Below, piece after piece: positions 1 through 64,000 of a DNA stretch of 64,000 nucleotides. Source of the stretch: Protoeuglena noctilucae (lineage: Eukaryota). The stretch covers positions 124,001 through 188,000 of the forward strand of contig OY253673.1 of the NCBI GenBank assembly GCA_958009085.1, in the 5' to 3' direction. The position numbers were made by a program, and so were the translations under genes. The notes under the pieces were generated by a model. That model searched no databases and had not been told where the DNA came from. It saw nothing but the letters and a program-made list of their open reading frames with translations. Numbering within the stretch: the first letter of the stretch is position 1; each line of letters starts with the position of its first letter.

Positions 1-496
1 GGAGACGAAACCCTCTCGCAAGGGGTCGTCGCCCACGAGCCCGGGGATGTCGATTGATGGCACGGTCGCCGCCATCGCGGGTGCGCACCCCGCCGCGGCC
101 GCGACGATGGCCAGAGCCATCGCGACCGCTGGAGAGATGCGGGAGGGATGCGAGAAGAGCTCGTCCAGTCGCTGCGGGGATCCAGGGCGGGGAATCGCGT
201 GAGGCAAACCTCCTCCACTGATCGCCAGGCCCGCGGGGCCCGCGAAGGCTTACCTTCCCCACGGCGATGACCAGATGGGAGACGTGTGCGTCATTTGTTG
301 CCGAGGAGGGCGCCTCAGTGCCGGAAAGTTGACGGTCGCGCGCGGGGGTCGGGGCCAGCGGATGCACACGTGACGCGCTCTGGAGCGGGGGAGCGAGCGA
401 TGGGCGGGCCCGAGCGTGGCAGGAACCGTTTGTTGAAACACGATGGGCGCATCGCGGCCCCGTGTTGCGCGCAACAAACGCCCTGGACGCGCTCAT
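1..496 (-). CDS. 5' part of a chloroplast-targeted membrane protein, probably GDT1/UPF0016 family (PAM71/CGLD1-like Mn2+/Ca2+ transporter); runs off the window edge
   Basis: ATG at 496 (gccATG). Ser/Ala/Arg-rich transit-like exon, then a GT-AG intron (~173-253), then RLDELFSHP...MALAIVAAAAGCAPAMAA...DDPLREGFVS. This resembles the sequence just before the GDT1 E-x-G-D-K-T motif, but the motif itself would lie outside the window. Confidence 0.45.
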   Translation of the reverse strand, partial: MSASRAFVARNTGPRCAHRVSTNGSCHARARPSLAPPLQSASRVHPLAPTPARDRQLSGTEAPSSATNDAHVSHLVIAVGKVSLRGPRGPGDQWRRFASRDSPPWIPAATGRALLASLPHLSSGRDGSGHRRGRGGVRTRDGGDRAINRHPRARGRRPLARGFRL

Positions 497-1160
497 GGCG
501 ATGCAGATGTCGATCCACGTCGAGTGCACCAGCTACAGGTCGGGACGGGTCCCTGATGGAGTTACCAGAGCCAGCTGCTGAAAAGCAAAAGCGCCTCAGG
601 CAGTGCCAGGAAAAAACTCAGTGACGAGCAGTGCCACGTGAGCGAAGCAAGGCCCTTGTCCCACGGGTAAGGCAAGAGGGCGTTCTTGGAAGGCATGCAG
701 TACGTCCTAAAATAGAACTAAGTCGTTTTCCCCCACGCATTCTCGCATATGTCAAAGAGACGGGGAGGGTGAGGGTTTTCACCTTGTCAGTCCTTGCGAG
801 GCCCTGGCTGGGACAAAGAGCTTTGTCCCTGACGCCAGTTACTCACCTTTTTGAGTCATTGCGGCGCCGCAAGCAGCTGAGGAAGGCGCTTCCAATTTGC
901 GCCAAATAGCGCCTGCGCACTGCTGTGACAGGTAACCCCGCCTGCGCGGCTTGTGGAGGGTCAACAAGCGCGTTTGGTCGTTCATGCAAGCAAACAGAGG
1001 TCGTCTTTGACAGCAGAGAGAAGAGAGGCGCAGGTAAGGCCCCTCCACAGCCCCAGGGCACCGACAAGGGCGGCCCTCCTTGCCGGCTCGTCGCCTCGCG
1101 CTGAGCCCTCTCTACGCCCTGGGGCCCTCAGACTCGCAACATTCTGTTACCTGGGTATTC

Positions 1161-1849
1161 ATGACACCGACGAGGGGGGAAACGCGCGACTGGGGGCACC
1201 TGCGGGGCCCGGCTCGCATCAGCTCGCGCAACACGGAATTAGGTGCGTATTTTCCCGTGAAATCGAACGCGGCCGCCGGTAATGGACACGGTAGAACTCA
1301 AAGCTGCGCGGGAGCGTGCTATATTACGAAAACGGCTGAACGTCGCGCCTGCAGGCTACACAAGCCTGACGGACGGCTCCGTCTCGACGGCTGAACGTCG
1401 CGCCTGCAGGCTACACAAGCCTGACGGACGGCTCCGTCTCGACGGCTCACGCGCACCGTAGCTGGCAATGGGAGCTCGGAGTCGACGTCCTCGCGCTGCC
1501 GTGCGAGCTGGATGAGATGGACGTGGTGTCGTGGGAGGGCATCGAGCGCAGCACCAACCCTGCCCACCACGCCTCCGGGCCGTTCCTCCGCCCGCCCGGC
1601 CCCGGGCGCCCTGCTTTCGACGACGCGTCCGCCGCAGACGCGCGGACGTCTCTATGGGAGGACTGGGCCGAGCCTGGCCGCCCGGCCCCGAACGCCGACT
1701 GCGTGTCGGACGCTGAGATGCGCCAGGCGCCACACCGCAAGGCGTCCCGCGGGAGGGACGCGATGGTGACGCACGAGATGTTCGAGGGCCTGCTCGGCGA
1801 CAGTGGGCCGCAGAAGAAAAGAGCGAAGACGCAGCCCCCTCCCATGTGA
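1161..1849 (+). CDS. Hypothetical protein (~173 aa) with a C-terminal NLS-like KKRAK
   Basis: Exon 1161-1242 (MTPTRGETRDW...), intron 1243-1409 and exon 1410-1849 join in phase (522 nt total). TGTAA at 2202. Confidence 0.5.
1332..1441. repeat. Perfect 55-bp tandem duplication spanning a splice acceptor
   Basis: acggctgaacgtcgcgcctgcaggctacacaagcctgacggacggctccgtctcg occurs twice (1332-1386, 1387-1441). Confidence 0.95.
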
Positions 1850-2229
1850 CCCCGGGTTCCCTTGTTTCCACCCCTCCGTTCCCTGCCACGTTGCCCCTCC
1901 GTGCCGCCCGCGCGCAGCCCGCTTCTGCGCCTGCCGCAGGGCGCCGGAAGCAACCCCGGTCGCCCCGTCGCCCTCGTTCCCCCCGCCGACTGCATCAGAC
2001 CCCACGTTTTGACCCCGTTGCTCTTGACTAACCCCGTTGACCCCGTTGCACGGACCAAGTCAAAGCGGACTTTTGAGTTTCACGCCGGAGCCGCCCTTTT
2101 CGCGGAACGGCACAAAAGCGGATCCTTAGCTCGTAGCACGTCCTGTCTACCTAGGCTGTGGCGAAGAGGCCTAGCCAGCCACGCTATGCTTGAATGCCCC
2201 ATGTAAAATGGACGAGGGCGCACCCCCTG

Positions 2230-3219
2230 TTAGGCAAAGTACTTCACGCAGACGCCTGGCAGTCCCTCGACACCGCCAGTCACCGTGTCGCCCGCACGCA
2301 CCTCGCCCACACCCTCGGGGGTGCCGGTGAAGATGACATCCCCCGGGGACAGCGTCACATACGCACTGAGATGGTGGATGATGTCCGGGACCCCCCAAGT
2401 CATCTCCGACAGCGTGCCCCGTTGCCTCAGCTGTCCATTCACATCGCACCACACGCGCGCGGCAGGGGCCAGCTCCCATGCGTCCCGTGGGACCACCTGC
2501 GTGCCGGGGAACAGCTGATCGAGTCAACATCACGACAGCTAGTTGCCTACTCTTTCCGCGAGCAGGTCAGTCCCAACCCCATCGCGCTCCACGCTCCCGC
2601 TTACGTCTGCGCACGGCGCAGCGTCGTCGAAGCTCTTGGACATATCCCAGGGTCCCCCCGTCTGCCGCGCCTCGTTCTGCACGTCCCTCCGAGTCATGTC
2701 GAGGCCCACGCACCACCCCCACACGTACGCCAACGCGTCCTCCCGAGGGACAACTGTGGGCCGAGGCTTGGCGGGGCGATGTGTGCAAGCTCTGGGCATC
2801 CGATGCAGATGGCCTGGCGCACCTGCGCTCACCGGTTCCCGGCTCTTGCTGACGCCCGATGACGGCCACCAGCTCCACCTCGTGGTGCAGGAGAGACGTC
2901 TTAGCAGGGTACCGCACCTGGATGCCGGGAATGGAGGTGGAGCATCGCCATATCCGGACATCAGGACCAGGGGAGCATCGTTCGATCGGTCCCTGCGGTT
3001 TCTCGCCTGCAGCGGGGTGCCCTCCGGCGCATGCACCACACAACTCGCGGCCTTGAGGAAGAAAACGGGTGGTTCTTTCTCGGGATCGCAGCCGAGCTCA
3101 ACGGCGTGTTTGGCATAGTTCTTCCCCACGCAGAAGACGCGTCCGACGGGCACGTGGAGCCCCGGGCGCCCTTGCACGGGGAGGTGAGGCGTAGGGGCGT
3201 CAAACACCGCCCCCTGCAT
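2230..3219 (-). CDS. Fumarylacetoacetate-hydrolase family protein (FAHD1/YcgM-like acylpyruvase/oxaloacetate tautomerase)
   Basis: Motifs RVFCVGKNYAKHAVELG, PVFFLK, HHEVELVAVIG, GLDMTRRD, WDMSKSFD, LSPGDVIFTGTPEGVG. Three introns, the first GC-AG (2918-3006). An alternative in-frame ATG lies at 3306. Confidence 0.92.
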
Positions 3220-3590
3220 CTTCGAAAAGGTTCTATCCTCCCCCCGTTCGGTCGCGATGGATTCCTTCTTCCCTCCCGTCTGGACAGCTGACGCCGACAA
3301 CGCCATTCTCGAGCTCCAGGCCAACGCGTGCCCTGCGCCAGTCCGGCGCCAGGAAACGCGAGCAAGTGAGAGGGCAACAGCGGTGCACGTCCTCCAAATC
3401 CGTTCAAAGCTCCTCTCGCGTCCCGGCGTCACCTGCCGCCGCGATCGGGGAAGCCATTCTTCTCCATTTGTGCCATCTGTGACATTGGGCTTGTCTCAAG
3501 GCGCTGTCGCCGCTTGTCCGAACTCTAGATCCAACTTTGGAGCCTCGCAGATAGACGCCTGCGGGGCGCGGCCACCCTCGCGGCCCCTCC

Positions 3591-6500
3591 ATGCCGCCCG
3601 CGCCGTTGAGCGCCCTGCACGGCCCGCTGCGGCCGCTGGTGGCGTTGGTGGGGGCCCCTCACGTGCAGGATGCCGCAGAGGCTGCGATGAAGTCCCGAGG
3701 GAGCCCCCTCCCGCTCCAGTGCCTGCACGTCGAGCCGAGCGTCTCGCTGCGCGACCTCCTTGATGCTGGGATGGCCGGCCTCGCGGCCACGGCGCCCGCG
3801 CAGGGCCGCGACGACGACGTTCCGACCGCATGGGTTCAGGACCTTCTCACCAACGCCCCCGCCGCGATGGTCGCTTGCGTGGAGGTGGGGCGACGCGCGC
3901 AAACACTGTTGTGTCCACCCAGCACAGCACTCTCGCACCGCCGCTTCTTTACGACGAAACCACGCCACACATTCCACTTCCCCCTGTCCCTTGCGATCCC
4001 ACAGTCGCACCTCGCAGAGCCCCGCGACGGCCCTCTCTCCGCAGGCCGAGGCGCTCCGGGGCGGTCCCGAGGCCACGGTGGGTGCCGCTTCGATTCTCGA
4101 GTCCGCTGCCTCCGCTGCCGCGTCCCACCGCGTGCCTCTCGTGGTGGCCGTGCATTCCGACGACCCCCTCCAGGTCCTGGCCGACCACGACGTCTCGCTC
4201 ATCCAGAGCTACACGCGCGTGAAGCCCAAGTGAGGGGGCAGCTCTGTCAGAGCTTGCAGCACTGCTAAACACCCATCTCTGCTGTCCACGCCCATCTCTG
4301 CCCATCTCCGCCGCACTGCTCCCCTCTCGCAGGCACGTGGTCCCCTTATCCCGCCACGCCCCCTCCGGCAAGGGCGACGTGCTGGATTGCGCCCTGGGCC
4401 GCGCTCGCGAGTTCTACTCCACGGTCGCCTCCAGCCTCGCCTCGCACGCGGCGACGCCCACGCTCGCCAGGTGGGTCCACGCGTTTGTCACGCGTTTCGC
4501 TGCGTGTGCGATCGACCATGCACATGGCCGGTGGAACACACGAGTGGTTCACATGGTGCACCGTGCACTTTCAGTTAAATGCATGCATGAGATGCATGAC
4601 GGGCTGCATGGCTTATCCATCATCTGCCGCATGCGCAACAGCATTTGTCGCCGATGCCTCTGCCACCCCGCAGGCGCTTCCAGCTGGCGGTGCTCTTGGA
4701 GCTGGGCGGGGAGCTGAAGGCCGCGCGCATGGCATACGAGGAGATATGGGAGGGCGCCCTGGCGACCGTGGACGTGCGCAACGGGTGGCAGATGTGGGCC
4801 AAGGGGCTGGCCGTCGGTGAGGGAGCGGGGCTTGCACATCGCACGATACCCTCGCTCAGCTGCTGCCTCACATGGCTTTTGCACCTTGACTCGACACCAT
4901 TGGCGCTGTGATGGAACGAAGTACCCACAGACAGCTGCCACGTGGCCCCCCACCTTGACCCGACACCCGACATCGCATCTCTTCTGCCCATCGCAGCGGA
5001 GGTGGCCCATGCCCGCCGCACGCACTGCCTTCTGTCTTCCGACGACGCCGAGGAGGCCGCGCGGTGCCTCCGCGCCCACCTGCGCCGCTCCCGGGTGCTC
5101 TCGGGCGCCGTGTCGATGCCGGTAGAGGCTAGGGCGTATCTGCACCTGTGGAGGGCGAGGCAGCTGGCCACGGCGGCCCATGCGGGTGAGGGAGGAATGC
5201 TTGAGCAATCAGCACTGGGATCTGGGCTTGTTACTGGCAGAGGGCGCCGATGGATGGTGTTACCATCCATTCATCAGTGGCCTCGACAGCGCCCCTATGT
5301 CATTCTGGGCAACTAGGCTAACAAGGTACGTGACACAGCTCCTATATCCCAGCGTCCCTCTCCCCGCTCCTCGCCACCCACCGCAGTGTCTCTGTCCTCG
5401 CCGTCCCACGCCACCCCGGCCCTCTTCGCCCCTTCGCTCCTTGCGGACGCGGCCAGGGCAATGAGGGAGGCACGCGCGCTGGCAGCGGTGGCAGGTGCGG
5501 GTGACGGGAACACTGGCCGCCACGACATCGCAAGCACCAACATATTAACACGGTTCTTTCATTTCAGCAAATGCGGCATCCACACCGCCTTCGTCGCATG
5601 TCCTGTCTTCACGCTCCTTCCCTCCAGGGTTTGTGCACACCACCCCACCCCTGTAAATCTCACCCACTCCTCCCATCTCGCCCACAGGCGCCCCCTCCCC
5701 TGCCACTCCCCGCCCCGTCTTTCGAACCGCCTCCTGGACCGGACACCTCGTCGACACCCAGGGCAACCCCGTCCCCGACGCCGCGTGGCTGGGGGCGGCA
5801 GCTGAGGCTGTCGCGGCTGAGGCGGCGCCCTCCCACTGCGCCGAGGCGTGGCAGGACGCGGCCGGGGGGTTCCGGTCCGCGCGGCTGCGGAGGCGCGCGG
5901 TGGCGGCGGCGGCGGGCGTGGCCCAGGAGTGCGTGGCGATGGTGGAGGGGGTGAGAGAGGGCATGGCGATTGGCCACTTCGCATTCATCCACCTCGGACC
6001 GCTCCATGTGCTGGACTGCGCTGCTACCTGGCAGTCACCACCACATCAGACTTCCACGTACCTGCAGCCGTTACCACCACCACCACCACCGCCACCCTTG
6101 CCCGTGTCCCCAGGGCTCCCCCTCGGACCTGGCATCTGCCGAGCGTCACCTGACCGCGGCCCTGCGCCTGTTACGCCTGGAGGGGTGGGGCGCGCTGCTG
6201 TTCCAGACACTGGCCGTGCTGCACCGGTGTGTGCTGGCCAGAGAGAGGGCGCGATTGGGGGTGGACGGGGCCGGGAGAGACGACGGGAAGAGTAACGGGG
6301 GGCGGTGGGCGGGGCCGGGAGTGACGGCGGAGGCGGCTGCCGCTCCGGTACTGCTGGAGATGGCCTGCTGCGAGGGTGCCGGCATGGCGGACAGGGAGGT
6401 GAGGGGCCGTGGCGGTGGCACAGTGGTGGCCATTACTGCATTGGCACGAGCGGCGCATGCTGGTATGATTGGGGTTGTTGTGCTTACGTGTCGGTCTGCC

Positions 6501-8984
6501 CATGGCACTCGACACATCAAACACGTCGTGTTCGCTCTCGCACCTCCCATCATCGCCATGTCTCTCTCCCCCACAGAAAGCCCTGGCCTCCTTCCTCGCC
6601 GACGCCGCTGCCGCACGCGAGCCCCTCCCCGTGCGCGTGCTCCCCTCCTCGCCCCTCTCGGCCTGCCTGGCGATGTCAGGGGGCCTTGCCAGGGACGCCG
6701 CAGGTGTGCCCTGCGCCTCGCTGTCCCTCGCGTGCCACGTGCCCGGGGGGCTGCAGTTCGCGGGGGCGGACAGCGCCGAGCGCGTCGCGGTGCTGGGGCG
6801 GGAGAGGGGCGGGGGCGGGGCGGGGTCCAAGGGGGCATGGGCGTGGGGTGGGGCGCTGGCCGGGGCGCCGGTGCCGGGGCTGACGGGCGCGGCGGCGGGG
6901 GTGGAGGCGACGGAGATGCGCGTCACCGTGGCGGGGACGCTGGTGGACCTGGTGTGGCACCGGGAGGCGAGTAGATGCGCGTAATAATAAGAGGAGGCAT
7001 TCTTTTTACAAAGCAAGCCAGCTGTCATCTCACCCCCCCCACACCCCTCTCCCGCTCACCCCGCTCCTCATCCACGTCTCCTACCCAGGACTGGACGTCC
7101 TCCCCTTCCTCACCCGCCCCATCCACCCCCAACGCACCCCCCGCCGGCCCCTGCCCCGGACCCTTCTCTCTCGACCCCCTCGCCCCGGACTCTGGCGGTC
7201 CGGCCCTCTCCCTGCGACCCTCCCCGCACCTCCCCGCCCTCGTCGGCCACGCCTGCGCTGTCGAGTGCGCAGTCACGTGGGGCGGCACCCCACGCACTCA
7301 AGGCGCCCCCCACCGCGCCGCCTCCACGCCCCTCCCCATCCTGCTCCACGTCTTCGCCGCACAGATCGTGGCCGCGACGGCGCCGCCGACCGCGCGCGAC
7401 CGCCCGGCCCCGACCGTCGAGGTCCGGGGCAGCGGGGGTACGTGGGAGGCTGTGGCTGGGCCCCTGCGTGTGTCCCCACCAGCCAGCGGGGGCGCGGGGG
7501 GCCAGCCGCGGCGGGAGGTGGCGCTGCGTGTGCGGGGGTACGGGGCAGGAGTGGTGCGGGTGGAGGTGCGGGCGACGGCGGACGCGGGGGCGGGGGCGGG
7601 GGCGAGTGCAGTGGGGGAGGGGGTGGAGGTGCTGGGGGCACCCTGGGTGGCAGACGGGGGTCACCACCGGGCGCCATCCGATACGGCGGGTGCGCTGGAC
7701 CGACAGAGAAGCATGACGCGGTCGCGGACGGTGGGGAGTGACCTGGTTGCAGAGGGCGATGGGCACGGGGCGGCAGGGGCGATGGCTGTGTCGGGGCTGG
7801 GAGGGGCGGGCCTGGCGCGGCAGGGGAGCTGGCTCGGGGCAGGGGGGGGCGCGGTGCTGGCGACGGCCGGGGTGGACGTGCCGGCAGTGGAGCCGTTTGA
7901 GGGTGAGCGACGCGAGGGCAGACTGGGTGGGTTCGTTGATTGCCCTGGCAGAGCGGACCAGCCAGGGTGGCACAGCAACAGCGTTTCGCCCTGTCTGCCG
8001 CAGTGTCGTGGTCTGTGTCGGAGTGCCCCGGGGTCTTCTCCCTCCTCGCCTCCGCCGCCAGCCCCAAGCCCGGCCGCAGCGCACTGCTCGTCCCCATCAC
8101 CCCGGGTGCGTGACAGCCAAGCAGCCCCTCCACCTCCCGCCCTCCACCTTGAGTGTTTAAAGACATGCTGGCATCTCACTAACGCGAGAGGTTTGACCTG
8201 ACAGCCTCTCTGCGGCTCTGCAGGGTCCCCGCCGCTGCTCACGGCCACGCTGCTCGTCACGGCACGCCCCCTGGAGGTGCTGGGGGTGGAGGCCGCCGCG
8301 CCCGACGCACCGGCCGCGCGACCCGCGCCCCGCGCGCGTTTGGCGCTGGTCAGCCCGGCGGGGCCGCCGCCCGGGGGCACCCTGCATGTGGGGGAGCGCG
8401 TGGCCTGTGCTGCACGGGTGCATGTGATGGGGGACGCGGGGCCGGAGGCCGCGGGGTGGGCGGGGCTGCGGGTGCGGTGGCGGGCCGTGGACAGCGGGGA
8501 CGAGGGCGCGGGGGAGGTGTGGACGTCGCTGCCTGCCCCAGAGGCGGTGTTTGAGGCGCCGGCCGCGATGGTGCGGTGCGACCTGCCGGGGGAGCTGGCG
8601 ATGGGGGAGCCGGCGCGGTGGCGCGTGCGTGTCGAGGTGAGTTTGCGTCTCTCTGCGCCGAGGGCGGGGGGGACTGGCGGGGCGCGCGTGAGAGCGACCC
8701 CCGTTGGTGTTGCCACGCAGAGCCACGCGAGCTCGCCGTCGGGGGTGACGCTGCACGTGCGGGAGCGGCCCGGGATGATGCAGACGGGGCCGCAGGTTGC
8801 AGCGGAGGAGGTGCCCGCGCAGGGATCGCGGACGTTCGAGTGGGGGCTCGTCCCGTACGAGTGCGGGGCCGTGCCTCTGCCGGACGTGAGCCTCGGGCTG
8901 GACGTCCCCGGGCTGCCGTCGGCATCCCTGCAGCTCCCTCGCTTCCTGCGGATGCGCATCCGCCCGCCTAGAAGCGAGGGTTAG
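3591..8984 (+). CDS. TRAPPC11: Trafficking protein particle complex subunit 11-like (TRAPPC11/Gryzun/foie gras)
   Basis: Multi-exon gene. N-terminus PLVALVG. Helical exons (FQLAVLLELGG...YEE; AEVAHARRTHCLL...A..LRAH; WRARQ; LRLEGWGALL). C-terminal beta-sandwich ending FEWGLVPYECGAVPLPDV. Divergent; similarity judged from memory. Confidence 0.6.
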
Positions 8985-9427
8985 AAAATAGAGGGCAAGC
9001 TGGCGCGGGGCACTGGCGTGAGGGGCGCTTTGGCGCCTAGATGGCCTGGACGCCCGCTTGGGCCTTGTCTACGCCTCTCGACGCATTGTTGAAGGGAGGC
9101 GGAACGGAGAGGCGGCCTTTTTTCTTGTCGCCCAAAAAAGGGGGGTTTTCGCCAAGGTGGCCGCTCGCCGACGGCTGATGCGCGCGCACGAGACCCTCGG
9201 TACATATTGTCGGCCAAAGTGTCTGACGGGGATGGCAAATGCGCATTCTGTGGGCTCTGCGTGACGAACGGGTTTCCCTCCTCCACGGGCCGCAGGCTTG
9301 CCCTGTTCGGCGCTGCATCAGCGGGTTTCGACCATTTGCATCCCGTCTGTTGCCTGAGATTCGCTTGCGCGTCGTTGACGGCGGAGTCCCATGCGCCAGG
9401 TCTTTCTCGAGCGAGACGGGGCCTGCC

Positions 9428-12400
9428 ATGTCCTCCCGGGGATCTCAATCGCATAGGTCGGCGGGTGGCCATGTATGCGCCAACCCAGGTGCGGTTGATG
9501 CAGTCGCCCACGGCCCATGGCACGCAACCGCTTGCGGCTGGTTGGGTGGGGCCCCCCGGCCCGTCCGGCCCGGCCCCACCTCTGCCCTTCCGACGTCTTT
9601 TGGGACCACTTTGCTGCGCGCGCGCTCGCAGCCCGCCTCGCTGACGACCACCTCTTCCCTGCCCGCTCGCAGCGTGCCTCGCCACGTCCGCGCCGATGTG
9701 GAGGAAGGGCTGGGTGAAGGACGGCCAAGCTGTCACCCTCTGCAACGCCTGCGGGATCCTTTACAAGCGCCATTGGTTCTGCACGCTGTGCACCCGGATC
9801 TACCGCAAGGAGACGGCCTCAGCTTCGGACGGCTGGCTCTCGTGCGACTACTGCGAGGGGTGGGCCCACCTGCGCTGGTACGTGCGCGCATCGGCATGCC
9901 CACTGCGCCGCAAGGCACGATCTGGCAGCCCGACCTGACCCGCCCTCGCTTTGCCCTGGGTCCAGTGAGCTCAGCGCGCACGGCATCGGGGTGGTATCGG
10001 GCCCCTTCTACGCCTGCCCCACGTGCCGCACCGACGGCGGTCACCTCCACTCGCCGTCTGGTCCGTTCGCCATGGCCCGCAACCAGACGGCCGAGCCACG
10101 GACCGTGGCGGTGACGGCGGGCATCGAGCGGGTGGTGCACTCACGGCCTTTCCTCAAAGGCCCGGCCGCCGAGGGGTCCAAGGCTGGCGGGGCAGCCAAG
10201 GTGAGTTGCGCGGTGCATCGAGGCACACCACCTGACGTGCTCTCCTCCCATCACGCGTGCCAGCCATGCAGAACAGCACCGCCCAACACAGCACCGCCCA
10301 ACACCCTGGCCCCTGCAGAATGCCCCCGCCGACCCCACGGCTGGGGTAGCCGATGTGCCCGCCCACCTCGACCCCTCCCCACCCCCATCCGCCACCCCTC
10401 TCGCCCCAACACCCTCCCCCGGCCCCAAGGGCCGCCCCAAGCGCTCCAGTCTCGTGGCCACCACCCCCGGTGCGCCCGACGCCAGCCCCCGCACCACGCG
10501 CCACCGCCCCCCGCCCCCCGCCTCGTTCCCCGCGGGTGCTGCCCTCCCCCAGCCCCCGCCGGACATGGGTGTCGCCCCCTCCCCGGCCCCCGCCCCCTCG
10601 GACCCCGACCTCTTTCGGCGCATCATGTCGGAGTTTCGTGCCAGCACACCCCGCGACCTGGCCATCCGCATCCCGGAGGACGGATCTGAGGAGGAGGACG
10701 GCTACGGGACGGGGGCGGGGATGGCGGGGGCGGCTGCGATGCACGCGGCGATGGGGGCGGAGGCGGACGCGGAGGTGGCTGCCAAGGGAGCGGCACGCGA
10801 CAGCGACGCGGGGTCCAAGCGATGGGCCGTGCACCGGCAGCCCTCCAGCAGGCAAGGGGCGGCGGGGGTCGTTGGAGCGAGGGGTGGCCAGAGCAGGGCT
10901 GTGTTGCCGACACATGCTGGCATTACCCAGCTGACAAACACCACTCTGCAGATACGCACACCACCCTGCCCTTGCCGCCACCCACGCCCCTCCCGCATCC
11001 CTCCCCGCAGCGCCAGTGCCACCACCGCCCGCCTGGACACTGCGTCCGGGTCCGGGCAGCGCTCCCTCTTCTCTGGCGCCTCCCCCGCCGCGTGGCTCAT
11101 GTCGACGTGGACGGACGGGGCGATGAGCGACGCAGCGGGCGACCCCAGCGCCGCGCGGCTCTCGCTGCCGGGCATGGGCGATGGTGATGGTAACAGCAAC
11201 GACCCCGGCCGCCCGCGTGCCCTGGCCCACCTCTCCCTCCGCGGCATCGGCGCGCCCCACGCGGCGCTGCTAGGGGCCACCGTCCGCCCGGACGTGGTCC
11301 CTTCGCGCCAGGCAGGGGCGGGGACGGGGGCAGGTGAGCGCCCAGTGCCCACTTCCGCCGTCCGCCGTCACATGACGTCCCGGTCTATGGCGCCCGTGGG
11401 AGCAGCGGGGCTCGAGGGGGGCGCGCCGCCCTCTGCCGGCCTCCTGTGGTCGACGGATGGGGGTCCCGCAGCCACCGCAGCCACCGCGGGTGCGGGGGAG
11501 TCCTGCGGTGGTGCCTGGGCGCGGGGTCCAAGGGGCGTAATGCGAGCGGGGACACAAGACGGCGGCGCAGGTGGCGGGTGGGGCGCAGCATCGGGTGAGG
11601 GTGGGAGCTGGGGTGCGGTGTTAGCGACGAGTGGGGCAACGGTCATCTGCTAAGCCTGCCTCACATGCTCTGGACAGATGCGCTTTGTCACATTTAAACG
11701 TGCTGACGTGGCACATCCACTTATCGCCCGCGTTCCCCGCGCCCCCTGCAGCCCACGTCGGGGCGGGTGTCACCGCCAGTGCGCACGAGGCGCCCCTGGG
11801 CCCCCTCACCCACACCGCCGCCTTCCCGCCCTTCCCCGCGCCCTGGCACGCCCTAGGGCTCTCCCCGAAGTCCCCTCTCTTCACCCCGGGCATCGCCACG
11901 GCCCCACCCGTCGCCCACCCACGCACGAGGTGCGCCTCCCACGGCCCTGTGCCCGCGCCCCAGCGCCGATCGCGGGCAAGGAGCGCCATGGCCGCGGGGA
12001 CCCTGGGCCGGGCTTCCTTCGACTCTGCGATGGCGGCGCGGCGCGTGGGGCGCGCGCACGTGTCGCTGGATGGTGGGAACATCGTCGATGGCCACCTCAC
12101 GGCGCCTGAAGGTGTGAGGAGCTGCGTGGGGTGTGCCGATGGGTGAACGTGTCTGGGTGTGCTGATGGCGCGACATGGGGTGTGCTTATGGCGCGGCATG
12201 AGTCCCGTTGGTTCGACATTCACGTGCTGTGCAAAAGCAATCTCATTCCCACCCCACTGCTCGCAGCGCTGGGCCAGCCCGGCACGCACCCGCCCCCTGC
12301 GTACCTCAGCACCTCCTTTCACGACGGCCACCACGACATGCCCGGGGGTCCCCACCGCCCCGGCGCCGCAACTCTGGACGTCTGCAGGCGCCCAAACGAT

Positions 12401-12847
12401 GCCTGGATGGGCCCTGGGTCGCCTGGTGCGATGGACCTGGCAGAGTGGGACCCGGGGCTGGGGGCGGGGGATGGGTGGGGAGAGGCGGCCGTGTCGCTGG
12501 GGGAGGTCATGCTGGGGGATAGGGAGGGAGGTGAGTGGTTGGGGGTGGGAGGGGGGGCAAAGGAGAGGAGTGGCTTGGGCAATGAAGAGCGCTAGGGTTG
12601 CAGCTGACGGCTCTGCTGTACATACATAAGACATACAGTACAGCTCTTGTCCCGCCACGCACCCGTCGCCTCTCTCCCCGCAGGCGGCCTCTCCTCGGTG
12701 CTGCTCCCGCCCTCCCTTGCGGTCGACGAAGGCATGAGGGAGGACAGCGCCGTCATGGTCAGCGACAGTGGCATGGTCGATAACGCCATGATGGTCAACT
12801 TTGCCACGGTCGATGACGCCGGGCCCATGACTGTCAGCACGCCCTGA
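9428..12847 (+). CDS. Zinc-finger protein with an N-terminal VAL/HSI2-type PHD-like (GATA-like) finger and a long low-complexity tail
   Basis: Spliced N-terminus CANPACLATSAPMWRKGW...LCNACGILYKRHWFCTLC...GWLSCDYCEGWAHLRC...YACPTC, followed by a Pro/Ala/Gly-rich remainder with an AT-hook-like KGRPKR. Last exon ends at TGA 12847. Confidence 0.65.
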
Positions 12848-13962
12848 GTTCATGCCCTGAGTTCAGCGGTGCGAGCGACCAATGGTTGGATAACCGATGG
12901 TCGACCGATGGACGAAGCGACAAGGACCCACCCTTGGCTGTGTGTGCCCGGTTGTGCTCGACTCACAACACTGACGGGCAACTGACGGGCTCCCTGGCTG
13001 TCGCCCGTCACTCATGCCACTCATGTCGTGCGACGCGGTGTCTTCCTGGCGCGCACCCCCGCGGCTCTGTACCCCTCTCCCATCTCCGCCTGACCCCGTG
13101 TGCATGTCTGTCCACGTCTGTTCGCCCGGTACAAAGAGTCCCATTGCGCCACCCCGCGCGCAACCAGCGGGCCAGCCCCGCCCACACCGCGTTGCTAGCT
13201 CTTGCCAAAATGTCACATGCTCTTGCCAGAATGCCTCCTGCGCGCCACGCCTCGCCACGCGCGGCGCTTTTCCCGCAGGTCTGAGGCCCTGCACCCGCCC
13301 ACGCCGGCGGCTGTCCCGTTTAGGTCCATGCTTCGATCCCTGGCAGCCTCGGCCCGGCACCCGTGCCAATTTTCCCGCCTGCGAACGCCGCAGCGACTTC
13401 CAATGCCCGCTGTGCAGGAGCCGTGCAGCCCAGCCCTTGTCGTCACACCCGCGCTCGACACGGCCATCTATGCCGTGTTGTGTATAGCCACCCCGCTCGT
13501 TTTGTCCAGCCAGGGCCGCCGCCCGCCATGCCCACGCGCCGAACGACTGCCGTGCCACCTTTGGGAGCAGCCAGGCCCACGCGGCCACCTCTGCCCCGCA
13601 CCTGCCCTGCACCGCCTGCCTTGCTGTACCGTCGCTGCCCCTAGCTCATCCCAGACACCTGCCAGTTTTCCTTTGCGCCTGGGCGCCTCGCACGGCGCCA
13701 TGCCTGGCCCGTCGCGCCCCTCCGCGCCAGGGCGAGCGCACCATCAGCCAAGAGCGCCCCGGCATGCCACGCCACGCCACGTCTCAAGAGAGCACCCCAT
13801 CCCTCGGCGGCCGCGCCTCCCGCCCCTTTTTCCGCACCGGACGGCGGCTTTGGTCGTTTGCCCCCCCAGGCGGGTGGGTCTCTTTGTCCCCTTCGTTGGG
13901 AGGGCTGCGGTCGATGCCGACCGAGCCGTTGTTTTGAAGCCACGCCGTTGAAAGCATGGCAT

Positions 13963-14094
13963 GGCACACCGACGAGTGACGAGAGGCACATTGATGAGTG
14001 ACGAGAGGCACACCGACGAGTGACGAGAGGCACATTGATGAGTGACGAGAGGCACACCGACGAGTGACGAGAGGCACATTGATGAGTGACGAGA
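13963..14094. repeat. Minisatellite of six 22-bp units alternating two variants (3 x 44-bp higher-order unit)
   Basis: (ggcacaCCGACgagtgacgaga ggcacaTTGATgagtgacgaga) x3, with a degenerate partial copy near 14163-14179. Confidence 0.95.
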
Positions 14095-14796
14095 GGGCTG
14101 CCACACGTTGACAAGTGACGCTATGACTGTCAGTGACACGATGGCTGGCAGTGCCACAGACAGATGAGTGACGAGAGGGCCGGCAGTGACATGCGATGGC
14201 TGGCAGTGACGTGAGTGCACCTACAGTATATTCAACAGCGAAGGCTCGTTCGCCATCGAAGCCAAAGCGAATGGGATACGCGAATGGGAACGCATAGGTC
14301 ACGCAAAAGGGCCCGATTACCGCGACGGCTCGCGGTGGCTTTCGGTGGGCGACTGCATGGCACGCCAGGGCGACTGGGGTCGCGAGAGGCTGAGTGGGAT
14401 TGGAAAGAGCAAAGGGAGGTACACATGCGACGTGAGTGGCGGAGACGCCCATAGCAAAGGGCACTGTGGTCAGTCCAGATGCGCGAGGCTGGGGCTACGA
14501 GAGAGTTTACTGGTGAGGGCCCGTGATGACCCGCGCAGAGGGCACAGGATTGCCAGAGGATGGTAGATTACCAGAGAGAGAGAGCCGGCACTGAGGATCA
14601 CGAGAGATACACCGCGAGAGAGGCGGCGCCGGAGAGCACAGAGTGTTGCAACGTCACTGAATTGGTCACTGCGTCGTCTACGGGCCAGGTACGCACCCAG
14701 CAAGGCAGCGAGACGCTCAGGAAGCGGCAGAGCGTCAAAGCCTGCACAGCAAAATCACGAAGTCACCGTCACCACCCTCCTGCCAGTGTCCGCGCG

Positions 14797-17700
14797 TCAG
14801 TGGAGGTAGGCCCCCCCGGGGGTCACGGGCGCCATGCCAAAGCGGTCCCTCCCGGGCACCCCCGGAGTGACGGGCTGCAGGGTCGCGTGGGAGTGCGACA
14901 TCTGCCCCCCCCCGCGATCCCCGGCGCCCTCCCCGGCGCGGATCAGCGACTCGGGACCCTCCAAAGGCAGCGCGCGGATCAGCGACTCGGGACCCTCCAA
15001 AGGCAGCGCGGAGTCCAGGGACGGACCTGGCTGGGCGGGCGGCAGGCGGCCCAGGTGCAGGCGAAGGGGGCGCGCCCTGGGGCTCTGAAGGCCCGCACCC
15101 GCACCCACGCTTGCATTGCCGTTCGCAACGGCAGCCCCACCCGCACCAGCACCCGCACCCACACCCCCACCACCACCCGCACCCGCACCCCCATGCACAC
15201 CCCCACCCGCAGTGTCCCCGGGGTCCTGCCACCCGACCCACTGCCGGCTGGCCAGGTAGCTCCCCTTCTCAGAGGGCCCTGGGATAGGTGCCGTGTCAGG
15301 CCCCGCCTGCCCCGCCGGCTGCCAGGGGGAGTGCCCCGCGGGCGGAGGGGGCCTGGCGACGGCGCCGTGCGCGTGGGGGGTGGAGGCGGCGGATGCAGTC
15401 GCGGCGTAGGCCCACGGCTGGCGGGGGCTGAGGGCGCTGTGGGGGGTGACAGGCGACAGGGGCAGCGGTGGCGCCTCGTCCTGTGCTGCCTCCGTGCGCA
15501 CCGTGGCGCGGCCCCGCGTCCCAGCGCCGCCGTCGGGGTCGCCGGCCGCGAGGGTCACCGCCAGCGCCGCGGCCGCCGAGCTGTGGGGGTCTAAGGCGGT
15601 GTTGTTGTCCCTGCCTGGGTCCTTGGCAGGCCTGGGGTTGGGGTGGGCATGGGGGTGGCCTTGGTTGGCGCCCAGAGGAGCGGCGCGGGAGGGCCACGAG
15701 GGCTCTGCGGACTTGGACGCGCGGTCCCCCGGTCGGTCGTCGTTGTCGGGTCCGTGGGTGGGCATGGAGGGGCGGGCGTGGGCGTCGTAGGTGCGGCGGA
15801 GGGCGGACATGCGGTCGGACCAGGAGGGCACTGGGGGGTGTGGAGAGGGGAGGGAGGGGGGTGAGATAAGGAAAGAGGGGTGGGGTGGGTGAGGGGAGGG
15901 GTGACAGAGGGGTGTGAGGGGTGGGGGTGTGTTTCAGATGTGTCGAGGACGAGCCAGGGATGGAGAGAGAAGCAAGGAAGGGCTTCTCCACACAGGTTGA
16001 GCTGCCTTAGGCTGAGAAGGAAGTTGCTCAAACATCCACCTCAACCCCCCGCTCACCCCCACCCCACCCCCACCCCCACCCCGCCCCTCACCGATCTCCG
16101 CGAAGGCGCTGAGCAGCGGCTCGACCCTGCGGATGTGCCGCCGCTGCACCCGGTGCGGGTCGTCGCCCACCAGCGGCAGCCCCGCCCCCGCCCCCGCCCC
16201 GTCGCCGCCCCTGGTCTCCGCCAGCCGCCTCATCTCCGCTTGGGCTTCTGCCGCGTGGCGCAGGCCCCAGGAGACGGCGATGTCCACGTTGCTGGTCAGG
16301 TAGCCGCAGTCGGAGGCCTTCAGGACTGGGGGGGGGGGGGGGGTTGGGGGGGTTGGGGGGTGATGAGCGGCGGTGGGTGGGTGATGAGGGGTGATGGGTG
16401 GGTGATGAGCGGCGATGGATGCATAGCAGTGATGGGTGCTACTGAGCGGGGAGGGCTAGCACCCACTGCCCCGTATCTGCCCGTCTGGCCACCACTCACG
16501 GCCGCACACACACCCACCCCACGCATCCGCACCCACCATCACCCACCCCACCCCACCCATCCCCCCTCACCCGCGCTCATGACCAGGGCGAAGTCCGCGG
16601 CTGTGCCGTACCACCCCGGCCTCCTCTCCGCCCCCTTCCTCGTCCTGCCCCCGTCGTTGCGCTGCCCCAGCCTCGCCCCCAGCAGCCGCAGCGAGTGCAC
16701 CAGCGCAGGCTCGTGGGCCGGGTCACTGGACAGCACCAGGTGCAACACCATGCGCCGGACGTGGGCGTAGTCGTCCGCGCCCAGCTGGGCGAAGATGTCG
16801 GTGGAGTATTCGGAACTAGCGACCTCGAAGATCTGAGGGGGGGAGAGGAGGGGTGGGGAGGGGGTGGGGCTGGGTTGGGTGACTGGGGTAGCAGTGATGG
16901 CGAGCAAGGGGGTAGCGGTGGGGGTAGCGACGAGGGAGTGGTTTGGAGAGTGGAAGGGACTGAGCAGCCAAGCACTTGAACTGTGGTTAGAACGCATCGA
17001 TTGCCACGCTACGCATGCACACCCCTCCCCATGTGACCCGGTGTGGCACCCCTCCCTATGCCCCCCAACCACCAGCATTCCCTCATCATGGTGCAACTAC
17101 CCTAACGACCCCTCACCATACCAACCGCACCCCTCAATCCCCCCAGCACCCCCACCCCTCCCCATGCAACCCAACCCCCCTCCCCCTCCCCCCAGCACCC
17201 CCACCCCTTGCAACTCACAACCCCTCACCATGTTAGCGCTGGCGTTCTCCTGCACGCTCCTGTCGTTGTAGGTCCTGGCCAAAGCATGCCTGGCCTCCAC
17301 CAAGGCTCGGTTGCTGGATGCTTGGGAGCAGACGTGCATTCCCAGGCAAGCGACTAAGAGGGCGAAGCGGTCGCGGGCGGCGAGGGACTGCATCTCGGGG
17401 AGCCTGGGGGGGGGGGGGGGGGGGGGGGGGATGGGTGGAGGTGGGTGAGGTGGGGGTGGGAGCGAGGGGTGGTGGGGGGAGGGTGGTGGTGAGGGTGGTT
17501 GAGGTTGGGATGGTGCGGAGTTGAGGTGGGTTGAGGGTGGCGGTGGAGGGTGTGGTGGGGGAGGTGAGGTGGGGAGTTGAAGTGAGGGTGGGTGTTTATC
17601 ACCTTAGTGCAGTGCAGCCAGCGCGCATGGCATGGCATGGCATGGCATGGCAGTGCATAGGATGTCATGCCTCTCACCTGAGCGTGGTGTAGAGGGCGTG

Positions 17701-20700
17701 CATGGCGTCCACGGCGTGCCACGCGTTGTGGAAGGGGTGCGCGGCGTGTCGCTGCAGCACGGCGCGGCTCCACTGCACGAACGTCTTGCGCGGGCAGAGC
17801 TCCTCGGGTACCCGGGCCTTCATGAACAGCGCCTGCGTGGCCGCCACCAGATCCAGCAGAGACAAGGGCAGCACGTCCCATGCGGGGGTGCCCATGCGGT
17901 TGACCACGTGGGGGGGAAAGCGGGCGTCCAGTCGCAGATCCGAGTTTCGGCGGGCGCTGTCGGCTTTGAGGTCGGGGGGGGCGGGGGAGGCCGAGGCATC
18001 CAGGGAAACACTGGGGGGGGGGGTGGGGTGGGGTGGCGTGGGGTGGGGTGGGGTGAGGGGTGAGGGGTGGGGTGAGGGGTGAGGGGTGAGGGGTGAGGGG
18101 TGAGGGGTGAGGGGTGAGGGGTGAGGGGTGGGAGTTAAACAAAAGACGAACAAGTGGGTCTGTATGACCAAGCCGAATCGTGTGCCCCATGCATGCATCC
18201 CTGTGCCCCATCCCAGCACCTATCGTCCCCCCCACGCACACACGCACACACCCACTCACCGCGCGACCGTCCCCGCCACCGGCTCCGCGGACAGACTGGC
18301 GAGGAGGGCGTGGTACCCCGCGGCCGCCCCCTGGGCCAGGACCAGCAGCCGCCCCACGCAGTCCGCCACTGACAGAGCGTGAGTGGGGGAGGGGGGAGGG
18401 GAGGGGCCGGGCTGGAGGGCGGGGTGGAGGAGGAGGTGGGAGTCGGCGCGGGCGTCCACCGTCGCGGCCGCATCCGCACTGGAGGGGTAGGAGAGGGGTT
18501 GGGTGCGGGGTGGGTGGCAGGGTAAGTGCCCAGGTAGTGCAGGCATGGGTGGATCAGTGGATGTGAGAGCAGCAGCGTTCATGTGGCTCTCAGCGAGAAA
18601 TGGAGCGCGTTGCCACGAGCATAAGCAAAGCGGCTCTCATCGCTCCCCCGCTCTCCCTCACCTCCTCTCTCCCGGTGACATGCTTCCCCTGGCCACCTCC
18701 TTCCCCGCGGCGCCGCCCCCCGTGACCCCCTCCACGTGCCCAGCCACGGCGCACAGAGCCGCCAGCACCGTGTCCACCGGCCGCCCCACCACGCGCTCCA
18801 GCGCCCACACCCCCACGGCCCACGTGGCCGCCCCCGCCGCCACCACCGCCAGCGTCAGGAACGCCCGCGCGCGCAGGGCGGCTCCCCAGGCAGCGTCCGC
18901 GGACAGCAACACCTCAACGCAAAGGGCGGTAGGGGATGCGGTAGCGGGTGCGGGGCACGTGCCGGCATCGGCGGCCACCACGCGTGCCACGCGCCCCGTC
19001 GCGAGCAGGGGGGACTCCCAGGTGCGGCCGGTGGGCCAGGCGGGGCTCATGGCGACAACGGAGACGGCGGGGAGGGGTGGGCGGGACGAGGCGGCAGCCA
19101 CGGCGGCGTCGAAGGCTGGGGGGGGATGAGGAGGGGTGAGGGTGTGGGTAGCAGTGTGGGTGTGGGTGTGCACATGTGGGTGCATGAATGATCGCGTGAC
19201 AGCGTGGCGAGAGCGAGGGGCACAGTGCAGTGCTGATGCCGTATCTCACCGCCAGGGTTGGCCTGGAGGTCGATGGCGATCTGGGCAGCGACGGCGGCGG
19301 CCTCAGACAGGAGACCCGGGTCCCCGAGGGGCGAAGCATCGGGGGCGGGGGCGGAGGAGGCGAGGAGGAGGACGGCGCTGGCGGCTGCTAACGAGGCGCC
19401 GACGGTGGCCTGCGGGGAAGGGCGGCGCAGGTGCAGGTGCAGGGTGGGTGGGGCAAGGTGGTAGGGCTCAAGCTGGTGAGGGGCAGAGTGAGGGTCTGGC
19501 GAAGCACGGGCGAGGCGAGGGGGGTGCACTGCCACCAGGACCTCTCTGCGCGACCGGGCCCCCCCGTGTGCACTCCATCCCCCATGCCGCGCTCACCGCA
19601 GCGGCGAGGGCGAGGGCGAAGGCGGCCCTCAGCTGCCTTGGGGCCAAAGGGTCCCGGGGCCGCAGCCGCGCCACCGCCGCGTGGGCCCAGGAGAGCAGAC
19701 CGCGTCCGACCACGACGGGGAGCAGCGCAGCGGCGGCGGCGGAGGCGGGGAAGTCGGCGGGCGACAGGGCGAGGGTGTGGTGGGGGGAGAGGGAGGCGTC
19801 GGCTGGGAGTGACGGTACATCGGCGGCAGCCATGGCGGCCAGCAGGCCCGCGCTCGCCACTGCGGGGAAGGGAGGGGGGCGGGGCGGGTCTGACGGGGCC
19901 GGGACTTGCAGATGACATGGGCCTGGCATCCACATTTGGAGGGGAGATGCATCGGGCACGCTCGCCCCGCCACTACGACACCCCGTTTTTGAAGGGTTAG
20001 GGTAGGGAATGAATGCAATTGAGTCAAAGCATCGTCCTGAACCATTCCCAGTTGCGCTGCAACTGCGGCCATGACGCACCTGTGAGGCACGCCTCGGCTG
20101 CGCGTGCGGCGCGCATGACGGGGCGGCCGCCGTCGACGATGGCCGAGGGGGCGGTGGCGTGGAAGGCGACCGAGTCGGCGACGAGAGCAGCGGCGGTGGC
20201 GAGCAGGAGCGCGGCGCGGGGGGCGGCGCCCGCGCCGTGGTCCCTTGCCCCGGGTCCCTCCATAACCGCCCAGGAGAGGGGGTACGCGAAGGCACAGAGG
20301 ACGCAGAGGGCCGAGAGAGCGGCCGCCCAGGCCCAGGAGGCCACGACGGCCCAGAGGAGGAGCTTGGCGCGGCCGCGGGAGGGCAGGGGCGCGTTGGGCT
20401 CCGCGTGGGCCAGGCTGCCCATGGCACGGGCGGCATTCTGCACGGCCACGTCCATGTCGCTGCGCGGGGAGAGGGTGCTGGTGGTTGTTGGTCTGGCGTC
20501 GATGGTCGGGGATGCATTCGCGACCCTCAGCAGTGCTGGCGAAGGTGCTTGGCATGCCAGTCACGAGCACGCGGCAACTCGCAAAGACTCGCCTGGGGGT
20601 CGAGTAGAGGTGGACGCGCGGGGGTGACGTGGACCGCCCCGCACCGCTGTCGAGCGCGCCACCCGCACCGCCCAGCACAGGGCTGACGTCCTTCCCAGAC

Positions 20701-21934
20701 CCGTCCGACCCCCGGGCCCCCGCCCGGACCTCCACGCAGGCCATCGCGTGCGGAAGGGGCACCAGCGGGCGGACCACGGGGGCGGGGCCAGCGGTGCCCG
20801 ACGCCGGCCGCGCCCACCCGTGGCTGGGGCGGTGGGGGGCGGAGTCTGAGGCGCGCCCGATGCGGGCGGGGGTGGGGCCGGCGCCGTCGCTCCCGCGGCC
20901 CACCTCCGAGTGCGACCGCGCGGACCGGGGACGCGAGACCTGCGGGTCAGGGGGCACGGGTGGCATTGGCCAGTGTGGGACGCGCACGTCGCGCCGATGC
21001 GTTGTCTGGCACAAGGGGTTATCTGGCGCAGGCCGCGTCTGGCATAAGGTGTTCTCTGGCTCCCGTCTCCCGTCTCGCCTGGGGCTTGGGGTCCTCCCGC
21101 ACTCGCGCGCCCCGGAAGAGGCGGTGGGTGCGGATCCAGTCCAGGGTCGCCTGGGGCCTGCCCCGCTGCCCCCACGGCCCCGCAGACGCCTCCGAGGGCT
21201 CCGGGCGATCGGCCTCCGCCTGGCCGTGGGCCCCGCTGGCGCGCCGGCTGAGCCCGCCGAGCACGATCGTTGCCAGCGTGCGCTTGCTCGCGGATGCTTG
21301 GGCGGGGGAGAGGGCCGCTTTCGAGCTGCGGTGGAAGGGCGGTGGGCGGCGTTGGGTGACGGGGCCGGCTAGAGGCGGGAGCGACGGCAGCGAGCGGCGA
21401 GGAGGGTTGGACGCAGCATGGGTGCCCGATGTTGCACCTCGGGTGCGCGGGGGATGGGTCAACGTGCGAGTGCTCCCGCACTCCGCCGAGCCGGTGTCCG
21501 AGCGATGCGGAAGGGTCCTGCATGACGAGGAGCGAAGCGGGGAGGCGTCCCGACGCCCGGCCATGGCACACTCTTCGCGGCGCAGTGCGGGCAGTGCGGG
21601 CGGCGCATGCAGGGCCGCGCGACGCACCGCTGCGCCGGCGCCCGTCCGGCCCTGTCTAAGGAACAGCCCTTCCGACGAACAAATGCTTTCGGACTCAAAG
21701 TATCCTCGCGAATATCCGTCCGTGGACGCCTGCGAGGGCAGCGACGAGGCTCGCTGGGCCGTGCGCATGCGTCGCAGGGCCCCGAGAGCCGGGCAGGGCA
21801 GCATAAATGCTAGCTTCGACACGCACGGACCAGGTCGCAGCGCACGCCGCGCCGTGTGCCGGCCGCGCCGGCGGGCTGTTTGACCGCACCTGGTCGCGCG
21901 CCATCTCCGCGTCTCGTGCGCCCCCATCCGCCAT
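14797..21934 (-). CDS. Multi-pass membrane protein with a degenerate class I cyclic-nucleotide phosphodiesterase domain (pseudo-PDE)
   Basis: About 12 exons. Hydrophobic segments at ~18750-20450. PDE-like exons HPFHNAWHAVD, LARTYNDRSVQEN, LVLSSD, VLKASD, VEPLL. The start at 21934 is tentative. Confidence 0.75.
14936..15007. repeat. 36-bp in-frame tandem duplication in the pseudo-PDE C-terminal tail (ALPLEGPESLIR x2)
   Basis: gcgcggatcagcgactcgggaccctccaaaggcagc occurs twice. Confidence 0.9.
18051..18130. repeat. Intronic (TGAGGGG)n microsatellite
   Basis: About 10 copies of TGAGGGG inside a pseudo-PDE intron. Confidence 0.9.
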
Positions 21935-22730
21935 CTCCGCCAGGACTGCGAGGACCGCACATGTTCGACTCGTCGGTCGGTTGCGGAGGAGGGGCTTCGA
22001 GCTGGGCCGGCCAGGAGATGGCAGCGATGCACGGGAAGATCCCTGCCCACGAGGCGCCTGTTGGGCCGTTCCGGAAGCTAAAGGACGAGCGTCCCAGACA
22101 GGTTTGACGCAGTCTCACCGGCCAGGTCCTCCGGGATCGGCTGAGCGTTCAGCGCCGCTGTGGAATGCTGCCGCAAACTGCGCAGGGGCCGGAGGGTCGG
22201 GGCGCCCGGCCCGCGCGCCGAGGAGAGGGCGCGTTGGGACCCCGCATCCTCTGTCATGCCTTCCAGCTGACCCTCGCTCCCGGCCCGCCGCATGGGGCGG
22301 AGGGCGAGCAACCGGCCTTGCGCCCGCGACTCCAGGCGACCCCGCCCTGGTCTCCGGGAAAGCGAATCACGACTTGCCTCTCTTTTGTCGGATTTGGCGC
22401 TGTGATCGCGCTCGGCTCGAATGGGGCTATCTAGCGACGAGTCAAAGTTTCCACTCACAAACAAACTCCATCGTGACGCGGCTCGGCGCTTGACGTCTGC
22501 GCTGAGCATGTGAAGAAGTGAGGGCGCCCACGCCCGCAAGACGGGTGGTCGCGACGTGTTTCGGACACTTTTTCGCTTGATCGAGCGCTGTGCACGTCAT
22601 CAGCCAGCGCTCTCCATGTTGCTTGCATCGCACAGCGATTGAACATCTGCACGCGACATACGGCGATCGCCGGGGGAACTTTAGCTCCTTCGCACTGAAA
22701 AAGTGGCGAGAGGGGAAAAGCAGTCGCGGG

Positions 22731-25101
22731 ATGTCGCTGACGACGGGGAGGTACGTGAGCGGGACTCGGTGCTTGGCTGGCGGGATGCGAGGCGGGGCAG
22801 GGAGGACGGGGCAGCACGTGACGTGGCCATCCACTTCTTCCGCAGAGCCGCTGGGCTATATTGGCTCCCACTGGCGTTCATCTCTGCGAAATCCTGCGCG
22901 TCAAGGTGTAGGGGAGCTGCGGGGAGGCACGTGTGCGCGGCGGCCGCGGCGAGCACGGCGGCGGGAGGGCGGAGGCAGGGCGTGGCGGAAATCCAGGCCG
23001 ACTCGCGGGACAAGGTGGATGTGAACCCACCAAAAGGCACGCGGGACTTCCCGCCGGAGGAAATGCGCGTCCGCAACTGGCTCTTCGGGCACTTCCGGTG
23101 AGATGGCGCCGCGGGTGGCAACCAGGGCTCGCTGCCGCTGGCCGGGACCTGCGCCCGCCATCCCCCCCTCCCATGCCCCGCGATGAATAGAGATCCGTGA
23201 CTGGCGTCTGTGTGCTTCATGTCTCCGCAGGGAGGTGTCCAAGCGGTTCGGTTTCGAGGAGTTTGATGCGCCCGTGCTCGAGTCCGAGGCTCTGTACGTG
23301 CGGAAGGCGGGGGAGGAGATCACCGAGCAGCTGTACTGCTTTGAAGACAAAGGGGGCCGGCGCGTGGCCCTGCGCCCGGAGCTCACGCCGTCCCTGGTGC
23401 GCTGCCGGGGGTCGGAGCGCTGCGCTGCGCACTCAGCGCAGCTCCGTCCCGCTGCGACGCCCGCGTCCGCCACCTTCCGCAGGCCCGCATCATCCTAGGC
23501 AAGGGCAAGTCCCTGCCCCTGCCCGCCAAGTGGTTCGCCGTGGGGCAGTGCTGGCGGTACGAGCGCATGACGCGCGGCCGCCGGCGCGAGCACTACCAGT
23601 GGAATATGGACGTGTTCGGCGTGCCGGGCGTTGAGGCCGAGGCGGAGCTCCTCGCGGCCGTGGTCGACATCTTCCGCTCGGTGGGCCTCTCCGAGCGCGA
23701 CGTGGGCATCAAGGTCTCCTCCCGCAAGGTCCTGCAGGCCGTGGCCGCCCAGTGCGGCGTCCCGGCGGACAAGTTCGGGGCGGGTGAGCAAGTGTGGTTT
23801 GTCAGCAAATGATCGCCCTTAGTTTCTCTCATGCAGCTCGCGTCCGCCCCCGTCACTGCCGCTCCCCCGAGCGACATACCAAAGCCCCCACCGCCCCCCG
23901 CGCCCGCCAGTGTGCGTGGTGGTCGACAAGGTGGACAAGCTTCCCCGCGAGGCAGTCGTGGCTCAGCTGAAGGAGGTCGGGTGCGACGACGAGGCTGTGG
24001 AGGGCATCCTGGGGGCGCTGACCATCGCCAGCATCGACGCGCTGAGGGAGATCTTGGGGTCGGACGCCGAGCCCGTCCAGGCAAGGAGGAAGAGGCAGAG
24101 AAGCCGCAGCGGGGTCAGAGCCTCCAGCCGCAAGCAACGCCACCGGGGCCACTCTGATGGCTGGGTTGCCCGAGGCATGGCATAAACTCCTGCCGCCACT
24201 GTAGCGTGACGCGTGGCGGTCGTCTTTGCGTGCCGCAGGAGCTGGGGCGGCTGTTTGAGCTGGCGGAGGGGTACGGGTACCGAGACTGGCTGGTGCTGGA
24301 CACGAGCGTGGTGCGGGGGCTGGCCTACTACACGGGGACGGTGTTTGAGGGGTTCGATCGGGCGGGGCAGCTGCGGGCCATCTGCGGCGGGGGGCGCTAC
24401 GACCGCATCTTGAGGTGAGGCACACTTTGGGGCGGGCCCCAGGCCCTGCCCGCGCTCGCTCGCTCCCGCATCCCTGCGCTTCTCGAACCTGCGCACGATG
24501 CCAACTGTGATGTGAAGCATTTCTTCGAGCTCGCCCCGCAGCACGTTTGGGGGCGAGGACCTCCCGGCCGCGGGGTTCGGCTTCGGTGACGCGGTCATCA
24601 TGGAGCTCTTGGCCGACCGAGGCCTGGTGCCTCAGTTGGCCCCGGAGGTGCAGGACGTCGTGCTGTGCCTGGACGAGGACGTGAGGCCCGTGGCGTGCCG
24701 GGTGGCCTCGTCGCTTCGGGCCAAGGGGCGGGCGGTGGACCTGGTGCTGGAGGGGAAGAAGCTGAAGGTGAGGAGGGTGGATGCGGTGTGAAAGGGGAAG
24801 AAGCTAAGGGTGAGGTGGGCAGATTCTGGCGGTGCAGGCTACGGTACCAAGGGGGATAGCGAGAGGCAAGAGGAGGAAGAGGTGTTCAACTCCCTTGCTT
24901 CCATGCAAACCACAAAGCTTCATTCCCTCTCGTCCACGTGGCCCACCATTCCCCTGGCCGCAGTGGGTCTTCAAGCACACCGAGCGTCTTCAGGCAGAGC
25001 GCCTCATCTCGGTGGGCAAGGCGGAGGCAGGGCAGGGCGCGGTGGTGGTCCGGGACCTCGCCACGCGCGCGGACCAGACGGTGCCCATCGCGGACCTGTA
25101 G
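22731..25101 (+). CDS. hisS: Histidine--tRNA ligase, organellar (chloroplast/mitochondrial)
   Basis: [66 protein letters not shown] and an anticodon-binding C-terminus. N-terminal targeting peptide. Seven introns, one GC-AG. Confidence 0.97.
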
Positions 25102-25166
25102 CGCGTCCTTGCTCTTGCAGCCACAGCCTGCCCCGTGGTTGCCCTGGTCTCGGTGCCAGCCCCGTA

Positions 25167-25171
25167 TGTAA
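25167..25171 (+). promoter_or_regulatory. Chlorophyte-type poly(A) signal TGTAA (hisS)
   Basis: About 65 nt after the stop. Similar TGTAA sites occur downstream of other genes (2202 +, 47617 +, 33463 -, 61787 -). Confidence 0.55.
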
Positions 25172-25424
25172 CGGGTGCCCGCGACAGCAACTAGCACTCA
25201 GTGATAGATCTGGTTTGGTGAGTGGCCGCGTGGCTTCGGTCGGCGTGCGGCAGTCGCGACAGGGATTCAAGCGAGCAGAGGGAAAGGAGGGGTGCCGGGG
25301 GCCAAGGCGCCAGGCCCGGACGGGAGTCTCACGTCTACGTGACTGCTGCCAAAGGGTCCCCGGGTGGGGAGTCGGGGAGGCGCGCGCTCGCCGCTAGGCC
25401 GGCGCGCATCCGCGAACCGCGCCC

Positions 25425-27052
25425 TTAGAAGGAGTCGCCGAACTTGGCCAGGGACTCGAGGGCGCCGTTGCCCGTGTAGAGCGCCTGGGTGCCAAAGCCG
25501 AAGAAGGCGACCATGGCGAGGCGGGCGTGCTTGATCTCGGCCTCCTTGAGCTTGTCGACCTTGTCCGGGTCACCCGAGGCGAGGCCCAGGGGGTCGAAGT
25601 TGCCGCCGGGGTAGCAGCGGAGGGTGGGGTCGGTCTGGGTGTTGCGGAGGATCTCCACGCCGCCCATGAGGATGACCTCGGCCCACACGACCTGGGTGAG
25701 CGTGAAGGGCAGGTCGAAGCCGAAGTAGGTGAGGCCGTCGAGCTCGACCTTGCCGGCGTCCTGCCACGCCACGCCCGTGGTGCCCTCCGCCACCCACACC
25801 CCCAGGCACGCCAGCATGGCCCAGCGGCCGTGGATGAGCTCGCACTCGCGGAAGCGCTGCAGGCCGAAGACCTCCGAGTAGGGCTGCAGGGACCCCGCCT
25901 CCACCTGGTCCACCACGGGGGAGAAGGAGCCAATGACCTGGCCGGCCTTGTTCACCGCCGCGTTCTGGTCGTTCTCGTCGAGGTCGACCTGGAGGTACTC
26001 CACGGGCTTGGCGAGGCCGAGCGGGTCGAAGCCGCTGCGCGCGGGCGGGGCGGGGGGCGGCGGATCGGGCGGGGCGCAATCAGGCCAGATCCCGCGCGGG
26101 GGGGCGCGCCCGGCGCAGGCGGGCGGGAGCGACGGTCGCGCGGCTCGAAAACGCGACGGAATGCGCGCTCACCGGTCGCCGGGGAGGGAGCCGTCGAGCC
26201 ACTCAGGGATATCAGCGTTGGGGATCCACGTCGGCCGGCCCTCGAACTTGCGGTAGCCAACGCCGCCCATCCGCGTCCCCGAGGACGGCGCCGACGACTT
26301 CTTCGCGGCGACGGGCTTGGGGGCGGGGCTGGCGGCCTTCTTCTCCTTCTTCTGCGGGGGCAGGGGCATCACGCCGCGTCCCCGACACCGCGATGCGCAG
26401 GAGCGAAACGCGTGCGCGACAGAAAGGCCCCGAACATCGACGGGGCTGGCATCCGTGCGCCCGTGAACTCCCGATGGCCCCGCTTAGCCCGAGCAAGCCC
26501 CGGCGGCGACGCTGGCCGTCTGCCGATGGCGAGACAGGCGCGTTCGATGGAAACGATACAGGAACGGCGCACGGAGGCGCCCGGGAGGCACGCCAGCGCG
26601 CCCAAATCGCGCCTCGGGGGGCATCAAGCACAAAATCTCTGCGGGGCGACCGGCCCGACCCCCGCGACGCGGCTCCCGGGCTCCATCGCGCTCGATTCGG
26701 CGCATCCGAGTCCGTGACCGCGCAGGAGGGGGGCCGGGCGGCCCGGGCGGGCCCGCAGGGCGACATGGGCCCCGCCCCGCCTTTATCATTGGCAGGAGAT
26801 ACGCGGGCGGGACACGCGATCCCGCGATCGCTCCCCTCCACCGAACGCGGCGCGAGATAGGAAAGCGGGTCGCGGGGGCAGCGCCTGCCGTCCCGCGCGC
26901 GGCGGGGCCGGGGGAACGGATCGGAGGCCCCGTCTCGCCCAGGCAGCGCCCGGCGCGGGGCCCGGGGAGCGATATTATGACGCTGCGGTGCCACTCACCA
27001 GCACCTTGGTGCCGAACATCCCCCCCATCTTCATCGTGGTCTGGAGCGCCAT
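25425..27052 (-). CDS. LHCB4: Minor PSII antenna chlorophyll a/b-binding protein CP29
   Basis: [20 protein letters not shown]29-specific insert [62 protein letters not shown]. Two introns. Confidence 0.97.
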
Positions 27053-27375
27053 CTTGATCCGCGCGGAAGCCGGGTCCCAAAGAGGGAAGGTGTGGGACGC
27101 CTTTTGGTGTGTGGAGGGATCCAACGCAGCCGATCTCGAGCCGGCCAGGGCTCGCGGGGGGCAGATCCGGCTGCGAGGGCCGCGCCAGTGCCCTCCCCGG
27201 ACCAACGTTCGCCAGCGGAGCGAAATCGCCCCCTGACGCGTCTTGTTGCTAACAAGAGATCGTGCATCATCGCGGCCCGGGCACAGCCGGGTGGGGAGAC
27301 GATTGCTGCGCACGCCAGGCCCTGCAGAGCTCAGCCTGTGTCTGCGACCGCCCCGCGATCCGCCGTGGTCAAGCC

Positions 27376-28325
27376 ATGCGCGCGCAATCGGTGACCGGCA
27401 TCGCTCGTCCTCGGACGCCCTCCGTCGGCGGCTGCGGGCGGCCGTCGACCGCGCATCGGCGACCTGAACGCTTGCCGTGGCCATGCGCGCGGGGCCAGCG
27501 AGCGGCCTCCAAAGGGGCGGATACCGAGACAGAGGCCGGGACTGAGGTGGATGACGTTCCTCCCCCGCCCCCCGGCGAGGTGGTCGCTGCGCGGCAGGAG
27601 AGCGTGATGGCCAGCCTCGACTCGGCGACGCTCGCGTGTGCGCGCTACCAGGTGGTCCTCAAGAAGCCCCTGGGCCTGGTGCTGGAGACCGACAAGCATA
27701 ACAACATCTTTGTGGCGGAAATCAAGAGGGTGCGGATTGCTTAGAGTCTCAGGGTCTCTCGCTGTGGCTGCGCCTTGCCCCTGCGCCTTGCCTGGGGGCG
27801 CGACTTGTGACGGGATTCAGTCAGTGGCGACGTCCTCTCGTTGTGCAGGGGGGCAACGCGGAGCGGGAAGGGTCGATTGGAGTGGGCGACGTCCTTGTCT
27901 CGACGTCGGCGTACGTGACGACGACCGAGCAGCAATATGGAGAGACATGGGTCCAGGTGTGACGCCACAGGGGAATTCCTAGGCACGTGCAGCGCCTCGA
28001 GATGGTTTCTATTACGAAGCTGGCTACGTCCCTCGACTGGGGCTCGGCTGCGTTCGTCAAGGAGTGTCACCGTGTGTGCAGGGCGGAGAGAAGTTTATCA
28101 AGCTCGCCACGAGGGGCGAGACTTTCGACACCGTGATGGCGGCTATCGGGAGCCACAAGGTGAGGCCGCAGGCCTGCGAGCGCAATGGTGACGCGAGCCG
28201 CATGAGTCCCAGTGGACACAACCAGTCACTATCGACGCTCTTACGTTGTTCTCTCTTGTGCACCGCAGGCGCACCACACGGTCGTCCTCGAGTTTCAGCG
28301 GTGTGCGCCCTCAGCATTTGCGTAG
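27376..28325 (+). CDS. Chloroplast PDZ-domain protein
   Basis: Transit-like N-terminus, then YQVVLKKPLGLVLE...FVAEIKRGGNAEREGSIGVGDVL...FDTVMAAIGSH...VVLEFQRC. Three GT-AG introns. Confidence 0.8.
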
Positions 28326-28430
28326 CCTGGGCTCTCTAAGCAAGGCACTAAAGGACCTAGGTCCGGTAGAAGATGGGGCGGCGGAGCATGAAGTCAGCTA
28401 TGGAATCCAATGAGGTCGGGCTAGCCTAGC

Positions 28431-29216
28431 CTAGCCGTTGCTGGGGTAGGCCGGCCCCGTCCGCTTGACCATCCAAGACCGCCACTGCGATGGGGAACCG
28501 GGGCGGGCCGCGATGACGACACAGCGAGGGACTGCGATGTCCTGCCCCCCGCGCGACAGCGACTGGCCAAGGGGTCACCTGCCAGAGGTCCTCAAACGCC
28601 CACTTGCCCTGGTCCGGGAAACCACCTTCGGGGGTCTTGACGGCGGGCTGCGGCGCCTTCCCCTTCGCGTTGAGCTTCCGGACCTGCGGCGAGAGGTGTC
28701 TCAGCGACGTGAGCGGCCCGCCGTCGCGGCCATGCCGGGGCTGGCGACGCGCGGAGGTGGGGCCGGCGCCCGTACCCGACCCTCGTGCAGGACCTGCACC
28801 ATTCGGTCCCGGTCATGGCGGTACGGGCGCGTCTCGGGGATGAAGAGCCTCCCCGGGAAAGACACCATCGTCGTCGCCGTCTGCGGACGCCAGGGGCGCA
28901 GCATCGGGTCAGCGCCGTCGACGCCTCTTGCAACCCGTGGCCTCGCGCCGTCCGCGAGGCGTCCGTGGACCGAGACAGCTCTGCGGCTGCCTGACTAACT
29001 CCAGGCTGCATCCGTGATGGAGGAAGCGGATCCGGCAGCCCGGGCGCCCTGCTCCCGGCCGCACGGTGGCGCGGATAGACGGGCCAGCCATGCGCGCTGT
29101 GTGGCGGTCCAGGAGCCACACACCAGGATCCCCACGAAGTATTGTGCGAAGAACTTCTCGCTGGCGTGCGGGACCACCGGGGAGCCCCGGTAGGGGTCGG
29201 AGAACTCGAGCGCCAT
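28431..29216 (-). CDS. Hypothetical small protein (~118 aa) with one weakly hydrophobic segment
   Basis: Four exons join in phase: MALEFSDPYRGSPVVPHASEKFFAQYFVGIL|TATTMVSFPGRLFIPETRPYRHDRDRMVQVLHEGR|VRKLNAKG...WAFEDLWQ|WRSWMVKRTGPAYPSNG*. Confidence 0.55.
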
Positions 29217-29619
29217 CTCTGCGCGAGCGCTCCGGCCGGGCTGCACTCGCTGCCCGCCGTCTTCTCCCTCCGCAAGCAGTACCCGGGCCCGCAAGACGTG
29301 TCGTTTCCACCCCGCCCCTCGCCACGTCAGGGACAGAGTCGGACTGGCGCGCCTCGCGAAACACCGCGGACGGCGACACACGCCGCTAATGATTGCATTT
29401 CGATCTGCAGATCGCGGCGCGGCTCCAGCCCCTCGCATTGCCGCTTAAACGTCGACACGCTCGACAGAAGGGGCACTGCGGAGCCCGAGGTGCGCGACGC
29501 GCCCGTGGGAGTCGCTCGACCGATCGATCATTGAATTGGTGGCCCCGCCGGAGCGCCGGGTCGAGGCGTCGGCCTGCACAGCTGATTCCGTTCTCCTGCT
29601 CCACGCAGGTCCCGGGAGA

Positions 29620-32322
29620 ATGGCGGGTTCTGTGACGGATGCTCCCGAGGGCGACGGGGCAGAGGCGCTGGCCTCCCCCGCGTGGATGGAGGCGGAAGGG
29701 GACGTCGCGCTCGCTGCCGGGGACGAGCACGAACTGCACGAGACATTCTCTCGTTCTGGGATGAGCACGCCGCGGACGAATACGCCGCGCGCGTTTCGCA
29801 GCCACTCCGCGCGCTCCGACACGGACGGCGCGTCCCAGTCGGAGGCGAGCAGCGTCGTGACGGGGCCCCCGAGCGACTTGGCGTGGGTGGGCGCTGCGGA
29901 CGTCAGCGACTCGGGGGACGACCCTGCGGCGGATGAAGCACGACGGGACTCCACAGCGAACGCGCCGGGTGCGCCGGACGGGGGGGCCGCGGGCGGCAGC
30001 ATCTTCGAGGACCCTCGGCACGATGGGTGCAAGCTCCACGGCTGCGCCCACTACAGGCGAGGCGGCCCCCGCTCGAAGCGCCGCTTCGCACTTCATCGCT
30101 CGCCGCTCTCGGCGACGTGCGGCAGGTGAGCGCCAGGCCTCGTGCCCTGCGCAGGCGCCGGTGCAAGCTCCTGGCCCCGTGCTGCGGGAGGTTCTTCTGG
30201 TGCCGCTTCTGCCACAATGACGCGATGGAGGGTGACGACGTGGACCCCGCGCAGCGGCACCAGATTGATCGGCACCGCGTGACGACGCTGCAGTGCGCCC
30301 TCTGCGGGGACACGCAGCCCGTGGCGCGGGTGAGCGGTTGGGGGGGCGCTCTCGCACGTGAAGGCCGGCCCGCGCGCCTAGCCTCGCCTGCGTGTCTGCC
30401 GAGCTGTCCCGCGAGCGGCCCGACACCTGCGCCTGCGCCTCTCGTGCTGCGCAGGAGTGCCGGTCGTGCAAGGTGTCGTTCGGGGAGTACAGCTGCCTCG
30501 AGTGCCGCCTGTTCGACGACGACACGTCCAAGAAGCAGTTCCACTGCGCCAAGTGCGGCATCTGCCGCGTGGGCGGGCGGGAGAACTTCTGGCACTGGTG
30601 AGGGGGCAGGAGGGTTTTGGTGGGGGGCGGGCACGCACGACTGGTACGTGCGACTGTGTGGTAGCCGTTGTAGGTCCTGTTAACCCATAAACCCCTCCCT
30701 TGTCCCGCAGCGACCACTGCGAGGCGTGCTTTGGCCTCGAGGCGCGGGACGGCCACAAGTGCATCTCCGAGGTCACCAAGCAGCAGTGCCCCATCTGCAT
30801 CGAGTTCCTCTTCGACTCGGGTGAGAGAAGGGGCGATACGGGGGGCGACACGACATGGCTGCCGTTTGGAGTTCATCCTCTCATAGACCCGACGCTCCCT
30901 CGTCATGCCATGTGCCCTGCGCACCCCACCGACGTCTAATTCTCTTCTTTTCTCGCAGTCAAGCGCCTCAGCGTACTCCCCTGCGGCCACGTCATGCACC
31001 AGGAGTGCCATCGGCAGTGTCTGGCCAACCGTGTCTACAAGTGCCCCTGGTGCCTCCGCTCCACCGGTGAGCCACTGAGGGTTTACCCATGTATGATGCA
31101 CGGTTGACTCGTCCACTGTGCCGTCGCTGATCCCACTAGTCACTCATCGCAGCGGTATGTGTTCAGTCCAGCCCCACGCCTGACACCCGCACCGCTGCCC
31201 TCTCTGCTTTGCAGTGGAGCTCGACTGGCGCTCGATCGATGAGCAGGTGGCCCAGACGCCCATGCCCCATGAGTACCGGCACATGGTGGTGCTGGTCACG
31301 TGCAACGACTGCACCTCCCGGTCCCACGCGCCCTTCCACGTGGTCGGACTGAAGGCGAGTGATGGCTGGGGGATAGTGGGACGCGGTGGTTGCCATCGGT
31401 CGCGTGCGATGAAAGCACGGTCGGTGGCGACTGCGACAGTCGTTCCCTGGTGGATTGGCAGGATCTATGCGTCTCTTAATAACAATGCCAGCGTCCTCCC
31501 CACCTCGCGCAGTGCGGGCGGTGCGGCAGCTACAACACCAGCCGCGTGGGCAACCTGCAGCCGGCCCCTGCGCCCGCCGGGGTGGATGCGGGCGCGGGGG
31601 GCGACGGAGCGGACTATGAGGACGCTCTGGAGGCGGGGGCGGGGGAGGGGGCTTTGGGCGGCGAGGGGCCGTGGGAGGGCGGCGACAGCGACGGGAGCGA
31701 GTGGGTAGAGGAAGAATGGGTGGAGGAGTGGGGGGACGCGAGGGGGCCGTGGGACGGGGCGGGCATGGAGGGGTCGGTGATGGAGGGGTCGGTGGGGGCG
31801 GGGGACGCGGCAATGGGGGATGGCTTGGCGGGGAGTGAGGGGGGCGAGGGAGGGGCTGTTGGGGAGCGCAGGGACGGCGGGGGCGAGAGTCGCGTTCCGC
31901 ACAGGGAGGGGCGGGGCAGGGGCGGGGGCGCGGAGGAGGCGGAGGATGGGGCTGGGGCGGGGGATGCCGAGGGTGGGGTCTTTGTGGGAAGGCGGCACTC
32001 GGAGCCCGGGGGTCCGTGGTTGGGGAGGGGCGTGGACGCCTCGTGGGCCTTCGCGGACGCTGACGACGCGGGCATGAGCGTGAGCGTGAGCGCGAGTGGG
32101 GATGCGAGTGGGCAGGTCACACCCCGTAGCTTTGCCACGTCGCGCTCGAGCGAGGGCCGCGCGGGGGCGGAGATGGACGCGGACTCGACGACGAGCGCGA
32201 CGTCGCGGTCGAGCGCGGGCGCCGGGGCGGGGGTGGGGGCCGGGGTGGGGGTGCGTGTGGAGCCGGGGAGCGCGGGGGCAGGGCGGTCGGTGGTGGCGCC
32301 GCTGGGGCGCGTCCAGTGCTGA
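29620..32322 (+). CDS. CHY/CTCHY/RING zinc-finger E3 ubiquitin ligase (Pirh2/RCHY1/MIEL1-like) with an acidic low-complexity tail
   Basis: [70 protein letters not shown]...[16 protein letters not shown]. Confidence 0.93.
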
Positions 32323-32467
32323 GGGGCGGTGCTGAGTGTTTGCGACCGTCGATGCACGGAAGGGAAGGACGCGCGGGCTGGCTGTCTGGTTGCTGAGCCA
32401 TTGAAACGCAGGCTGGCAAGAGAGAGGTTCGCATCGCCGCTTCAACTGGCCCCGTGCGCTAGCCTCG

Positions 32468-33208
32468 TCACGCCTCGCTCTTGATCTCCTTCCACTGCTT
32501 GCCCATCAGCGGCTCCACCTCGCCAGTGAATTTGCCGTTGGTCTTCCACTCGGCAATGCCCAGCGAGTAGCCCCAGTCCGCCTGCGTCTCCATGCGCACG
32601 TCCGACGTGGCGCGCGCCATGCAGATGAGCGCGCAGCCCTCGGCGATCTCGTTCTCGGAAAGCGTGAAGCTCAGGTCAGGGATGTCGCTCATGTCGACTG
32701 TCCCGTCCACCACGCGCGTCACGCACGCGCCGCAGATGCCGCCGCGGCACGTCGCGGGCAGGTCGAGGCCCGCTGCCTCCGCCGCGTCAAGGATGTACTG
32801 GTTGTCGGAGCACTGCACCGTAATTTCCTCGTTCGCGGCCACGAAAGTCACATTGAAGGACTTGCCCTGGGAGGACACCTGCGCGGCACGGACAGGGCGT
32901 GCAAGGACATCCAGGAGACGCTTGAGCGCCCAGTAAAACCGGGGGGATTCGAGCGCCGGCCCAGAAGCACGGCGGGCGCGGGCCGGGGTAGATATCCCCG
33001 GAGCGCCGGGGGTCCTCAGCGAGGATGCCGCGCGAGTTGTGGGCGCTGCGGGCAGCGCGCTTACCTCCTTCCGCTCAGCGACGACGTCTCGGCAAAAGCC
33101 CTGGTCGGCGCGCGCAACGACGCGTGGCCGGCGAACCCGTCCCTGCGAGCCCAGGACGCAATCGGCCGAATGGGTCGTGCGCGCCGCATACGACGCGATT
33201 TCGGCCAT
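32468..33208 (-). CDS. FDX3: Chloroplast [2Fe-2S] ferredoxin, FDX3 type with a C-terminal extension
   Basis: YILDAAEAAGLDLPATCRGGICGAC...LICMARATSD, extension ETQADWGYSLG..EWK. Transit peptide. One 186-bp intron (32879-33064). Confidence 0.9.
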   Translation of the reverse strand: MAEIASYAARTTHSADCVLGSQGRVRRPRVVARADQGFCRDVVAERKEVSALPAAPTTRAASSLRTPGAPGISTPARARRASGPALESPRFYWALKRLLDVLARPVRAAQVSSQGKSFNVTFVAANEEITVQCSDNQYILDAAEAAGLDLPATCRGGICGACVTRVVDGTVDMSDIPDLSFTLSENEIAEGCALICMARATSDVRMETQADWGYSLGIAEWKTNGKFTGEVEPLMGKQWKEIKSEA

Positions 33209-33859
33209 CACCAATGACTGCAACAGACGTCTGTCATTCGGTGACAGGAACGAGCGATCCCGGGACGCGTCGCTCCGGGCTTGCCGTCGTCTCTCACCAA
33301 TGCCGGTCCTGCACCCGCCCGCGGAGCCGTGCACCCCACCGCCACGCTCATCTCCTCGCTTGCAACGTAGTACTGGCGACAATGGGTTAGGTGAGCGTTC
33401 CGATCTCGATGGTCTAGTCCCAGTCTGAATCCTCACGGTCCCTTGGTTTATCACTGACCCCGTTACAAGAGCGTTCGCAAAGCTGGACAGAGGCAATGAT
33501 GATCGCGTGCCAGGTCCTTCAACCATCGAGAAACTGACAAATCAATCACACTTGCGAGTGCAGCACAGTTTTCGGGCATTGGGGCAGGTGATCACGAGGG
33601 CACGAAGAGCCTCCCACTATCACCTCCCCACGGCACCGGCGCCTTCTCGAAGCCCCGACAAACTCGCCGAGTGGCGGTGCGACAGCCCGTTCCCCCGCGG
33701 TCGTGCCGGCCTGCGACCGCGAGTGACAAAGCACGATGTGCGTGGGGCGTCGCCTAGGTGCGTGCCTCGCCCTGCCATCCCTTCTAGCAACAAAGCACGG
33801 CCTGCGTGGGGCGACTTGTGCACGTGCCCCCTCCCATGCCCCCTCCCATCCCTCGCAAC

Positions 33860-36662
33860 TCACCTGCCCGGGCTGGCCCTCTTGGCTCCCTTGATGGAGT
33901 TTGACATCGATTCCGAGGGGCTCCGGAAACTGGGCTCCCGGACCTTGGTTGCCTGCATGCGGCTCTTGATCTCCTCCGCCAGGAGGGGCCTGGGTGGGCC
34001 AGGGAAACAGCCAGGGGTCACGATCAGCACTGCCGGGTCTGCATGCCGTGTTTGCCCGACCACGCCTGGCCACGCCCATCACGCATCCGCCACCGCCTCA
34101 CCTCCCGTCGTCCAAGTCGTCGTTCTCGTTGTCCGACGTCCCCCACAAGCTGATCTCCGCCTGGTTGAGGCTGCTGGGCGGCACCACGTCCGCCGCCACG
34201 TGGCCCAGCGTGTCCTGGGGCCGCTTCACGAAGGCCATGGCCCCCTCGCCGTCCGCCAGCGCCTCGGTCAGTTGCTTCAGGAGACTGTCCTCCGGCTGCC
34301 CCAGCAGGCCGTTGTCCCGGAGGACCTCGTACATGGTCACCATGTCAGACGCACGCTGCTCCGCCGCCGCCATGTAGAGCATCACGTTCGACTCGGTCAC
34401 CTCGCCACCCGACGCGCCTAGCTCGCGCTCGGACACGGCCGGCCGGGCCCCGAGCTTCTGCAGGCGCAGGGTCCACCGCACGCTGTCGGCCAGAGCCCGC
34501 GCAGCGCGTGCGCCTCGTAAGTTCGAGGAACCGCCCTGCGGACATCGTGCCGCTGGCTTCCAGCCACCGCCGCACCTTGACGATGTCCCCCACCACCACG
34601 CGGATGCGCTTGAGCTCCGCGGTCGACTCCTCCAGCCGCTGGCGGTTCGTCGTCAGAGCCTCCTGCGCCCGGTTGCGCTGCTCCTCCGCGGACGCGATCA
34701 CCTGCCGCCGCTCGTCCTCGTTCCGCTTGCTCTGCTGCCGCAGCCGCTGCGCCTCGTCGCGGATGCCGCCCAGCCGCTCCTCCAAAGCCTCCACCTCTGC
34801 ATCCAACTCCCGCTGCAGGTTGAACATGTTGAAATTCCGCTCTTCCATTCGCGAGAACTCCTGCGGCGGAGGCGCGGGCGCGGCGATCTCGCTCCCGCGG
34901 ACGTTTTTCTTGTTCCGACTTGTCCATGCCACGTCGCTCGGCCGCTTGCCTCCAAAAACTCCTCCACCTCCTCCGTCCCCGTGGCGCTCAGGATGGCCGA
35001 GAGCGCGTCCTGGTACGACTGCGTCTTGGACACGGCGTTGGCCCCTGCCATGGGGCTCTTGGGCCCGTCCGACCCCGTCCAGTTGTTGCGCATTGAGAGC
35101 GTCTTGCCCAGGGTGGGCTGCGCGGGGCGCGTCGTGTCCGCCGCGAGCTCTGCGGTTGACGACAACAAAGCCCTGAAGCGCCTCAGCAGCCAGGCACCTG
35201 CGGATGCCCCGCCAGGCCATGCCGGTCGCCACCTGCGCCGCACCTGCCACGGCCAGCTGCCTCTGCCGCTCGATCTCCATCAGGTTGCGGTCCCGCTCCA
35301 CGATTGTCTGCATCTGCCCCAGCGCCCGGTCGTACGCCTTGGCCTGCCGGTCCTGCTCCGCTTGCATTGAAGCCATCATGTTGTGCGCCTCGTCCCGCGC
35401 CTCCCGCGCCGCCGTCGCCGACTGCATCACGTCCTGCATCTGCTGCCGGGCCAGCTCCAACTCCCGCTCCGTCTTCCTGCGACGCGCAAAGCACGAAGCA
35501 CGACGGTGACCCTCCGTGCGCCCCTGCACCTCACCCGCACTCCACAGCAAGCCCCAAGCAAGGCAAGAACATCATAAATTCGCGGCACATCAAGCGTCCT
35601 CGTGTAAGCTTGTACGGGCTAGCGGCAGTACAGCTTTGAATATCAGTCAGAACTCACTTGTAGATTCCCTGGAACCGCAGGCGCTCCTTGCGTAACGAGT
35701 CAATCTCGGCCCGGAGCATCTTATTCTGCGCCACGGCCTCGTTGAAGTTCACATTCTCCTTCTCCAGACGGTTCTCCAATATCCTGGGGCCAGGCGCTAT
35801 AAGGGTGGCTTGAAGGCAGGCATCACATGGTGCCGTCAGGCTCGTATCAGCCCGTGAGCAACAAAGAGCTGCTAAACGATGATGGGTGAGGTAAGGGCGC
35901 GCTCGGCCCTGTCGCACTCACCGCTGCTGCTGCATGATGGAGGACGCCCTCTCTTGGATGGCCTGCACGCCCCCCATGCGGTGGCGGGCCTTGGAAGCCC
36001 GGGACTCCAGCGCTGCGGGATCAAGGGCGAGGGATGTCGTCGGCGCCCAAAGACAACCCTCGTCACTGCGCCCAAACACTCTGTGCCTGGCTGGCTGTGA
36101 CGAAGGCGTGCTGCGCCCCACCTCCCAAGAGGCCGTTCAGCTCCTCGACCTTCTGGTGTTCCATCTCAATCCGCCTGCCGAATCGATCGCACTCCTCCTG
36201 CAACCGCGCCAGCTCCTCCGCCTGCTGTGCCGTGGGCGCCAGCTCGGAGGCCTGCACCTCGCGCTCCAGCTCCGTCGCCAGCGACGCGTTCTCCTTCCGC
36301 AACGTCTGGATGACCTCTCGCTGATGTGAGATGGTACGCTGGGCGTCCTCGGACATGCCGCGCCGGGCCAAATTACTGCGGAAAGGGCCGCGAGGGGCGC
36401 TGGCCTTGCGGCACGGGGCTGTGCGCGGTGGTCGCGACACTACAGGGGGAAGGCAGCATGCCTTGACTTTGAGCACAACATTATGTGACTGTGTGCGCGG
36501 CCGTGAGGCATCGGAGCGAAGCGTCCGCGCACCCGGACCAGCGCATGCTGCACGGCGCCATTACCTGGCCTTCGACTCGGCGAGCGTCATCCCCTTGGCC
36601 CCAGTCTGGGCGTAGCCCCGTTGCAGGGATACCCCGCTCGTATTGGATGACTCGTTCATCAT
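33860..36662 (-). CDS. Outer dynein arm docking complex subunit (DC2/ODA1, CCDC114/ODAD1-like coiled coil)
   Basis: RMGGV, ILENRLEK..VNFNEAVAQNKMLRAEIDSLRKER, F...EERNFNMFN, VTESNVMLYMAAAEQRA, DD..RPLLAEEIK. About eight exons. Confidence 0.82.
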
Positions 36663-37163
36663 CCGCGCTTCGCCGTGACCTGGACCGGGCGCGTTGTGCG
36701 CTAACATCCTCGCGTGCGCAGCGGAGGCGCGTCGGGACAGGAAGTGCCGCCCACTCGCGTTCATAGGCGCAATAGTTGTCCGGGCGATGCCCGAAGATAA
36801 GCCGAACCCCCTCGAGCGGGCCTGTGCTTTTTTTCAACGCGTCCCTCCACAGGCGCTGCGGAGAGATCGAGGGAATGAAGGGCACCGTCTGCCAATCTGC
36901 CAAGCTACACTCTTGACCGTAGGCGACAGCAATTCAGTCCCGGCCAGGGAAAATCTACTTTTGCTGCCCTGACACTGCAACGTCCTGCCTGGCGGGCCTT
37001 CTAAGGCTTCTTGGCGTATGGCATGCTTCTTGCCAAGCCATTTATGCAACACATGGCGCTGTGATACCGTCTGTTTCCGTGCTTGTCCATTCGCCCATCC
37101 ATTCCGTCACACGCCCACCACGTGCCTGCGCCCTGGTCTGGTAAAGGTTCTGTGCATGCCACG

Positions 37164-38387
37164 ATGGTTGTCCGCGATCGAGTCGACGAGCCCCCGTGGT
37201 GCTGGCCGCAATGGCTGAGCCAGTTCCCGCTCAATCGCTTCACGGTTCTGGACTACTTCAGCCACTCGCCCTTCTACGACGAGATCGCCAAGGCCAGGTC
37301 CGTGCGAGCAGCATGCTTGTGTGTATGCGAACGACTGCATCGATGGCAGGACGACCGGCGACGGCGCGTGGCCTTTCGCAGGGGCGTCAACCCGGCCGCC
37401 CTCGCCACGGCCAACTTGGGCTTCGTCTACGTGGTGTCGCACGCGCAAGACCCGCATCTGTATGTGATCGAGAGGAGGACCCTACTGGACAATGCTGGGG
37501 ATCCCGGGAAAGCGGGAGGAGGTGACGCGGCGCTCCCAGGACGCGTGCAAGCCTGTCCCAGCGCCAGGGCAGCCACACCGACCCCGCCTGGCCACCCGCG
37601 CAGGCATGCTGGAGGCCGTTTACATCTTCCAGGACGGCATGATTACGCAGTCCCCCTCGGTGCACCAAGTCTTCTATTCCCGGCTGCGCCAGGCCCTGTC
37701 CAGGTGCCATGGGGTGCGCCCCCCCGGCCCCTGTCGCGCTGCTCGGGCGGCCACCGCCGCATGAGCGCCGCCTGCGCGATGTCCGCAGTGTTAAGAAGAG
37801 CTGGGAGTCCCTGGCGGAGGCCCTGGGCGTGGGGAGAGATGACGCGGATGGGGACGCCAAGGCGGGGACGCTGGTGGCGGCGCAGTTGGCGGCGCTGCCC
37901 ATCGGAGACGGCGAGCGCGCCAAGGTGAGATGGATGCCGGATGTTCTGGCGAGCCGACGCTCCAGGGTCATGCGTGGCCTATGTCTGTGTCCACATGCCA
38001 CGTTGGTTGGCACCTGCGTGCGTACGCCCCGTCTGCACACCACACGCCCACATACCCTGCTCTGCTTCGCAGCGTGTGGCATCCCGGGCCGTCTTGCGGG
38101 GAGTCCTGGGTCGGTGGCACGACGCGGTGCCGAAGATCGCATTCGACAATGGCGATGCGGTGGCTGAGCCATCGAACGACAGGGCAGGGGCGGGGGGCGC
38201 GGCGGCAGCGGCTGTGCCACCACGCGTGGACGGCGACGGCGGTGATCAGGAGCAGTTCAATCAGATGAAGCCCGAGGAGCCGCCTGCTCTTGCGGGCATC
38301 AAGGCCGAATCTGGCGCGGCGGGTGCAGGAGCCACTGGGGGCGGGGGTGGGCGGCCAGGCAGCCGGAAGCGGGTGCGCGAGAGCTGA
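37164..38387 (+). CDS. MED6: Mediator of RNA polymerase II transcription subunit 6
   Basis: WL..FPLNRFTVLDYFSHSPFYD, YVVSHAQDPHLYVIERR, VYIFQDGMITQSPSVHQVFYSRL. Four introns. Confidence 0.88.
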
Positions 38388-38464
38388 GAGATGCGGGAGA
38401 GCGTGGGGTGTGAGCGCCTTGAAATGTGTGGGAAAACTTGAGAGGGTTGCCAGCGTGCAGCACG

Positions 38465-40680
38465 TCACATCTTGGCGGCCGCCTTGTCGCGAGCAAGGGC
38501 GGACTCGTGCCAGAGTTCGAAGCACCACAAGTAGTCTCCGCCGGGCCGAGTCTTGGCTGCGGGGTGTGACGGAGAGAGGCTTGGTCTGAGAAAGCACACA
38601 GGTGCCGGTACGCAGAGCGTGCTGTGACTGCACCAGAGACTGGCAGAGCGCAAGCCAAAACAACTCAAAACTGCTGTTTGCTGCCAAACCCTGCGCCCAC
38701 TCACCCCAGACCCTGCGTGCGCCCACTCACCCATGAGCTTGAGTGGCTGCCCTGGGATGTGGGGCCGAAGGTCGAACGACGCAAACCCCACGTCCAGGCG
38801 ATGCCTCGTGACGTCCAGCATGTGCTGCCAGAAATAGAACGTGTAGACGAGGGAGGGGTCGAACACGAACCGGTCGCGCTCGTGCTTGCGGGAGAAACAC
38901 CGGCGCCGCAACGAGGCGGGCAGGGGACGGCCGTCTGCAACAGAGGCGAGCGAATTTGAGGTGGAAATTCGAGCCCCCGGCTTGGCTCTGACTTCCAGCC
39001 ACCTCAGCCCCGGCCCCTTGTGCGACAGAGCAAAAGCGTGTCCGTGCGCTGGCCGCAGTGTTGCCAGCTGCCCAGGTCACACACCTGGGCCGTTGAGCCC
39101 GCAGAGCGTCATGTCCTCCACCGGCTCCTGAGTCACTGACAGCGGGGGCTCCTGCCCCGGCCGGGCCACGTGGATGGCATTGGCGCTGGCCGCAAGCGGG
39201 GACAGCAGGTGGGGCCGCCGGCTGTCGCCCAGGTCCGTGGACGGGCTGAGCTTGCGCGTGAGCTCGGCCAGCAGGCGCGTCAGCCACGCTGCCGGGAGGT
39301 CCTTGATCGTCTCGAACTCCTGCCCCGTCCACACCTCTGCGGGGACAATTTGGCAGGAATAACTGCAGGCTCTCGGCCTATACGAGACCGCACCCGCCGC
39401 TGTGCAAACGACGCACCATCAAAGGAGAGTGGCCTCGTGAAGCGCCCCTGCACCACCATCATCGTGCGCCGCTTCCTCCCCTCAAACGCCTCAGGGGGCG
39501 AGGAGGGCAGCCCCGCGACCCAGAGCACCGCGCGGCCCTCGAATCCACGCGTCGCGAAGTGGAAAGGCTTCTGGGCGTTCACGCGAGGGGGGGCGCTGCT
39601 CGAGGGACCCTCCGGCAAGTCGGGCCCCGCCGGCGAGTCGTGACCGCGCCCCGGCCGCAACAGGAGGGGTCCCTCGCCCCACAGCCGAAGGTCATCGACG
39701 GAGGAAGGCATTGGATTGCCGCCCTCGCCCTGGCCGCCCCTCGGTGGCCCCCCGGACCCGGACGCCGCCCCCGCCACGGACGCCAGCGCCGCTGCCGCTC
39801 GCCCGGACCACCTCAGCGCCGCTGCGGCCGCCCCCTCGGCTCCTAGCGCCAGCGCCCGTGGCAGCCCCGTCACCAAACGCAACGGCTCCTCCCATGGAGG
39901 GCCCGGTCCGTCCCAATCCCACGTGTCCGCCGACAACCCGCTCCTCGCCCTGCCCAGCAGGAAGGCGGCCGTCATGCACGTCAGCGCCGCCCCCGCCAGC
40001 ACCGGTCCCCTGCACCCCGCCCACCGCCAGCCCAGCACGGCCCAGTCCCCGCACCGCTGCAGCGGGCCGCCCGCCCTCCACGTCCCGCTCTTATCGTCAA
40101 AGTACCCCGCCGCCCACCCCCAGAACGCCCCTGACAGCACCCCTTGCGAAAACGTTGCTCCACGTGCGTGCCTGGCCAGACCTCGGTGCGCTGCTGCCAG
40201 GTCCGTGGAGAGGGCGCCGTTAACCGCGGCCAGCCTCTGCATGTCTGCCTCCAGCTCCCCCTGACGGCGCTTGATCCGCGCTAGCTCGTGGCCTGCGCTG
40301 AGGTTGCGGCGTCCCATGGGGGCGTCATCGGCAACGTCGCTAGCGTCCGGTATCTCCTCCATATGCGCCCGGGGCGGCGCGAGGGTGAACCGGTAGAAGA
40401 GCCTGAGGTCCTTGAACGTGTGCTCGTGCAGGCAGTGGTGGAAAAGGCCCAATTCCAGGCACCGCTGGCCCAGAGCCACGGCATCGCGCCTCGTTGGGGC
40501 GTGACCCTCCCGCACGAGCCAATCGACGGCTTCGTGCCCGACGAACACGTTGCGGTAGAGCCTGAGGTGGTACCTGCGATCTCGGACAGCCACCGCGCGC
40601 GACATCGCAGCGGCGACGAGGCGCAAGCGCTCGAAGCTCTCGAGGTCGCCCGGACGCCCGGCGGGCCCCGCCAAATCCAT
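38465..40680 (-). CDS. DEP domain + coiled coil/transmembrane + DUF1769 protein
   Basis: DEP: VRDRRYHLRLYRNVFVGHEAVDWL...HTFKDLRLFYRF. DUF1769-like: F.TRGFEGR...FEGRKRR...VQGRF...WTGQEF...EDM...FDPSLVYTFYF...GQPLKLM...YLWCFELWH. Confidence 0.8.
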
Positions 40681-40805
40681 GGCTGTCGCAATCACGACAT
40701 GGATATTTCACAGATGCGACCATAAAGTCACACATTTTGCTCGCGAAGCTGATAAAATGCCCAAGATGCCTGTGCCGCAGGTGCAAGTGGTCATTACCGG
40801 TACGC

Positions 40806-40812
40806 TATAAAA
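40806..40812 (+). promoter_or_regulatory. TATA-like box in the ~300-bp divergent promoter between the DEP-DUF1769 and DDX52 genes
   Basis: TATAAAA followed by a second TATAA in an AT-enriched island about 170 bp upstream of the helicase ATG. Confidence 0.35.
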
Positions 40813-40978
40813 GGGCTATAATCCCATTCTTGGCCCGCTGTTCATGCCCGACATCGTCGCCGAGCTCGCAAGCGGGCGCCCAGGCTCTTTGCTTGCGCGG
40901 TTTCTTAAGGAGAGCCCTAGCGGCTTGAGAAGGGCCCTAGCGGGCTGAGAGGGGGCCTGGCGCGGCGGCTCGACTAAC

Positions 40979-43874
40979 ATGGACCGAGAACTCTTTCGCA
41001 TGCTTACGTCTGGGGCCAAGTTCGACCGGAAACGGTGAGGACCACGGCGCGCGGTGCCCGGGGAGGGCAGACACTTCGTGTCCCACCGCCGCCGCGGCGC
41101 CGGCTCGGAGAGGGAGATGCTTTTTCATGCGGCCTCTCGTCTTCTCAACGCAGCCAGGACAACAAGATTTTCAGCAAGAAACAGCCCGAGGTGGTCCGGC
41201 TGCCCGAGGCCGACGACGAGGCGGACGAGGACCGCAGGCGCGCGAACGAGGAGGCCGGCGCGTCGGACAGCCATGTCCCGCTGTTTGCGGGGAGCAGGCG
41301 AGTGTGCCATCAAAGCCCGGCCATCTCTGAGCCCTCCCCGTGCGCCCCGTGAGCGGTGCAAGCCGCCTATGCAGGGCCACGGCCGCGCTCCCCTCCGCCG
41401 GCGACGTCAAGCAGCGCATGGAGCGGGTGAAGAACGCGACAGAGCGCGAGAACATCTTCCGCAAGGCCTTTGGCATCCGCGTCAAGGGCAGCGCGCCCCC
41501 CGCCCCTCTGGAAGAGTTCTCGGACCTGACGAGCAAGTTTGGGTGAGGCAGGCGCCGCTCGCAGCGACGGGGAGCGGCAACGAGCCGTGCGTGACCGCTG
41601 CGCAGCGGCAGCAGACCGATGTCGCGCCTGTGGCTGCAGGGTGCCGGACAAGCTGGTCTCCAATCTCGCGGGGCTGGGGTTCACGCAGCCCACGCCCGTG
41701 CAGCGCCAGGCCGTGACGGCGATGCTCTCGGGCCGCGAGGTGCTCGCCGTGGCGCCGACGGGTTCGGGCAAGACACTGGCGTTCCTGGTGCCCCTGGTGG
41801 CGGGGGTGGCGGTGGCCAAAAAGTACGCCCACGAGGCGGCGCACGTGCGGGGGGTGGTGCTGAGCCCGACGAGGGAGCTGGGCGGCCAGACGGCCACGAT
41901 CGCGCGTCTCCTGTGCAAGAGCACGGGGGTCTCGACGGCGCTGGCCAGCCGGGCGATCGAGGCGTCAGGGATGAAGGCGGGGCGTGTTGACGTGTTGATA
42001 GGGATCCCGGCGCGCATGGCGCAGATGGCGGCGGCGGGCGAGGTCGACCTCGCGCGGTGCCTCTACGTCGTCATGGACGAGGCGGACAAGCTCTTTGAGG
42101 CGAGCGGCGTGCGCGGGCGTGGTGGCATGCACCTGTGGCTGTAGCGGCAGGTGCACGGCTGTGGCGGTGTGCATTCGCGAAGCATGCAATCCTTCCTATC
42201 GCTGCAGATGGGGTTCCTGGAAAACATCGATCAGGTGCTGGCGCTGGCGGGGAAGGACCTGGCTGACGCGGGCCGTGGTCAGGGTGGCGACGCTGGGGTT
42301 GAGGGGGGGAAAGAGAAGGGAAAGAAGTCAGCCAAGAAAGGGTGCAGCGAGGGCAAGAAGGGGAAAAGCACAGAGGCGCTGCCAACTCCCAAGGGTGCGT
42401 GGCGGCTGTGTGTGTTGGCTGTGCATTGTGGCTGTGTTTGCCTTTCTCTGCCATCTCCCATCTGCAGCACCCCATCTCTCCTGACCCTCCCTCTTCACCC
42501 CCCCCTTGCAGCCCTGCCCACCGTCGTCCCCCGCCGCTGCGTGCGCGCCCTCTTCAGCGCGACCCTGCCAGAGAAGGTCGAGGAGATGGCGCGGTCGGTG
42601 CTCCGTGACCCTCTCCGCATCACCGTGGGCCACCGCAACGCCGCCTCCCACGACGTCTCCCAGCGCCTCGTGTTCGTGGGGAAGGAGGAGGGCAAGCTGC
42701 TGGCCCTGCGGCAGCTGCTGTCGGGCGGGGTGCGGCCCCCCGTGCTGGTGTTTGTCGACTCCAAGGAGCGAGCCCAGGCGCTCAGGCGGGAGCTTCTCTT
42801 GGACGGATTCAAGGCCGACGCAATCCACGGCGACCAGCCCCAGGCATCGCGCAACGCGGCCGTGGACAATTTCCGCATCGGCCGCACGTGGGTGCTCGTG
42901 GCCACCGACCTCGTGGGCCGGGGCATGGACTTCCTGGGCGTCAACACCGTCGTCAACTATGACTTCCCACGGGGGACCATGGACTACGTGCACCGGTGAG
43001 GGATGAGGGGCGGTGGGGCTGGGGTTGGGTGCGGAGCGAGCTGTGTGTGCGCGGTGTAACGCTTGCGGTGCCCACCTCGCGCTCGCTGGCAGTCGCGCCT
43101 TCGCCTGCCCTGCAGCGTAAAGGCCACACTCACCCGTTTTCTACTCACCTGTGCCCCACGCCTTGCACCTTTCCCGCAGCATTGGGCGTACAGGCCGCGC
43201 GGGTCGTTGCGGCGAGGCGGTGACGTTCTTTATGGAAGACGACGCGGACCGGCTGCGCTCGATCGCCAACGTGATGCGGCAGTCGGGGTGCGAGGTGCCT
43301 GCGTGGATGCTGACGCTCAAGAAGCAGCGGCGGGGACACTACAACGCCAAGGCGGGGGCGCCGAAGAAGGTAAGTGTTGGGGCGCATATGGCTGGGTAGA
43401 ATCTATCGCACACAGTTAACGGGTGGGTGGCCGTGCACGAGTGGCTGAGTATCTGCTGTACATTGTTAGTTCCACTGCCGGTGCTCTGCTCCTTTGGGGA
43501 GCCTGGCAGCTACGCAAACGGGCGCTGCTCGGGCGGCATTGACGCGGTGTCTTGTGCCCTCGGCGTGGTCGCAGGTCGCGGGGGCAGTGTCTAAGAAGGG
43601 CAAGGGACGCGGGGACGGGGTGATGATGGGGGCGACGATCCGGGCACCGCTTGGTGGGTCGCGCAAGCGTCGACGGGAAAGCGAGGGCGGTGGGGAGGGC
43701 AAAGGTGGGGATGGTGGCAAGGGTGGGGTAGCCGGAGAGGCGAGGGAGCGCGGGCAGGGGGCTGGCGCGGGCGGGGACGCGGAGGGGGCGGCTCCCAAGG
43801 CAAAGAAGCCGGGGCGTGCTCCCAAGAGAGTGCGCATGGCAGCACGGGCGGAGGCACAGGGCGCGGCCCAGTAG
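40979..43874 (+). CDS. DDX52: DEAD-box RNA helicase DDX52/ROK1 (RH57-like)
   Basis: N-terminus LTSGAKFDRKR, PTPVQRQA, APTGSGKT, SPTREL, DEADKLFE, LFSAT, GKEEGKLLALRQ, PPVLVFVDSKERA, GRGMDF, YVHR.GRTGRAGR, SGCEVPAW. Confidence 0.93.
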
Positions 43875-44024
43875 CAGGGACGACGCGGCATGGCATGGCA
43901 TCTGGACAGTGTTCGTTCAAAACACGATGCACTTAGTTCTACTCTCTCTGCTCTGTCACGTATTCACACCCTTTCGCTGCACCTGCTGTTGCTCAATCGT
44001 CGCACGCTATCCACTCCCAAACCC

Positions 44025-45467
44025 TCAACCCGGTACCCCCTTCCCCGCCCCGTCCACCCCACCGATCTGCAAACCACCCAACTCTCTCTCCAAACCCCCT
44101 CCTTCACCCACATCCCCCGCCCCACCCCTCTCCCCATCCACCGCCACCGCCACCGCCTCTCCCTGCCGCCCAATCCCCTCTCTCTTCCTCCCCGCCACCT
44201 GTGCCATGGCAGCCAGCCGTTCCGCATTGGGATGCACGTTGCGGCGCTGGAAGGGCGCCTCGACCGTCCCGAAGATGGGGTCCTGGTGTTTCTGACACAG
44301 CACACTGTCGACTTTCCTACGCATGTTGAAGTCCAAAGCGTCCACCGTCTCGGGAGGCTCGCCTAACAGCTCCAGCGCGGCCCCGACGGCCTCGCAGGTG
44401 CTGATGCGCTCGCTCTTGCATCCGCGGTAACGCCTGCGCAGGCAACGCGACAGGGGGCTCAGCACGGAGCGAGGGGCACACAATGGGTTGCAAGGGCTGC
44501 CACCCATCCCTCACCTGGTGGGTGCCACCACAATGACCCACCTTTGACCTGACGGGGCGCAAGGGCTGCCACCCATCCCTCACCTGATGGGGCGGAGGAG
44601 GCTCACGGAGACGCCGTGCGCGTCGAGCGGCAGTGCCACACGCATGACGCTGTCGGGTAGACAGGCGTTGAGGGACCGGCCCTGGCGCCACGTGCCGTCC
44701 AGCGCCACCAGCGTCACCCGGCCCCCTGCAGATATGAGGTGATGCCTTGATACCGCTCCCTTACCAACAAAGCAGCTGTCCCAGCAACCTAATGCACCCC
44801 ACTCGCTCCAGCGCTCACCGGTGCGCTCCCCCGCAACCCTCGCCAGCTCCTCGACCCCCACCGCCGCCCCATCCCCCGGCCACAGCACCGCCAGGGTCCT
44901 TGTCGGGTCCCTCACGGCCTCCTCCATCACGTGGCTGTGCTCCGGCAAGCCGTGCACCAGCATCCGGCACCGCTCCTCCCCCAAAGTCATGGCCAGCACG
45001 GTGCCCGTGTTGGACGCCTTGCCCCACTCGCGTTCGTGCAGCCACACCAGCACGCGCGGCCGGGACCCCAGCTCCGGCTCTGGCGGCGCCCGCGCGGCCC
45101 CGTTGCACACGCACATGTAGGGGAGAAGCCAGCACGTCGGGCACTGGAATGGCGTCTTGCCCCACTTGACCACGTAGCTAGTCACCAGCGCCTGCTTCTC
45201 TGCCGACGTCAGCTCGTCGGACTGCACCAGCCTGCGGAGCCGATTGCGCTCCTCCCGGCGCTCTCGCCACACGCGCGTATACTCCTCCAGGGACGCGCAG
45301 CCATACTGCCGCAGCTGCAACTGCGTGCACGATATCGAGACGAAGCGGTTTCCCCTGCGTTTGGTTGCAAACCGTCCTCGTCTCATGGCCTCCGCCGAGA
45401 GTTCAGCGATCGAGCTCGCGAGCTGCGCACCTCCGTCGGGTTCCCCGGCGTGTCTGCGTCCAGCCAT
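44025..45467 (-). CDS. DTW-domain tRNA-uridine aminocarboxypropyltransferase (DTWD2/TapT-like)
   Basis: CPTCWL...CVC, H.REWGKASNTG, LWPG, LDGTW, ISTCEAV. The start could instead be the in-frame ATG at 45764. Confidence 0.88.
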
Positions 45468-45866
45468 TTCACGTGCTGGCGGCGCGTGGCCGTCCCATCG
45501 GAGCTCGCAGCGCCGCGGCCATCCATGCCGACCTGGCCCACGGCGTGTCGATGAAGATGCCGGGTGCCCCGACTCCGAGTCCCGACAACGCCGCACCGCC
45601 CCCGCGCAGGATGTTGTACAGTGGCCGCTGCTGTGCTGTGCATCCTCCGATGCAGGCAGCGTCCCGGAAGCGAGCAGCCCGGGCAGCACGACAACACGAC
45701 AATGAGCAGTGCAGCTGCCGTGACTTCGCGTGAAGAGACGCGGCTGGCAGCTTTCCAGCGCCATGATGTGCAGCACGCACACCCGGCTGACGATGGGGTG
45801 GATGCCGCGGCGAGCCGCCACTTTTTTTATGATGCGATTCGCATCGTAGCGCGACCTGGCCCATCG

Positions 45867-47603
45867 ATGTCGAAGAAAGACAAGAAACGGCCTCTGGAGG
45901 CCACGCATGCCGATGGGGCGGAGGCAGATGCACCTGCGAAAGACAAGAAGGCCAAGAAGGACAAGAAGGACAAGTTGAAGAACAAGGTGTGTGTCGCTGC
46001 CCGCGCCGTCCGTCAGCTCTCGCTCCCGGCGTCGCTAGGGCATGGCTTCCGGGGCACGGGCCGTCGCAGGTCCCGCGCTGAGCCGATGCTTTGTCAGCGA
46101 CGATGCGGGCTCGTTCGCGGCTTCGTTGCATTCGTTTCCGGGCGTTGGCCAGGGACACACCGCGCGTCGTTTACTCCGTCGGCGCGGAGGTCGCGCTGAA
46201 CGCCTGCCGCCCTAACTTCGCTTCGCAGGCGGCGGCGCCGGAAATTGAGGCGAACGGGGAGGTCCATGAGTCTGTGAAGCAGCCAGCAGGTGCGCAGGCG
46301 CGCCCACCTCGGCGCCCGTGGCAGCCGCGCCGCGCTGCCCCTCGCGCTGCACGTGAGGCGCCCTCTGCTGGCCCGCGCAGGGTCGTCGCCGGGGGATGGG
46401 GAGGCGAGGGAGAAGAAGGAGAAGAAGAAGGATAAGAAGAGCAAGAAGGGTGATAAGGGCGATAAGGCGGAGGTCGCGGAGGAGGCGGGGAAGGGAGCCG
46501 CGGTCGCGTCTGAGAATGGCGAGGGCGTCCCTCCTGTCAAGAAGGACAAGAAAGATAAGAAGAAGGACAAGAAGGCCAGCAAGCACGATGGGGATGAGAA
46601 GCCGGCGGAGGGGGAGGCGAATGGGGCCGACGGGGGTGACGGGGAGGGCAAGAGGAGGAAAGAGGGCGACTCTGGGGCTGCTGGTAAGAAGGACAAGAAG
46701 ATGGATAAGAAGAAGGGAGAGGGAGAGGAGCAGGGCGGGGAGGCGGCGGTGGGGAAGGGAGAGGAAGGGGAGGGTGGGGATGGGAAGGGTAAGAAGCGAA
46801 AACGGGGTGCGGAGAGTGCAGGGGAGAGGGACGACAGTGCTAAGAAGCGGGGCGGGAAGGAGGACGGCGGGTATGCGAGTGCGGGGGACGGTGGCACCTC
46901 GGGAGCTGAGACGGGCGGGGAGGGGTGAGCAAAGGGGTGGAGTGGCGTGGGGTGGAGTGGAGTGGGATGGATGCGTTTCGCTTGCTGCTGGCTCACCAGC
47001 AGTGCCGATGCGGGCTCATGTGGTATGGTAGCCACCCTTGCAGCAGCCCTTGCCACCCTTGTCGGCTTCACCAGCCCCCCGCCTCTGCTCCCTTTGCAGG
47101 GGCTCCCAGTCCCCAGGGACTGGCGGCACGGCCTCCAAGCGTTTCCAGCGAGTGGACCCCTCGGAGTGGTTAGGGAAGAAGGGCTCGTGGGCCAACGCAT
47201 ACGACAAACACTTCGGGGACGACGGGTGGGGCGCAAAGGCCAACGTGAGGGGCGGGTGGGGCAGCTGGAGGGTCGCGTGATGCTTACGCTGCCTTTCTAC
47301 CCAACCCTATGTAGCAAATAGAATAGACTGGCGTTGCCCATACAATACACCCCATAGACCCCATGCAGCCCATGCACACCCTACGCCCGACACGCATCGT
47401 CGCCACCTTGCAGCACCTAGCAAGGGTGCTGCTGGAGCCCTCATACCAGGCATGCTGCCCTTTCATACTCCCAGGCGGTGCTCTCCAAGGTGCGTGGCAA
47501 GGACTTCCGCCACGAAAAGACGAAGAAGAAGCGGGGGTCGTACCGGGGAGGGCAAATCGACCAGGGGACCAACTCAATCAAGTTCGACTCGGACGACGAG
47601 TGA
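45867..47603 (+). CDS. SRP40/NOLC1-like nucleolar protein (Lys-rich, SRP40 C-terminal domain)
   Basis: KKDKK repeats, then FQRV...[35 protein letters not shown]...[14 protein letters not shown] at 47617. Confidence 0.93.
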
Positions 47604-47965
47604 AGACGAGTGAAGATGTAACAGAAAGTCGTTTCATGCGAGTGACGGGGTCTGCTTGGATGGGAAGTGCGGCATGAGGGGGGACGTGGTTGGGGCAGGC
47701 TATCTGTCGGTCGCCTTGCTGAGTGTGCACAGGTTTTGATGTGGCAGACTGTTGCAGAGGGATGTTTCAAGCAGTTCGTCGGCCGGTTGCTGCTCAGGGC
47801 TTGTCCCAGACACAGCGGTGGGGCGTGCTGCCCTCGAAAAAAGCTCGATGCAGCCGCCAGGGCAGCAGCAAGGGGCAGGGATGATAAGAGAAAGGCTGCA
47901 ATGGCAGCTCCCGTGCCGCAGTCGAAAAATGCCTCAAAAATGAAAGCCCCGCAAACTCAGCAACC

Positions 47966-50900
47966 CTAACCCCCACCGTCTGAGTGCTTCTGCAGCATTG
48001 CGCGGTAAAGGTCGGTGTCAGTGTCTTGCTCCAATCGACCCCTCGCCCTCCTCCCACTCTCTCCGTCCCACGACCCCTCGCCTTCACGCCCCCGCCCAGG
48101 CATCCACACCCGCCGCCGCCCCACTCCCACGCCACCCCCAGTATGCGAGTCAACCCCACCCGAGGCATCCCGCCGCCCCTCTGCAATGTCCGCGACCACC
48201 TCTCTGCTGCCCCCGCTCCTCAGCCACTCCGCCATACCCCCGCGCCCCTCATCGCTACCAGCTGGCCCCTCCCCATCGCCCACCCCAGCTTTGCCCTCCC
48301 TGTCCCTCCCAGCACCCCTACCGTCGCCCTGCACAGCATCTGCCCCGTCTCCCGCCCCCTCCTCTCCCTCCCGCACCGATCCCAAGGCACCCAAACGCTC
48401 CAGAGGGGTCACTCCGGGCTCTGCCAGCTGCGGCACAGGGACTTCCTCGGCCCTCACCCCAATACGCACCGAGTCTGCCCCTGCCCGCACATGGGCCACG
48501 TGATGGGGGCGGAAGGGTCCGCCAGAGACGACGCGCCGGAGGCCCTCGGGGGGACGGGTGTCGGCACCGCGGAGCTCGCAGGCCAGCCAACAGACGCTGG
48601 CTGCGTAGTTGGTGCTGCGGGGAGGAGTAGTAATGGGTGAGAAAGACATGGGATGAGGGAGGTGCGTAGTGAGGTGTGCAGAAGTATAGTGTACGCGGAG
48701 AGAGGTCTGCGTGTTGGGGAAACTGCAGCGTTTTGCGTGCTTCCGACAGCCCCGCCACGCATGCGTAGGTCTACGCCTCACGCCTGGCTCATGTCACCTG
48801 GGGTTGTAGCTCATGACTGCTCGCCAGTTGGGGCCAGCCAGGAGGCACAGGTCGGAGGGACCGAAGGGCGCCACGAGCTCAGCGACGTCCTGAGGGCCCA
48901 GCGCAGACCCGAACACGCGCAGAGGGCGGTCGCTGTCGGCCAGACTGCGGGCGTCGAGACCGAAGCCCCGGCGGACCCACTCTGACACGGGAGCCTTGCT
49001 CTTGTGCCGGAAACGGCCCTGCGAGGAGCAAGGACGCAGGGGACGTGCGTCACGTGCCGGCGACGGTGCTGGGAGGCTGGGGGCATGCCCCGACCAACGC
49101 TGGCGATGAGTCAGGTTAGCTCTTGCTGGCTTTTGACTAACAAGCCCTGACTTTGCTTGCAACATAAGGCGAGGCATGCAGGTGACCATTGCCCACGCAC
49201 ACTTGCTGCCTCACCAGGGTGTCAGGGCTGGGAGGCACGACGGGTGACCCGAACCCGCGCCCCGCCTCCCAGCCATTCGATTTCAAAAACTGTGCGATGG
49301 AGGCCAGGGCGTCCGCCTGAGATGCCCAGATGTCAGGGCGGCCGTCGCCGTCATGGTCCACCGCGCAACGCAGGAATGCCGACGGCATGAACTGGCACTG
49401 CCCCATGGCGCCTGCCCAGGACCCCACGAGGTCCTGCGCATAAAGAGATAGAGGGATTGGTGTCCAGTGGTGTGCAAGGACTTGAACTACCAAGCAGTGA
49501 GGTCGGACGGCAGCCACGCAGCCACAAAGGAGCAGTGGGCATGAGCTGAGGCACACGTGCAGGCGAGGAGCGACAGCGATACCGGCCCCTCGCCTGTGCC
49601 CTCGCGACCCCCCGCTCCACGATCTGAAGGGCGCAGAGAGCCTCGTCCCGGAAGAAAGCCCCCCTTGCTGCGTCATCCGACAGATACGCCAAATGTAAGA
49701 GGCTCTCTAGGACCGGGAAGTCCCCAGAGAAAGCACCGAAGTCTGACTCGAGTCCCCAAACGGCCACGAGGATCTCCTTTGGCACACCGTAGGCGCTCTC
49801 GATGTCGTGGAGAGTGTCGCGGAGCTCCCACATCAGAGCACGACCACGGGCGATGCGGCCAGGCACGCGCTGCGGGGTGCGGTGGGGCGGGGGTGGGGCA
49901 AGGGTCGTGCGTGGGTTGAGTTGAAGTGGGTGAGGGTGTAGGTGAGGTGAGGGTGGTGCGTGGGGACACATGTGTGAGTTGGGTCGAGTAGGGTGGACAG
50001 TCGACTGTACCCTTGCCAAGCGATGGGTTGGGTCCATTCCACGTGCCTGGCAAACCTGGCCCGCTTCGCTCTCACCGAAAACACGTAGTCCCCCAGTCTC
50101 TGCACGTTCTCCGGCTGGCTCCTCTCGTGGCCCATCACGTCCCGGGGCCCGTCCGTCTCGACAGCAACACCTGCGTCCTCCCCGCCCTCGTCAGCCCCTT
50201 GTGTGCCGTCGACAGGCTCCACGGGCGGACGCACGACACGCAGCGCGCCATGGATCGTCTGCGAAGAGATGTGCGAGGTAGCGTTCATTTGCTGTCCCAT
50301 GAGCTGCAGCAGAGTACTGCCACGACGGCCACCGTCGGCACCCCAGCAGCCATGCATCCTCGTCAGGACCTGTTGCACGCCGCAGTCACCTCTTCAGACA
50401 CTCCCTTTCCACGGGCCTCTTCTCGAAAGGCCTCTAACCACGACTCCCACCGGCTGCACGACACCGCTTGCGGGTCACCGTCCCCTGCCGACCCCTTGGC
50501 AGGGTCCCCGGCGCTTGGAACCTCTTCGTCAGCCTCCTCGCCCGCCTCTCTGCCTTGGGTTCGATCTCCCACATCCTCGGCGCCATCGGGGGGCTGGGAG
50601 ATGTCCACCCCTGTTGGGACCTGCGTCACGGCATCGAGGCAACTCTCGGCGCGCGTTTCCGTGGGCGACAGGGGCACCGGCAGCAAGAGCAGATCGTCCG
50701 CTCTCGCTGATGGGCGCGCGCTGCCGCGCACCTCGCATCCTGCCCTCATCCCGCGCCCAAATGGGTTGTCAGCGACGTCGAAAGCCCATGAGGCCGATGC
50801 GCTGGTGCTGCGGGCCTCAGAGGTGCCGGCACACATCGACATCGTGTGCGCACGCTGCCTCCGGATGGCGGACGCCTTCGCAGAAGCGGCGGGCGGGAAC

Positions 50901-51169
50901 AGCAAGGCCGGCAGCAGGAGGGACGAAGCGACGGCAAAGCGCGCGGCGATCCGTGACCATCGCCGATGGAACGGCACGGAATGCGTTGTATCCATGCATC
51001 CGTGCGTGTCGAGGTCAACGTTGCCCGCTGGAGGGCCCCCGCTGGCGCGAACACGAGCGTCTCGGTCAAGCGCGCGCGACCCTCTGGCGAAGCGGGCAGC
51101 AAGGGCTCGGCTTGCAGCGCCCGGGACAGTCACGCAGCGATGACGTGCCCTCGAGACGCCGCTGTCCAT
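47966..51169 (-). CDS. mltB: MltB-type lytic murein transglycosylase (SLT_2 family) with a putative plastid-targeting presequence
   Basis: Six exons: WL..FREEARGKGVSEETI..AL, ERSQPE, YGVPKEILVAVWGLESDFG (catalytic Glu), FFRDE, GSWAGAMGQCQFMPS, DHDGDGRPDIW (EF-hand-like), DALASIA..L..NGW, NWRAVMSYNPSTNYA. Start is 51169 or 50995. Confidence 0.9.
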
Positions 51170-51578
51170 CAGGACTGCCCTCTATTCGCATCAGGGGCCA
51201 TTAACAAGCAAAGAAAGGACGCTGCGGGCCTCGGTCGAGCGCAGCTGAGAACCTGGCCTGCCAGTGGACGATCCGCATTAACGCGTGATTGGGGACAGTT
51301 GCAAGATACTGCTGTTGGCTGCTCCAAAGAGCACTCGCAGACATGCTGCACGTGCCAGTGCCGGGTAAACGTGGTCTGGATGCGGACACAAGGCCATATG
51401 TGACCTGTCGAGAACCCACTCTTGCGCCAGCGAACGGCATCACACCCTCCGTCCTCCCATCTACCGCTGGAGCCAAGCTTGGCTTGGACCGTTCTAGTGG
51501 CTAAGCCTTCTGCCTCTGGGCCTCCCAGACAAGGCAGTCTTGATCGCGGCTCTCTGCCTGCAAGACATCCTTGCCGGC

Positions 51579-54336
51579 ATGGCGAGCGTCGCCTGCGGGG
51601 TCGAGGCGACTGCGGCGCGCGCCGTGTTCCGCAACATCCGCCGTTGCAGCGCGGTCTGCGCTCCGCGGGGCCCTCTAGCCAAGCGCAATGCAGTCGTTAG
51701 CGACCAGCAGCGCTCGCACCGGTCCGGGTTAAGGCATCCCAGGGGCGGCGCAGCTGTGGCAAGAGCGACGCCCTCCGTGACCACGGCCGCGAGCACCGAG
51801 AGGACCCAAGCGGCACTCGACCTGCTCGCCTGGCTTGTGGAGAAGAAGGGCGTCCCGCCACAGGTAAGCGGGGCATCGCACGCGCTGCTCGCCTCAGCGG
51901 AGAGGCCGCTGAGCAGCTCCCGTTAGCCAGCCCTGCGCCCTCCTCCTGGCGTCTCTTCGCCATCCGCATCCGCGATGGCCCAAGATCGTCAAAGTTGCTA
52001 CTCTCTCGCAGGCTGCCGAGCCGCGTACGGTGCAGGACAGGGAGCTCGGGGCCACACCGCGCACGGCACTGTGCACCACGCGAGACGTGCCAGGAGGCCA
52101 GGTGGTGCTGGAGATGCCCGGCGATGTGTGCATTACGGCAGTCGACGCTCAGAAGAGCGCCGTGGCACCTCTCGCGGAGGGCAGGTGCGGCGCTGGGCTG
52201 CAGCCAAGCGCTGCAAGCCCATTTCGCGCCCAGGACTAGCATCAGCCAGTCTCTGCACCGCTGCCGCAGGTCGGAGCTGGTGCAGCTGGCTCTGTGGCTG
52301 ATGCACGAGCGGGGCGAGGGAGAGCAGTCGGCGTATCGGCCTCTGGTGGCCAGCCTCCCGCAAGGCACGCTGAGCCCGCTGCTGTGGACCGAGGCGGAGC
52401 GGGCAGACCTCCTCCGGGGCTCACCGATCCTCGTAGAGGCCGAGAATCGATTGGCCGGTGCGTCCCGGGGCCCATGGGGGCCCTGACACGCCATTTCCAC
52501 CACCCCCAAGAGAGCCGCCTCGTGCCTCACTTCTTGCCCTGGCCATCCGTGCTCCGTTTAGACACCATGCGCGCCCTGCCTAGCCCTGCCTGTATGCACC
52601 ATCGCCTCTGCCCCTGCCCCGCAGCGCTTCGCAAGGAGTGGGCGTCGATCGAGGAGCTCTGCGCCCAGGACCCGTCGCGCTTCCCTCCCGAGAGGTTCAC
52701 GTTCGATTCCTTCCTGAGGAGCTTCTGCGTCGTGCTCGCGCACTCCACCTTCCTCCCGTCCGCCGAGTGCTTCGCCCTCGTGCCCCTCCTGGGGTGGGCG
52801 AAGAAGACATGTGAGGGTTGCGAGGATGTTTGTCAGAACTGGTGTCGGCTTTTGCAAACAGGGCAGGCCAACGTCACTGAATGTCTGCATCTGACGGTGT
52901 TTCGGATGCCGTGCTTTCTGTCCGTCTCTGATGCGTGCACAGCTGCACCATCATTCCATCCCTGGTGCCCTTGCCCCCAGGTGCTGCTGGCGCATGTGGG
53001 GTGGACTACGACCCCGAACGCGGCTCGGTGATCGTGGTGGCGGACCGGATGGTCCGGGCCGGGAACGAGGTGGCGTTGTCAGACGGGCGGCCCAACGCGG
53101 AGATGCTGCTGGCGTGTGGGTCGGTCGAGACGCCCAACCCGGCGGACTATTTGGACTTCGAGGCGTCCCTGGTGGCCGCGGACCGGATGTACCAGCTGAA
53201 GAAGCAGGTAGTGGAGCAGGAGGGCTTCAAGGACCGTCAGGCGTTCCCGGTCTATGAGGACCGCATGCCCACGCAGATGCTGGCGTACCTGCGCCTGAGC
53301 CGGGTGCAGGACGCTGGGCAGCTGGCGTCTGTCAGCTTCAGCAAGGACACCGGTGAGGGATTAGATGTTGGGACATGTAGCTCAGTGATAATGCCCATGT
53401 GCGCATCCAGGGACGCTGACCTCGCCACCGTGATACTCTAGGTCTTACCTCCTGTTGTAACTGCTTGCCATGCTCCAACATCGCCTCCCTGCCGCAGTGG
53501 TGTCTCAGATGAACGAGTATGAGATTCTGCAGCTGCTGATGGGGGACTGCCGAGAGAGGCTGGCGCAGTACAAGAACAACGCCGAGGAGGACACCAAGAT
53601 GCTGCAGGCGAGGGCTGATGGTGCACAGTGAGCCAAATGTAAGGGGCGAGTGGGCGCGGGCAGGAGGACATGCGGGCAGCTGTCGTGCGGGGAGGTGGCA
53701 GTGGCGTTCATGGGCTCTTACTACGCGACGTGTACTGCATGTATATCGTTAGGCCGCAACTAGCGTGCTTCGCAGGACCCCTCGTTGGCTGCCAAGGACC
53801 GCCTGGCGTGTCAGATGCGGTTGGTGGAGAAGCGCATCATTAGTGGCTTCATGGATGGCGTGCGGAGGTGAGTGCAACTGGCGCAGCGTAGCTGTCGATG
53901 CAAGCGCGACGCACTGCCTGGTGGTGTGTTTGACATGATCGGCAGAGATGGGTGCCTGACCGGCGTGGTTCGTTTCCTGCAGGAGACTGGCGCCCATCCG
54001 GGGCATCCCCACCAAGGCCGGCGGCATGCAGGACCCGAACGCCGACATCCAGGAAGTCTTTGACATCATCGAGGTGACTGCTGATCGTCGCGGTCTTTGT
54101 CGTTCCACCCCTCCGTTCCCATCTGCCACTGTCGACTCACTTCCTGCACTCCCTGCACCCCCTGCGCAGCTCTGCATCTCTCCCCCTGTCATCTGATCCA
54201 CCTAAGCCTTCGTTCGCACTCGCAGAGCATCCCGGAAGCCCCCAAGAAGTTCATGGACGGTTTCATGCGTTGGGCGCGAGGGGAGGACGACCCCGAGTGG
54301 AACGCCAGGGGCAAGGGCAAGGGCAGGAAGGGGTGA
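51579..54336 (+). CDS. Chloroplast Rubisco-LSMT-family SET-domain protein lysine methyltransferase-like protein
   Basis: Transit peptide, LALWLMHER, SPLLWTEAE...LLRGSP, FALVPL, RPNAEMLL..G, LAYLRL and a helical substrate-binding C-terminal domain. Eight introns. Confidence 0.85.
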
Positions 54337-54512
54337 CGGCGACAGCCGATGCTTGAAACAAATGATAACCCTTCCAGCATCGTGCACAGCGACATGCGTA
54401 GCACATTTAGCTGAGCGCCGGGGTAGCGCGGACTGCAAGGGTTGGAATGAATACACACCGACACGCTCCGCATGCAGAAGGCCCTGGCACTGGACAGTTT
54501 CAGTCCGCCCGA

Positions 54513-57500
54513 CTACGAGCACCGCAGTGACCGTCGCCGCAGCCCCCGTCTCACGCCACCGGCCGCACCGCGACGGTCTGGCTGGTGCCGGTGCGCAGGG
54601 CCGCCAGCGCCCGTTCCTGCAGCGTCGCCTCCGCGGCCATCCGCGCACGCAGTCGCTCCTCCGCGGCCTCCGTCGCCGCCAGCATCCCCCGCACCATGGC
54701 CAGCCGGGCCTCGAGGGCGGCCTGGCTCACATCCACAGCCGCGCTGTACCGCCCCTCCAGCGCCCGCACGTGCGCATCCACCTTCTGCAGAGACACGTGC
54801 AGTGCAGTATACATTAGAATGGTATATATCGGAATATGTTATTACATTTAGGAGAGGTAGCGAGCACACGTGCTGTGCAGCGTCCATGTCTATTGCCGCA
54901 TGTCACCCGTTGATCTCACCTCGCTGTGTCCTCCCGACTGTGCGGCCGGCACCCCGGGGCACCGGTAGGGTCCCAGCTGCCCCACGGAGGTCCCCGTGGC
55001 GCTCCCGGGGGTCAGAGCAGAGACGGGCGTCGTGGGGGGCAGCAGGCTCCTCGACCGCTTGGGTCCGATGGAGGCCGGCGTGGCCCATCCTGCCGCCCCG
55101 CCGCGCTTCGCCTCTCCCCCCGGCAGCGCCACCGTCACGCGCTTCGGGGCGCCGGGGTTGCCTCCCGACTTGGCCGTCCCCAGCGCCATCGATGCCGCAG
55201 CGCCGGGCGTGGGAGGCACGCCCAACCGCGGTCCTGCCACAGAGGCCCCTTGGGCATCCGCACCCCACCGCTCTCCCGCCCGCGCCCCCGCCGTCCCCGG
55301 CTCCGCGCTGGCACCTTCCGCCTTGGCATGCCCCGAGTCCCCCGCCTCGCTCTGAGCGCGCTTCGGGCGGCCCCGTGGCGCGCCCGCCTTGGGGCGCTTG
55401 GCGGCGGGGGTGGGGGCAGGGGCGGCCCTCTCGGCACTGACGCTGGCATCTGCGGGTGTTCAGTGCGAACGGAAATGGTCGGCCAATCACGTATGGTCGC
55501 AGCCACCCCAGCCAAATCGCCCCCCCGATACCGACACCCTCAATCCCCTCAGATTACCCCCTGAGATCGGCCCCTGCGCGCGTCACCTGTGATGTGTCCC
55601 GACTCGGTCACGGCCGACTCCCCCGGGCGCTTCTGGCCCCGCTTGCCACTGCCCTTCGCTGTGCCAGGATTGCCCTTGTGAGACCCTGGGGCGCTCTTGG
55701 GCGTCGGGCCCGCCGAGTCCCGGCCCGTGGCGTTGCCTGCGCCGAAGAGCAACGGGGAGCGCTTGCTCTCAAATCAAGGCATCGAGGCATTTGCTCATAT
55801 CCCCAACCCCATCCGCTGACTGTGCGTATCTGCGCACGTCTGTCTAACCAACAGCGCTCCCTGCACCTCATGCACTGCCCCTGCACAAACATGGCTCACC
55901 GGGAGTACTCCCCCCTCCCATGTGCGTGTCGGGTGTCGAACCCTCGGCGCCCTTGCCGCTGCCCTTGGTGCCACTGCTGCCCCCCCGCCGGCGCCGCAAG
56001 TGCCTCCGCCACTCCTGGATCGCCTTCTCCGCTAAGCGCAGCGCCTGCGAGCGCCAACCAGCGCCAGTCTGTCAAAACACTGCTTGCAGCCCTCCCTGCC
56101 CACCCCGTACCTCTGCACCTCTGCCCCTCTCCCACCTGCACCTGTCACATCTGCCCCTCCGATCCGCCCCTCTGCACCTCTGCCCCTGTCACAGCTGCAC
56201 CTCTACCCCGCTGCCCCTCTCCCACCTGCCCCTCTTACCATAGCCCCTCCCCCATCTCCCACCCCTCACCTCCGTAAAGGCGGGCGTCCGCTTGCACCCG
56301 CAGAACTTGTCCCACCGTCCCAGGAGGTCAAAGAGCTCCATTCGGTTCGCCCACCCGACCGTGTGATCGAAGAAGTTGACCAGCACGGCGTCCTTCGACG
56401 GGGGCTGCCCCATCGTGCGCAGGTGCTTGCGGTAGTCCACCACCCGCCCCGGCCAGTACCCATGCCCCTTCACTTTGCCCCACACCAGGTCCCCCGGCCC
56501 CATCTCCCCGGGTTCCTTGGGAGGCGGATCTGCCACTGCGCCCTCCTCGCCCCCATCCACGCCTCCTCTGGAGGGCGTGTCGCTGTAACCGCGGTGACGG
56601 TCACCCACGATCGGCTGGCCCTCGGGGTCGCGGAGCCACGCGAAGCGCTCGGTCTCCAGGCGCACGTCCTCCGTGTCGCCGTCGTCGTAGGCCACCTGGG
56701 AAAAGAGCGTGGGGAAGCTAGCAATCGTGCGATGGTCGGCGACAGGGTGGCAAGCGTCGGGTCACAATACAAAGCCGTATAAGCTTGGCTGGTATGGGAG
56801 AGCATGCACGTGCCCAGTGGTGGTTATAGCAAGAGGAAGCACAGAGGCAGGTGCATCATGGGGCCTGCTCTCTCACCTTGTGCCTGCGGTCGCGCTCGCT
56901 CCACGCCACCACCTCCCCGTCGAACCACTCCCGCTCCTCCGGCCAAAAGACCTTGATGCGGCGGCCCACGGCGAGGCGACCGGGCGCCTCCGCAAGCACG
57001 GCTGCGCTCGCGGCGCTGGGTGCCGAGTCCATCTGACGCCGTTTGACACGCCGTCGCGCGCGGCCCTTGCCCGAGCTGGGGGCTGCCTCTCCCGCGCGGG
57101 GAGACACCGAGGGCGGCACCATGTTGGCCAGGGCCGCGTTGGCGGCCGCGGCGGCGGCGCGGGGGGGGCGCGCGGGCGGCGCGGGGTCCGGGGCTGGGGG
57201 GGGCGTGCCAGGGTGCGCCGTGCTGTCCTGTCCCGCACTGTCTGCCGGGTGGCCCGACCGCGGGTCGCTCGACGGGCCCCGGCCGGCGTCCGCCGCGGTC
57301 GAGAGATGCTCAGCGGCGGCGGATGGCGAGAGAGGCAGGCCCTTGGGGCTGAAGGAGCTCGCGGGGATGCCGCAGCACTCGAGCAGCTTGCGCCGCAGCC
57401 AGTGGTTGTTCGTCGAGGTGGTCGTCAGCCCAAAGACCTTGTGGAACTTGCTCTGCAGCTCCTTCTGCCCCATCTGGCTCACGGCGGCCAGCACGTCCGC

Positions 57501-57755
57501 CGCATCGTCCGTGCCTATGAGCGCGCGAACCTGCGCCAAGGGTCGGGGGCGCCGCGAGATCTCCGGAACCAAATGCCACAGCCGACTCCGCTGGCATTTT
57601 GTGCGGTAATCGCGTTGGATTTCCCGCGGTACCTGCTCCGGCTCGAGAAGGACTTTGGGAAGTTGGGTTTTCGACGCGGGGCTCACGTGGCCAGCGCCCT
57701 GCGCACCGACGCCCTTCCGCGCCTTGTGCGGACCCGAGGAGTCCCCACCCGTCAT
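54513..57755 (-). CDS. Chromatin-reader protein with Tudor and PWWP domains and a C-terminal coiled coil
   Basis: Tudor: VGRRIKVFWPEEREWFDGEV...HKVAYDDGDTEDVRL..E. PWWP: GDLVWGKVKGHGYWPGRV...VLVNFF. N-terminal ELQSKFHKVFG..T.STNNHWLRRKL motif. Confidence 0.85.
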
Positions 57756-58188
57756 GGCTCCGACGCTGATGGACGAGCTGGCCGGGGCGGGGAGGTGCTG
57801 GGCACAGGGCTACAACCCCATCGCCTGAAAGCCTCGCGGCAGTCTTCAGCAGACAGCGATGGCAAGATAGGAGCCAAGGTTGCCCATCCACGCAGGAGCC
57901 GGGCGCGAGAAGGCCGCTGGGCAGCGGGCTGGCACCCGCAACCAGCGCCCAGCGCCAGTCTCTCTGCGCAGGAGCGAATGGATTGGACGTTAGCATCTGC
58001 CCAGTCCACCACTGCCGGGGAGGGTGATGGTAGGCAGTTGCGCAAACCTGCCCTGCTTTTGCAAAGGCTCAGAGCCGACGGTGCAGCGGCCCTGCAGTCA
58101 TCGGCGGACCTAGCAATTGACTCCATCGTGCGCCTGTCGACAATTCGGGTACAAGGAGGAAGACGGGGCACCCATGACCAAGGCTAGC

Positions 58189-58660
58189 ATGCTCAGACTC
58201 TCCCGGAGCCTGCGACTGAGGGTGAGGCGCTTACAGAGGGACCTAACAGCGCTTTGCGGTGATTAGCTTGCACCTTTACGCATCATCGCCAGCATCTCAT
58301 CGTCGTGCCGCGCAGAACTACGAGCTCAAGGACTTCTTCATCCGGATCCGCCCCTTCATCTTTCCCTCGCGAAATCCCCTCCCCGCGGTCGAGCGGGTGA
58401 GCCGACACAGCTGATGTATGCATTGTGGCGATGCCAAAAAAACCGGCCGAGGCGTTTGCCGACGCTCCCGATCTCTGCCGGCGTCGCAGTTCAACCCGCG
58501 AGGGGCACCTCTCTCGTCTTTGGAGGGCCGGGGCAAGGAGGCGGACCAGTCCGCCGAGACGAAGGCGCAGCCGGCGGCCGGGAAATCCGGGGGCCCGAAG
58601 ACGGCGGCCGCTGGGAAGGCAGCGCCGGGGAAGGCAGCCAAGCCGGCCAAGGGCAAGTGA
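58189..58660 (+). CDS. Small basic hypothetical protein (94 aa) with a mitochondrial-presequence-like N-terminus; upstream ORF of a candidate bicistronic locus
   Basis: Exons 58189-58221, 58316-58396 and 58490-58660, joined by phase-0 GT-AG introns: MLRLSRSLRLRNYELKDFFIRIRPFIFPSRNPLPAVERFNPRG...KPAKGK*. An in-frame ATG also lies at 58174. Confidence 0.65.
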
Positions 58661-58682
58661 AGGCCTGCTAGCGCCCTCACCC

Positions 58683-59304
58683 ATGGCCGCAATCCTCCGG
58701 CACGTAATGCTTCTTCAGCGGGACGTTCCGAAGGCGGCGACGTTCTACTCGGAGGGCCTCGGGTTGCGGCTGGTGAGCTTTGCGATTGAGGGCCTGGGCA
58801 CGAACGTTGCAGGGTCCTTTCCTGGTTTCAAAAGACGCACTGTCGCCCGCAGCTAGTGTGCACGAAGCAGTGGGCGGAGCTGGAGTGCGGTCCGGGCGCG
58901 CGGCTGGCTCTGAAGGGCGTGGAGGGAGAGGCGTTCGTCACGACAGGATACACGCCCTTCCTGTCCTTCCAGGTGAGAGGGGCGCGGAGGAGTAATTCTT
59001 CTCGGCTCTTGCACGTTCTTGTGATCACGGGCGTGCGGAGATATCAACGAGCAGGCAGCAGGCGATGGCTGTGGGGTGGCGCTAGCGGGGGACTGCGACA
59101 CAGTGCTCTGTCAACCAACGCCTCGTCTCTGTTGATCTGCAGGTGACGGACATGGACGAGAGGCTGACGAGGATGATATCGCTGGGGGCCGTGATGGACG
59201 GGGCGGTCAAATTCAGCCCCACGTCACGGTCTGCGGTGCTGCGTGCGCCGGACGGGCACATGATCGGCCTCGTGGAGAGGGACGAGAAGGCATCCGAGCG
59301 ATGA
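58683..59304 (+). CDS. Single-domain VOC/glyoxalase-like protein
   Basis: MAAILRHVMLLQRDVPKAATFYSEGLGL...WAEL...GYTPFLSFQVTDMD...LGAVMDGAVKF...LRAPDGHMIGLVE. Two introns. Confidence 0.9.
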
Positions 59305-59429
59305 CCGAGGTTCGCTGGAGTCTGGCAACGCCGGCCGTTTCAAGCAGTGTCGGCTGCGCCCGTTGAACTCTCTTCACATCGCTGTGGCACGCCGTGGATT
59401 GGATTGGCTTGCCGCCGAGCTCGTGAGCG

Positions 59430-61370
59430 TTAGCGCCGCAGCGAATGGATCAGCCCGGCCATGACCATGACCTGGTCGTTGGAGGCCTGCGTTGGTGGCA
59501 TCTGCCGCTGCAGGGAGTGGAAATCCGACTTGGTCCGCCCAGAGAGCCCCGCCTGGCCCGCCCCACGCCCCAGGCTGGGGAACCGCGACCCCTGCCGCCC
59601 GTCCCAGGCCACGTCCTTCACAGACGCCTGCCGCGACGTCGCTGCGAGCACGAGCGAAGCGCAGCTGTCGCGACGCACGACCAAAGCGCAGCCGCCTCGC
59701 CTTACGGCCCTCCCAACCCTCCCACCGCTCGATGCAGCTGACACAGCGCACGTGCGTCGCACCTCCGAAGTTGAGGGTCTTGCCAGCCAAGGGCGAGTGG
59801 TCGCTGGGTGATTTCCCCACGCCCTTATCCCCCGTAGTGGGCCCGCGACGGATGGTCCCGGTGTGCGGCGTCTTGGGCGACGAGTGGGCGTTGCCGGCGC
59901 CCTTGGTGCTTTTGTTCCGGTCCTTCATGTCCCGGCTCAACGCCCCGCCCTGGCCCCGGCCCACCGTCTCCTCCAGGAAGCGCGCGTGGGTCAGGGACGC
60001 CAGCCGACGCACGCGCCCCGAGTCCCCGTCGTCCGTGCGCCGGCGCTCCCGGACCCCCGTGAACCGCGTCCCGATCTTCTCCTTCTCCGCCAGCCTGCGA
60101 TCGACAGAAGACAGAAGCAGGGTTTTGCGGGGCATCCATTTCTGCCCGGCATGTCCCGCGCCCTGCCTCGCACGCAGCAACGGCGCCCCTGCGGATGATT
60201 CGAAGTCATGCAAAGCCCACTTTGTGTTTGGAATGCACGCAAACACGCTCCAGCGCCTCGCCTCTCGAGTTCCGCCAAGCGCCGCTCCCTTTCCCGGTCC
60301 TCCCGGGCCTTCTGTCCCTCAGAGGAGAAGGCGTCCGCGGCCATGGACAGCGCCAAGGCGCGGCGAGACGCGTCCGAGACTATCTTGACGCGGGCCTGCG
60401 CCTTGGTGGGCGCTCCCGAGGTGGTGCGCGAGAGGGGACCGCGGGCCGGGAACGCCCCGGGCCGTGGGGCGTCGCTGGGGGGGCCCGCGAGGGCGCCCGA
60501 GGCCTCGCGGGCCGGCTCGGGCGCGGGCTCGTCAGCGGGGCGCGCCTGCGCTGCCTTCTTGCCCACCATTTCGGGGGGGGCATGGTGCGACCCGCCCCAT
60601 GCAGTCGTGTACGGGCCCTTGGGGCGGCCCCTCGCCACGTCACTCGCGGGCACTTGCACGTAATATCCCAAGGCCCTCACTGACGGCACCAGCTGCGGGT
60701 CCAGGAGCCCCAGACGGATCCTGCAGAGAGGGAGACACCACAGGACTGAGCAAGGCTGGGTGTGGACGGTAGACCGCACCAGGCGACGGGTGGCGCCACT
60801 CACAGCTCCCGCAGGTCCGCGCCGTTCAGAATGCGGCCCGCGGCGGCCCGCCGGACGCCGGTCCACGCCCCCGTGTTGTGTGTCACGTTGTATGTGAGCA
60901 CGTCGAGGACCTGCTGCTCCAGCCGCTTCGACTGGTAGAAGTTGTTGATGAGCTGCTTCGCAAGAGGGTTGCCCCTCGCTGGGACCTGCACGGTCTCCTC
61001 TGCAGAACAGCGGCGGGGGAGCCAGGCATGGTACTTCTGCACTCGCATCGCAGGTGCCGTGCTTGCCGGGCCGCTGCCCACGCCCACCTTGACTGAGAGA
61101 CGCGAACGCCTGGCCCTCGGGTTCCGCAGTCAATTGATCTTCGTACGCGGCACTTTCGGGCATGACATCGTCCATCGGAGGCCTTTCCTCGGGGACATCA
61201 TCCTCTGCCAAGTCCTCGTCGCCCTCCACGCCGTCTCCTTCCATCTTCGGCTCTTCTGCGTACCCTGCGTAGTCTTGTTCATCGTTTCCGTCATCGACTT
61301 CATCGATGACCTCTTCAGATGCCTCCGGCGCCGCCTCCCCTGCGCCGTCCTGCCACGCCTCCTCTCCCGC
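59430..61370 (-). CDS. Hypothetical protein with an acidic N-terminus and a short coiled coil; start not resolved
   Basis: Phase-consistent exons (GEEAWQDG...; EETVQVPARGNPLAKQLINNFY...; IRLGLLDP...; LAEKEKIG...; ...AGLIHSLRR*). First coding exon uncertain. Confidence 0.55.
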
Positions 61371-61950
61371 TGCAGGCACGGTGAGTCGCGCGGCTCAGAC
61401 GCCCGCCAACTAGCTTATTTGCATCCTCAACGTGGCATATACAAAGCCTGGCTCGCCGCACAGCGGCCCCAGACCCCCAGCGGCCAACCTTCAAGACAGT
61501 TGACATGCGGAGACGGCACGGCGCGGGAAAGCAATGAGAATCCACAACATGTCCCAAGGACGTTGCTTGGGCATCGACATGTCATGCAGACAGCGTGGAC
61601 AATCGTCTATCGCCGTCCTGCAGCTCGTCTCGCCCACCTTCGTCTGCCTCCTCTCCCTCGACCTCCTGCTCCTCTCCCTCGCCGAACTCTGGCTCCTCCC
61701 CCGCAAAACTTTGCACCTCCTCCTCCTCCTCCTCCTCCCCAACACCCATTTCTCACTAGCTTTCCGCCCTTCAGCGATGTTGCCCTTTACAGACCCAATA
61801 ACTACAAAAGTCTCCCCGCAGCGACTCACACAATGCAATCGGACGTTAAAGAACTGCCTAGTTAGGCATCCGCGAGGTCGCCTTCCGGGCCCTCGCAAAG
61901 CCCAGACCCAGCTGGCGCCCGCTGGTTCAACCGTAAGAACGTGCTCCCTC

Positions 61951-64000
61951 TCAAAGCTCCTCCCAGTCCTCCTCTGCGCTTTCCCCGACGTCTTCCCCTC
62001 CCTCGGCGTCCTCGGCAAGTTCCATCGCCTCGCATCGTCGCCGCAGCTCGTCGAGGCCCGTCAGTCGCTCGAGCGCTGCCCCGTCCCCCGCTACCCGAGA
62101 AACGAAAGCCCAGCCCTCCTCCCGCAGCGCGTCCAGCACGGGGTCCGAACACGCCACGCACTGGCTAAACGCACGCCCCGACATGGTGCCCTGGGTGAAC
62201 CCAAACAGGCACCCCCGCACCATGTGTGGCATGGGGCCCAGCGACGACCCCTCCTCCCGCGCCCCCGCCGGGTCCTCGCCGGGCCGGCCCGACGCGCCCG
62301 CTGCTTCCGCCCTCTCCGCGCGCGGCGCCGCGTCCCCCGCCACCCACGCCGCGGCGAGCTCTGCCGCCAGGGCCCCCGCCACGGATGCCAGCCCTGGTCT
62401 CGACACAGTGCACTGCTGGTCGAGCGTGCGCTGCGAGACGCTGTCGCCCGGTGCCACGACGTCGTTGCAGAAGTAGCAACCGGGTCGGTCAGGCTGCGCG
62501 CCGGGCTGCCCATGCCGCATCTGCAGGGTCGGGGGTGTCGTATGGATGTGGTGTGGCGTGCGTGATGGGAGCAGCGGCAGCGCTGGGCGCTAGGCAGACA
62601 GAGAGGTGCCACGAACGGAAGCAGACGAGAGGCAGGATGCGGTTGCAGGTCGCTGTCGAGGCCCACGCTGTCTCTCACCACCACGAACGTGTCGAACCCC
62701 AGGGCAGCCGTCACGACCCTCTTGCCACAGAGGGCCCCCAAGGCGGTGGGCAGCCAGCGGCTTTCGCGGCTGTCCGTGAGCAGAAACACGACGTCGTGGT
62801 CCTGCGAGTTGCAAACACAAGGCCGCAGGTCCAGGCAAGCAGCAAGCGAGCGTGGCACCAAAGAGCCACCGAGAGTGGCATGCGACGCTAGGAGGTACGG
62901 GACGTGTTCTAAGCCACGAAGGCGCGCAGGTGCCGGGACTGGCGTGTCAACGCACCCGCACGAGGTCCATGAGAGTCTCGAATGCTGCCCTCCCTGCCGC
63001 CTCCTCGGAAGCATGCATGGGGTGTCCCGGCATGGGCACGTCGATCTGGACGCCCCTGGTGGTGACGGCCGGGAAGATGCGCCTGCACAAACGGAGAGAA
63101 CGATTCAAAACACATTGCGCACGCACCCCTGCGCCTTGCAACACGACCCGGAGTACGCCCCGCCCACCGCTCCTCACCTCAGCGCATCGGCCGCCGCCTC
63201 TGCCTTGGGTTTGCCCTCTCCCAGGGCGTCCTCGTAAGCGAAGAGGCTCTGCCGCACGGGATTGCTCATCGATACCCGGGCGTTGTCGACGAATGTCACG
63301 TGCCGAACGCCCCAGCCCAGCAGCACGCGCGACACGGCGCAGCTGCGGGCACGGCGTGGGACAGGCGGTGTACAAAGTTGGTAGTACTTGCGTGTTGATG
63401 CTGTCACAGTTGGCGTGAGTAATAATGCCATTGGCATGCATACCATATTGTGGGCAACTACGACGATAAGGGCAACGAGAGACAGGGTGAAGACACGAGG
63501 CGACGTGGCGTGGCCAGGCTACGTGGGCCGAAGATGAATGGTTTGGTGAGAGCAGGCGCCTCACCCGAGCGTCCCGGCGCCAATGAGCAGCGCGCGCATC
63601 GACTTGATGCTCTCCAGGTCGATTCCCGGCGCCGCACGCCATCGCATGAGGCGCAGGTTGAGGTCCACAGCATTCTGCGTGCAACCGATAGGAGTGACGT
63701 CAAATGCGCCCAAATTTGGTTGCTTGGATAGCCCGAGCATGGGCCAGCCCCGACCTACCGCGGCCCGTCACATTCTGCAACCTCGCGACATCGCGACACC
63801 AGCCCATGCCCCCTCACCTCCGCCATCGCCAGCGGGTCCATCTGGTCCCGCAAATCCACCGCGCGCGGCCCCGGCTTCCCCTTAGGCCCCGCCTCCCACC
63901 CCACGCACGCCAGCCCGTCCTCGACGCCCCCCACCGGCCACTCCGCTGGCAGTGGGTCGACCCGGACCCTCGCAAGCCGGGACGCCTCCGCGGACACGCG
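61951..64000 (-). CDS. ATG7: Ubiquitin-like modifier-activating enzyme ATG7 (3' part)
   Basis: VGWE...[88 protein letters not shown]. Confidence 0.97.

What the first reader, a model, noticed from the sequence alone, without database searches (positions are those of the whole stretch)
47966..51169. Nuclear, spliced MltB-type peptidoglycan lytic transglycosylase with a bipartite presequence, suggesting a peptidoglycan layer in this alga's plastid
Seen: an intact MltB/SLT_2 catalytic domain (WGLES catalytic Glu, SWAGAMGQxQFMPS, DxDGDG loop, YN.S..YA) split by five spliceosomal introns and flanked by eukaryotic genes, so contamination is unlikely. Its N-terminus is an Ala/Arg/Ser-rich segment followed by RR..hydrophobic..ASA. 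The C-terminus has no recognisable peptidoglycan-binding domain. Established: MltB cleaves bacterial murein; plastid peptidoglycan is known in glaucophytes and moss, and pathway genes are patchily retained in chlorophytes. Inference: the protein is sent to the plastid envelope space to remodel murein during division. Alternatively it is a horizontally acquired, secreted antibacterial or bacterivory enzyme.
Basis: partly seen in the sequence, partly recalled or inferred. Interest (0 to 1): 0.78.

Follow-up and report, generated by a model that had tools for sequence, protein, structure and literature searches.

The report
Green-alga nuclear MltB-type murein hydrolase
A marine green alga's nuclear genome carries an expressed, intron-containing gene for a bacterial-type cell-wall-cutting enzyme of the kind reported to be needed for chloroplast division in moss, which fits the idea that this alga's chloroplast still keeps a thin bacterial-type wall.

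Summary
On the minus strand at 47966-51169 lies a nuclear gene for an SLT_2/MltB_2-type (family 3) lytic transglycosylase. Pfam SLT_2 hits exon 4 at 4e-24 and exon 5 at 2.7e-30. The catalytic Glu and the other named motifs are intact, and the neighbouring genes are eukaryotic. Marine metatranscriptome contigs show the spliced mRNA. The five introns that split the catalytic domain are all borne out, one of them GC-AG, and a sixth intron lies in the N-terminal region. The protein has a basic 73-residue N-terminus, then a hydrophobic segment ending ASA, and no peptidoglycan-binding domain.

It is not an orphan. The same architecture and a rare 3-residue loop insertion occur in proteins of Pedinophyceae, Cymbomonas, Chlorokybus, Selaginella, Riccia and Psilotum. 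Most of these lineages are reported to keep the plastid peptidoglycan pathway. Trees neither recover nor reject one green clade. A moss MltB homologue has already been linked to chloroplast division (Utsunomiya et al. 2021; that paper was not readable here).

Best reading (0.62): a plastid-envelope murein-remodelling enzyme. Mur/PBP genes of this alga, the start codon and the targeting could not be checked. Verdict: a new member of a known kind, of moderate interest.

The parts
47966..51169 (-). Coding span of the MltB-type gene: 7 exons, 738 codons plus a stop. The transcript contig reaches at least 51280 at the 5' end.
   Evidence: Gene model. RNA contig X1 record 2 (1919 nt) covers 48375-51280 with the introns removed.
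50732..51169 (-). Exon 1: presequence, hydrophobic segment and the start of the linker.
50951..51169 (-). N-terminal 73 residues. Ala/Arg/Ser-rich and net basic (13 R/K, 6 D/E, 11 S/T, 11 A), so transit-peptide-like.
   Evidence: Codon-position GC does not settle whether this stretch is translated.
50879..50950 (-). Hydrophobic segment IAARFAVASSLLLPALLFPPAASA (residues 74-97). It is preceded by HRRWSR and ends in ASA, so it is either a signal peptide or a membrane anchor.
   Evidence: best 19-residue window has Kyte-Doolittle 1.74. Comparable segments occur in 8 of the 10 homologues tabulated there (not in the partial Psilotum transcript; P0298 is unnamed).
50993..50995 (-). Alternative in-frame start, Met59. 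Using it would leave only a classical signal peptide.
   Evidence: Read from the sequence.
51189..51280 (-). Transcribed leader with three out-of-frame upstream ATGs, at 51278, 51201 and 51191.
   Evidence: with transcript extent.
50621..50731 (-). Intron 1: 111 nt, GT-AG, phase 0. It lies outside the catalytic domain and was not predicted from the sequence.
   Evidence: Joint 50618>50730 (cut +2) in X1 and X3.
50390..50620 (-). Exon 2: acidic linker and the start of the SLT_2 domain (RWESWLEAFREEARGKGVSEE).
50259..50389 (-). Intron 2: 131 nt, GT-AG.
   Evidence: Joint 50258>50390 in X1.
50076..50258 (-). Exon 3.
   Evidence: tblastn to P0002; RNA pieces.
49870..50075 (-). Intron 3: 206 nt, GT-AG.
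   Evidence: X1 record 2 pieces 49593-49866 and 50076-50258 adjoin. Three letters are left unplaced by a repeat filter.
49594..49869 (-). Exon 4: holds the catalytic Glu (WGLES, codon at 49747-49749) and the 3-residue insertion LAYLSDDAARGAFF.
   Evidence: Pfam 4e-24; alignments to solved structures; insertion.
49434..49593 (-). Intron 4: 160 nt, GC-AG (GCGAGG...GCAG).
   Evidence: Joint skipping 160 nt in X1, X2 and X3. Pfam profile positions run on from 146 to 148 across it.
49215..49433 (-). Exon 5: GSWAGAMGQCQFMPS (49380-49424) and the DHDGDGRPD loop (49332-49358).
   Evidence: Pfam 2.7e-30.
49019..49214 (-). Intron 5: 196 nt, GT-AG.
   Evidence: Joint in X1 and X2.
48798..49018 (-). Exon 6: C-terminal half of the domain.
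   Evidence: Aligns to P0104 and P0002.
48615..48797 (-). Intron 6: 183 nt, GT-AG, phase 2. It splits the YNP|STNYAAS motif.
   Evidence: Joint in X1, X2 and X3.
48566..48614 (-). Start of exon 7: end of the catalytic domain (TNYAASVCWLACELRG).
47966..48565 (-). C-terminal tail of about 200 residues, rich in Gly/Glu/Arg/Asp and of low complexity, plus the stop codon. It has no family hit and no counterpart in homologues. Its reality as coding sequence is unsure.
   Evidence: no family; 219 residues follow the last YN, against 21-39 in the other green proteins.

Best explanation
This is a nuclear gene of a marine green alga that encodes a family-3 (MltB/SLT_2; CAZy GH103 from recall) lytic murein transglycosylase.

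Proposed mechanism, with each step marked:
1. The mRNA is made and spliced. SHOWN.
2. The protein starts at Met1. Its basic 73-residue presequence takes it across the plastid envelope. The following hydrophobic segment then either anchors it in the inner envelope membrane or, after cleavage behind ASA, releases it. INFERRED.
3. The catalytic domain ends up in the intermembrane space, which is the topological equivalent of the bacterial periplasm. INFERRED.
4. There the conserved Glu cleaves MurNAc-GlcNAc bonds of a thin plastid peptidoglycan layer, producing 1,6-anhydroMurNAc ends. This allows strands to be inserted, turned over and split during plastid division. INFERRED from the bacterial enzymes and from the reported moss phenotype.

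It belongs with, or very near, a Viridiplantae-wide group of MltB-like proteins that share this architecture.
For: Domain and catalytic motifs.

Nuclear, spliced and expressed:
- Six introns are removed in metatranscriptome contigs that match the window with 0 other letters.
- The DNA-like run X5 covers the introns and shows no joints.
- Neighbouring genes are eukaryotic.

Shared architecture:
- The window protein and the full-length green homologues have a 44-120-residue net-basic N-terminal stretch before a hydrophobic 19-mer (Kyte-Doolittle 1.6-2.2). Sampled bacterial proteins have 0-44 residues there.
- None of the green proteins carries PG_binding_1, while most of the bacterial hits do (Pfam columns).

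Shared indel:
- The spacing from the catalytic-Glu motif to GSWAGAMG is 55 residues in 317 of the 370 sequences in which both motifs were found.
- It is 56-61 in all 11 green rows.
- The only bacterial rows at 57 or more are the 3 members of the P0122 cluster.
- In the L-INS-i alignment the +3 insertion sits at the same place in all 9 green rows.

Trees:
- Window + Pedinophyceae has support 99/91. Chlorokybus + Cymbomonas + land plants has 100/95.
- One clade of all nine is not rejected: p-AU 0.398 on the careful tree and 0.932 on the 74-row quick tree.

Phyletic fit with peptidoglycan-retaining lineages.

Precedents:
- Moss MltB and VanY homologues are cited as important for chloroplast division. 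The title of Utsunomiya et al. 2021 appears in reference lists.
- DipM, a nucleus-encoded murein hydrolase, is located in the intermembrane space of glaucophyte plastids and is required in moss (PMC4015805).
Against: - The careful trees do not unite the window/Pedinophyceae pair with the plant clade. This holds in 0 of 200 bootstrap trees, both with and without the three longest bacterial branches. The pair instead attaches weakly to bacterial rows (70/86 and 84/61).
- The window protein has an odd amino-acid composition and a long branch.
- Mur/PBP genes of this alga could not be looked for.
- The start codon is unproven. There are three upstream ATGs in the transcript, and Met59 would give a plain ER-type or Tat-type signal peptide. 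Codon-position GC does not show that codons 1-58 are coding.
- The RR before the hydrophobic core resembles a thylakoid Tat signal.
- The best 80 prokaryotic relatives are proteobacterial by title (78) or unnamed (2), at 31-40% identity, and none is cyanobacterial. There is therefore no endosymbiont pedigree. The two search patterns used could, however, have missed divergent cyanobacterial forms.
- I could not read the moss paper or compare directly with the PpMltB sequence.
Confidence: 0.62

Rival explanations
1. A secreted or cell-surface antibacterial or bacterial-feeding enzyme. Translation starts at Met59. The RR-hydrophobic-ASA segment then acts as an ER signal peptide, and the enzyme degrades the walls of bacteria outside the cell or in a food vacuole.
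For: - From Met59 the N-terminus is a textbook signal peptide: 15 residues, a hydrophobic core, then ASA.
- Three upstream ATGs could divert ribosomes past Met1.
- One family member is from the bacterivorous alga Cymbomonas (PMC5741210).
- The nearest prokaryotic relatives are proteobacterial rather than cyanobacterial.
Against: - The same long presequence plus hydrophobic segment is found in non-phagotrophic land plants, namely Selaginella and Riccia.
- The family tracks lineages that keep peptidoglycan synthesis.
- The transcript includes Met1.
- Lytic transglycosylases need access to the glycan strands and are poor external bacteriolysins against intact Gram-negative cells (general knowledge).
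Confidence: 0.13
2. A relic enzyme in an alga that no longer makes peptidoglycan. It would be kept for another role, such as acting on another glycan or a structural or regulatory role, in the way Arabidopsis keeps MurE without the full pathway.
For: - Partial retention of pathway genes without a full pathway is documented in chlorophytes and seed plants (PMC4815162; PMC10784329).
- The window protein is divergent, with a long branch, and has gained a tail of about 200 residues of unknown use.
Against: - All catalytic and substrate-binding motifs of a working family-3 enzyme are intact.
- The gene is expressed and correctly spliced in natural marine samples.
Confidence: 0.13
3. A thylakoid-lumen protein. 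The stromal transit peptide is followed by a twin-arginine (cpTat-type) lumen signal that is cleaved after ASA.
For: HRRWSR, a hydrophobic core and ASA together match the general form of lumen-targeting signals (sequence; the form of the signal is from recall).
Against: - The RR pair is not conserved in the other green-lineage sequences read.
- No murein substrate is known in the lumen.
- The land-plant members have a hydrophobic segment followed by basic residues, which looks more like a membrane anchor.
Confidence: 0.06
4. Bacterial contamination or a mis-assembled bacterial gene.
For: The protein family is overwhelmingly bacterial.
Against: - Six spliceosomal introns are removed in RNA.
- The base composition matches the flanks.
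- Eukaryotic genes lie on both sides on one contig.
- Bacterial-style gene calls on this DNA (P0262) and on a relative's DNA (P0001) read through into introns.
Confidence: 0.01

Closest known systems
Moss plastid MltB homologue (PpMltB; Utsunomiya et al. 2021, Plant Mol Biol 107:405, PubMed 33078277)
   Same: A nuclear gene of a green-lineage organism for an MltB-type peptidoglycan hydrolase, tied to chloroplast division. Non-seed plant proteins found here (Selaginella, Riccia, Psilotum) share with the window protein the presequence plus hydrophobic segment, the +3 loop insertion, and the lack of a PG-binding domain.
   Different: - I could not read the paper or obtain the PpMltB sequence. What it shows is taken from its title in reference lists, one secondary sentence and my recall of the abstract.
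- The window protein is from a marine chlorophyte-grade alga and is only about 40-45% identical to any relative outside its own pair.
- It lacks the land-plant 'GP' insertion and has an extra C-terminal tail of about 200 residues.
- It does not fall inside the plant clade in ML trees.
Bacterial MltB_2 subfamily (NCBIfam TIGR02283), with Pseudomonas aeruginosa SltB3 (PDB 5ao8, 5anz) and 7qvd as solved examples
   Same: Same catalytic fold family. The catalytic Glu, GSWAGAMGQxQF, the DxDGDG loop and the YN.S..YA motif are all present. SltB3 is the best solved match to the Pedinophyceae homologue (E 7e-45). 7qvd is the best match to window exon 4 (5e-10).
   Different: - Most of the bacterial proteins carry a C-terminal PG_binding_1 domain (PF01471) and a short signal peptide. 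The alga's protein has neither. It has a long presequence and six introns instead.
- Identity to the best prokaryotic species representatives is 31-40% (measured against the Pedinophyceae protein).
Escherichia coli MltB / Slt35 (PDB 1ltm, 1d0k and others)
   Same: Family-3 lytic transglycosylase with the same catalytic motif region (NCBIfam TIGR02282 and NF008029 hits).
   Different: A more distant subfamily, with lower scores than MltB_2 (51 and 74 bits against 81 and 94). E. coli MltB is an outer-membrane lipoprotein (from recall).
DipM of glaucophyte and moss plastids (PMC4015805)
   Same: A nucleus-encoded murein hydrolase imported into the plastid intermembrane space and needed for plastid division. 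It is the functional precedent for the proposed role.
   Different: An unrelated fold (LysM plus LytM/M23 peptidase). It cuts peptide links, not glycan strands.

Membership tests
SLT_2 / MltB family-3 lytic transglycosylases (Pfam PF13406) | Match to the SLT_2 profile above Pfam's gathering score | tested here: met
   Exon 4 scores 85.8 bits and exon 5 scores 106 bits, against a cut-off of 24.3. The profile positions run on from 61-146 to 148-214.
SLT_2 / MltB family-3 lytic transglycosylases (Pfam PF13406) | Catalytic Glu in the WG-x-E-S/T motif | tested here: met
   WGLES aligns with WGVES of 7qvd, WGMES of SltB3 and GVET of SltB1. That this Glu is the catalytic acid is from recall of the Slt35 and SltB literature.
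SLT_2 / MltB family-3 lytic transglycosylases (Pfam PF13406) | GSWAGAMGQxQFMPS motif, DxDGDG loop and C-terminal YN.S..YA motif | tested here: met
   All three are present and aligned with homologues. The last motif is completed only after the RNA-supported removal of intron 6.
SLT_2 / MltB family-3 lytic transglycosylases (Pfam PF13406) | Releases 1,6-anhydromuropeptides from peptidoglycan | not testable with these tools
   Needs an enzyme assay.
NCBIfam TIGR02283 MltB_2 subfamily | Whole-protein score at or above the curated cut-off of 248.45 bits | tested here: inconclusive
MltB_2 is the best-scoring model for both. The spliced protein was not scanned.
Green-lineage plastid MltB-like proteins (moss PpMltB type; Selaginella, Riccia, Psilotum, Chlorokybus, Cymbomonas) | Falls in one clade with the plant and algal members | tested here: inconclusive
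   Not recovered in the careful trees: 0 of 200 bootstrap trees in each. Not rejected by AU tests: p 0.398, 0.932 and 0.772 (three green rows).
Green-lineage plastid MltB-like proteins (moss PpMltB type; Selaginella, Riccia, Psilotum, Chlorokybus, Cymbomonas) | Extra residues in the loop after the catalytic Glu (LA..[+3]..R..F) | tested here: met
   Present in all 9 green rows at the same alignment position. The motif spacing is 56-61 in the green rows against 55 in 317 of 370 sequences, and only one bacterial cluster (P0122, 3 rows) reaches 57 or more.
Green-lineage plastid MltB-like proteins (moss PpMltB type; Selaginella, Riccia, Psilotum, Chlorokybus, Cymbomonas) | Long N-terminal presequence followed by a hydrophobic segment, with no PG_binding_1 domain | tested here: met
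   if translation starts at Met1, which is not proven.
Green-lineage plastid MltB-like proteins (moss PpMltB type; Selaginella, Riccia, Psilotum, Chlorokybus, Cymbomonas) | Plastid (envelope) localisation | not testable with these tools
   No targeting predictor and no experiment were available.
Green-lineage plastid MltB-like proteins (moss PpMltB type; Selaginella, Riccia, Psilotum, Chlorokybus, Cymbomonas) | Co-occurrence with MurA-G, MraY, MurJ, Ddl and PBP in the same genome | not testable with these tools
   No whole genome is held for this window. No other peptidoglycan gene was found in the 64 kb. The Pfam scans of open frames did not cover frames shorter than 110-135 residues, nor most long frames between about 31.6 and 36 kb.
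Green-lineage plastid MltB-like proteins (moss PpMltB type; Selaginella, Riccia, Psilotum, Chlorokybus, Cymbomonas) | Direct similarity to the characterised PpMltB sequence | not tested
   The sequence was not on hand, and the paper is not held.

The most novel reading that the evidence does not exclude
The enzyme of the window alga and of Pedinophyceae is a second, independent capture of a proteobacterial MltB_2 gene. It would be separate from the gene shared by streptophytes and Cymbomonas. It would then have converged on the same solution: a presequence plus membrane segment, loss of the PG-binding domain, and a lengthened loop next to the catalytic Glu. That would mean plastid-wall hydrolases were replaced by horizontal transfer within the green algae.
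Probability: 0.2. Interest if true: 0.6.

Novelty: new member of a known kind. Interest (0 to 1): 0.45.

Why it matters
Whether green-algal plastids still carry a peptidoglycan layer has so far been judged almost entirely from biosynthetic (Mur/PBP) genes. A wall that is built must also be cut. This gene gives a degradative marker that is expressed in natural marine communities. It extends the moss MltB story to chlorophyte-grade algae. Together with the homologues found here, it also shows that an MltB-like hydrolase with a common architecture is spread across Viridiplantae lineages that keep the pathway. It offers a concrete handle for testing plastid-wall remodelling in a marine alga through localisation, inhibitors and an anhydromuropeptide assay. 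It is not a new kind of system.

Tried and rejected
Calls that failed or gave nothing:
- Whole-genome search for SLT_2 and the Mur genes: no genome is held.
- First Pfam call with wrong exon coordinates: error, corrected.
- Alternative GT donor for intron 4 (at 49608, a 175-nt intron): rejected by Pfam profile continuity and by the 160-nt RNA joint. An off-by-one-codon version of the GC donor was corrected.
It was redone with A2.
- Profile search with the green alignment A3: only 1 of the 120 listed hits was a named eukaryote (the query's own P0002), and even P0104 dropped out. Only 8000 word-sharing candidates were scored, so this says little.
- AU test on the 139-row set: not finished after three runs and abandoned in favour of thinned sets.
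- Earlier scan notes: nothing for this genome, sequence or topic.

Ideas dropped:
- 'GQCQF' as a green-lineage signature: dropped, because 45 stored proteins carry it, many of them bacterial.
- Codon-position GC as a test of whether codons 1-58 and the C-terminal tail are coding: no clear signal.
- RNA cover of the tail: no RNA contig covers 48040-48374, a G-rich stretch on the mRNA strand. RNA contigs do cover 47800-48039. No contig joins across the gap, so neither a further intron nor continuity can be claimed.
- Search for copies of the introns, or of 49860-50300, elsewhere in the window: none.

Literature:
- 0 papers hold 'lytic transglycosylase' + peptidoglycan + chloroplast + 'green algae'.
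- 17 papers hold 'lytic transglycosylase' + plastid + peptidoglycan. 52 hold 'lytic transglycosylase' + chloroplast, of which 30 were listed. By title, none of those listed deals with a plant or algal enzyme.
- One search was badly framed and uninformative.
- The library lacks most subscription journals, so this is not proof that nothing is in print.
Full report
**What is there**

The window is 68% G+C throughout. On the minus strand between 51169 and 47966 there is a set of open blocks. Their translations match the SLT_2 domain of MltB-type lytic transglycosylases.
- Pfam PF13406 hits the block at 49594-49869 at 4e-24 and the block at 49215-49433 at 2.7e-30.
- NCBIfam TIGR02283 (MltB_2) scores best among the NCBIfam models.
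- The Glu of WGLES aligns with the corresponding Glu of the solved enzymes 7qvd, SltB3 and SltB1.
- The last 215 residues hit no Pfam or NCBIfam family at E up to 0.1.

**Gene model and expression**

From the sequence I predicted five introns. One was ambiguous between a GT donor and a GC donor.

Four marine metatranscriptome runs from one study hold 19-50% of the locus's sampled words. Four runs labelled with one organism hold all of them. I laid the contigs of three RNA runs and one full-holder run on the locus. All laid pieces matched with 0 other letters.

| Intron | Coordinates | Length | Evidence |
|---|---|---|---|
| 6 | 48615-48797 | 183 | joint in X1, X2, X3 |
| 5 | 49019-49214 | 196 | joint in X1, X2 |
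| 4 | 49434-49593 | 160 | joint in X1, X2, X3 |
| 3 | 49870-50075 | 206 | one 1919-nt contig bridges it; three letters unplaced by a repeat filter |
| 2 | 50259-50389 | 131 | joint in X1 |
| 1 | 50621-50731 | 111 | joint in X1, X3; not predicted from sequence |

- The 160-nt skip fits only the GC-AG reading of intron 4 (GCGAGG...GCAG). This agrees with the continuity of Pfam profile positions.
- The full-holder run X5 covers the introns and shows none of these joints.
- The gene therefore has seven exons and 738 codons.
- All the RNA evidence comes from one study and at most three samples.

**Context**

Pfam scans of long open frames found eukaryotic genes on both sides: Med6, DEP/Duc1, a DEAD-box helicase, DTW, a Rubisco-LSMT-like protein and PWWP (150 frames of at least 110 residues from 36-63 kb). 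Further away lie an FAA hydrolase, a His-tRNA synthetase, a chlorophyll a/b-binding protein and a CHY zinc-finger protein. One search covered the first 150, by position, of 169 frames of at least 135 residues. The other 19 were not scanned in that call. Most of them lie between about 31.6 and 36 kb, a few had already been scanned, and the last two (beyond 62.7 kb) were never scanned. Contamination is excluded.

**The ends of the protein**

Residues 1-73 are rich in Ala, Arg and Ser, with 13 R/K against 6 D/E. Residues 74-97 are hydrophobic and end in ASA.

Two cautions apply to the start:
- The transcript contig reaches 51280 and contains three out-of-frame upstream ATGs.
- An in-frame Met59 would leave only a classical signal peptide.

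Codon-position GC does not settle which start is used. After the catalytic domain comes a low-complexity tail of about 200 residues that no homologue has. RNA contigs do not cover 48040-48374, so I leave the tail open.

**Relatives**

The first searches found two eukaryote-type hits among bacterial MltB_2 proteins: 27 hits from 338 candidates, and the best 120 of 1524 hits.
- P0001 is an unnamed close relative, 75% identical over exon 4. It is a gene call that reads through introns.
- P0002 is a 586-residue protein of Pedinophyceae sp. YPF-701.
- P0104 is a EukProt protein labelled jgi/Chlat1. I read that code as Chlorokybus atmophyticus from recall.

An exhaustive phmmer search with exon 4 gave 2170 hits at E up to 0.001, of which the best 150 were listed. 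Among them were longer proteins that match without the usual 3-residue gap. Their sources name them as follows:
- Selaginella moellendorffii (two loci)
- Riccia fluitans
- Psilotum nudum
- Cymbomonas tetramitiformis

Three further clusters are unnamed. The ESM Atlas holds a 53-member cluster, 83% Eukaryota and mostly Streptophyta, automatically named glycoside hydrolase family 103.

**What unites the green proteins**

1. *Architecture.* In every full-length member, 44-120 net-basic residues precede a hydrophobic segment. Sampled bacterial proteins have 0-44 residues there.
2. *Domain loss.* None has PG_binding_1, which most bacterial hits carry.
3. *A loop insertion.*
   - In a 146-row alignment, the stretch after the catalytic Glu is 52 residues long in 4 rows and 49 in 136. 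The 4 rows are the window protein, P0002, P0104 and bacterial P0122.
   - By motif spacing, 317 of the 370 sequences in which both motifs were found have 55 residues. All 11 green rows have 56-61. The only bacterial rows at 57 or more are the three members of the P0122 cluster.
   - In an L-INS-i alignment the +3 insertion is at the same place in all nine green rows, and the land plants add a further 'GP'.

**Trees**

Rows left out of the trees:
- P0001 (intron read-through)
- L040 (no clean open frame)
- P0410 (near-duplicate)
- P0298 (truncated)

Bacterial rows were then thinned by path distance to sets of 51, 43 and 40 rows. The trait columns were excluded from the later trees.

Results:
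- Window + Pedinophyceae is always a supported pair: 97, 98, 99/91 and 99/94.
- Chlorokybus + Cymbomonas + land plants form a second supported group: 96 and 100/95.
- The two groups are not joined in the careful trees. This holds in 0 of 200 bootstrap trees, with and without the three longest bacterial branches.
- The window pair instead attaches weakly to bacterial rows.
- AU tests do not reject a single clade. On the careful tree p is 0.398 and the constraint costs 6.5 log-likelihood units.
- On the quick trees p is 0.932 and 0.772. There the constrained tree was the better one, because the free search was shallow.
- The window protein has a long branch and a skewed composition.

So the tree is inconclusive. 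The indel and the architecture favour one family.

The best 80 species-representative prokaryotic loci are 31-40% identical to the Pedinophyceae protein. By their titles, 78 are proteobacterial and 2 are unnamed. None is cyanobacterial. The scan used only two peptide patterns, so divergent forms could have been missed.

**Fit with what is known**

From passages read in each paper:
- Selaginella and mosses have the complete peptidoglycan pathway. So do M. pusilla and class III and VII prasinophytes (PMC4815162).
- Cymbomonas is predicted to have a complete synthesis set (PMC5741210).
- DipM, a nucleus-encoded murein hydrolase, sits in the plastid intermembrane space of a glaucophyte and is needed for division in moss (PMC4015805).
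- None of these papers, nor the review PMC10784329, mentions a lytic transglycosylase.

Two plant papers do cite Utsunomiya et al. [quoted passage not shown] A third paper says that MltB and VanY homologues in moss matter for chloroplast division (PMC13075712). The paper itself is not held. My memory of its abstract is that it names lytic transglycosylase MltB and reports chloroplast localisation of fusion proteins and macrochloroplasts in knockouts. That is recall only.

**Reading**

The most likely role (0.62) is a plastid-envelope murein-remodelling enzyme. The presequence would carry it across the envelope. The hydrophobic segment would anchor it, or be cleaved after ASA. The catalytic domain would then act in the intermembrane space.

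Shown: the domain, the motifs, splicing, expression, and the shared architecture and indel. Inferred: the start at Met1, the targeting, the substrate, and the presence of a wall in this alga.

Rivals:
- a secreted antibacterial or feeding enzyme made from Met59 (0.13)
- a relic without a murein substrate (0.13)
- a thylakoid-lumen protein (0.06)
- contamination (0.01, refuted)

**Novelty**

A plant MltB is already in print, so this is a new member of a known kind. What is added here:
- an expressed member from a marine chlorophyte-grade alga
- RNA-verified gene structure, including a GC-AG intron
- the observation that MltB-like proteins with one architecture and one rare indel occur from prasinophytes to lycophytes and fern allies
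- the open question of whether the window/pedinophyte type is the same gene or a second capture

I found no paper on algal members. The library lacks most subscription journals, and I opened no supplementary files.

Noticed in passing
window 49434-49593 (-): A GC-AG intron (donor GCGAGG) is confirmed by RNA joints in three runs. A high share of GC donors is reported for Micromonas pusilla CCMP1545 (PMC4815162 abstract). I did not measure how common they are in this genome.
   Followed up: partly
window 49901-50257: In the DNA-like run X5 this 357-nt stretch (intron 3 plus exon 3) is a separate contig at about twice the depth of its flanks (487 against 234-254). An 89-letter loose end diverges at 50257. 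This suggests a second copy or variant elsewhere in the genome or sample. No copy lies inside the window.
   Followed up: partly
window 51189-51280 (-): There are three out-of-frame upstream ATGs in the transcribed leader. The one at 51191 opens a 41-codon frame that overlaps the main ATG. This may influence the choice between Met1 and Met59.
   Followed up: no
window 51580-53438 (+): A divergently oriented neighbour begins about 410 bp from the MltB ATG. Its N-terminus looks like a transit peptide (MASVACGVEATAARAV...). It has a Rubisco-LSMT substrate-binding domain further on. The two genes probably share a bidirectional promoter region.
   Followed up: no
window 48040-48374 (-): This very G-rich stretch (on the mRNA strand) of the C-terminal tail has no RNA contig in any of the three RNA runs, although both flanks are covered. 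Contigs stop at 48039 in two runs.
   Followed up: no
window 25428-26168 (-): A chlorophyll a/b-binding protein (Pfam 2e-35) is readable over about 188 residues in one open frame, so it is apparently without introns there.
   Followed up: no
P0122 / P0429 / P0430 (unnamed bacterial-type proteins, 344 aa): This is the only bacterial cluster seen with the same +3 loop length as the green-lineage proteins. It has a plain signal peptide and groups with uncultured Alphaproteobacteria (L012). It may mark the donor lineage, or it may be a parallel insertion.
   Followed up: partly
P0412 (Selaginella EFJ28954.1, 1366 aa): One Selaginella gene model in the same 90% cluster is 1366 residues long, against 450-453 for the others. 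It is probably a fused gene model.
   Followed up: no
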